From a virus (lineage: Duplodnaviria; Heunggongvirae; Uroviricota; Caudoviricetes), in the IMG/VR virus record IMGVR_UViG_2534681831_000033, positions 1 to 11,611 of that record: a stretch of DNA of 11,611 nucleotides; one strand, given 5' to 3'. Positions within the stretch are counted from its first letter, which is position 1. Every line of letters starts with the position of its first letter. The translations under genes and the position numbers were made by a program. The notes below the pieces were generated by a model. The model saw nothing but the letters and a program-made list of their open reading frames with translations, made no database searches and was not told where the DNA came from. Of the stretch, positions 1 through 11,611 are shown one piece after another.

Positions 1-284
1 GAGCCGCACTCGGAGAAGTTGCGTCCATTTTCAGGGGAATGGGGTAAAAACCATCAGTGATATGCAGTATCAATCGATAAGATCCATTTAATTGACGGCG
101 GTGCACTCATGGCACGCAGGCAGTGTTGAATAAACATCCGTTTTTGGGTGTTTTTTTAATCTTTTTGGGATTTAAATTCCTATCGATCAAGAAATGAAAA
201 AAGGCCACGCAGTTGCGCAGCCTGATAAACCCTGGTTAAAATCCACACGATAACAACACAACAATATCAGTATCTCATGCTATT

Positions 285-310
285 GCCCGAACCCATTCGG
301 GCATTTTTTA
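285..310 (+). terminator. Rho-independent terminator-like hairpin: 7-bp stem GCCCGAA / TTCGGGC, 4-nt loop, followed by ATTTTTTA
   Basis: Perfect inverted repeat at 285-291 / 296-302 followed directly by a T-run on the + strand. Confidence 0.5.
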
Positions 311-315
311 CCCAT

Positions 316-339
316 AAAAAAGCCCCTCCGGAGAGGGGC
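316..339 (-). terminator. Rho-independent terminator-like hairpin for leftward transcripts: stem GCCCCTC / GAGGGGC, loop CGGA, then T6 on the - strand
   Basis: Perfect 7-bp inverted repeat at 322-328 / 333-339; the A6 run at 316-321 is a U-tract on the - strand. Sits downstream of all - strand genes in the window. Confidence 0.5.
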
Positions 340-670
340 ATGTTTGCATGCACATTCTTTTTCTTGCATGGTGCCGGGTGCCTCCCGGTGAATTCAGTAT
401 CAGCACCTGAATCCGCGATTATCACATATACCTGGTTGCTGATTGCCCCTCCGCACAGGGGGATTCACCATGCAGTAGTATTTTTAATAAACAGCAAATA
501 AAAAAATCAAGCATTATGCAGGCTGTTTCTTTTTATCACCGGCTACAGCAATACCACAATGCCGCAGACCAGCACCCCATCCGCCAGCACCGACATGATT
601 CTGCTGGTGAAATCCACCATCACCACCAGAAACAGCAGGAGTGCAGCCACAGCCAGGCGCAGTTTTACCG

Positions 671-1011
671 TCACTGGTGATTCTCCAGACGAAGACCCAG
701 AACACCGGCAATCTCTTCCAGCACCTTGCGCTCTTCCGGCTCAATTATTTCTGACGTAAACGCGGACAGCGCAGGCTGATTACGCAGTACCTGTTCGATC
801 TTCGATTTCTAGGAAGCCTCACATTCACCATCTGCACAGGCCACCAGGTAGGCAGCATTAATAACCGCCTGTGCCACATCGCGTTTCTCAAACTTTCCTT
901 TTTCCGGTTAACGTGACACACCAATAACTCTTGTCGAAAAAGCCAGCAAGCTGAAAGACCGGTATTCACCGCCGCCAGCGCGTTTACTGTACTGACGCGA
1001 TTTTCGGACAT
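671..1011 (-). pseudogene. Decayed TerB-like (tellurite-resistance TerB domain) gene; reading switches between three frames and has an in-frame TAG
   Basis: - strand translation gives MSENRVSTVNALAAVNTGLSA in one frame, GFFDK in a second, and KFEKRDVAQAVINAAYLVACADGECEAS*KSKIEQVLRNQPALSAFTSEIIEPEERKVLEEIAGVLGLRLENHQ in a third. The ADG...E pattern resembles TerB from memory. Frame changes fall near A-runs. Confidence 0.45.
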
Positions 1012-1088
1012 AAAAAAAACGCCTGGCGGCAGTTTTTTTCTTACTTTGCCATCGCGTACAAAATAGGCAAAATATCAGATTTATACGA

Positions 1089-1117
1089 AACATACGCGAT
1101 TTAATTGACTTTTGCAA
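1089..1117 (-). promoter_or_regulatory. Sigma70-like promoter (-35 TTGCAA, 17-bp spacer, -10 TATGTT) overlapping the stop codon of the upstream 229-aa gene; a pR'-like position
   Basis: Hexamers read on the - strand: TTGCAA at 1117..1112 and TATGTT at 1094..1089. Followed at 1012-1040 by A7-GC-rich-T8 ending at the next start codon. Confidence 0.3.
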
Positions 1118-1790
1118 TATCTCGTCGTGAAAAGGTCGCTTTTTGTTGCGCTCTTATTTTCACGGAGCAAATCAAGGATTCTCTATCGAGGCGCTTAAAA
1201 ATATCGCACATCTCACGCCAGTAGTTCGCATAATTATGGCTCCAGTTATCAGGCTTAACTCCACACAGTCTGGCAAGCTCCTGTCTCTGGTAGACCTCAC
1301 ACCCGGTAACCCATCCTCTGACATCCTGTGCCGCCAGCCAGATCAACTTCTTCACACGCTCCAGCGTTTTCACTGCAATTTTTCTGGTACCAGACTGAGT
1401 TTTAAATTCATTCCACACCCACTGCGTTATCGCGATCTGATGCTCCCAGCAAATGTTTCCGCCATAACACCACAACAACCACGCCTTCTGATGTTCTTCC
1501 AGTTCCAGAAGGGTACGCCGCCACGATGATGTTGCAAACTCAACAGGACTGACCAGGGCAATTGATGAGCCTTTCGCCAGTGATTGTTTACCCGGGATTG
1601 GGGGATTATCCCGCGTGATCATTTTTCCGGTTACCTCATCGCGGTAACGAATTTTTTTGCGTCTGTAACGCCCTGTATCGAACAGGGCATTTTCCTGCCA
1701 GGCTTCCAGTTGACCTTTTGTCGCCCCACTGAGATCCGCAGTGGCAATCATGAGTTGCTCACGAACAAACTGTAAATACTGGTTATTCAT
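1101..1790 (-). CDS. Phage early/regulatory protein, 229 aa; possibly a phage-82-type Q antiterminator-family protein (assignment uncertain)
   Basis: Long ORF in the track (1101..1796, GTG at 1796). First ATG at 1790 (MNNQYLQF...) is preceded by GAGGTGGGG. Trp-rich, no Walker motifs. Position after the replication genes and before a promoter-like element fits a Q-like role. Confidence 0.5.
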   Translation of the reverse strand: MNNQYLQFVREQLMIATADLSGATKGQLEAWQENALFDTGRYRRKKIRYRDEVTGKMITRDNPPIPGKQSLAKGSSIALVSPVEFATSSWRRTLLELEEHQKAWLLWCYGGNICWEHQIAITQWVWNEFKTQSGTRKIAVKTLERVKKLIWLAAQDVRGWVTGCEVYQRQELARLCGVKPDNWSHNYANYWREMCDIFKRLDRESLICSVKIRAQQKATFSRRDIAKVN

Positions 1791-1874
1791 GCACACCCCA
1801 CCTCTGTAATTTTTATCTCCAGCCGTCCACCAGATACTGGCTTGCCACGTACAATATTGATTTCATCAAACTGC

Positions 1875-2123
1875 TCAAGAGAGTTTTTTGCGGGCATTTT
1901 GCCAGTCCTTTCGTGCCTGTTCAGACGGGAATAACCCGTAGCCGGAGTTGTATACATAACCACTGGCAACCAGCTCTCTGGCAAGAATGCTCATCAGATA
2001 TCTTGTCGCACCTGTTTTAGCTTCCAACTGTCGTAATGTCTCGCGACCGCTCTGGCGCACAAGTTCGACCACCTGCTCTTTAATTTTTTTCCCGCTCTTC
2101 CTGTGTAAAAACTTTTGCCACAA
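1875..2123 (-). CDS. Hypothetical 82-aa protein, possibly a small helix-turn-helix protein
   Basis: ORF track entry with a TTG start at 2123, preceded by a strong AAGGAGG. Sequence has a helical HTH-like segment TLRQLEAKTGATRYLMSILARELV. Confidence 0.4.
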   Translation of the reverse strand: MWQKFLHRKSGKKIKEQVVELVRQSGRETLRQLEAKTGATRYLMSILARELVASGYVYNSGYGLFPSEQARKDWQNARKKLS

Positions 2124-2161
2124 GTCCTCCTTAAAATTACCTCATGACCTGAAATCAACAC

Positions 2162-3127
2162 TTATCCCCTGAAACCAGGCGGAATTTCTGTATCCGGTTC
2201 AGAAATATGATTCACACAACGCTGTACAGGTGAACGTCCCAAGCGGATGACCAGTTCGTCCCATTTTTCGCGGAGTTTTGACGGGCTCATGATGTTTTTT
2301 ACCCAGAATGGATCTCGCTGTACCCGACCAAACATTTCGCAAATTTGTCTGTGGCTTCTGCCATCCAGCATCCGCATTGTGCGCACGTCATTGGCCCAGG
2401 CTGTCCAGTTAGGCTCTTTTGGTCGCATGATCTCTCCATCGTCGCTGGCAGCCTGTTCGTAAAGGTTCACGATCCGCCCCCAAATCCACTGCGCACACGC
2501 CAAATCCTCCCTGCTACCCCACTGGCGTTTTTTCGCACTAAACACAACCGCGTCGGGGTTCCGGATTAAAAAATCCTGTTCAGCGGTCTGCGGGTCCGGT
2601 TGCGAAGCTTCCGGACGAAAAGTGTTTTTATTCTCTGTAGTAATCTCTGTTGTATTCTCTGTAAGATCATCAGGCCATTTTGACCCGATGACATTGGGTC
2701 GTTTTGAACCAATGGAGCGTTTCATTTTGACCTCTTCCATCGTGTCATTTTGACCTGATGGAGCGGCGCATTTTGAACCGATGGATTCGTTCAATTTGCC
2801 ACCATCTAAAAGCTCGTTCCCATAGTTGATCGTGTAGAAATTGGTCATATCGCGCTTTGATTTATTGAGCTTTTCACAACGCAAAAGCCCCAGCGTTTTC
2901 AGACTTGCAAACGCGCGCTTTAACGTTGACTCTGACCAGAATGGGAACTGTTCCAGCCATTGTTCCGTTGTGTTGTAAATCCAGCGAACACCATCACATT
3001 CCATGCCGGAATTGGTATCTCTCAACCAGTAATGCAACTGCTGCAACACAATGGCTTCATTTAAGCCAATCTTCATCGCAAGCTGTGTGTTTATAACCAG
3101 TGGGCGTTCAGCAAAAAGAAGGCTCAT
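2162..3127 (-). CDS. Phage replication initiator (lambda O-like replisome organizer) with an N-terminal DNA-binding domain, an iteron-encoded linker and a C-terminal domain
   Basis: ORF 2162..3181 (TTG at 3181). The first ATG is at 3127 (MSLLFAERPLVINTQLAMKIGLNEAIVLQQLHYWL...). Repeated SIGSK peptide motifs are encoded by DNA iterons at 2676-2806, as in lambda O. Alternative start ATG at 3076. Confidence 0.75.
   Translation of the reverse strand: MSLLFAERPLVINTQLAMKIGLNEAIVLQQLHYWLRDTNSGMECDGVRWIYNTTEQWLEQFPFWSESTLKRAFASLKTLGLLRCEKLNKSKRDMTNFYTINYGNELLDGGKLNESIGSKCAAPSGQNDTMEEVKMKRSIGSKRPNVIGSKWPDDLTENTTEITTENKNTFRPEASQPDPQTAEQDFLIRNPDAVVFSAKKRQWGSREDLACAQWIWGRIVNLYEQAASDDGEIMRPKEPNWTAWANDVRTMRMLDGRSHRQICEMFGRVQRDPFWVKNIMSPSKLREKWDELVIRLGRSPVQRCVNHISEPDTEIPPGFRG
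2676..2806. repeat. Six direct iterons (consensus CATTTTGA(A/C)C-n-GATGG, about 23-bp period) within the initiator gene; putative prophage origin of replication
   Basis: Repeat units start at 2676, 2701, 2723, 2746, 2769 and 2792. Flanked at 2620-2665 by an AT-rich segment with three TCTCTGT(A/T) repeats. Confidence 0.7.
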
Positions 3128-3397
3128 AATTCCATCCAGCTTTTTGTTGGTATTGCTGTCGATACGCAAGTTTGAAAGCAATTGCTTTTTCTATAAGTTC
3201 GTCAGTTTCACGATCCACTACGGCAGGATCAGCAAAAAGCAGTCCGGACTCCACCACATCGCCATATTCTTTGTTTAACCCGGCGATCATGTACGTGATG
3301 CTTTTTCCGTCACTAATTTCACGATACAACCTGAAATCATTAATCCGGATAGCCTCCATAATTGCAGGCACTAGCGCCGTGAACTTTTCACGCTTAT
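3108..3397 (-). pseudogene. C-terminal fragment of a YdaT-family (cII-position) gene separated from its N-terminus by the IS insertion
   Basis: After removing the IS and one TAT copy, the - strand frame from 4942 continues in frame through 3397 to the stop at 3108, giving ...KIFERWKAIDTRD|KREKFTALVPAIMEAIRINDF... (about 173 aa). Confidence 0.6.
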
Positions 3398-3451
3398 TGA
3401 ACCGCCCCGGAAATCCTGGAGACTAAACTCCCTGAGAAAGAGGTAAACAGG

Positions 3452-3778
3452 ATGACTAAAAATACTCGTTTTTCCCCCGAAGTCCGTCAGCGGGCGATTC
3501 GTATGGTTCTGGAAAGTCAGGATGAATATGACTCACAGTGGGCGGCAATTTGTTCCATTGCCCCAAAGATTGGCTGTACGCCGGAGACTCTGCGTGTCTG
3601 GGTTCGCCAGCATGAGCGGGATACCGGGGGCGGTGATGGTGGGCTCACCAGCGCTGAACGTCAGCGTCTGAAAGAGCTGGAACGTGAAAATCGTGAACTG
3701 CGCCGCAGTAACGATATCCTTCGCCAGGCTTCCGCTTATTTTGCGAAGGCGGAGTTCGACCGCCTCTGGAAAAAATGA
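3452..3778 (+). CDS. IS3-family transposase OrfA (HTH DNA-binding subunit)
   Basis: 108-aa [26 protein letters not shown]... ending at the A6 run 3770-3775 where orfB begins in the -1 frame. Confidence 0.85.
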
Positions 3779-4665
3779 TGCCACTGCTGGATAAGCTGCG
3801 TGAGCAGTACGGGGTCGGACCGGTATGCAGCGAACTGCATATTGCCCCGTCAACGTATTACCATTGTCAGCAACAGCGACATCATCCGGATAAACGCAGT
3901 GCCCGTGCGCAGCACGACGACTGGCTGAAGAGAGAGATACAGCGCGTATACGATGAAAATCATCAGGTGTACGGTGTGCGTAAAGTCTGGCGTCAGTTGT
4001 TACGGGAAGGAATCAGGGTGGCCAGATGTACAGTGGCACGTCTCATGGCGGTTATGGGACTTGCCGGTGTTCTCCGGGGTAAAAAGGTCCGTACGACCAT
4101 CAGCCGGAAAGCCGTTGCCGCAGGCGACCGCGTAAACCGTCAGTTCGTGGCAGAACGACCTGACCAGCTGTGGGTGGCTGATTTTACTTACGTCAGCACA
4201 TGGCAGGGCTTCGTCTATGTGGCGTTTATCATTGATGTGTTTGCCGGATACATCGTGGGGTGGCGGGTCTCATCGTCTATGGAAACGACATTCGTGCTGG
4301 ATGCGCTGGAGCAGGCGTTGTGGGCCCGTCGTCCGTCTGGCACCATCCATCACAGCGATAAAGGCTCTCAGTATGTGTCACTGGCCTATACGGAGCGACT
4401 AAAAGAAGCCGGATTACTGGCATCAACAGGGAGTACAGGCGACTCGTATGACAACGCGATGGCTGAGAGCATCAATGGTCTTTACAAAGCGGAGGTAATA
4501 CACCGTAAGAGCTGGAAAAACCGTGCAGAAGTGGAACTGGCCACACTAACGTGGGTGGACTGGTATAACAATCGACGATTGCTGGGAAGGCTGGGCCATA
4601 CTCCTCCGGCAGAAGCAGAAAAAGCTTATTATGCTTCCATCGGAAACGATGATCTGGCAGCCTGA
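3775..4665 (+). CDS. IS3-family transposase OrfB (DDE catalytic domain), normally expressed as an OrfAB fusion by -1 frameshifting
   Basis: 296-aa ORF with an rve-type DDE region (WVADFTYV...HSDKGSQY...DNAMAES). Overlaps orfA in the -1 frame. Confidence 0.85.
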
Positions 4666-4707
4666 GTTCACAGATAAAACACTCTCCAGGAAACCCGGGG
4701 CGGTTCA

Positions 4708-4942
4708 TATCCCTAGTGTCGATAGCCTTCCAGCGTTCGAATATCTTCACTCGATTAACGCCAAGCGCTCGCTGATCAACCGCGCCACCTTCATCTGTGA
4801 CACGCTGAACATCGATGTTCGGGCGCTCTTTCAAAGCCCAGAATGATTCAGTGATTAATATCGTCGCCTGCTCCTGTGTCATTCCTGGTCGACATATCCA
4901 GGCATCCAGAGCCTCACGAGCCTGTTCAGGAGTGATTTTCAT
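4708..4942 (-). pseudogene. N-terminal fragment of the IS-disrupted YdaT-family gene
   Basis: ATG at 4942 (MKITPEQAREALDAWICRPG...). The track ORF 4472..4942 reads through into the IS, so residues after about 78 are IS-derived. Confidence 0.6.
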
Positions 4943-5153
4943 TGTTCAACCGCCCCGCCCGCTTCGTCTTACGATATTCGTCATAAACCTTGGGATCATA
5001 CAGAAGCTCGCCGCCAGATGCCTCCTGTAGACGCATCGCGCGACCTTCAGGAACCAGCTCTTGCCATTGAGAAACAGCAGATGGGTCAACGCCAGCAGCT
5101 TTCGCTACTTTGGCTTTCGTACCGTAAAAATTAATTACGTCTGATTTAAACAT
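4926..5153 (-). CDS. Cro-like small regulator of the DicC/YdaS family
   Basis: Track ORF 4926..5180. The second ATG at 5153 (MFKSDVINFYG...) is preceded by GGAGGTGCG and gives 75 aa. Divergent from the repressor gene. C-terminus PEGRAMRLQEASGGEL...YRKTKRAGRLNNENHS. Confidence 0.75.
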   Translation of the reverse strand: MFKSDVINFYGTKAKVAKAAGVDPSAVSQWQELVPEGRAMRLQEASGGELLYDPKVYDEYRKTKRAGRLNNENHS

Positions 5154-5230
5154 CGCACCTCCAATATTGAGTTTTCTCAAAGCTAATCACTCAAGGAATC
5201 TCAAGTCAAGGGTTATTAAGATATCTAAAT
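5154..5230. promoter_or_regulatory. Divergent promoter/operator region between the Cro-like and repressor genes
   Basis: Inverted repeat TTGAG-TTTT-CTCAA at 5167-5180. Direct CTCAAG / TCAAGG repeats at 5190-5211. A TTGACT hexamer on the - strand. Confidence 0.5.
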
Positions 5231-5638
5231 ATGAACGAGAAAACTTTAGGTCAACGCATTAGAGAAAGACGTAAGCAGGTAGGCTTAAGTCAAAACGGTT
5301 TAAGCAAAGCTGCTGGCGTATCTGGCTCATCAATTTCATTATGGGAAAGTGACCATACAGCCCCGCGTGGGCAAAATTTGCATCGCCTCGCCGAGGTATT
5401 GCAATGTTCACCAACCTGGATACTGTTTGGCGACGAGGACAAAACACCAGCTCCCCCTGTTTCACTCGATAGTGCCTTAGACTTATCGGAAGATGAGTTA
5501 GAGATGCTGCGTTTGTATCGCGCACTTCCTAAATCAGAGCAACAAGCACAACTCAGCGAACTCCGCGCCCGCGTTGAGAATTTTAATCGCCTGTTCACCG
5601 AGCTATTAGAGGCTCGCAAACGCAACAAGCATCAATAA
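5231..5638 (+). CDS. DicA-family HTH (XRE-type) prophage repressor, 135 aa
   Basis: N-terminal HTH (LSQNGLSKAAGVSGSSISLWE). C-terminal LQCSPTWILFGDEDK...ALPKSEQQAQLSELRARVENFNRLF resembles DicA of the K-12 Qin prophage from memory. Confidence 0.85.
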   Translation: MNEKTLGQRIRERRKQVGLSQNGLSKAAGVSGSSISLWESDHTAPRGQNLHRLAEVLQCSPTWILFGDEDKTPAPPVSLDSALDLSEDELEMLRLYRALPKSEQQAQLSELRARVENFNRLFTELLEARKRNKHQ

Positions 5639-5702
5639 TCATCCCTTCACAAAATTTTAAAGCCTTACATTTCAATGTATTGGCTTTATCTTGCGCCAAT
5701 AC

Positions 5703-5754
5703 TTGAGTTTTCTCATCAAAAAACCTTGACGAAAAATAATGAGAAAACTAAATT
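5703..5754 (+). promoter_or_regulatory. Putative repressor-controlled promoter for the downstream operon: operator-like 13-mer plus -35 TTGACG, 17-bp spacer, -10 TAAATT
   Basis: TTGAGTTTTCTCA at 5703-5715 is identical to the 13-mer at 5167-5179. TTGACG at 5726-5731 and TAAATT at 5749-5754. Confidence 0.5.
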
Positions 5755-5830
5755 ACCTCCATCAACACACCGCACGGTGTTCTCAGCAAACAGTTCCGCC
5801 ACCCCGGCGTTAAGGGGAAATGAGGTCAGC

Positions 5831-5983
5831 ATGGATACTATCGATCTTGGCAACAGCGAATCTCTGGTATGTGGCGTGTTCCCCAACCAGGACGGTACGT
5901 TCACCGCGATGACATATACCAAAAGCAAAACGTTTAAAACCGAATCTGGCGCGCGTTGCTGGTTAGCCAGAAACACTGACTGA
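5831..5983 (+). CDS. Small 50-aa protein, ydfA-like (first gene of the dicB-type operon)
   Basis: ATG at 5831 preceded by GAGG (MDTIDLGNSESLVCGVFPNQDGTF...). The track ORF 5675..5983 has a longer, unlikely N-terminus. Confidence 0.65.
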   Translation: MDTIDLGNSESLVCGVFPNQDGTFTAMTYTKSKTFKTESGARCWLARNTD

Positions 5984-5994
5984 TGAGGCTGACG

Positions 5995-6360
5995 ATGGAA
6001 TTTAAAGATTTACCGTCTGATGTACAGAAAACAGCAGCTCATACATTGCATTCTGTGCTGCGAGAAATCGGGAAAGATATTGCAAGCGAGCCAGCAAAAG
6101 ATCTGGCCCGGAAAATCAAGACCGCTTTCGTTGAGCTTTATAATGTTGGCACTGACTCTGAAACTGTCGAGACCAAGACCGTAAGTTCACCAATATTCTC
6201 ACTTGAGCCAGGCGTATTAGCAGGTGAAATGTGCACCGAGATTTCCAGCGAACTGCTTCCGGTAATACGAGAAGCAATTTGCCGTCGCGGTTTGGATGGA
6301 AGTTACGATCATGACGTCCTGCAAGTTCTCAGGACAATGGTGACTTCACTGGGGATTTGA
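5995..6360 (+). CDS. Hypothetical 121-aa protein
   Basis: ATG at 5995 preceded by GAGG (MEFKDLPSDVQK...). The ATG at 5983 overlaps the upstream stop but lacks a ribosome-binding site. Occupies the K-12 ydfB/ydfC position; no recognisable domain. Confidence 0.55.
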   Translation: MEFKDLPSDVQKTAAHTLHSVLREIGKDIASEPAKDLARKIKTAFVELYNVGTDSETVETKTVSSPIFSLEPGVLAGEMCTEISSELLPVIREAICRRGLDGSYDHDVLQVLRTMVTSLGI

Positions 6361-6529
6361 TCCCTGCGTCCTCTAACCTTTTGATATAGCGGTCCTCCAA
6401 GAAGCGGTAAATTTTGTCGAAATCATCTTTCCCCTCTGGTTTATTCAGAGGATTACAGGACCCGTAAGTAGCGGCATACATTTCAACCGTTTTATCAAAA
6501 ATATAAGAGACAAATTCTTCTTTAGTCAT
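6329..6529 (-). CDS. Hypothetical 66-aa acidic protein encoded antisense to the dicB-type operon
   Basis: ATG at 6529 preceded by AAGAAGGAA (MTKEEFVSYIFDKTVEMYAATYG...). AT-rich codon usage. 3' end overlaps the 121-aa gene by 32 bp, convergently. Confidence 0.5.
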   Translation of the reverse strand: MTKEEFVSYIFDKTVEMYAATYGSCNPLNKPEGKDDFDKIYRFLEDRYIKRLEDAGIKSPVKSPLS

Positions 6530-6596
6530 ATAGATTTCCTTCTTGGTTATTCGGAATAAGAAGGATACCACCTCGCCTGACGTGGTTAAAAGCAGG

Positions 6597-6779
6597 CACA
6601 CAACACGAAAGCGCACGGCGAAGTTCGTCTCACTGTACGGTGTCGTTAAATTTAATTCGACCGTGCGCTTCCGGTTGTGGCAACCCGCGAAATGGCGCGG
6701 CGGTAAGTATGGCGGGGTTATTCCTTCCCCGTTGAGGACACCGGGTTGTCAGGTTGACCATACGCTTAAGTGACAACCC
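6597..6779 (+). promoter_or_regulatory. Highly structured untranslated leader upstream of dicF: a long imperfect hairpin (about 6599-6618 with 6661-6680) and a 9-bp stem (6743-6751 with 6771-6779)
   Basis: CACAACACGAAAGCGCACGG pairs with CCGTGCGCTTCCGGTTGTGG. GGGTTGTCA pairs with TGACAACCC. No credible ORF on either strand. Likely processing or structural elements of the DicF precursor. Confidence 0.45.
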
Positions 6780-6804
6780 CGCTGCAACGCCCTCTGTTAT
6801 CAAT

Positions 6805-6862
6805 TTTCTGGTGACGTTTGGCGGTATCAGTTTTACTCCGTGACTGCTCTGCCGCCGTTTTT
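6805..6862 (+). ncRNA. dicF: DicF small RNA (ftsZ-targeting sRNA of Qin-type prophages), including its intrinsic terminator
   Basis: TTTCTGGTGACGTTTGGCGGTATCAGTTTTACTCCGTGACTGCTCUGCCGCC followed by a T-run matches my memory of the 53-nt DicF. Lies between the ydfA-like genes and dicB, as in K-12. Confidence 0.8.
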
Positions 6863-7031
6863 AAAGTGAATTTTGTGATGCGGTGAATGCGGCTAAGCGC
6901 ACGCGGAACAGTTAAAACCAAAAACAGTGTTATGGGTGGATTCTCTGTATCCGGCGTTAATTGTTAACTGGTTAACGTCACCTGGAGGCACCAGGCACTG
7001 CATCACAAAATTCATTGTTGAGGACGCGATA

Positions 7032-7220
7032 ATGAAAACGTTATTACCAAACGTTAATACGTCTGAAGGTTGTTTTGAAATTGGTGTCACTATCAGTAAC
7101 CCTGTATTTACTGAAGATGCCATTAACAAGAGAAAACAAGAACGGGAGCTATTAAATAAAATATGCATTGTTTCAATGCTGGCTCGTTTACGTCTGATGC
7201 CAAAAGGATGTGCACAATGA
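7032..7220 (+). CDS. dicB: DicB cell-division inhibitor (62 aa)
   Basis: ATG at 7032 preceded by GAGGA. MKTLLPNVNTSEGCFEIGVTISNPVFTEDAINKRKQERELLNKICIVSMLARLRLMPKGCAQ matches my memory of DicB. The track ORF 6927..7220 has an extended N-terminus. Confidence 0.85.
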   Translation: MKTLLPNVNTSEGCFEIGVTISNPVFTEDAINKRKQERELLNKICIVSMLARLRLMPKGCAQ

Positions 7221-7408
7221 ATTCAGCATTTGCGCTTGTTCTGACAGTTTTTCTTGTTTCCGGAGAGCCAGTTGATATTGCAGTCAGTGTTCACAGGACA
7301 ATGCAGGAGTGTATGACTGCAGCAACCGAACAGAAAATTCCCGGTAACTGTTACCCGGTCGATAAAGTTATTCACCAGGATAATATCGAAATCCCGGCAG
7401 GTCTTTAA
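7217..7408 (+). CDS. ydfD: YdfD-like small membrane/lysis protein (63 aa)
   Basis: ATG at 7217 overlaps the dicB stop (ATGA). MNSAFALVLTVFLVSGEPVDIAVSV... has a hydrophobic N-terminus. Synteny dicB-ydfD. Confidence 0.75.
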   Translation: MNSAFALVLTVFLVSGEPVDIAVSVHRTMQECMTAATEQKIPGNCYPVDKVIHQDNIEIPAGL

Positions 7409-7501
7409 AACAGTTCCGTAATAAATATCCGGTTTCATTCTTATATGCCAGCAATGGCAGGGATTTGTTCATCCTTAAATCTGTCATGAGGTTAAAACAA
7501 A

Positions 7502-9484
7502 ATGAGTAAAGTCTTTATTTGCGCCGCTATTCCTGACGAACTGGCAACAAGGGAAGAAGGCGCTGTGGCTGTAGCCACAGCCATTGAAGCTGGCGACGAA
7601 CGCCGTGCTCGAGCAAAATTTCACTGGCAGTTCCTGGAACATTATCCGGCTGCTCAGGACTGCGCTTATAAATTTATTGTCTGCGAGGATAAACCTGGCA
7701 TACCCCGCCCTGCCCTCGATTCATGGGATGCTGAATATATGCAGGAAAACCGCTGGGATGAGGAATCCGCTTCCTTTATTCCGGTCGAACCAGAATCCGA
7801 TCCGATGAACGTCAATTTTGACAAGCTGTCCCTTGAAGTACAGAACGCGGTCCTGGTTAAGTTCGGTACATGTGAAAACATCACCGTTGATATGGCGATT
7901 GACGCGCAGGAATTACTGCAGGAAGACGTTGCTACCTTTGACGGGCATATCGTTGAAGCACTGATGAAAACGCCTGAAATTAACGCTATGTATCCGGAAC
8001 GCAAACTGTTCGCTATCGGATGGGTTAAACACAAATGTAATCCGGGTGCCAAATGGCCCGAAATTCAGGCTGAATTACGTAACTGGAAAAAACGGCAGGA
8101 CGCAGAGCGCAAAGAGACTGGAAAATACACGTCTGTTGTTGATCTCGCCAGCGCCAGAGTCAATCAACAGCACACTGAAAACTCAGCAGGAAAAATCAAC
8201 CCAGTCACTGCCGCCATTTGTCGCGAATACAAGCAGACATGGAAAACGCTGGATGAAGAACTGGCCTACGCTCTCTGGCCTGGTGATGTGGATGCCGGAA
8301 ACATTGACGGCAGCATCCATCGCTGGGCAAAAAATGAAGTTATCGACAACGACCGCGAAGACTGGAAGCGTATCTCGGCATCAATGCGCAAACAGCCTGA
8401 TGCCCTTCGCTACGACCGCCAGACTATTTTTGGCCTTGTCCGTGAACGTCCGATCGACATTCACAAAGACCCTGTGGCACTGAACAAATACATTACTGAA
8501 TACCTGACTACAAAGGGCGTGTTTGAGAATGAAGAAACAGACCTGGGCACTGTTGATGTTCTCCAGTCATCAGAAACACAAACTGATGCAGTGGAAACTG
8601 AGGTATCTGATATCCCAAAAAATGAAACCGCGCCGGAAGCTGAACCATCTGTAGAGCGTGAGGGGCCGTTCTATTTCCTCTTCGCAGATAAGGACGGAGA
8701 AAAATACGGTCGCGCAAACAAACTTTCTGGTCTGGATAAGGCACTGGCTGCTGGCGCCACTGAAATCACAAAAGAAGAATATTTTGCCCGAAAAAATGGC
8801 ACATACACGGGCTTACCGCAAAATGTAGATACCGCTGAAGATTCAGAACAACCAGAGCCGATAAAAGTTACCGCTGACGAAGTAAACAAAATTATGCAGG
8901 CAGCCAATATCAGCCAGCCTGACGCCGATAAGTTGCTTGCTGCATCACGTGGTGAATTTGTTGAAGGGATTAGTGACCCGAATGATCCGAAATGGGTAAA
9001 GGGGATTGAAACCCGCGATTCTGTAAACCAGAACCAGCAAGAATCGGAACAGAACGACCAGAAAGCGGAACAAAACAGCCCAAATACGCAACAAAACGAG
9101 CCAGAAACGAAACAACCTGAGCCAGTAGCGCAACAGGAACCGGAAAAAGTCTGCACCGCCTGCGGTCAGACCGGCGGCGGCAACTGCCCTGATTGTGGCG
9201 CGGTGATGGGCGACGCAACATATCAAGAAACATTCGATGAAGAATATCAGGTTGAAGTTCAGGAAGATGATCCGGAGGAAATGGAAGGCGCTGAACATCC
9301 ACACAAGGAGAACACTGGCGGCAATCAGCATCACAATAGCGATAATGAAACTGGCGAGACGGCAGATCACTCAATTAAGGTGAACGGTCATCAAGAAATC
9401 ACATCCACCAGCAGGACGTGTGACCATCTAATGATCGACCTTGAAACCATGGGAAAAATCCTGATGCCCCGATCATCTCAATAG
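7502..9484 (+). CDS. Large acidic protein (660 aa) in the ydfE/RecE-N-terminal-like position, with a C-x2-C-x7-C-x2-C zinc-ribbon motif; its C-terminus carries the Exo I motif (MIDLETMG) of a DEDDh exonuclease domain and then terminates after a frame change
   Basis: ATG at 7502 preceded by GAGG. Long ORF with acidic and Q/N-rich low-complexity segments. The last 25 residues begin a DnaQ-like exonuclease domain that continues in the -1 frame in ORF 9517..9972. Confidence 0.7.
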   Translation: MSKVFICAAIPDELATREEGAVAVATAIEAGDERRARAKFHWQFLEHYPAAQDCAYKFIVCEDKPGIPRPALDSWDAEYMQENRWDEESASFIPVEPESDPMNVNFDKLSLEVQNAVLVKFGTCENITVDMAIDAQELLQEDVATFDGHIVEALMKTPEINAMYPERKLFAIGWVKHKCNPGAKWPEIQAELRNWKKRQDAERKETGKYTSVVDLASARVNQQHTENSAGKINPVTAAICREYKQTWKTLDEELAYALWPGDVDAGNIDGSIHRWAKNEVIDNDREDWKRISASMRKQPDALRYDRQTIFGLVRERPIDIHKDPVALNKYITEYLTTKGVFENEETDLGTVDVLQSSETQTDAVETEVSDIPKNETAPEAEPSVEREGPFYFLFADKDGEKYGRANKLSGLDKALAAGATEITKEEYFARKNGTYTGLPQNVDTAEDSEQPEPIKVTADEVNKIMQAANISQPDADKLLAASRGEFVEGISDPNDPKWVKGIETRDSVNQNQQESEQNDQKAEQNSPNTQQNEPETKQPEPVAQQEPEKVCTACGQTGGGNCPDCGAVMGDATYQETFDEEYQVEVQEDDPEEMEGAEHPHKENTGGNQHHNSDNETGETADHSIKVNGHQEITSTSRTCDHLMIDLETMGKILMPRSSQ

Positions 9485-9516
9485 GTGCAATATTTTTCGA
9501 TCCGCAAACCGGAGAT

Positions 9517-9972
9517 ATGGGACCGGAATTTAGTAAGACTATCGATCTGGAAACTGCTGGCGGAGTCATTGATCGGAACACCATTAAATGGTGGCTTAAG
9601 CAATCACGCGAAGCGCAATCTGCCATTATGACCGATGAAATCCCGTTAGATGATGCACTGTTACAATTGCGGGAATTTATCGACGAAAACTCCGGTGAAT
9701 TTTTTGTTCAGGTTTGGGGAAATGGAGCCAACTTCGACAACACGATTTTGCGCCGTTCATACGAACGGCAGGGGATCCCCTGCCCGTGGCGTTACTACAA
9801 CGATCGCGATGTACGCACAATCGTTGAGCTGGGGAAAGCCATAGACTTCGATGCCAGAACGGCTATTCCATTCGAAGGTGAGCGCCATAATGCACTTGAT
9901 GACGCCCGTTACCAGGCAAAATACGTTTCAGTTATCTGGCAAAAACTGATCCCGAGTCAGGCTGATTCTTAA
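9517..9972 (+). CDS. DEDDh (DnaQ-like) 3'-5' exonuclease domain fragment with Exo II and Exo III motifs; out-of-frame continuation of the preceding gene
   Basis: Motifs WGNGANFDNTIL and HNALDDARY. The -1 frame is open from 9455 (KNPDAPIISIGAIFFDPQTGD-MGPEF...), joining to ...MIDLETMG. GGAGAT precedes the ATG at 9517. Confidence 0.55.
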   Translation: MGPEFSKTIDLETAGGVIDRNTIKWWLKQSREAQSAIMTDEIPLDDALLQLREFIDENSGEFFVQVWGNGANFDNTILRRSYERQGIPCPWRYYNDRDVRTIVELGKAIDFDARTAIPFEGERHNALDDARYQAKYVSVIWQKLIPSQADS

Positions 9973-9983
9973 TGTTCAACTGT

Positions 9984-10018
9984 CGCCGGTTGTGACTGGT
10001 ATTCTGCAACCGGCGCTC
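9984..10018 (+). promoter_or_regulatory. Perfect 9-bp inverted repeat (CGCCGGTTG / CAACCGGCG) with a 17-nt loop between the exonuclease gene and xis
   Basis: Seen directly in the sequence. No following U-tract, so more likely a protein-binding site or RNA structure than an intrinsic terminator. Confidence 0.3.
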
Positions 10019-10044
10019 GTCTGATGTAAGAGATAAAGAAATCG

Positions 10045-10296
10045 ATGAGCGAAGTAATCATGATTGTCTCTCCCGGCAAATGGGTATCCGAAGAGCAGTT
10101 AATTGCGCTGAAAGGAATAAAAAAAGGTACGTTAAAAAAGGCCCGGGAAAAATCGTTTATGGAAGGAAGGGAATATAAGCATGTCGCTCATGACGGTATG
10201 CCATGGGATAACAGTCCATGCTTTTACAACCTGGAAGAAATTGATCGCTGGATTGAGCGCCAGGCATCAGCGAGACCAAGACGTCATCTTACTTGA
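10045..10296 (+). CDS. Phage excisionase-like protein (83 aa) immediately upstream of the integrase
   Basis: Small basic ORF (MSEVIMIVSPGKWVSEEQLIALKGIKKGTLKKAR...) in the canonical xis-int arrangement. Start uncertain; ATG at 10060 is an alternative. Confidence 0.65.
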   Translation: MSEVIMIVSPGKWVSEEQLIALKGIKKGTLKKAREKSFMEGREYKHVAHDGMPWDNSPCFYNLEEIDRWIERQASARPRRHLT

Positions 10297-10330
10297 CTAA
10301 AAGCCACACTAACTAATGAGAGAAGTTGAA

Positions 10331-11611
10331 ATGAAATATCCGACAGGCGTGGAAAACCATGGAGGGAAATTACGTATCTGGTTTGTTTATAAAGGCGTAA
10401 GAGTCAGGGAAAATCTGGGGGTTCCTGACACAGCAAAAAACAGGCGCGTTGCAGGTGAACTACGCTCCTCTGTTTGTTACGCAATAAAAACTGGTGTTTT
10501 CGACTATGCAAAACAGTTTCCCTCCTCACGCAATCTGGAAAAATTTGGTGAGGCCCGACAAGATTTAACCATAAAAGAACTGGCTGAAAAATTTCTGGCA
10601 CTGAAAGAAAATGAAGTCGCCAAAACATCACTCAACACATACCGTGCCGTCATCAAAAATATCCTGAGCATAATCGGTGAAAAAAATCTTGCCTCATCGA
10701 TTAATAAAGAAAAATTACTGGAGGTTCGTAAAGAGCTACTGACTGGATACCAGATCCCCAAAAGTAACTATATTGTTACACAACCAGGGAGATCGGCTGT
10801 AACTGTAAATAATTACATGACAAATCTTAACGCCGTGTTCCAGTTTGGTGTTGATAACGGTTACCTGGCAGATAATCCGTTTAAGGGGATCTCGCCATTA
10901 AAGGAATCAAGAACCATTCCGGATCCTCTTTCGCGGGAGGAATTTATCCGTCTTATCGATGCGTGCAGAAATCAGCAAGCAAAAAATTTATGGTGTGTTT
11001 CTGTTTATACTGGCGTTCGCCCTGGTGAGCTGTGTGCACTTGGATGGGAGGACATAGATCTGAAAAATGGAACAATGATGATCAGGAGAAATTTAGCAAA
11101 AGACCGTTTCACGGTACCAAAAACACAGGCGGGAACCAATCGGGTCATTCATCTTATTAAGCCAGCAATCGACGCTCTCCGGAGTCAGATGACATTAACG
11201 AGACTGAGTAAAGAGCATATCATTGATGTTCACCTCAAAGAGTATGGCAGAACAGAAAAACAAAAATGCACCTTTGTTTTTCAACCTGAAGTGTCAGCGA
11301 GAGTAAAAAATTATGGTGACCATTTTACCGTTGACTCAATAAGGCAGATGTGGGACGCAGCGATAAAACGTGCCGGACTCCGCCATCGAAAATCATATCA
11401 GTCGAGACATACTTATGCCTGCTGGTCGCTGACAGCTGGTGCTAACCCGGCATTTATAGCAAACCAGATGGGCCATGCAGATGCGCAAATGGTATTTCAG
11501 GTATACGGAAAATGGATGTCTGAAAACAATAATGCACAGGTAGCTTTGTTAAATACACAGTTAAGCGAGTTTGCCCCAACCATGCCCCATAACGAAGCAA
11601 TAAAAAATTAA
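10331..11611 (+). CDS. Phage tyrosine integrase (lambda-type site-specific recombinase); stop codon at the last bases of the window
   Basis: Track ORF 10316..11611. The ATG at 10331 (MKYPTGVENHGGKLRIWF...) is preceded by GAGAGAAG. C-terminal catalytic region has R...H-x-x-R...Y-type residues (RHTYACWSLTAG, GHADAQMVFQVYGKW). Confidence 0.85.
   Translation: MKYPTGVENHGGKLRIWFVYKGVRVRENLGVPDTAKNRRVAGELRSSVCYAIKTGVFDYAKQFPSSRNLEKFGEARQDLTIKELAEKFLALKENEVAKTSLNTYRAVIKNILSIIGEKNLASSINKEKLLEVRKELLTGYQIPKSNYIVTQPGRSAVTVNNYMTNLNAVFQFGVDNGYLADNPFKGISPLKESRTIPDPLSREEFIRLIDACRNQQAKNLWCVSVYTGVRPGELCALGWEDIDLKNGTMMIRRNLAKDRFTVPKTQAGTNRVIHLIKPAIDALRSQMTLTRLSKEHIIDVHLKEYGRTEKQKCTFVFQPEVSARVKNYGDHFTVDSIRQMWDAAIKRAGLRHRKSYQSRHTYACWSLTAGANPAFIANQMGHADAQMVFQVYGKWMSENNNAQVALLNTQLSEFAPTMPHNEAIKN

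Follow-up and report, generated by a model that had tools for sequence, protein, structure and literature searches.

The middle of the replication initiator gene in the window (the whole 11,611-nucleotide stretch of viral DNA analysed here) carries a run of short repeats, which raises the question of whether these repeats form a replication origin of the kind known from phage lambda, or serve the protein or its expression in another way. The original prediction proposed an intact origin inside an O-like initiator gene, composed of six direct repeats and an adjacent AT-rich segment, in a module otherwise crippled by an insertion sequence (IS). Our analysis, which is based on sequence comparison, indicates that the segment 2594-2806 is very probably the replication origin of a mEp460-type lambdoid prophage, located within the part of its own initiator gene that encodes the linker.

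The initiator gene and its protein

The gene and the parts of its product are located as follows.

2162..3127, minus strand: O-like replication initiator gene, 321 aa, ATG at 3127 (ORF and translation)
2804..3127, minus strand: N-terminal winged-helix domain (N-domain), putatively origin-binding, aa 1 to ~108 (AlphaFold2 model)
2246..2687, minus strand: segment aligning to lambda O, aa 147-294 against lambda O aa 135-270, containing the lambda-O-like C-terminal domain (C-domain)
2165..2227, minus strand: C-terminal tail VQRCVNHISEPDTEIPPGFRG, resembling the extreme C-terminus of host DnaT

The RefSeq entry for the initiator, WP_000054483.1, is labelled 'hypothetical protein', as is the gene in every match listed. 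Its predicted O-like nature is confirmed by a full-length match to the profile PHROG 391 'replication initiation O-like' (E 1.7e-92, residues 17-321 against profile positions 11-298 of 298). The protein is 98.1% identical over its full length to that of phage mEp460_ev081, and it matches the O genes of lambda, phage 21 and Stx phages in tblastn searches. Its C-terminal part shares 34% identity with lambda O (BLASTP, E 2e-28), the alignment beginning at the last iteron. The resemblance does not extend to the N-domain: the Phage_rep_O profile (PF04492), which detects lambda O as a positive control with 123 bits and E 5.7e-36, finds no match in the window protein at any E up to 10. Searches with Pfam and NCBIfam profiles assigned no domain to the initiator except for a DnaT-tail match. 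Weak matches to the Slx4 and YLR146W-A profiles were judged to be chance.

A homologue search with the N-domain returned only short fragments of <190 aa, which were used for alignment and structure prediction. The resulting AlphaFold2 model (pLDDT 86.5) contains a helix at residues 66-78 followed by a β wing, and residue S67 (codon 2927-2929) is located at the start of this predicted recognition helix. The best PDB matches of the model are the N-terminal domains of staphylococcal plasmid RepA proteins (4pql, 4pt7 and 5kbj, one of which is a Rep–DNA complex) with TM 0.56-0.63, a modest fold match (E 3e-3, TM ~0.6). The similarity to RepA is found at the fold level only, with no Pfam match of the window protein to RepA_N (PF06970). 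The N-domain is a winged helix, is not the N-terminal domain of lambda O and has no Pfam model, and the likeness to lambda O is confined to the C-domain.

In the C-terminal tail, 14 of 21 residues are identical to the DnaT chains 2ru8, 6aep and 9zbt, and the tail matches positions 160-179 of the NCBIfam DnaT profile. The same motif is also found on homologues having unrelated C-domains. We infer that the tail is a putative contact for host replication proteins; a binding partner of the DnaT C-terminal tail was not found in the open-access review literature.

A phased array of iterons

2668..2806, minus (coding) strand: six 23-bp iterons, in the linker-coding part between the parts encoding the N- and C-domains; units at 2784-2806, 2761-2783, 2738-2760, 2715-2737, 2692-2714 and 2668-2690

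The six repeats lie at the predicted place and have the predicted 23-bp period, on the coding strand. They share the consensus CATCnGGT-CAAAATG-ACCnGATG, and each of the six centres fits CAAA[AT][TC]G, its C being at 2798, 2775, 2752, 2729, 2706 and 2682, corresponding to spacings of 23, 23, 23, 23 and 24 bp. Units 3, 5 and 6 are 23-bp palindromes, whereas units 1 and 4 are degenerate. Independent measures agree with these spacings: TRF reports a period of 23 bp across 2702-2785, a repeat search recovers 23-nt units at 2668-2690, 2692-2714, 2738-2760 and 2761-2783, and the lag-23 autocorrelation of 2670-2812 is 0.55 compared with 0.337 +/- 0.021 after shuffling, a value reached by none of 2000 shuffles. 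Moreover, GGTCAAAATG with at most one mismatch occurs four times within ~100 bp, while ~1.3 occurrences are expected on both strands of the whole 11.6-kb window.

The iterons of the window are in codon phases 3, 2, 1, 3, 2 and 2, so that their core is read in all three frames, and across loci the core phases are likewise distributed (42/56/44). The SIGSK peptide motifs that the repeats had been thought to encode are found, as IGSK, in three of the six iterons; the remaining three read GGKLN, SGQND and EVKMK, since a period of 23 bp displaces the reading frame. The IGSK/SIGSK peptide repeat is an incidental by-product of the DNA repeat.

The 12-mer tract and the palindrome

Following the last iteron, three further elements are arranged along the gene.

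2629..2664, minus strand: three 12-bp repeats (T/A)ACAGAGA(N)TAC, TCTCTGT on the plus strand, a candidate DNA-unwinding element (DUE); its strands, as written for oligonucleotides, are the ACAGAGAATAC-strand and the GTATTCTCTGT-strand
2617..2631, minus strand: A/T run AATAAAAACACTTTT (coding strand), extending the low-stability tract (sequence)
2594..2616, no strand: imperfect palindrome GTCCGGTTGC-GAA-GCTTCCGGAC, 8/10 arm pairs, corresponding in position to the right-hand inverted repeat of ori-lambda

The AT-rich segment with TCTCTGT repeats is found at the predicted coordinates, with three copies at 2632-2638, 2644-2650 and 2656-2662 (period 12). The GC content over 2620-2659 is 0.30, and 2625-2664 is the least stable 40-bp duplex of the gene, at the 99.5th percentile of the window. 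Of 75 loci, 45 have 2 to 5 copies of the 12-mer after the last iteron.

The palindrome lies just outside the range of the original prediction and was found through alignment to relatives; a strict-stem inverted-repeat search had missed the window copy because of two inner mismatches. Among relatives, it takes the form GTCnGG-TTGC-NNN-GCAA-CCnGAC, and its inner arms covary (TTGC/GCAA, TTTC/GAAA, TTCC/GGAA and CTCA/TGAG). The window palindrome is weaker than those of its relatives.

Conservation and coevolution with the N-domain

A scan of viral contigs gave 80 near-identical E. coli loci with no diversity, and a scan with one genome per species was used instead. In an unbiased lag scan covering ~+/-2 kb, ~55 of 80 species' loci had their strongest 22-24-bp periodicity between +290 and +410 bp relative to the start of the gene. 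Chains of at least three phased centres were present in 34 of 75 loci, compared with 1 of 2708 control blocks. In about one third of the distant loci, mainly from Firmicutes, the periodicity is weak or no clear array was seen under the patterns used.

The iteron layout accompanies the N-domain in dozens of Gram-negative and Gram-positive species, independent of the type of C-domain. The array goes with the N-domain, not with the C-domain: in most relatives the C-domain is unrelated to lambda O, and in Staphylococcus phage fPfSau02 a DnaD-type C-domain stands beside three AGGTCAAAATGACCCGAC units, spaced 22/23 bp, and ACAGAGA motifs. In addition, the gene is present with the same layout on a circular Bacillus plasmid of 16.4 kb, for which no other initiator is annotated.

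The arms of the iterons covary as palindromes, being GGT..ACC, GTG..CAC, GGG..CCC, GGA..TCC, GGAT..ATCC or ACGA..TCGT. Particularly, residue 67 predicts, in 39 of 39 loci, which base stands next to the iteron centre (T for Ser/Ala/Asn, G for Asp, A for Lys/Arg); the relationship is correlative, and the arm classes were set by our own regular expression and a majority rule. The mutual information of this residue is 1.46 bits, compared with 0.85 for the next best column, and at least six independent switches were counted on a tree with column 67 masked. A lack of conservation of the repeats among homologous initiator genes had been named beforehand as refuting the prediction; instead, they are kept across phyla and coevolve with the protein.

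Among closer relatives, the origin segment is 96.7-98.3% identical to that of the isolated phages mEp460_ev081, PhiR42_1 and HannyBb. The initiator and origin are present in ~36% of complete E. coli genomes (1977/5426), including EHEC O111 and B-lineage laboratory strains.

Comparison with known origins

The layout resembles ori-lambda as had been proposed, and the resemblance covers the iterons, the AT-rich tract, the palindrome, the orientation and the interdomain linker. In the annotation of NC_001416, ori-lambda likewise occupies the middle of its initiator gene O, where the linker is encoded, with iterons, an AT-rich tract (purine-rich when read on the coding strand) and an inverted repeat in the same order and orientation; this order and the linker position are also described in PMC7466680. 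The lambda iterons, too, are built as imperfect inverted repeats around a central A-tract (lambda TCCCTCAAAACGAGGGA; window GGTCAAAATGACC), spaced 20-24 bp apart, and the origins of Stx phages 933W and P27 have six iterons, equal to the number in the window (PMC7466680). The C-terminal, P-interacting domain of lambda O is homologous to that of the window protein, whereas its N-terminal DNA-binding domain shows no sequence relationship and the iterons differ in sequence. Moreover, the lambda AT-rich tract lacks 12-bp repeats, while that of the window is built of the strictly conserved ACAGAGAnTAC. Lambda has a P-type loader, but intact relatives of the window have no P-type loader gene after the initiator; and, unlike lambda O, the window protein ends in the DnaT-like tail.

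The Rep protein of plasmid pSK41, a RepA_N initiator, offers a second comparison. In passages of PMC5703833, its winged-helix N-terminal domain is described as binding Rep boxes located centrally in its own gene, and the central linker is encoded by the origin, as it would be in the window. The same passages report that A/T-tract bending adds to binding, that the C-terminal domain is host-specific and exchangeable, and that the central linker was deleted in frame. RepA_N initiators differ from the window protein, which has no detectable sequence similarity to Pfam RepA_N, resides in a phage/prophage context and possesses a lambda-O-like C-domain.

Closer in sequence are the DnaD-domain initiators of temperate phages of Staphylococcus, Bacillus and Listeria (96, 42E, phiIPLA88 and fPfSau02), the N-domains of which are homologous to that of the window protein (~46-52% identity). 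Their iterons are essentially the same (AGGTCAAAATGAC at 22-23 bp) and are followed by ACAGAGA at the same gene position. However, their C-domain is of the DnaB_2/DnaD type, they have three iterons instead of six, and a phage-encoded replicative helicase gene is located two genes downstream of the initiator. No experimental origin mapping for these initiators was found in the open-access literature.

The 12-mers are comparable to the DUE 13-mers of oriC and RK2 oriV, which are also short direct repeats within an AT-rich unwinding element adjoining iterons. In iteron plasmids, the winged-helix Rep binds one strand of the DUE repeats sequence-specifically, and every repeat is needed (PMC4081077). 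The 12-mers of the window are as sequence-constrained as these 13-mers but have a period of 12 bp and an unrelated consensus, and the functional analogy may be drawn on this basis.

The staphylococcal plasmid pPR9, the Rep N-domain and ori of which are replaced by a phage-like segment, was also considered and set aside. Its domain is reported to be Pfam HTH_36, for which the window protein has no match, and pPR9 was absent among the plasmid matches listed. In the open-access literature, no paper on the present initiator family was found, only work on lambda/Stx phages, RepA_N and plasmid Rep proteins, and the iteron core and 12-mer sequences occurred only in unrelated primers or oligonucleotides.

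Integrity of the replication module

3398..4707, plus strand: IS1203 (IS3 family), with a 3-bp target duplication (ATA), inserted in the cII-like gene that lies upstream of the initiator (RefSeq annotation)

IS1203, in which an ALIL frameshift pseudoknot was detected, is a simple insertion 271 bp upstream of the initiator, and its flanks rejoin exactly onto the mEp460 sequence. The prediction of an intact origin holds at the level of sequence, because the gene is full length, gene and origin closely match those of viable isolated phages and the insertion lies upstream. The cis elements and the initiator ORF are intact in the window, with IS1203 standing between them and the early promoter. No promoter-like site was found between IS1203 and the initiator gene; the origin is therefore probably silent in this strain unless supplied in trans.

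Of the module predicted to be crippled by the IS, only upstream transcription appears to be lost, since intact relatives have no P-like gene either. In intact mEp460, no P-type or DnaC-type loader gene is annotated in the ~4 kb between the initiator and the start of Q, and the gene following the initiator encodes a 133-aa LygF/DUF977 (Ren-like) protein. In the window, the initiator is followed by a truncated DUF977 gene and then by Q.

Alternative explanations

A peptide repeat in a flexible linker (SIGSK, TExT) with no DNA function, or chance low complexity, might account for the three IGSK and three TE(N/I)T motifs of the protein and for the in-frame position of the 12-bp repeats. The reading of the iteron core in all three frames contradicts this explanation, as does codon usage. 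In the linker TExT motifs, Thr is encoded by ACA and Glu by GAG in 104 of 105 cases each, compared with 20% and 45% in the same genes outside these motifs (Fisher p = 2e-61 and 4e-32), while the codon that follows ACA/GAG in the 12-mer (ANT) is free to vary among Asn, Ile, Thr and Ser. Because the iteron core occurs in every frame and the 12-mers use only ACA/GAG beside a variable codon, the repeats act as DNA and not as peptide. Together with the periodicity that shuffling failed to reproduce, these results make the peptide and chance explanations barely credible.

Two other explanations accept a function at the DNA level. The repeats may be initiator-binding sites with a mainly regulatory role (autorepression, handcuffing copy control or partition), with replication starting elsewhere. 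Such dual roles are reported for plasmid iterons, and the coevolution proves a protein–DNA relationship only, not initiation. We nevertheless regard this explanation as unlikely: the array adjoins a tract of low stability followed by a palindrome, as in ori-lambda, a site inside the coding sequence and downstream of the start would be a poor operator, and in the ~55 of 80 loci where the array gives the top periodic signal no other origin-like repeat within ~+/-2 kb does so. Alternatively, the conserved DNA at the domain boundary may be kept chiefly as a recombination joint for swapping N- and C-terminal initiator modules. In line with this, C-domains are exchanged exactly downstream of the 12-mer/palindrome region, this region is near-identical among loci with unrelated C-domains, and blastn matched phage genes that share only the 12-mer tract and are unrelated otherwise. 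However, a joint accounts neither for the 23-bp phasing, the palindromic covariation of the arms and the match to residue 67 nor for the low stability of the conserved duplex, the lowest in the gene. Where a site is conserved for its function, recombination there is more probably an effect than the cause. This explanation is also unlikely, slightly more so than the regulatory one.

Proposed mechanism and implications

With the segment read as an origin, winged-helix dimers of the initiator N-domain would bind the palindromic 23-bp iterons, and residue 67, as the coevolution suggests, would read the base beside the invariant CAAAATG centre. By analogy with the lambda O-some, six A-tract-centred sites ~2.2 helical turns apart could give rise to a bent or wrapped complex, which would melt the adjoining low-stability tract of ACAGAGAnTAC 12-mers. 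One 12-mer strand may also be bound sequence-specifically, as plasmid Rep binds the DUE 13-mers, a step suggested by the strict sequence conservation. More speculatively, the lambda-O-like C-domain and the DnaT-like tail might recruit the host helicase machinery, the intact relatives having no loader of their own.

A broader model, which we put forward tentatively and consider rather doubtful at present, is that the N-domain, iterons and 12-mers constitute a portable and self-contained origin cassette. It would have spread across phyla on interchangeable, host-specific C-modules (lambda-O-like, DnaD-like and others), often with a DnaT-mimicking IPxGFRG tail that would bypass a phage loader. 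The near-invariant 12-mers would provide a sequence-specific single-strand site for the same N-domain, and residue 67 (Ser, Asp or Lys/Arg) would set the iteron specificity and hence the incompatibility of co-resident prophages.

An origin inside the initiator gene is a textbook principle, and the gain is therefore one of annotation and a tractable system rather than a conceptual surprise. The lambda-like E. coli prophages to which these repeats belong are a common, uncharacterised type, and the reading of the repeats as its origin is highly likely. A known cis-acting origin makes it easier to foresee which defective prophages a related phage, whether co-resident or superinfecting, can still amplify in trans, which bears on virulence-gene mobilisation in multi-prophage strains. 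Moreover, the correspondence of residue 67 with the iteron base offers a simple recognition hypothesis for a winged-helix initiator family common to Gram-negative and Gram-positive phages and plasmids, and the conserved 12-mers provide a handle on DNA opening by non-DnaA initiators.

Origin-like repeats within the initiator gene

The repeats inside the initiator gene very probably constitute a lambda-style replication origin, belonging to an uncharacterised and very common initiator family. The coding strand contains six CAAA[AT][TC]G centres (first C at 2798, 2775, 2752, 2729, 2706, and 2682), spaced by 23, 23, 23, 23, and 24 bp, and both TRF and a repeat search recover the same 23-bp family. 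Lag-23 autocorrelation across 2670-2812 is 0.55 versus 0.337 ± 0.021 for shuffled sequence, and 0 of 2000 shuffles reach 0.55. Among the iteron units, 3, 5, and 6 are palindromic over 23 bp with the pattern CATCnGGTCAAAATGnCCnGATG, while units 1 and 4 are degenerate. TCTCTGT repeats with a period of 12 follow at 2632-2638, 2644-2650, and 2656-2662, and the 40-bp segment of lowest duplex stability within the gene is located at 2625-2664 (99.5th percentile of the 11.6-kb window). The repeats and TCTCTGT segment described in the original prediction are thus present, and an imperfect palindrome (2594-2616) lies 3' of them. Elsewhere in the window, comparable periodicity is confined to an unrelated in-frame 21-bp (7-codon) tandem repeat near 9000-9135, with 4-5 copies at 9032-9135 inside a large exonuclease (RecE-like) gene.

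The window represents a defective lambdoid prophage of E. coli O111:H8, located at the rspB/ynfB (Qin) site, and NZ_CP077473.1 matches it with 100% identity. The annotated features are as follows.

3127..2162, minus: initiator ORF, 321 aa, RefSeq label 'hypothetical protein'
Upstream of the initiator: cII-like gene, interrupted by IS1203
3398-4707: IS1203 (IS3 family, 1310 bp), within the cII-like gene, 3-bp ATA target duplication
1875-2123 and 1787-1877, downstream of the initiator: DUF977/Ren-like pseudogene, frameshifted and truncated, abutting a gene fragment and then antiterminator Q
248-309, plus: anti-GcvB sRNA AgvB (Rfam, above gathering score)
310-499, minus: STnc100 (Rfam, above gathering score)
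6806-6857, plus: DicF (Rfam, above gathering score)

The three RNAs are accessory RNAs typical of Qin-like and EHEC prophages. The initiator belongs to PHROGs family 391, 'replication initiation O-like' (E 1.7e-92), and a Pfam search returned no model for it. IS1203 is a simple insertion whose flanks, when rejoined, restore the cII-like gene of phage mEp460 exactly, and the surrounding sequence is otherwise collinear with this phage. The truncated DUF977/Ren-like gene, abutting a gene fragment and then Q, indicates that the nin-type region found in mEp460 was deleted from this prophage. In the intact mEp460_ev081 (4001-8963), a small LygF/DUF977 (Ren-like) gene directly follows the initiator gene, and the approximately 4 kb examined from the initiator to the start of Q contain no gene annotated as P-, DnaC- or helicase-type. 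This phage appears to have a single-gene replication module.

Comparison with known origins

In lambda (NC_001416), four iterons reading TCCCTCAAAACGAGGGA start at 39034, 39054, 39078, and 39101 (spacings of 20, 24, and 23 bp), followed by a purine-rich AT tract and an inverted repeat, all within O. The same layout is reported in PMC7466680, with six iterons in Stx phages, together with A-tract bending and binding of AT-rich single strands by O. The window agrees with ori-lambda in the order, orientation, spacing, and position of its elements relative to the homologous C-domain. In contrast, the iteron sequences differ, the putative unwinding tract of the window is built of repeats, the N-domain of its initiator belongs to another family and lacks the Phage_rep_O match that lambda O gives (5.7e-36), and no P-like gene follows the initiator in intact mEp460.

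The RepA_N plasmid family provides a second close analogue. In pSK41 (PMC5703833), an N-terminal winged helix binds four Rep boxes central in rep, the origin encodes the linker, and the C-domain is host-specific. Winged-helix plasmid Rep proteins also bind DUE 13-mers strand-specifically (PMC4081077). The 12-mers of the window (ACAGAGAnTAC on the coding strand) resemble these 13-mers, and by analogy they may likewise be bound strand-specifically.

Constraint on nucleotides rather than amino acids

Since 23 is not a multiple of 3, the six iteron cores fall in different codon phases (3, 2, 1, 3, 2, and 2), and they translate as GGKLN, IGSKC, SGQND, EVKMK, IGSKR, and IGSKW. The repeated SIGSK peptide proposed originally holds for the three units that share a frame and encode IGSK, but the other three read differently; the motif is a by-product of the common frame. 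Among relatives, the phases of the iteron centres are nearly even (42/56/44). The 12-bp repeats are in frame, so codon usage was examined instead: TExT motifs in the linkers (105 in 44 loci) were compared with the rest of the same genes. Thr is encoded by ACA in 104/105 motifs (20% elsewhere; Fisher p = 2e-61) and Glu by GAG in 104/105 (45% elsewhere; p = 4e-32). The codon following the ACA/GAG core is A-N-T with a free middle base, giving Asn, Ile, Thr or Ser. Judged from these patterns, constraint in the repeats acts on nucleotides and not on amino acids.

Conservation of the elements across modular relatives

The initiator is modular by tblastn. Residues 1 to ~130 share 46-52% identity with 'DnaD-domain' replication proteins of Staphylococcus phages, with weaker N-terminal matches (about 27-50%) to replication proteins from phages of Bacillus, Listeria, Vibrio, and Bacteroides. 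Residues 170-315 share ~35% identity with the C-terminal part of O from lambda, phage 21, and Stx phages; with BLASTP, the alignment to lambda O (aa 147-294, 34% identity, E 2e-28) starts at the last iteron. The repeat region itself is 85% identical across the iterons to Staphylococcus phage genes (blastn). Phage fPfSau02 encodes the homologous N-domain, after which come three AGGTCAAAATGACCCGAC units spaced by 22/23 bp, then ACAGAGA motifs and a DnaB_2/DnaD-type C-domain; a phage helicase gene lies two genes downstream.

Scanning the N-domain alignment against one genome per bacterial species yielded 80 loci, from Enterobacterales, Pseudomonas, Acinetobacter, Campylobacterales, Thiothrix, Comamonas, Bacillus, Staphylococcus, lactobacilli, and others. 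In an unbiased search (lags 18-28, ~±2 kb), the strongest periodicity lies at lag 22-24, 290-410 bp past the gene start, in ~55 of the 80. Of 75 non-redundant loci, 34 have a chain of at least three phased centres (control blocks: 1 of 2708), and 45 have two to five ACAGAGAnTAC 12-mers after the last iteron. Many loci next contain the palindrome GTCnGG-TTGC-NNN-GCAA-CCnGAC, whose inner arms covary (TTGC/GCAA, TTTC/GAAA, TTCC/GGAA, CTCA/TGAG). The repeats are thus conserved in homologous initiator genes. Because the C-domains are mostly unrelated to each other and to lambda O, the three DNA elements travel with the N-domain.

A homologue on a 16.4-kb circular Bacillus weihaiensis plasmid (1798-2628, minus) has three GGACAAATTGACC-type iterons at 22 bp, then ACCAGAGAATAATACAGAGAAT; no second initiator is found among the annotated genes of this plasmid, suggesting that the cassette can drive an autonomous replicon. 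E. coli-type loci (L086, L087, L139; 99-100% identical) turn up in MAGs assigned to Veillonella, Bacillota, and Collinsella, and two loci from Nocardioides and Micromonospora assemblies (L152, L156) have a C-terminal tail nearly that of Staphylococcus caprae L143. These look like binning or assembly contamination.

Coevolution of the N-domain and the iterons

Iterons of the relatives are palindromes with an invariant CAAWWTG centre, flanked by arms that vary between lineages in a symmetrical manner (GGT..ACC, GTG..CAC, GGG..CCC, GGA..TCC, GGAT..ATCC, ACGA..TCGT, CTGTT..AACAG). When 39 loci were classed by the base next to the centre, a single alignment column, corresponding to residue 67 of the window initiator (WSE-S-TLKR), predicted the class in 39/39: Ser/Ala/Asn pairs with T (18/18), Asp with G (15/15), and Lys/Arg with A (6/6). 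Mutual information is 1.46 bits for this column and 0.85 for the second-best. On a neighbour-joining tree built with the column masked, the base class switches at least six times with zero mismatches.

The AlphaFold2 model of the N-domain is a winged helix (pLDDT 86.5), in which residue 67 occupies the first turn of helix 66-78, preceding the wing. Among PDB structures, it is closest to the N-terminal domains of RepA from staphylococcal plasmids (4pql, 4pt7, 5kbj; TM 0.56-0.63, E 3e-3), including a Rep-DNA complex. The iterons are therefore predicted to be cognate binding sites of the N-domain, for which the residue-67 coevolution, although correlative, is the strongest evidence at hand. Layout, conservation, and this coevolution together uphold the proposed ori-lambda-like origin.

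Putative recruitment tails

The C-terminal 21 residues of the initiator (VQRCVNHISEPDTEIPPGFRG; 2165-2227, minus) share 14/21 identities with the very C-terminus of DnaT, a primosomal protein of the host. The IPxGF(R/K)G tail recurs on homologues with otherwise unrelated C-domains (the C-termini of loci L085-L129), and may represent a DnaT-mimicking short linear motif for the recruitment of host replication proteins. Bacillus and Neobacillus homologues (L133, L137, L138, L144-L146) carry acidic-aromatic tails, FRFDDET and FYFDDE, reminiscent of SSB-type C-terminal interaction tails; these would provide the same N-domain/origin cassette with another recruitment motif.

State and prevalence of the locus

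The original prediction suggested that an intact origin survives despite the IS. In agreement, the initiator ORF is full length (98.1% identity to the mEp460_ev081 protein), the 301-bp origin segment shares 96.7-98.3% identity with mEp460_ev081, PhiR42_1, and HannyBb, and iteron 2 is nearer the consensus than that of mEp460_ev081. By sequence, the cis element is intact, as is the ORF. No sigma-70-like promoter was found between IS1203 and the initiator gene, so both expression and the transcriptional activation driven by the early promoter are probably impaired. A related prophage could plausibly activate the window origin in trans.

Of 5426 complete E. coli genomes, 1977 carry the origin segment (2585-2820), C43(DE3) among them, and a single genome has as many as four copies; the initiator gene is a 'hypothetical protein' in all matches listed. 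An origin inside its initiator gene is a textbook principle already known; our analysis, resting for function on sequence comparison, adds conservation across phyla, evidence that the 12-mers are constrained as DNA, and the residue-67 rule. It also highlights an annotation gap, in which a very common prophage replication gene is labelled 'hypothetical protein' and its N-domain has no Pfam family.

Follow-up and report, generated by a model that had tools for sequence, protein, structure and literature searches.

The window analysed here, a stretch of 11,611 nucleotides, contains a complete insertion sequence that splits a gene of the YdaT family, and the reading that best accounts for it (probability about 0.85) is a recent, lineage-specific insertion of IS1203 into the CII-analogue gene of an already wrecked Qin-like prophage of STEC O111. 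Under this reading an intact IS1203 would have been pasted, by copy-out-paste-in transposition, into the YdaT-family gene at codons 78-79; its host would be a Qin-like lambdoid prophage with DicA/DicC immunity that adjoins rspB in STEC O111; and the insertion would be a late step of IS-driven prophage decay.

The limits of the element can be placed to the base. A preliminary description of this DNA had given it a length of 1310 bp, terminal inverted repeats and a TAT duplication; sequence reading and computation agree on exactly this, for an IS3-family insertion with the following parts.

3398-4707, plus strand: complete IS1203 (IS629 isoform; IS3 family), 1310 bp, placed by its boundaries and by 100% identity to annotated copies
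3395-3397, no strand: left copy of the direct TAT target-site duplication (a single TAT in empty-site genomes)
4708-4710, no strand: right copy of the TAT duplication (likewise single in empty-site genomes)
3398-3422, plus strand: IRL, left terminal inverted repeat (imperfect; complementary to the right end at 22/25 bases, all 13 of the outermost ones among them)
4683-4707, minus strand: IRR, right terminal inverted repeat (complementary to IRL)
3452-3778, plus strand: orfA, 108 aa, HTH_Tnp_1 (Pfam PF01527, E = 2.4e-12)
3775-4665, plus strand: orfB, 296 aa, DDE/rve catalytic domain (Pfam rve, E = 9e-28; NCBIfam transpos_IS3, 316 bits)
3733-3849, plus strand: ALIL pseudoknot, the IS3-family frameshift stimulator (Rfam RF01497, full-length model match, 121.5 bits, gathering score 50)

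The copy starts with TGAACCGCCCCGG and finishes with CCGGGGCGGTTCA, and its termini are TG...CA. Its orfA ends in an A6 run (3770-3775) at which the two frames overlap and which is the -1 frameshift site; a programmed frameshift has been annotated by PGAP in an identical IS1203 copy. To judge from the sequence, all the parts required for transposition (orfA, orfB and the frameshift pseudoknot) are intact.

Many plasmid copies annotated as 'IS3-like element IS1203 family transposase' are 100% identical to this element over all 1310 bp, and 3398-4707 is likewise annotated as IS1203 in strains 8B and 95NR1. The label tracks identity: copies at 99.7-100% are called IS1203, while those at about 96% (one of them on a Shigella plasmid) are called only 'IS3 family transposase', the isoform call being made against annotated database copies. 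The first description of IS1203 came from O111:H-, and it is regarded as an isoform of IS629, with subtypes that lie 4-5% apart (PMC3271280). Given this divergence and the ranking by identity, IS1203 is the precise name, and the earlier designation, IS629-type, is acceptable. The copy resembles IS1203/IS629 of enterohaemorrhagic E. coli in its 1310-bp length, its TG...CA repeats, its 3-bp duplication, its -1 frameshift and its ALIL pseudoknot, and the serogroup, O111, is that of the first description of IS1203 (PMC3271280, PMC6602927). There is nothing in the element itself that differs; only its insertion site is particular, being found in three complete genomes.

The gene that is interrupted runs on the minus strand and is now present as two separated parts, the first of which continues into the IS.

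4709-4942, minus strand: 5' part of the YdaT-family (cII-position) gene, codons 1-78 (by translation; PGAP 'protein YdfX' pseudogene)
3108-3397, minus strand: 3' part of the same gene, codons 79-173 and stop, overlapping the start of the O-like gene by 20 nt (by translation)
4472-4942, minus strand: chimeric ORF, 78 native residues and 78 residues from the IS antisense strand (by translation)

Deletion of 3398-4710 in silico yields an unbroken 173-aa ORF on the minus strand, from an ATG at 4942 to a stop at 3108-3110, as had been predicted for removal of the IS and one TAT. In its present state the gene encodes a 156-aa chimera with its stop at 4472; the 3' fragment in 95NR1 is annotated 'toxin YdaT family protein, missing N-terminus', and the insertion already appears in RefSeq annotation as an IS between two pseudogene fragments. 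The break falls after residue 78, which is beyond the conserved N63/R70/W71 helix and ahead of the conserved L86-P88-A89-I90 helix and the C-terminal helices. The truncated or chimeric product, which on the predicted structure would keep the first helices and lose the L86-P88-A89-I90 helix together with the C-terminal helices, is probably non-functional.

On either side of the interrupted gene lie the immunity region and the replication initiator of the prophage.

4926-5153, minus strand: dicC (cro-like), first gene of the rightward early operon (NCBIfam DicC, 165 bits; Pfam P22_Cro, E = 3e-16)
5154-5230, no strand: divergent dicA/dicC promoter-operator region (by sequence reading; promoters putative)
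5231-5638, plus strand: dicA-type repressor, 135 aa, in which no domain besides the HTH was matched (NCBIfam DicA, 239 bits; Pfam HTH_3)
2162-3127, minus strand: O-like replication initiator, 321 aa, downstream of the insertion (PHROG_391 'replication initiation O-like', E = 1.7e-92)

The order dicC, ydaT-like gene, O-like gene is shared by the window, intact relatives and phages. A candidate pR can be read on the minus strand (TTGACT at 5209-5204, an 18-nt spacer and TAGCTT), although it falls below the threshold of a consensus scanner, and an iteron array with a spacing of about 23 bp is present inside the O-like gene at 2668-2799. DicF RNA (6806-6857, by Rfam) is followed by dicB, ydfD, an exonuclease gene, xis and int, adjoining chromosomal rspB; it is because of this set (DicA/DicC, DicF, dicB, ydfD, xis, and int beside rspB) that the element is classed as a Qin-like lambdoid prophage. 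The IS does physically part the replication module from the Cro-side promoter, as the preliminary description had it, since it lies between dicC with its promoter (4926-5230) and the O-like gene (2162-3127).

Membership of the split gene in the YdaT family, as first proposed, is borne out by the restored 173-aa protein, which passes the Pfam threshold for YdaT_toxin (PF06254; 26.1 bits, cutoff 21) and for which profile and fold matches agree; all of its close homologues carry PF06254. Its PHROGs assignment is PHROG_163, 'CII-like transcriptional activator' (E = 8e-40). A direct phmmer search of the restored protein against PDB sequences returned non-significant matches only (8bt1 at E = 0.13); a family profile of 25 sequences reached both 8bt1 (E = 1.5e-26), which is CP-933P YdaT, and 3c4r (E = 2.4e-25). 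The AlphaFold2 model used for the fold search was built on this 25-sequence alignment (pLDDT 87.8), and a model made with 8 close homologues (pLDDT 52) was left out of that search. Foldseek placed 8bt1_C and 3c4r_C on top with a probability of 1.00 each (target TM-scores 0.63 and 0.57), at E-values of just 4e-3 and 1e-2, and the third match had a probability of 0.18. By these two methods the predicted model fits the YdaT fold, in which an N-terminal POU-like HTH domain is followed by a long helix. Full-length 173-aa forms are plentiful in E. coli, where they fill clusters of 1548 and 1093 member sequences; the family is small, since an exhaustive profile search gives only 80 representatives.

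The YdaT of CP-933P binds DNA as a tetramer and is a functional equivalent of lambda CII (PMC9986795, PMC5917428); its DNA binding needs oligomerisation, and its predicted role as a toxin has not been borne out (PMC9986795; PMC5917428). It is the only member known to bind an inverted repeat as a tetramer and to activate a pRE-like promoter (PMC9986795). The label 'toxin' originated with a prediction algorithm, is disputed and has no experimental confirmation (PMC9986795, PMC5917428), and lambda CII when overexpressed is toxic too, though it is no toxin (PMC5917428). With the label algorithmic and disputed, the studied members being CII equivalents, and PHROG_163 matched as strongly as it is, the earlier suggestion that the insertion silenced a toxic YdaT-type product loses its footing; because the gene occupies the cII position, the name 'toxin YdaT family protein' is not to be taken literally. 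A Pfam scan of the restored protein gave YdaT_toxin only, without sequence similarity to lambda CII, and for YdaT proteins such similarity is undetectable (PMC9986795). The kinship to lambda CII is one of analogy, by position and presumed function, and not of sequence homology.

As with the YdaT proteins of CP-933P (8bt1) and Rac, the gene immediately follows a cro-like gene and its product matches YdaT_toxin above the cutoff; profile and fold point to 8bt1/3c4r, and the Arg-Trp pair of the recognition helix (R70, W71) is conserved. The protein differs in that the sequence identity is just 25-30% or so and in its greater length (173 aa, with an extra C-terminal helical region); moreover, DNA binding and activation are known for CP-933P YdaT, whereas the present subfamily is known from sequence and a model. 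The same gene is shortened in other E. coli, repeatedly and independently, in the forms P0030, P0033, P0050 and P0052. P0030, a 96-aa truncated form that is common in E. coli and that we take to be the product of K-12 ydfX, ends near residue 94 through a separate event, while the gene considered here is broken at residue 78 by an IS that is still present and excisable. The ydfX pseudogene of K-12 Qin lies beside dicC in the same dicA-dicC immunity region, and it is its name that PGAP has given to the 5' fragment.

For the empty site, positions 2898-3397 were joined in silico to 4711-5210, giving a probe of 1000 nt with one TAT. At least 38 O111 genomes contain a gap-free 100% match to this probe, and 1499 genomes match it at 80% coverage or more; the O111 annotations give an intact gene for a 'toxin YdaT family protein' at this site. 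It also matches the free-living phages mEp460_ev081 (99.8%) and HannyBb (99.5%), in which an intact gene is annotated, and in HannyBb a 'CII-like transcriptional activator' is among the features annotated beneath the match. In strain 8E the two flanks of the window overlap by exactly TAT, that is, by a single copy. Alignment of the flanks to related prophages that lack the IS, a check that had been proposed at the outset, thus confirms the empty site: relatives carry one TAT, and the restored ORF is kept both in O111 genomes and in phages.

The occupied site is rare. When 240 nt across the left junction were searched in 5426 complete E. coli genomes, the junction was spanned in three of them: O111:H8 strain 8B, from the USA, and 95NR1 and 95JB1 from the Adelaide outbreak of 1995. 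Among O111 genomes with the prophage the insertion is present in 3 of 37, and the others keep an identical intact gene. The whole window aligns to strain 8B end to end and differs by two single-base indels, one of which was located in a run (A5 versus A6) where it breaks an 823-aa exonuclease ORF; the window must therefore stem either from another assembly or from a strain very closely related to 8B. An assembly artefact was considered and rejected, as the junction is identical in three independent complete assemblies.

The state of the rest of the prophage argues that it was damaged before IS1203 arrived. Strain E2855, whose ydaT site is empty, has an IS91 in the tape-measure gene of the same prophage, and this IS91/tape-measure junction is found in 37 O111 genomes. 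A second lesion, a deletion from DUF977 to rusA, is shared by the window and each of the four O111 loci that were read at the junction; in E2855 and 8E, again with empty ydaT sites, a truncated DUF977 is joined through an IS629/IS1203-type copy to a rusA fragment upstream of Q. (The fragment was placed by alignment within the annotated rusA of an intact relative.) The DUF977 and rusA sequences lie about 6 kb apart in that relative, which shows the junction between the two to be a deletion. Strains 8B, 95NR1 and 95JB1 share both the IS91 and the DUF977-to-rusA lesions, and these three carriers also lack everything from the right end of IS91 through the head (portal, capsid), terminase and lysis genes; 95NR1 and 95JB1 alone have the junction of this late-gene deletion, which removes more sequence in 8B and the window. 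Because the older lesions occur in 37 genomes, or in all loci read, against three for the ydaT insertion, the prophage was already defective before the insertion.

What the insertion would do to expression can be judged from the transcript expected. Transcription from the dicC side would enter the IS antisense to the transposase genes, and the stretch from the stop of the chimera at 4472 to the start of the O-like gene amounts to 1344 untranslated nt. The antisense-IS RNA is C-rich (393 C versus 314 G across the IS): the C/G ratio is at least 1.5 in ten of the overlapping 78-nt segments along it, compared with mostly 0.5-0.9 in the flanking native phage mRNA. This is a textbook setting for Rho-dependent polarity: Rho would probably end the dicC-side transcript within the C-rich stretch, which would leave less O-like initiator and less Q, and transcriptional polarity on the downstream O-like initiator is plausible. 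In addition, the IS breaks the 20-nt overlap between ydaT and O, so that any translational coupling between the two would be lost. In 95JB1 an IS1203 insertion has been reported for which a polar effect on a methyltransferase gene was inferred (PMC6602927). Consensus scanning of 2900-5400 for promoters and terminators detected no sigma-70-like site at its threshold, and the terminator-like hairpins found there were weak and at chance level (3 versus 2.3 expected in shuffled sequence); the scan is insensitive, having missed even the expected pR, and is uninformative either way on polarity or on outward promoters.

It had been proposed that the insertion acts as a polar block of the replication module and so immobilises the prophage. 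The location of the IS, with the dicC-side promoter on one side and the O-like gene on the other, would suit this proposal, as would the length of the untranslated C-rich stretch and the lost ydaT-O coupling, but the distribution data largely refute it: the IS91 in the tape-measure gene occurs in 37 O111 genomes, those with an empty ydaT site included; the DUF977-to-rusA deletion, which is also older than the insertion, is present in both of the empty-site relatives read there; and the lysis, terminase, portal and capsid genes are missing in all three carriers. With particles impossible whether IS1203 is present or not, immobilisation by the IS itself is decidedly improbable. Another conceivable effect has the opposite sign. 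Certain IS elements create outward or hybrid promoters, and one at the IRL end, which abuts the intact 3' gene fragment and the O gene, could drive O and Q independently of DicA. Against this, the transposase promoter points the opposite way, hexamers in the IRL flank reach by eye only about 3/6 + 3/6, and the scan just described, insensitive as it is, gave no sigma-70-like site; such a promoter is the most improbable of the explanations considered.

The insertion might instead have been selected, as adaptive domestication, because it silences an early-right operon that is harmful when DicA fails, either through YdaT or through runaway in-situ replication from O and its iterons. Toxicity of ectopically expressed Rac YdaT has been reported for K-12 (see the discussion in PMC5917428), O and its iterons remain intact, and the recurrent, independent truncations (P0030, P0033, P0050 and P0052) could be taken in the same sense. 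Neutral decay, however, predicts recurrent truncation equally well, CII overexpression gives toxicity without a toxin (PMC5917428), and 34 of the 37 O111 genomes with the prophage have left the gene identical and intact; we regard selection of this kind as improbable. A CII-type function is needed only for establishing lysogeny (PMC9986795), so that its loss is irrelevant to an established prophage. Since particles were already impossible and the CII-type function is unneeded once lysogeny is established, the insertion was probably selectively neutral or nearly so, a conclusion for which parsimony and the condition of the prophage are the only arguments.

A second site in the window bears on the turnover of IS copies in this prophage.

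1877-1878, no strand: DUF977'-to-'rusA deletion junction, at which relatives hold a second, TSD-less IS629/IS1203-type copy that is missing in the window

E2855 reads ...GCTCAT[IS]AGAGAG... at this site, with no target duplication, and the window reads GCTCA|AGAGAG; the native sequence of the site in the intact relative is GCTCATCG. Because E2855 keeps one more native base, the window has the derived state. What is missing from it is 1311 nt (one T and the IS), bounded by TCA...TCA, and this junction fits excision of the IS by microhomology-mediated end joining. The IS-excision enhancer (IEE) promotes microhomology-mediated end joining in vitro and O111:H8 is one of the serotypes in which it is found (PMC9943667, PMC9397093). 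In the lineage where IS1203 entered ydaT, the TSD-less copy at 1877/1878 has apparently been lost as well. Movement of that copy into ydaT was considered and rejected, as the copy at this site differs from the one in ydaT at 28 (E2855) or 44 (8E) positions.

Excision by IEE of IS3-family elements is exemplified by lacZ::IS600 in O121:H19. The present case is similar in that IS1203 is also a member of the IS3 family, that O111:H8 is reported to carry iee, and that the neighbouring 1877/1878 junction resembles an excision product; it differs in that excision was seen with lacZ::IS600, whereas the ydaT::IS1203 copy is known from sequence alone. Since the 3-bp duplication is perfect, precise excision would restore the ydaT gene. 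If IS copies in this prophage turn over quickly and IEE is active, ydaT::IS1203 could be a reversible off-switch of the early-right operon, as in lacZ::IS600, and not a dead end, although we consider this unlikely.

Taken together, these results describe an element, a kind of gene and an effect that are all known already, the effect being an insertional knock-out with probable polarity. Insertions of IS1203/IS629 in EHEC prophages are a well-documented strain-level polymorphism, to which the insertion here adds little. It does serve as a lineage marker that joins the source of the window with strain 8B from the USA and with the Adelaide outbreak strains of 1995, and it provides a worked example of how one prophage has been eroded stepwise, by IS91, by two or three IS629/IS1203 copies, by adjacent deletions and by one apparent excision.

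Across the O111 lineage, IS629/IS1203-type elements have entered this part of the prophage at more than the ydaT site. Exactly at the deletion junction that joins DUF977' to 'rusA, the O111 relatives carry a copy of this type that lacks a target-site duplication and is preceded by a native T. Comparison of window positions 1877-1878 with the E2855 locus L003 (17290-17330 and 18600-18640) and with L006 (3131-3160) revealed that the T and the IS (1311 nt together) are absent from the window, and that the absent segment has TCA...TCA microhomology at its limits. Positions 1877-1878 appear to be the scar of a lost IS, and the arrangement fits excision of the type linked to the IS-excision enhancer (IEE) and microhomology-mediated end joining (MMEJ). 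The E2855 prophage has a third IS1203 insertion site (L003 15057-16270), which corresponds to about window 875-880, between Q and the DUF3927 region; no IS is present there in the window. The breakpoints of whole-window matches suggest that many other O111 genomes also have an IS at this position. Together with the other two, this makes three sites in the lineage where an IS629/IS1203-type element has inserted, all between about 875 and 3400 in window coordinates, a span of ~2.5 kb.

Alignment of the ydaT copy (window 3398-4707) with the E2855 copy from the DUF977'-to-'rusA junction (L003 17315-18624) reveals 28 differences. They are concentrated near the two ends, in ~255 bases at the start and ~160 at the finish, with roughly 900 bp in the middle identical; the alignment suggests that IS629/IS1203 copies are mosaic through recombination between isoforms.

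In 37 O111 genomes the tape-measure gene is interrupted by a different element, IS91 (in E2855, L007 9670-14740). 95NR1 (L004 14094-18909) and 95JB1 have lost their head, terminase, and lysis genes through an IS91-adjacent deletion. This deletion is larger in 8B and the window, where it stops about 540 nt short of the DUF3927 gene; in L002 it lies to the left of window position 1.

Two 1-nt indels separate the window from 8B. One, placed by coordinate offsets, is somewhere in 1-543. The other is an A5 run at 9454-9458 (A6 in 8B and 95NR1), which frameshifts an 823-aa prophage exonuclease gene, leaving a 660-aa ORF at 7502-9484 and a second stretch at 9517-9972. This shorter run could be a genuine mutation, or else an error in sequencing the homopolymer.

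Three small RNAs match the window:
248-309, plus strand, AgvB, a prophage-borne anti-sRNA (Rfam, 96.5 bits)
310-499, minus strand, sRNA STnc100 (Rfam, 148 bits)
6806-6857, plus strand, DicF antisense sRNA, in the leftward operon (72.5 bits)

The AgvB and STnc100 matches are direct neighbours, and both lie downstream of the gene for the Q antiterminator. Across the immunity region, dicB and ydfD lie downstream of DicF in the leftward operon, and this DicA-controlled division-inhibition module appears intact.

Many other E. coli have the same YdaT-family gene cut short elsewhere along its length (proteins P0030, P0033, P0050, and P0052); examples of the truncated forms are one of 96 aa, with 199 member sequences, and one of 133 aa, in 35 contigs. 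In other forms, C-terminal halves are joined to a foreign N-terminus (MNFVM.CLVPPGDVNQLTIN). The comparison indicates that this gene has decayed repeatedly and independently.

Follow-up and report, generated by a model that had tools for sequence, protein, structure and literature searches.

Background

Lambda rexAB and sieB, together with P22 sieB/esc, are lysogen-expressed exclusion genes that lie in the immunity region, and sieB/esc provides an effector and a self-protection product from one locus. Accessory genes of this type can also be viewed through the moron concept (PMC3594210). Two further systems place a small gene on the strand opposite to that of its partner. In the case of Tha/Ith of the Staphylococcus aureus phage 80alpha, a defence gene is accompanied by a small, overlapping antisense inhibitor, an arrangement described as a 'noncontiguous operon' (PMC11087260), and in the case of ionophoric colicins, the immunity genes lie on the opposite strand with a promoter of their own (PMC9517006).

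The dicBF operon of Escherichia coli K-12 is a studied example of toxic cryptic-prophage genes under layered control. In K-12, dicBp is repressed by DicA (PMC10448788), and the DicF small RNA is processed from a polycistronic transcript (PMC5069750). A subpopulation shows spontaneous activity of the dicBp promoter, whose products are toxic (PMC10448788, PMC5069750).

Layout of the locus

The window analysed here is the whole stretch of 11,611 nucleotides from a virus of the Caudoviricetes (positions 1 to 11,611 of IMG/VR record IMGVR_UViG_2534681831_000033). The features on which the argument draws are as follows.

5231-5638, plus strand: dicA-like HTH repressor that controls the early-left (dicBF-type) operon, given as context only (Pfam HTH_3, 2e-15; RefSeq)
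5726-5754, plus strand: promoter-like site TTGACG-17-TAAATT at the dicBp position, 5' of ydfA (consensus scan only)
5831-5983, plus strand: ydfA (DUF1391), first gene of the operon (Pfam DUF1391, 4e-27)
5995-6360, plus strand: 121-aa open reading frame
5995-6150, plus strand: codons 1-52 of the 121-aa ORF, the N-module, common to proteins with other C-termini and part of the backbone, not of the cassette
6151-6222, plus strand: codons 53-76, linker, predicted to be disordered and nearly neutral
6223-6360, plus strand: codons 77-121 and stop, the C-module, with two short predicted helices and conserved with the 66-aa gene
6329-6360, both strands: 3' overlap of 32 bp, coding on both strands (ORF coordinates)
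6329-6529, minus strand: 66-aa open reading frame, predicted helical-hairpin protein with a flexible tail
6541-6536, minus strand: Shine-Dalgarno sequence AAGGAA, 6 nt before the ATG of the 66-aa gene (read from the sequence)
6562-6570, minus strand: conserved extended -10 TGGTATCCT, upstream of the 66-aa gene
6562-6598, minus strand: putative promoter block TGCCTGCTTTTAACCACGTCAGGCGAGGTGGTATCCT at the right joint of the cassette, with -35 TTAACC and extended -10 TGgTATCCT
6806-6857, plus strand: DicF sRNA (Rfam RF00039, 72.5 bits)
7032-7220, plus strand: dicB, host-toxic early gene (RefSeq on identical sequence; Pfam DUF1482 in 7032-7408)
7217-7408, plus strand: ydfD, host-toxic early gene (RefSeq on identical sequence; Pfam DUF1482 in 7032-7408)

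A DicA-type repressor and a Cro-like DicC lie divergent from an operon of ydfA, dicF, dicB and ydfD, and the Pfam matches at the locus are HTH_3, P22_Cro, DUF1391 and DUF1482. The region aligns with K-12 Qin, the site at 5726-5754 aligning with the K-12 region upstream of ydfA, and RefSeq annotates identical DNA as dicBF-type. The pair of genes considered here sits between ydfA and dicF in this DicA-controlled operon. RefSeq lists the two products as the hypothetical proteins WP_001344637 (121 aa) and WP_000159335 (66 aa), found in about 390 complete genomes besides that of E. coli O111:H- 11128. The pair is also present in mEp460_ev081, a functional temperate phage (PMC10448788).

The original prediction described a convergent pair of ORFs overlapping at their 3' ends, with the 66-aa gene antisense to the transcript that yields DicF and DicB, and both statements are confirmed by the geometry of the locus. 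The 66-aa gene lies on the minus strand inside the operon, with plus-strand genes on both sides (ydfA and the 121-aa ORF upstream; dicF, dicB and ydfD downstream), which is the layout of a noncontiguous operon or excludon.

Comparison with described systems

The locus resembles Tha/Ith in that a prophage pair lies beside the lysogeny switch, and a small antisense gene with its own promoter (promoter-like here) overlaps an operon. In 80alpha, owing to this layout, only one of the two products is made at a time and an accessory function is linked to the choice between lysogeny and lysis, as we propose for the present pair, and the small antisense product, Ith, inhibits the other protein, an activity whose counterpart here belongs to our model only. 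The polarity, however, is inverted: cI-tha of 80alpha is the operon of lysogeny, and ith, antisense to it, prevails in lysis, whereas at the present locus it is the lytic operon that is repressed, and lysogeny is the state in which the antisense gene would prevail. Tha belongs to the HEPN RNases and is large; the partners here are predicted helical hairpins of about 45-66 aa. The two pairs have no sequence or fold similarity and come from hosts in different phyla. Membership of the Tha/Ith system was rejected, as Pfam finds neither a HEPN nor another domain in the pair and only the antisense-overlap architecture is similar.

The likeness to pore-forming colicins is one of organisation, with a repressor-controlled operon encoding a protein with a variable C-terminal part, terminal lysis or killing genes, and between them a small opposite-strand gene with its own promoter (promoter-like in the present case) that changes together with the variable C-terminus. 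The immunity protein of such a colicin is an integral membrane protein, in contrast to the predicted soluble product of the 66-aa gene; colicin operons are plasmid-borne and LexA-controlled, whereas the pair here is prophage-borne and under DicA/CI-type control. There is no sequence similarity between the colicin immunity proteins and the pair, and the C-module is not known to be toxic.

As with morons and exclusion genes, a small accessory gene with its own promoter (again promoter-like here) lies beside the repressor, is present or absent between otherwise similar phages, and has a GC content below that of its surroundings; the polymorphism and atypical composition expected of a moron are thus both found in the cassette. 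The pair as proposed here would also share with sieB/esc the combination of an effector with self-protection. It differs from morons in being antisense to an operon, in overlapping a partner gene, and in its termination, a terminator scan of 5600-7100 having found no intrinsic terminator-like site on either strand. Neither protein has homology to Rex, SieB or any PADLOC model. The ydfB-ydfC genes of K-12 Qin occupy the same ydfA-dicF interval and code for small proteins whose function is unknown (PMC5069750), but both lie on the plus strand, are unrelated in sequence to the pair, and are not accompanied by the antisense promoter block.

Database searches

The statement that neither product has a recognisable domain holds for Pfam, NCBIfam, PADLOC and the PDB. 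Pfam and NCBIfam assign neither protein to a function-bearing family, no family of PADLOC-DB v2 is matched by either at E up to 0.1, and neither the profile of the 66-aa family nor that of the C-module had a match below E about 0.2 among PDB sequences. When the 66-aa model was compared with the PDB by Foldseek, it retrieved only generic helical hairpins (Rop, EncB; best E 6.4), a word-indexed search with the C-module profile returned no matches, and a literature search on both protein accessions and on ECs_2282 found no papers. The statement does not extend to PHROG, where both proteins are full-length matches to families of unknown function: 33007 for the 121-aa protein (E 1.4e-81) and 34441 for the 66-aa protein (E 1.5e-50).

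Toxin-antitoxin, superinfection-exclusion and anti-defence functions had also been suggested for cargo of this kind, but no toxin-antitoxin, defence or anti-defence model in PADLOC, Pfam or NCBIfam was matched. A type II toxin-antitoxin system is disfavoured by the same lack of a family match and by the convergent, rather than co-directional, order of the genes. For the 66-aa protein, Zn_ribbon_16 (PF21957) reached 14.3 bits where the cut-off is 27 (E = 0.04) and was discarded, the single cysteine being non-conserved and there being no cysteine pairs to bind zinc; a histone match from the Pfam, NCBIfam and PADLOC scans of both proteins was likewise rejected. An exhaustive HMMER search with the 66-aa family gave 11 matches among 1.84 billion protein representatives, one of which, a eukaryotic WD40 repeat protein, was set aside as spurious.

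Coding status of the two ORFs

Substitution patterns indicate that both ORFs are real coding sequences, the in-frame dN/dS being about 0.1-0.3 and that of the other frames about 1. For the C-module, the last 45 codons of the 121-aa ORF, pN is 0.21 against a pS of 0.72-0.86 in frame, and the other frames give about 1-1.8; at short evolutionary range pN is about equal to pS, in one comparison with small counts. For the 66-aa gene, in-frame dN/dS is 0.11-0.28 across three deep lineages and ~1 out of frame. The claim of a pair of genes was therefore upheld in the sense that both are genuine and conserved, as judged by frame-specific purifying selection.

This pattern bears on the possibility that the 66-aa ORF is an unexpressed chance ORF antisense to the only real transcription unit, that of the plus-strand operon, which the original prediction had named as one outcome that would overturn it. 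Small size, the absence of a family of known function and a promoter below the threshold of the scan would all fit such an ORF. It is hardly credible, however, for a gene with the dN/dS values given above, whose homologues down to 54% identity keep its length and motifs, as does a remote 73-aa relative. The 66-aa gene is undamaged in 27 of the 29 distinct class-A haplotypes in which the N-module gene is also found, and its RBS and upstream motif are conserved. On the substitution pattern the chance-ORF explanation is effectively refuted, and the 66-aa ORF is to be regarded as a genuine coding gene.

The strong RBS claimed for this gene is AAGGAA, as listed above, and its purine-rich GGA core is retained in all lineages. 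Two other attributes proved milder than described: the gene is AT-rich only to the extent of a GC content of 40.8% against 47.3% for the window, and its product is only mildly acidic (pI 5.3, net charge -1.5). AlphaFold2 (AF2) models the 66-aa protein as helices at residues 3-22 and 31-54 (pLDDT 81).

The txpA/RatA and bsrG/SR4 loci of Bacillus prophages are type I toxin-antitoxin pairs with convergent 3'-overlapping transcripts. The present pair shares with them its convergent geometry, 3' overlap and prophage location, and could in principle be a type I pair in which one strand provides an antisense RNA only. We consider this very improbable: both strands show frame-specific purifying selection and thus both encode proteins, neither product is a small hydrophobic membrane peptide (both are predicted soluble hairpins, the 66-aa protein with a GRAVY of -0.68), and no Rfam family was matched in 5900-6800 at a permissive E of up to 1.

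Modules of the 121-aa protein and the overlap

The 121-aa protein appears to be composite. Its N-module is shared with the proteins P0038-P0041 and phrog_9419/1363/2151/6937, each with another C-terminus, such that it is found with at least four other C-termini; a scan of genome contigs for the N-module identified only 4 loci. The AF2 model of the N-module is a helical hairpin (residues 8-25 and 32-53, pLDDT about 75), residues 52-84 fall below a pLDDT of 50, and the C-module is modelled at low confidence (pLDDT about 50). The linker, with a pN/pS of about 0.55-0.9, is the point at which the L011/L012 cassettes break, placing the left recombination joint of the cassette in or just before 6151-6222. 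In the same comparison, pS is 0.12-0.26 for the cassette and 0.67 for the N-module, which indicates that the cassette is younger than the backbone and was recently transferred horizontally.

From these comparisons, the N-terminal 52 aa are a separate and older module, and it is the C-module that is the true partner of the 66-aa gene. Thus the pairing proposed originally stands for the C-terminal ~45 aa of the 121-aa ORF and not for its N-terminal 52 aa. An internal start at Met79 was considered for the 121-aa ORF and rejected, as most alleles encode Ile at this position.

The 3' end of the 66-aa gene lies within the partner ORF, and four lineages share one overlap register, which measures 26 nt between the ...SLG codons and the point where the 66-aa gene ends. 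Within class A the overlap is near invariant, with one substitution in four comparisons. Physical overlap alone would force co-inheritance, and a functional link is not needed for it.

A mobile two-gene cassette

By its pattern of inheritance, the functional unit consists of the 66-aa gene, its putative extended -10 promoter and the ~45 codons at the 3' end of the 121-aa ORF. This cassette, ~400 bp in size, occurs in four sequence lineages that carry both the C-module and the 66-aa gene (E. coli, the Enterobacter loci L011 and L013, L004/L007, and Cedecea) and in three genomic settings. The first is the dicBF-type early-left operon of the present locus; the second is an early-left operon following an S24 CI repressor, without dicF or dicB (L011/L013 and L004/L007); and the third, in Cedecea, is a rightward cro-cII operon, also without dicF or dicB, in which the cassette lies between cro and a cII-like gene. 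The dicB-type setting described for the pair is therefore correct for this locus but is not specific to it. In L004/L007 the C-module is fused to a different N-terminus, and in Cedecea it stands alone as an ORF equipped with a start codon and an RBS of its own; the stop codon of this ORF has been lost, giving a length of 109 aa. In all four lineages the topology is fixed, with the C-module in the sense orientation of the repressed early operon and the 66-aa gene antisense to it. In the case of L014, a remote 73-aa homologue of the 66-aa protein is convergent with, and overlaps, a 63-aa early-operon ORF, which has no detectable homology to the C-module (hhalign probability 0.2).

That the pair is prophage cargo, as originally claimed, is supported by its distribution as a horizontally exchanged occupant of a variable slot in the early-left operon: the cassette is found in 390 of 5426 E. 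coli genomes and its flanks in more than 2000, it replaces the ydfB/ydfC of K-12, and it is the sole difference between L011 and L012. Among class-A 121-aa ORFs with enough flanking sequence, 56 of 59 are accompanied by an intact 66-aa gene and one more by a 64-aa version. The pattern of truncations was considered as a guide to which gene might be a toxin, and is uninformative because single cases occur in each direction.

Such tight linkage could also arise between two functionally unrelated accessory genes that travel together only through their 3' overlap, the 66-aa gene being an ordinary lysogen-expressed moron and the C-module the mere tail of an early protein. The pair would then be inseparable because recombination between the two would destroy both. 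The overlap is indeed physically obligatory and essentially invariant, the C-module is near neutral at short range, the L014 partner is not homologous to it, and other cargo in the same slot (a 106-aa membrane ORF and an ECs_2282-type zinc-binding protein) has no matched partner. On the other side stand the minimal two-gene cassette at a wholly different site in Cedecea, purifying selection on the C-module over deep divergence, and the recurrence of the same sense and antisense relation to a repressed operon in each lineage and setting. The N-module gene, moreover, has four other C-terminal extensions, each followed by a different convergent, overlapping antisense ORF. On this evidence co-travel of unrelated genes is a somewhat unlikely explanation, though one that carries real weight.

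A putative antisense promoter block and a swap slot

On the minus strand, the -35 element TTAACC at 6589-6584 is followed by a 16-nt spacer and by TGgTATCCT at 6570-6562. The original prediction placed a promoter-like element at about 6540-6580; the element is present and conserved with the gene, but its -35 falls just outside that range. It agrees with the consensus at 8 of 12 positions and is missed by a simple consensus scan. The core GGTG(G/A)TA(T/C)CCTT lies 31-38 nt 5' of the 66-aa ATG, and is invariant along with the gene in Cedecea and L004/L007, where synonymous sites are saturated. An RBS-sequestering hairpin in the 5'-UTR was considered and rejected, its 5' arm lying at or upstream of the expected transcription start.

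The block is not confined to genomes with the cassette. A further ~1700 E. coli genomes lack the cassette and align with the query over its promoter-proximal part only; many of them have the block at 100% identity, and there it precedes other minus-strand genes. The 37-nt block is common to other antisense cargo, with identity ending 1-2 nt past the -10. Overall, at least 38% of complete E. coli genomes have the block, and it precedes at least four unrelated antisense genes, including those of the unpartnered cargo mentioned above. As the same block stands before unrelated antisense cargo in other prophages of E. coli, the site is a swap slot. The ydfA-dicF interval can thus be seen as a slot with a conserved antisense promoter block and no fixed ydfB-ydfC pair. 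Within E. coli, conservation of the block could partly reflect a role as a joint for homologous recombination.

Because DicF lies downstream in the plus-strand operon, its precursor must read through the antisense gene, and read-through of the operon over the 66-aa gene is suggested by the lack of a terminator together with the processing of DicF in K-12 (PMC5069750). Retention of the block regardless of the cargo behind it raises the question of whether the locus is mainly a cis-acting device, in which convergent transcription from an antisense promoter damps leaky or induced read-through into the toxic dicF, dicB and ydfD and the 66-aa protein is secondary. The spontaneous activity of dicBp and the toxicity of its products (PMC10448788, PMC5069750) speak for this view, as does the terminator scan: with no site detected, transcription from the antisense promoter would proceed toward dicBp. 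We nevertheless regard it as improbable, given the clear protein-level purifying selection on the 66-aa ORF, its good RBS in all lineages, the presence of the cassette where no dicF or dicB lies downstream, and the fact that K-12 Qin manages without any such promoter. Control of DicF and DicB output by convergent transcription, a further suggestion of the original prediction, is plausible from the geometry, because no terminator was found between the genes.

A proposed lysogeny-coupled effector and neutraliser

The reading that we prefer, and which falls a little short of probable, is that the 66-aa protein, made in the lysogen, and the C-module, made on derepression, are a cognate effector-neutraliser pair of helical hairpins kept mutually exclusive by convergent transcription. 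On this view, DicA/CI-type lambdoid prophages have a variable slot in their early operon, which is under repressor control, and the locus is a portable two-gene cassette occupying that slot. The 66-aa gene travels with its own putative extended -10 sigma-70 promoter, and the 121-aa protein of the present case arises from an in-frame fusion of the C-module to an unrelated N-module. With the operon silenced by the repressor in the lysogen, the antisense promoter would be free to fire, and only the 66-aa protein would be made; its transcript, having no terminator, would run back against leaky early transcription. Upon derepression, strong transcription of the operon would cross the antisense promoter and produce both an RNA fully complementary to the 66-aa mRNA and the C-module protein. 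The latter may then bind leftover 66-aa protein, hairpin on hairpin, in a structure resembling a four-helix bundle; AF2 predicts a helical hairpin for each partner. In this model the two products would act as effector and neutraliser, linked to the switch between lysogeny and lysis.

As to which partner is the effector, we slightly favour the 66-aa protein as a factor acting in the lysogen, for instance in exclusion or host modulation, with the C-module as its off-switch. Alternatively, the C-module may be a Kil-like early toxic peptide to which the 66-aa protein is a standing antidote.

A broader possibility, which we judge unlikely as it stands, is that the pair belongs to a polymorphic system of effector and neutraliser cassettes just downstream of the repressor in DicA/CI-type lambdoid prophages of enterobacteria. 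The early protein would then consist of a conserved N-terminal hairpin with interchangeable C-terminal modules, each matched to a different small, convergent, overlapping protein expressed from a shared antisense promoter, and the window would carry one of at least five such cassettes. The matched pairs, as lysogeny-coupled switches, might either combine exclusion and self-immunity or consist of a Kil-like toxin and its standing antidote.

If the preferred reading of a lysogeny-coupled effector and neutraliser is correct, the locus would be the Gram-negative equivalent, with inverted polarity, of the noncontiguous operon that holds Tha and Ith, and would offer, in the culturable phage mEp460_ev081, a compact ~400-bp system in which to study how an accessory function is shut off at prophage induction. 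Pathogenic lineages such as O111 may also differ from K-12 in DicF and DicB output on account of the antisense promoter.

Gene arrangement at the locus

The window belongs to an E. coli lambdoid prophage of the Qin/dicBF type, and its positions 5600-7300 share 100% identity with strains 95NR1 and 95JB1 and 99.9% identity with O111:H- 11128. The original prediction of two convergent ORFs, overlapping by 32 bp at their 3' ends within a dicB-type operon, holds with respect to coordinates, overlap and neighbouring genes. Both ORFs are labelled 'hypothetical protein' in RefSeq.

Genes at the locus
4926-5180, - strand, Cro-like gene
5231-5638, + strand, dicA
5831-5983, + strand, ydfA (DUF1391)
5995-6360, + strand, 121-aa ORF
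6329-6529, - strand, 66-aa ORF
6806-6857, + strand, DicF
7032-7220, dicB
7217-7408, ydfD

The ribosome-binding site claimed for the 66-aa gene is present as a Shine-Dalgarno sequence, AAGGAA, 6 nt 5' of the ATG. The promoter-like element is likewise found as TTAACC (6589-6584), a 16-nt spacer and TGgTATCCT (6570-6562); it matches 8 of 12 consensus positions and is missed by a simple consensus scan. The product had also been described as acidic and its gene as AT-rich; both properties are mild only (pI 5.3; GC 40.8% versus 47.3% for the window).

Evidence that both ORFs are coding

Their patterns of substitution show that both ORFs are genuine genes. Few members of the 66-aa family are known, with 19 clusters recovered by a word-indexed search and 11 representatives among 1.84 billion proteins in an exhaustive HMMER search. 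Homologues in other lineages retain length and motifs at 54-73% identity, and dN/dS (Nei-Gojobori) is 0.11 between the window and Cedecea, and 0.24-0.28 between the window and contigs L004 and L007. For the last 45 codons of the 121-aa ORF, the window-Cedecea comparison gives an in-frame pN of 0.21 versus a pS of 0.72-0.86, whereas the other two frames of this stretch give ratios of 1.3-1.8. For the 66-aa protein, AF2 predicts a helical hairpin (H3-22 and H31-54, pLDDT 81) with a flexible tail; for the 121-aa protein, it predicts an N-terminal hairpin (H8-25 and H32-53, pLDDT ~75), disorder over residues 52-84, and two short C-terminal helices of low confidence. The original prediction had allowed that the 66-aa ORF might be a non-conserved chance ORF, which is extremely improbable because of the frame-specific dN/dS of the 66-aa gene and the in-frame pN/pS of the 121-aa tail, together with the soluble predicted folds. 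The same substitution patterns and folds make a type I toxin-antitoxin pair very improbable.

Modular structure of the 121-aa ORF

The 121-aa ORF is a mosaic, of which only the tail goes with the 66-aa gene. Its N-module (residues 1-52) matches PHROGs 9419, 1363, 2151 and 6937, and also proteins P0038-P0041, whose C-termini are unrelated. In L004/L007, the 66-aa homologue is partnered by a 129-aa ORF that shares with the 121-aa ORF only the C-module (residues ~77-121 of the latter), and in Cedecea the C-module stands alone as an ORF that has an AGGAGA ribosome-binding site and an ATG of its own. The linker between the modules is nearly neutral, and the 32-bp overlap is essentially invariant (1 substitution in four comparisons). 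In a single comparison, of the E. coli-type locus with locus L203, pS is 0.67 in the N-module and 0.12-0.26 in the C-module and 66-aa gene, the lower values making the cassette younger than its backbone. On the Cedecea contig L005 (3568-3897, - strand), the standalone C-module ORF has no stop codon after '...SLG', unlike the other copies, and, at 109 aa, spans the entire antisense of the 66-aa gene; either this copy is decaying or its product is longer.

The N-module gene also carries four other C-terminal extensions, each followed by its own, unrelated antisense ORF of 72-81 aa that converges on it and overlaps it at the 3' end, and in locus L206 it stands without any extension.

Antisense ORFs of the other N-module cassettes
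L012, 4239-4469: 76 aa, 131-nt overlap
L136, 2769-3014, and L205 (Serratia): 81 aa, 26-nt overlap
L138, 2916-3134: 72 aa, 77-nt overlap, KilR next
L204, 2865-3104: 79 aa, 29-nt overlap

No known function could be assigned to the proteins of these cassettes. The arrangement suggests that N-module extensions and antisense ORFs form a family of matched cassettes.

Portability and fixed topology

Settings of the pair
E. coli (window) and phage mEp460_ev081: between ydfA and dicF
Enterobacter prophages L011/L013: directly 3' of the S24 CI repressor, dicF/dicB absent
L004/L007: 3' of a different S24 repressor
Cedecea L005/L006: between cro and a cII-like gene, rightward operon

In all four settings the C-module is encoded on the same strand as the repressed early operon and the 66-aa gene on the opposite one, and the '...SLG' codons lie exactly 26 nt from where the 66-aa gene ends. 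An intact 66-aa gene accompanies 56 of the 59 window-type 121-aa ORFs with enough flank on IMG/VR contigs, and mEp460_ev081 has been described as a functional temperate phage (PMC10448788). That the cassette is a real, mobile and structured module, portable and of a single topology, is well supported. The two genes might hitch-hike together through the 3' overlap alone, but this is rather unlikely given the transfer of a minimal two-gene cassette to Cedecea and the purifying selection that the C-module shows over deep divergence. That the element acts purely in cis, as an antisense promoter, is improbable, as the 66-aa protein is under selection and the cassette is also present where dicF and dicB are absent.

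In locus L014, a remote 73-aa homologue (P0044) converges on and overlaps a 63-aa early-operon ORF, for which no relationship to the C-module was detected. The present segment of enterobacterial prophage is also found, with identities of 100% and 85%, on contigs labelled as Veillonella parvula and Geobacteraceae MAGs (L140, L142), and the labels most likely reflect binning error.

A swap slot at the putative antisense promoter block

The motif GGTG(G/A)TA(T/C)CCTT, 31-38 nt 5' of the ATG, shows no variation between the window, Cedecea and L004/L007, despite saturation of synonymous sites among them. The cassette occurs in 390 of 5426 complete E. coli genomes, and ~1700 further genomes lack it and match only the promoter-proximal part, many with 100% identity over a block ranging from 6562-6598 (37 nt) to 6561-6620 (60 nt). 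Because identity among block carriers stops 1-2 nt past the -10, the block marks a swap slot for antisense cargo. Among the 124 IMG/VR contigs in which the 33-nt core of the block is present exactly, the three main cargo classes are a membrane ORF (55-59), a zinc-binding protein (36) and the 66-aa gene (28).

Other cargo behind the block
EDL933 (L009 2267-2467), - strand: ECs_2282-family zinc-binding protein
ETEC4069 (L010 2000-2455), - strand: 151-aa zinc-ribbon protein
13C1079T (L008 2147-2467), - strand: unannotated 106-aa membrane ORF
L138 2916-3134: the 72-aa antisense ORF, behind a diverged block copy

The 106-aa ORF of 13C1079T, the commonest cargo, has about three hydrophobic segments, no RefSeq annotation and no Pfam or PHROG match; a truncated ydfB on the opposite strand reads through it. 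In EDL933, a relB/relE-type type II toxin-antitoxin pair (L009 1365-1836) lies upstream of the antisense cargo, at the operon position that ydfA and the N-module gene otherwise occupy. An inverted repeat, GCCTG-N13-CAGGC (6575-6597), flanks the candidate -35 hexamer and might serve as an operator or, in the + strand transcript, as an RNA hairpin; its arms are kept in the diverged block copies of L138, L142 and L203, with a 4-bp version in L004.

A possible mutually exclusive switch

A terminator scan of both strands over 5600-7100 found none. We infer the function of the pair, a mutually exclusive switch, from this lack of a terminator, the two coding genes, their co-inheritance, the fixed sense/antisense relation and the conserved promoter motif. 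In the lysogen, the antisense promoter alone would fire and the 66-aa protein alone would be made. Upon derepression, the operon transcript could reach dicF and dicB only by running through the antisense gene, and in K-12 DicF is processed out of polycistronic RNA (PMC5069750). Such a transcript would occlude the antisense promoter, pair with the 66-aa mRNA and supply the C-module protein, which is proposed to bind the 66-aa protein.

The 66-aa protein may be a lysogen-acting factor, a reading favoured by the use of the same promoter slot by partner-less cargo. The C-module may be a Kil-like toxin with the 66-aa protein as antidote, favoured because C-termini covary with antisense genes and the neighbours dicF, dicB, ydfD and KilR are toxic. 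The proposed switch is made credible by two precedents for its design, the Tha/Ith system of phage 80alpha (PMC11087260), although its polarity is inverted relative to the pair here, and the opposite-strand immunity genes of ionophoric colicins (PMC9517006). An antisense accessory gene inside a prophage operon is an already known arrangement; no earlier description seems to exist of the proteins, of the polarity, of the swap slot with its shared promoter or of the cassettes in which C-terminus and antisense gene are matched, and a literature search for the two protein accessions found no papers.

Other features of the window

An IS3-family insertion sequence (3452-4665), comprising an HTH_Tnp_1 ORF, an ALIL frameshift pseudoknot (3733-3849) and an rve transposase ORF, adjoins the Cro-like gene, leaving a chimeric 156-aa ORF (4472-4942, - strand); the matching region of O111:H- 11128 holds remnants of pseudogenes, including a partial ydaT-like gene. 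The 'exonuclease' gene, a single 823-codon ORF in O111:H- 11128, is broken at 7502-9972 into ORFs of 660 and 151 aa, the latter with an Rv2179c-like exoribonuclease domain. The prophage is decaying, yet its small gene pair remains intact. The anti-sRNA AgvB (248-309, + strand) adjoins STnc100 (310-499, - strand), both strong Rfam matches and typical of EHEC-type lambdoid prophages.

Follow-up and report, generated by a model that had tools for sequence, protein, structure and literature searches.

DicF and DicB are toxic inhibitors of cell division carried by many E. coli prophages, in several copies in enterohaemorrhagic strains, and the ways in which their output is kept in check are still under study. 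In the operon studied here two 15-nt segments located between the DicF RNA and the start of dicB are perfectly complementary to each other, which raises the question of what such a long-range pairing does. The original prediction held that it could create RNase III substrates for DicF maturation, couple DicB translation to processing of the precursor, or both.

The window, by which we mean the whole analysed stretch of 11,611 nt, comes from a lambdoid, Qin-like E. coli prophage. Its segment 6300-7450 is 100% identical to strain E2863, and from position 6588 on it is 97% identical to the Qin prophage of K-12, without indels in the DicF/helix region. The DicF RNA, the helix arms and dicB are those of K-12 Qin (Faubladier, Cam and Bouche 1990; Ragunathan et al. 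2023), but the prophage is a different one: its upstream part lacks ydfB and ydfC, has an antisense ORF (6329-6529), and carries an IS3-family insertion nearby. dicB is followed by ydfD and by genes for an exonuclease, an excisionase and an integrase. The elements that are discussed below are collected in Table 1.

Table 1. Elements of the dicBF region, in coordinates of the window
Element	Position	Strand	Details	Basis
DicA-like repressor	5231-5638		DUF1391 (YdfA-like) gene next	
M1, long imperfect hairpin	6596-6681	+	conserved stem 6599-6621/6657-6679, apical part variable	
M2, three-stem module	6685-6785	+	stems 6685-6700, 6711-6733 and 6743-6779	
DicF sRNA	6805-6857 (53 nt), U-tail 6858-6862	+	terminator hairpin 6820-6856	Rfam RF00039
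Helix, 5′ arm	6857-6885	+	core 6865-6885, predicted outer extension 6857-6864	
M4 core, STnc100-like	6886-6995	+	hairpins H1 6889-6904, H2 6905-6952, H3 6953-6979, H4 6981-6995	
Helix, 3′ arm	6996-7025	+	core 6996-7016, predicted outer extension 7018-7025 overlapping the dicB Shine-Dalgarno	
dicB Shine-Dalgarno, GAGGA	7020-7024	+	ATG at 7032	
dicB CDS	7032-7220	+	62-aa cell-division inhibitor	Pfam PF05358; RefSeq annotation of the identical locus

Both genes that flank the repeat were identified with confidence. The dicB product matched Pfam family PF05358 with 136.8 bits (E = 1.9e-40), above the gathering cut-off. The Rfam model of DicF (RF00039) matched positions 6806-6857 of the plus strand over its full length (1-52) and scored 72.5 bits, well over its gathering score of 48; this upheld the location originally assigned to DicF; the 53-nt RNA comprises this match and one extra 5′ U, and so starts at 6805. 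The DicF terminator was missed by a simple terminator scan because its stem carries an internal loop, and the Rfam structure was taken instead.

The segment TGAATTTTGTGATGC (6867-6881) is the perfect reverse complement of 7000-7014, as had been predicted, and constitutes the centre of a longer helix. In a repeat search the 15-nt repeat grew to 19 nt with one mismatch (6867-6885/6996-7014), and when G-U pairs were admitted the arms formed a contiguous helix of 21 bp (6865-6885/6996-7016) with pair probabilities of 0.90-1.00. Past a 1-nt bulge at 7017 eight more pairs are predicted (6857-6864/7018-7025, p = 0.61-0.85), which would bring the helix to 29 bp. The 5′ side of this outer extension consists of the last G of the terminator stem, the U-tail and AA, and the extension is predicted to join the U-tail of the DicF terminator, GUUUUUAA, to UUGAGGAC, which holds the dicB Shine-Dalgarno (SD) sequence. 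The repeat ends at 7014 and the SD occupies 7020-7024, the spacing given originally; in the predicted structure the SD itself lies inside the helix extension rather than 6 nt beyond the repeat. The long helix closes an element that spans about 150 nt and contains four hairpins (H1 to H4); we refer to this element as M4.

A helix of this size is not expected in a sequence of this composition. When 6590-7040 was shuffled 300 times with dinucleotide composition preserved, perfect inverted repeats were at most 13 nt long (mode of the longest, 8 nt), and none reached 15 nt. Folding of this 451-nt segment, which had been proposed with the original prediction, gave a structure of -174.8 kcal/mol (z = -5.5) containing the helix; none of 100 shuffled sequences folded as well. 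With 21 contiguous base pairs, or 29 if the bulge is included, the helix offers the approximately two helical turns (about 20 bp or more) of mostly unbroken double-stranded RNA that is looked for in an RNase III substrate.

Two more structured modules, M1 and M2, are located upstream of DicF. The imperfect hairpin predicted there is present (minimum free energy stem 6596-6622/6656-6681). Its M1 stem, with about 20 pairs and two bulges, also has the length looked for in an RNase III substrate, and in 118 distinct variants the core is paired in at least 95% of the sequences at all positions but four (6599:6679, 6613:6666, 6620:6658 and 6621:6657, paired in 81-93%). Compensatory changes occur at 6610:6669 (AT to GC) and at 6617:6662 (GC to TA). 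The predicted 9-bp stem was also found and is perfect (6743-6751/6771-6779). By length alone it is within the range expected by chance, as judged from the shuffled sequences, but its pairing is kept by double changes in phage P1 and in other relatives. This stem belongs to M2. One homologue of M2 lies in the ban operon leader of P1 and overlaps the annotated ‘dicF-like region’ of that phage, and others occur in phages cdtI and F1055; M2 stems B and C covary. Rfam gave no match to M2 at E-values up to 10. A tRNA-like origin of M2 or M4 was considered and rejected: ARAGORN found no tRNA gene in the window, and there was no match to a tRNA-clan Rfam family in 6500-7100 at E-values up to 10.

RNase III processing of this operon has been studied in K-12. 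With reference to Faubladier et al. 1990, PMC10448788 ascribes the 5′ end of a DicF species of 190 nt to RNase III and that of the 53-nt DicF to RNase E. Northern blots and primer extension performed in 2023 in Δrnc and rne-ts strains confirmed both 5′ ends (PMC10448788). The 3′ end of a 72-nt DicF is attributed to an RNase III cut of the full-length transcript in PMC5069750 and PMC9438474, which cite the 1990 work. The dicA-dicF-dicB intergenic region figures among the classic RNase III substrates in a review (PMC2777011), and the text of a transcriptome-wide RNase III map cites DicF only as a precedent (PMC6212723).

To place these ends in the window, positions were counted from the 53-nt RNA (6805-6857) using the fragment sizes quoted in the citing papers; the ‘813/814’ numbering of PMC10448788 was not reconcilable with window coordinates. 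Counted in this way, the 190-nt species would begin near 6668, a position that belongs to the 3′ arm of M1, pairs with 6611 and forms part of the GC-rich middle of the stem. The 72-nt species would end near 6876, on the 5′ side of the long helix, twelve pairs in from the base of the 21-bp core and nine short of the multiloop. A staggered partner cut at about 7006/7007 in the other arm would yield a dicB mRNA with a 25-nt leader and a released core of about 130 nt. The K-12 experiments should be transferable to the window, because the arms are identical except for C6881U in K-12, a C-to-U change that retains a U-G wobble pair.

Both published RNase III-dependent ends thus map, by counting, within long helices, and the original proposal of RNase III substrates for DicF maturation is supported in substance. 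It had however been known since 1990. M2, the module that contains the 9-bp stem, is not known to have a role in RNase III processing. In the K-12 dicBF literature that we searched we found no structural basis for the cuts and nothing on the dicB SD, and no description of it as a lengthened form of the stem that closes a widespread STnc100-like element was found in the searchable literature. What the present analysis adds is that two long-known RNase III-dependent ends can be tied to specific conserved helices. A further point absent from the papers searched is that M4 copies with a long helix also precede toxic or host-takeover genes unrelated to dicB, in some cases with no DicF close by. The arrangement has parallels in other phages. 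RNase III sites in the lambda N leader, lambda cIII and the T7 early intercistronic RNA alter downstream expression, and there, as here, a long duplex in a polycistronic phage RNA is cut beside a ribosome-binding site. At the lambda and T7 sites the duplex is a simple hairpin, whereas the helix described here is long-range and is formed round a conserved multi-hairpin core of 110 nt.

Conservation of the helix was examined in DicF-linked and related elements that came from phage records and from three scans, two of viral contigs and one of species-representative genomes. In the alignment of 38 distinct elements (A2) 96.9% of the cells were paired, versus 32-42% when the 3′ partners were slid by 1-3 columns. 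Changes on both sides were seen at seven pairs and amounted to 23 cells; the mean in shuffled alignments of the 38 elements was 4.6, and none of 500 shuffles reached 23. Covarying pairs of the helix include 6867:7014 (UA/CG), 6877:7004 (GC/AU), 6878:7003 (AU/UA/GC) and 6881:7000 (CG/UG/UA). The original prediction had been made to depend on covariation of the paired segments among homologous loci, and such compensatory changes are what the relatives display. Unguided RNAalifold recovered the inner 9 bp (6877-6885/6996-7004) together with H1, H3 and H4. The outer helix is absent from this consensus because an A is bulged out in Rac-type copies and the extension is missing from those of the P1 type. 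The helix contains G-U pairs at 6866:7015 and 6882:6999, and therefore the constraint acts on the plus-strand RNA.

In other genera the closing helices of M4-type elements are similar in length and different in sequence, e.g. CAGGCUUUAAGGUGCGGUG paired with CACUGCACCUUAAAGUCUG in Citrobacter (L198) and ACAGGCUUUGCAAUACGGUG paired with CACCGCAUUGCAAAGCCUG in Klebsiella (L263). Duplex energies range from -27 to -41 kcal/mol in the long-helix sub-type, compared with a median of -16 kcal/mol in copies of the STnc100 type (see below). Arm pairs are sometimes broken by recombination: one viral contig (L177) is an apparent recombinant of a 5′ arm of the window type and a 3′ arm of the type preceding phrog_6751, with mismatches in the helix as a result.

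These data bear directly on the view that the repeat is a product of chance, a feature of the DNA (for instance a palindrome bound by a protein, or a site of recombination), or part of a coding sequence. A 97-aa ORF with a GTG start (6927-7220, plus strand) is in frame with dicB and spans H2 to H4, and homology blocks in other phages stop at about 7016, suggesting a recombination boundary. This view is nevertheless very improbable, as none of the 300 shuffles gave a repeat of such length, the compensatory changes and G-U pairs are specific to plus-strand RNA, and the arms lie 110 nt apart round a conserved multi-hairpin core. Moreover, the indels in H2 are not multiples of three, a pattern that makes the upstream part of the 97-aa ORF unlikely to be coding. 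Coding by this ORF and by the minus-strand ORFs 6893-7168 and 6766-6921 was rejected on the grounds of the non-triplet indels in H2 and of a conservation that tracks base pairing.

The reading that we prefer, to which we assign a probability of roughly 0.7, is that the region is the non-coding, processed centre of an early operon of the dicBF type, that it is built of four conserved RNA modules, and that the stems of M1 and M4 are RNase III substrates. The modules follow one another as a chain: the M1 hairpin, the three-stem M2, DicF with its terminator, and M4. RNase III would cut at M1 and generate the 5′ end of the 190-nt precursor, which RNase E would trim to 53 nt. In transcripts that read through the DicF terminator, RNase III would cut at M4, giving the 3′ end of the 72-nt species and severing DicF from the message for dicB. 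With a corresponding cut at about 7006/7007 the dicB mRNA would acquire its 5′ end and the M4 core of about 130 nt would be freed.

M4 itself resembles a known RNA. A permissive Rfam scan of 6500-7100 (cmscan) returned a match of 6855-7064 to RF02076, STnc100, over model positions 1-206, with 34.5 bits and E = 7.8e-6; in this 601-nt search the score lies below the STnc100 gathering score of 47 bits. Ten divergent loci all gave similar sub-threshold STnc100 matches (30.8-43.8 bits) of full or near full length. In eight of the ten the match was located directly 3′ of DicF or of a DicF-like match, the two exceptions being P1-like loci (L126 and L152) that had no DicF match. Reciprocally, an nhmmer search with the M4 profile found the true STnc100 present elsewhere in the window (469-369, minus strand, E = 3e-4). 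M4 also has the architecture of STnc100, with a closing stem round several hairpins and the GGUGAAU and UCACCNGGAGGCACCNGGCAC motifs. No terminator follows position 7016, and with the dicB SD 4 nt and the ATG 16 nt downstream M4 does not have the form of a stand-alone sRNA. By sequence and architecture M4 is a relative of STnc100; by Rfam's criterion it is not a member.

The likeness extends to PasD. STnc100/PasD and M4 all have a closing stem round hairpins, a 5′ GGUGAAU and a UCACC-NGGAGGCACCNGG-CAC hairpin. They differ in H1 (GCGGCU..GCGCACGC in M4, CCCCC..GGGG in STnc100), in the length of the closing stem (at least 21 bp in M4, about 8-9 bp in STnc100) and in that M4, unlike STnc100, has no terminator of its own. 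Their positions differ as well: M4 is found in the early operon before dicB or kil, whereas the late region, in the neighbourhood of Q and the lysis genes, is where STnc100/PasD lie. STnc100 and PasD were described as Hfq-associated sRNAs near Q and the lysis genes in a preprint (10.64898/2026.05.13.724894), which does not mention DicF, dicB or kil.

Conservation within the M4 core is uneven. H1 and H4 are near-invariant, H3 is mostly conserved with several paired positions that vary, and H2 is hypervariable. A mere RNase III site does not explain the near-invariance of H1 and H4 and the large degree of conservation in H3. One could suppose that M4 is chiefly an autonomous RNA which the helix excises or presents and which acts in trans, as STnc100/PasD would, or in cis on elongation, termination or stability, so that the effects on DicF and dicB would be by-products. 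The pattern of conservation, including that of the GGUGAAU and UCACC motifs, is consistent with this, as are the STnc100 matches of all divergent loci tested, the Hfq association of STnc100 and PasD (2026 preprint), and the occurrence of the core motif in at least 120 loci, among them loci without DicF. On the other hand, M4-type copies run into a downstream SD and ORF without a terminator of their own, and an RNA of the expected size is unreported from the locus in the literature searched. We regard such an autonomous role as possible, though clearly less probable than the processing model; the two are compatible, and it would add to the RNase III explanation.

Within the family GGUGA (6882-6886) and UCACC (6978-6982) are both near-invariant and are mutually complementary. 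GGUG thus has two possible partners, UCACC or the CAC(C/U) that opens the 3′ arm, which could indicate that an alternative fold or some tertiary contact exists. A further candidate pairing, 9 nt between DicF 6810-6818 (GGUGACGUU) and 6974-6982 at the H3/H4 junction (AACGUCACC), was discarded: its length is at chance level, and it is absent from Rac-type DicF-like sequences.

The at least 120 loci that carry the M4-like core motif are distributed across the Enterobacterales. M4 without DicF was seen in the P1-like phage D6, Citrobacter, Klebsiella, Scandinavium and Pseudescherichia, and M4-type loci beyond the Escherichia type have no DicF-like terminator upstream. As these loci lack such a terminator, the long helix belongs to M4 as such, and formation of the DicF 3′ end is a local result of the place that M4 occupies. 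DicF maturation in itself is not what the helix evolved for: it closes an autonomous element that is also found without DicF.

The 3′ arm of M4 ends at most about 50 nt 5′ of the next start codon, 16-20 nt in the case of dicB and kil. The genes that follow encode DicB, Kil (phrog_294, a septation inhibitor), a TerB/TciA-like protein (phrog_632) and members of two families of unknown function; another follower is an Ant/Rha-like regulator, which is reached via IsrK and C4 RNA matches. The modules are shuffled between loci: M1, a DicF-like terminator, M4 and kil in the Rac type; M1, M2, DicF, M4 and dicB in the Qin type; M2 and the DicF-like region in P1; M4 and tciA in the P1-like D6. In one locus (L048, 1796-2260, minus strand) DicF (76 bits), M4, IsrK (67 bits) and C4 (81 bits) follow consecutively within 470 nt before an Ant/Rha-like gene, an RNA array that resembles the immI module of P1. 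C4 exerts its effect through antisense pairing, and RNase P carries out its maturation. The immI modules of P1 and P7 (c4, icd, ant) and IsrK are likewise processed structured RNAs in a phage leader before a division inhibitor or an anti-repressor, but between M4 and C4 there is no sequence or Rfam relationship.

Several of the genes downstream of M4 are known or annotated cell-division inhibitors, which fits, but does not prove, a role of M4 in restraining or timing the expression of toxic genes. A broader interpretation, which we offer tentatively, is that M4 is a mobile cis-acting cassette, a long-helix sub-type of STnc100/PasD, which has been recombined in front of toxic or host-takeover genes that are themselves unrelated (dicB, kil, tciA, icd/ant-like and others) in temperate phages across the Enterobacterales and imposes RNase III-dependent post-transcriptional control on them; the excised core of about 130 nt might then be a regulatory RNA. 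If this is true, the presence of M4 before kil, tciA and anti-repressor modules, together with its kinship to STnc100/PasD, would make several orphan prophage RNAs members of one family with a possible common role.

The second part of the original prediction concerned DicB translation. The dicB SD, GAGGA, is predicted to pair with U6858-U6862 (p = 0.84-0.85). In partition function calculations the probability of the SD being unpaired was 0.01-0.02 in read-through RNA with both arms. It was 0.44-0.80 for an RNA that begins at 7007, and 0.76 for one that lacks the 5′ arm alone. These values fit the coupling idea of the original prediction and make it more precise, since the SD is itself part of the predicted extension. 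The predicted contact is one between a U-tract and a purine-rich SD and includes three U-G wobbles; such pairing easily arises by chance. At the kil, tciA and phrog_6751 loci the SD had unpaired probabilities of 0.11-0.78 with no rise after a simulated cut, i.e. masking was absent or reversed. Across the gene classes SD masking was ruled out as a general property of M4; it is predicted only for loci of the dicB type. For these loci alone, coupling between processing and DicB translation is plausible on the basis of the folding calculations. In uncut read-through RNA the U-tail would pair with the SD, and cleavage by RNase III would set or alter the synthesis of DicB: it may activate translation, or it may speed the decay of the 5′-monophosphorylated message. 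The suggested link between processing and DicB synthesis is directly testable.

The same calculations could be taken to mean that the helix is chiefly a translational fail-safe that works independently of RNase III. By keeping the ribosome-binding region of a toxic gene closed, it would prevent any DicB from being made when transcription leaks past the DicF terminator. In read-through RNA the predicted pairing of the dicB SD amounts to 98-99%, and the genes after M4 are often of a toxic or host-takeover kind (DicB, Kil, TerB/TciA-like, the Ant/Rha-like module). However, for kil, tciA and phrog_6751 no pairing between SD and helix is predicted. A perfect duplex of 21 bp or more also far exceeds what is needed to mask an SD located outside its core, and the RNase III-dependent ends are documented. 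We therefore consider a fail-safe of this kind unlikely, and prefer the reading in which the stems of M1 and M4 are cut by RNase III.

Some additional features were noted in the window and in related loci. The antisense ORF 6329-6529 (minus strand), situated just 5′ of M1, encodes a hypothetical protein of 66 aa and has no Pfam match. A 21-nt stretch 5′ of this ORF (6552-6572) is 76% complementary to 6820-6840, the 5′ half of the DicF terminator stem, and a AAGAAGGATACCACC-like motif resembling this stretch is also present 5′ of the Citrobacter element L198. The IS3-family element (3452-4665) is inserted between the late and immunity regions, carries the annotation IS1203 in the identical genome, and contains an ALIL programmed-frameshift pseudoknot at 3733-3849. 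In Citrobacter (L270), and also in L280 and L305, tRNA genes directly follow elements of the STnc100 type, and tandem elements, two per locus, were found in L201, L236, L249, L276 and L315. Near its start the window encodes AgvB, the anti-GcvB sRNA (248-309, plus strand, 96.5 bits), and a full-length STnc100 (310-499, minus strand, 148.1 bits), which adjoin tail to tail without a gap. A true STnc100 is thus present in the window in addition to its distant relative beside DicF.

Follow-up and report, generated by a model that had tools for sequence, protein, structure and literature searches.

The question raised by this locus is why the gene for an exonuclease is written in two reading frames, and whether the split is an error of the sequence, a genuine mutation or a programmed -1 ribosomal frameshift. 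The window, which is the whole stretch of 11,611 nucleotides that was analysed, spans the right-hand end of a Qin-like cryptic prophage that has decayed, and it adjoins rspB. Its gene order is Q antiterminator, IS1203, cro/cI-like regulators of the dicC/dicA type, DUF1391, DicF RNA, dicB, ydfD, exonuclease, xis, and int, with the exonuclease gene flanked by ydfD and xis-int. The features of the split gene, as read in the window, are as follows.

7502 to 9972, + strand: the whole exonuclease gene, 823 aa after one A is restored, in two frames in the window
7502 to 9484, + strand: 0-frame ORF of 660 aa, with YdfE_N, YdfE_C, a RecE-like centre, and Exo I alone
9437 to 9448, + strand: Exo I motif D-L-E-T, codons GAC CTT GAA ACC
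9451 to 9457, + strand: heptamer G_GGA_AAA in the 0 frame, codons of (M)-G-K
9454 to 9458, no strand assigned: A5 run, site of the one-base loss, A6 in the finished genome
9482 to 9484, + strand: TAG stop codon, read only owing to the missing A
9457 to 9972, + strand: -1-frame DEDDh continuation, reading NPDAPIISIGAIFF..., with Exo II and Exo III

The 660-aa ORF terminates nine codons past the Exo I motif, and its C-terminus is MIDLETMGKILMPRSSQ (given also as CDHLMIDLETMGKILMPRSSQ), followed by TAG at 9482-9484. Around the junction, the -1 frame has the sequence GKNPDAPIISIGAIFFDPQTG, and it stays open from there to TAA at 9970-9972. Both Exo II (GANFD, 9724-9738) and Exo III (HNALDD, 9886-9903) are in this -1 frame, and in the window as written the frame change separates them from Exo I. 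The frame switches at ATG GGA AAA ATC, and the heptamer G_GGA_AAA, which satisfies the X_XXY_YYZ pattern in the 0 frame, is present at this very point. The first-pass annotation had described the early end of the ORF, the remaining motifs in the -1 frame, the heptamer, and the 0-frame stop, and the sequence confirms each of them. It had also proposed that one extra A restores a single protein of about 810 aa. The single protein stands and the size does not: the protein has 823 aa, whether one A is added or the ribosome slips by -1 in the heptamer, and every residue is that of WP_000048302.1 of related genomes.

The window corresponds to bases 509-12119 of the contig AIGG01000032.1 in the draft assembly GCA_000249815.2. 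GCF_000249815 is E. coli DEC8B of serotype O111:H8 (PMC7693793), a human isolate obtained in Idaho in 1986 (PMC2211750, Table 1). The draft comes from the DEC collection project, for which PMC7693793 cites Hazen et al. 2012. A finished genome, NZ_CP077473.1 (assembly GCF_049570215.1), is described as 'O111:H8 strain 8B' from Homo sapiens, USA: Idaho. It is the top match to the window and the sole one to cover it from end to end among the 25 best-ranked of 5426 complete E. coli genomes, and the remaining best-ranked matches start at window position 188, 875, or 1875. From the name, serotype, host, state, and this unique structural match, we infer that strain 8B is the same strain as DEC8B. Over 19,992 bases, the draft and the finished genome differ by five one-base indels and by no substitution, and four of the five indels are homopolymer under-calls in the draft. 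The five differences, by position in the draft contig and with the draft reading first, are listed below.

Draft 171: GG versus GGG
Draft 517: extra C
Draft 553: A5 versus A6
Draft 823: A6 versus A7
Draft 9961, window 9454: A5 versus A6, the exonuclease site

The exonuclease indel is about 9.4 kb inside the contig, while the other four are within its first 823 bases, at the edge of an IS91 repeat. Six A residues at the junction had been named beforehand as evidence against frameshifting, and six are found in NZ_CP077473.1, together with one intact CDS of 823 aa. The single CDS 'exonuclease' (WP_000048302.1) is annotated in both NC_013364 and NZ_CP077473. In an exact look-up in a gene-position collection, the 660-aa product was recorded in one contig only, AIGG01000032.1 itself.

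The A6 run at window position 315 was considered as a second, independent proof of error and was rejected; the 80-mer of its A6 form is exact in 508 records, apparently from paralogous prophages. In the orthologous locus of strain 8B, the run at this position is A7.

The alleles of the exonuclease junction in other genomes were surveyed with a 701-base query (9300-10000), which matched 4084 records. Among these, the best matches have a length of 702 bases and are annotated with one 'exonuclease' CDS. The 81-mer of the A6 form has exact matches in 2875 records of complete E. coli genomes. Of the 3755 records that match the 80-mer of the A5 form, two do so exactly, and in each of them the gene is annotated as a 'frameshifted' pseudogene. 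ET791, one of the pair, is an error-rich assembly; in comparison with strain 8B, at least five further A/T runs are contracted within 5 kb, and the neighbouring xis and int are frameshifted as well. In the other, RM12275-C1, a divergent paralogue carries the A5 run and is in addition interrupted by an IS3 element. Among phage homologues (tblastn, 1291 records), the alignment spans the junction as one piece in every match listed. The alignment of homologues, which had been suggested as a check on the frame, thus returns single-frame genes both in the 2875 A6 records and in the listed phage matches.

The A6 run of the finished genome, from apparently the same strain, and the single-frame homologues together support a homopolymer error and do not support a programmed frameshift, both of which had been offered as options by the first-pass annotation. 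The split very likely reflects a one-base homopolymer error made in the draft. Under-calling of a single A in the A6 run would make the 823-aa gene read as a 660-aa ORF and a -1-frame remainder, the missing A being the reason that TAG at 9482-9484 is reached. The gene would most likely be intact in the organism and would be translated conventionally, without recoding. The heptamer provides the Gly-Lys codons of a Met-Gly-Lys-Asn segment that directly follows the Exo I motif, and it looks 'slippery' because a frame break that comes from a run-length error can map only to the run. Homopolymer-length errors in draft and long-read bacterial assemblies, which give rise to spurious 'frameshifted' genes, are of the same kind as the exonuclease site, namely a single A-run contraction that does not recur in the finished genome. 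Moreover, the accompanying differences here are one-base indels without substitutions, and several sites of the unrelated assembly ET791 show the pattern too. No observation on the exonuclease site departs from it. We infer that the difference between draft and finished genome arose in the reads or the assembly, and not through mutation of a single stock.

The main alternative is a genuine deletion, which would have removed one base of the A6 run very recently, in the DEC8B culture behind the draft, and created a fresh pseudogene. Such a deletion is unlikely. Although homopolymers are mutational hot spots, the run is A6 in NZ_CP077473.1, apparently the same strain, and all five differences between the two sequences being one-base indels, with no substitution among them, is the signature of errors. 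An inactivating mutation would be unsurprising in a prophage that is already decaying, as seen in the finished genome from the IS1203 insertion and the fragments of DUF977, YdaT, and YdfX, and ydfE is likewise a pseudogene in K-12. RM12275-C1 provides a precedent with the A5 run in its IS3-cut paralogue, but the allele that encodes the A5 product is known from one contig. The distance of the exonuclease indel from the error-rich end of the contig also speaks for a deletion. If it had occurred, the gene product would be 660 aa long and possess Exo I alone, and the remainder would be untranslated or catalytically dead.

If G_GGA_AAA were a programmed -1 frameshift site, the same gene would give both a nuclease-less protein of 660 aa and a fusion of 823 aa. 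This is scarcely credible, and it is effectively refuted because the homologues are single-frame; the two-frame arrangement is absent from the 2875 exact A6 alleles and from the listed phage homologues, which align as single pieces. The programmed -1 sites of E. coli, such as those of dnaX and of IS3-family elements including IS1203, have an A-rich X_XXY_YYZ heptamer and a nearby stop, and the exonuclease site is similar in both respects. Its heptamer is in the 0 frame, the 0-frame stop is eight codons after it, and the -1 product would be equal to the intact protein. However, G_GGA_AAA is weak evidence for frameshifting because the 660-aa ORF contains eight such in-frame heptamers (about 2.7 are expected from base composition) and because the intact A6 alleles have the same heptamer in the identical frame. 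The seven further heptamers of the ORF are in frame without effect, and the + strand of the window has 85 X_XXY_YYZ heptamers when any frame is counted. At the junction position, the divergent homologues that stand alone (190-199 aa) have GGG AAA AAT or GGT ACT AAC, and they conserve neither the heptamer nor the A-run. In addition, AAA in the A site is a weaker shifter than AAG in E. coli frameshifting.

The surroundings of the heptamer also argue against programmed frameshifting. The 103 nt downstream (9458-9560) show no stimulatory fold; their folding energy is -18.1 kcal/mol, whereas shuffled versions average -22.9 kcal/mol (z +1.49), and 188 of the 200 shuffles equal or exceed the native sequence in stability. 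No Shine-Dalgarno-like element (GGAGG/AGGAG) is present in the 30 nt upstream, TGACCATCTAATGATCGACCTTGAAACCATG, and Rfam at gathering thresholds has no match at the exonuclease junction. The frameshift site of IS1203 serves as an internal control in the same window. The orfA of IS1203 (3452-3778) overlaps orfB (3775-4665) at an A6 run at 3770-3775, and the site is annotated as 'programmed frameshift' in relatives. Here Rfam detects the ALIL frameshift pseudoknot at 3733-3849 with 121.5 bits, the sole frameshift pseudoknot of the window, and the site folds better than its shuffles (z -1.95). In IS1203, the A6 run is just before the orfA stop and the ALIL pseudoknot is beside it; in contrast, the exonuclease site is without a stimulatory structure and without a conserved split.

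The intact A6 allele reads GGA AAA AAT CCT GA, and its -1-frame TGA is two codons beyond the A-run, which resembles the arrangement in dnaX. On this analysis, a low-level -1 slip could yield a nuclease-less protein of about 654 aa beside the 823-aa enzyme. Such a product is highly improbable; the site has neither a stimulatory structure nor a Shine-Dalgarno-like element, and the run is not conserved in the divergent homologues.

That the nuclease domain might be switched on and off at the A-run, either through phase variation of a contingency tract or through transcriptional slippage, is barely conceivable: the change is one of homopolymer length and A5 recurs in two other records, but these are two of the 3755 that match and at least one of them belongs to an assembly rich in homopolymer errors, the divergent homologues do not conserve the run, and its length of 5-6 is below the 8-9 or more, approximately, that is usual for phase-variable tracts and RNA-polymerase slippage.

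With the split read as a homopolymer error, the protein to be considered is the repaired one of 823 aa. Its YdfE_N and YdfE_C regions, which are also part of the 660-aa ORF, are covered by the precomputed Pfam assignments PF27430 and PF27432. Residues 642-813 match Pfam PF16473 with an E-value of 4e-67 and a score of 225.8 bits, where the curated threshold is 27, and the match comprises profile positions 2-177 of 177 (176/177). On the other hand, the downstream fragment alone matches profile positions 33-177 only. The motifs are DLET at 646-649, GANFD at 742-746, and HNALDD at 796-801, the last being Exo III of the H-x4-D type. The Rv2179c-like and T4 DexA-like DEDDh exonucleases of PF16473 have DLET, GANFD, and H-x4-D in common with the protein, and the exonuclease domain has sequence similarity (E 5e-8) to the solved 227-aa exodeoxyribonuclease 8kel. 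As judged by sequence, the C-terminal domain is a predicted DEDDh 3'-5' exonuclease of the Rv2179c-like, T4 DexA-like kind. In other phages (PhiR55_1 and PhiR46_1) the domain makes up a stand-alone protein of 190-199 aa, whereas it is here fused to an N-terminal region of 640 aa.

The central part of the repaired protein is related to RecE. In BLASTP, residues 262-625 align with RecE 278-591 at 39% identity (E 5e-63), and the match is near-identical over approximately residues 470-620, including a Cys-rich CxxC...CxxC segment. Together with the PF16473 match, this alignment upholds the earlier view of the gene as a fusion between a RecE-like/ydfE-like region and a DnaQ-type exonuclease. In contrast, the C-terminal residues 592-866 of RecE gave no significant alignment with the repaired protein in BLASTP. 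RecE of the Rac prophage shares the central region by homology but carries a 5'-3' exonuclease, where the present protein would have a DEDDh 3'-5' domain instead. In Rac, recE is followed by recT; no recT was found next to the exonuclease gene, and the genes that follow it are xis and int. In the catalytic sense, the protein is predicted not to be a member of the RecE family.

The exonuclease gene and recE have an equal position on their prophage maps, near the xis-int end and downstream of a cell-division inhibitor, which is kilR in Rac and dicB in Qin. The positional orthologue in K-12 is ydfE of Qin, in the order dicA-ydfA-dicF-dicB-ydfD-ydfE-(xis)-int-rspB. K-12 ydfE is a pseudogene cut short by IS2, while the exonuclease gene here is of full length but for one A and is the intact-type counterpart of that pseudogene. 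A literature search for ydfE as an exonuclease found no paper, and one for the finished genome CP077473 gave irrelevant hits only.

The exonuclease gene is already known and is annotated in thousands of genomes. The locus gives a caution for the reading of draft assemblies, in that a homopolymer under-call is enough to place a frame break on a heptamer that looks slippery. The difference in nuclease module from RecE is not new as annotation and is of modest biological interest: the exonuclease gene and RecE have a common central region and unrelated nuclease modules, which points to module swapping at an equal prophage position.

IS1203, an IS3-family element inserted in the window, carries a genuine programmed -1 frameshift, and its site serves as an internal positive control, an example of what a real frameshift site looks like. 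An A6 run (window 3770-3775) lies immediately 5' of the orfA stop, and a pseudoknot is matched in the same region.

IS1203 in the window:
3452-4665, IS1203 insertion (orfA 3452-3778, orfB 3775-4665)
3733-3849, ALIL pseudoknot (Rfam match, 121.5 bits)

The genome of strain ET791 (NZ_CP100906.1), labelled 'complete' in RefSeq, has many homopolymer contractions across exo, xis and int (1089-5193 of L003, a stretch of that record), which lead to three neighbouring 'frameshifted' pseudogene calls. The ET791 pseudogene annotations are therefore unreliable. Within the draft, four of the five indels relative to the finished genome fall in the first 823 bases of the contig, at the edge of an IS91-family repeat, and therefore the initial few hundred bases of the window are to be treated as low quality. 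The clustered indels lie in window 1-320 (draft contig 509-830) and at draft contig 171. An A6/A7 difference between draft and finished genome is located at window 315, the boundary of AgvB and STnc100. Both run lengths are found among paralogous prophages, and the 80-mer with A6 is exact in 508 records.

Prophage small RNAs in the window (Rfam, gathering level):
248-309, + strand, AgvB (anti-GcvB)
310-499, - strand, STnc100
6806-6857, + strand, DicF

The prophage in the window is decayed. Its fragments in the finished-genome annotation include a frameshifted, partial DUF977 and a partial YdfX, together with two partial hypothetical proteins and one ORF with an internal stop. Among the precomputed Pfam hits for the draft there is also one to YdaT_toxin, which falls on the junction with IS1203.

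Decayed regions (finished-genome annotation; L004 is a stretch of NZ_CP077473.1):
window about 1100-3400, L004 2288-3899
window about 4700-4950, L004 5210-5443

The exonuclease gene product (window 7502-9972) has a central region in common with RecE of the Rac prophage (recE, 3787-6387 of the comparison stretch L006), the protein being near-identical over ~150 residues including the CxxC...CxxC segment. In contrast, the C-terminal nuclease of RecE is a 5'-3' domain, whereas that of the exonuclease gene is an unrelated DEDDh 3'-5' module, which elsewhere in phages occurs as a stand-alone protein of 190-199 aa. Nuclease modules appear to have been exchanged here at a shared location on the prophage map.
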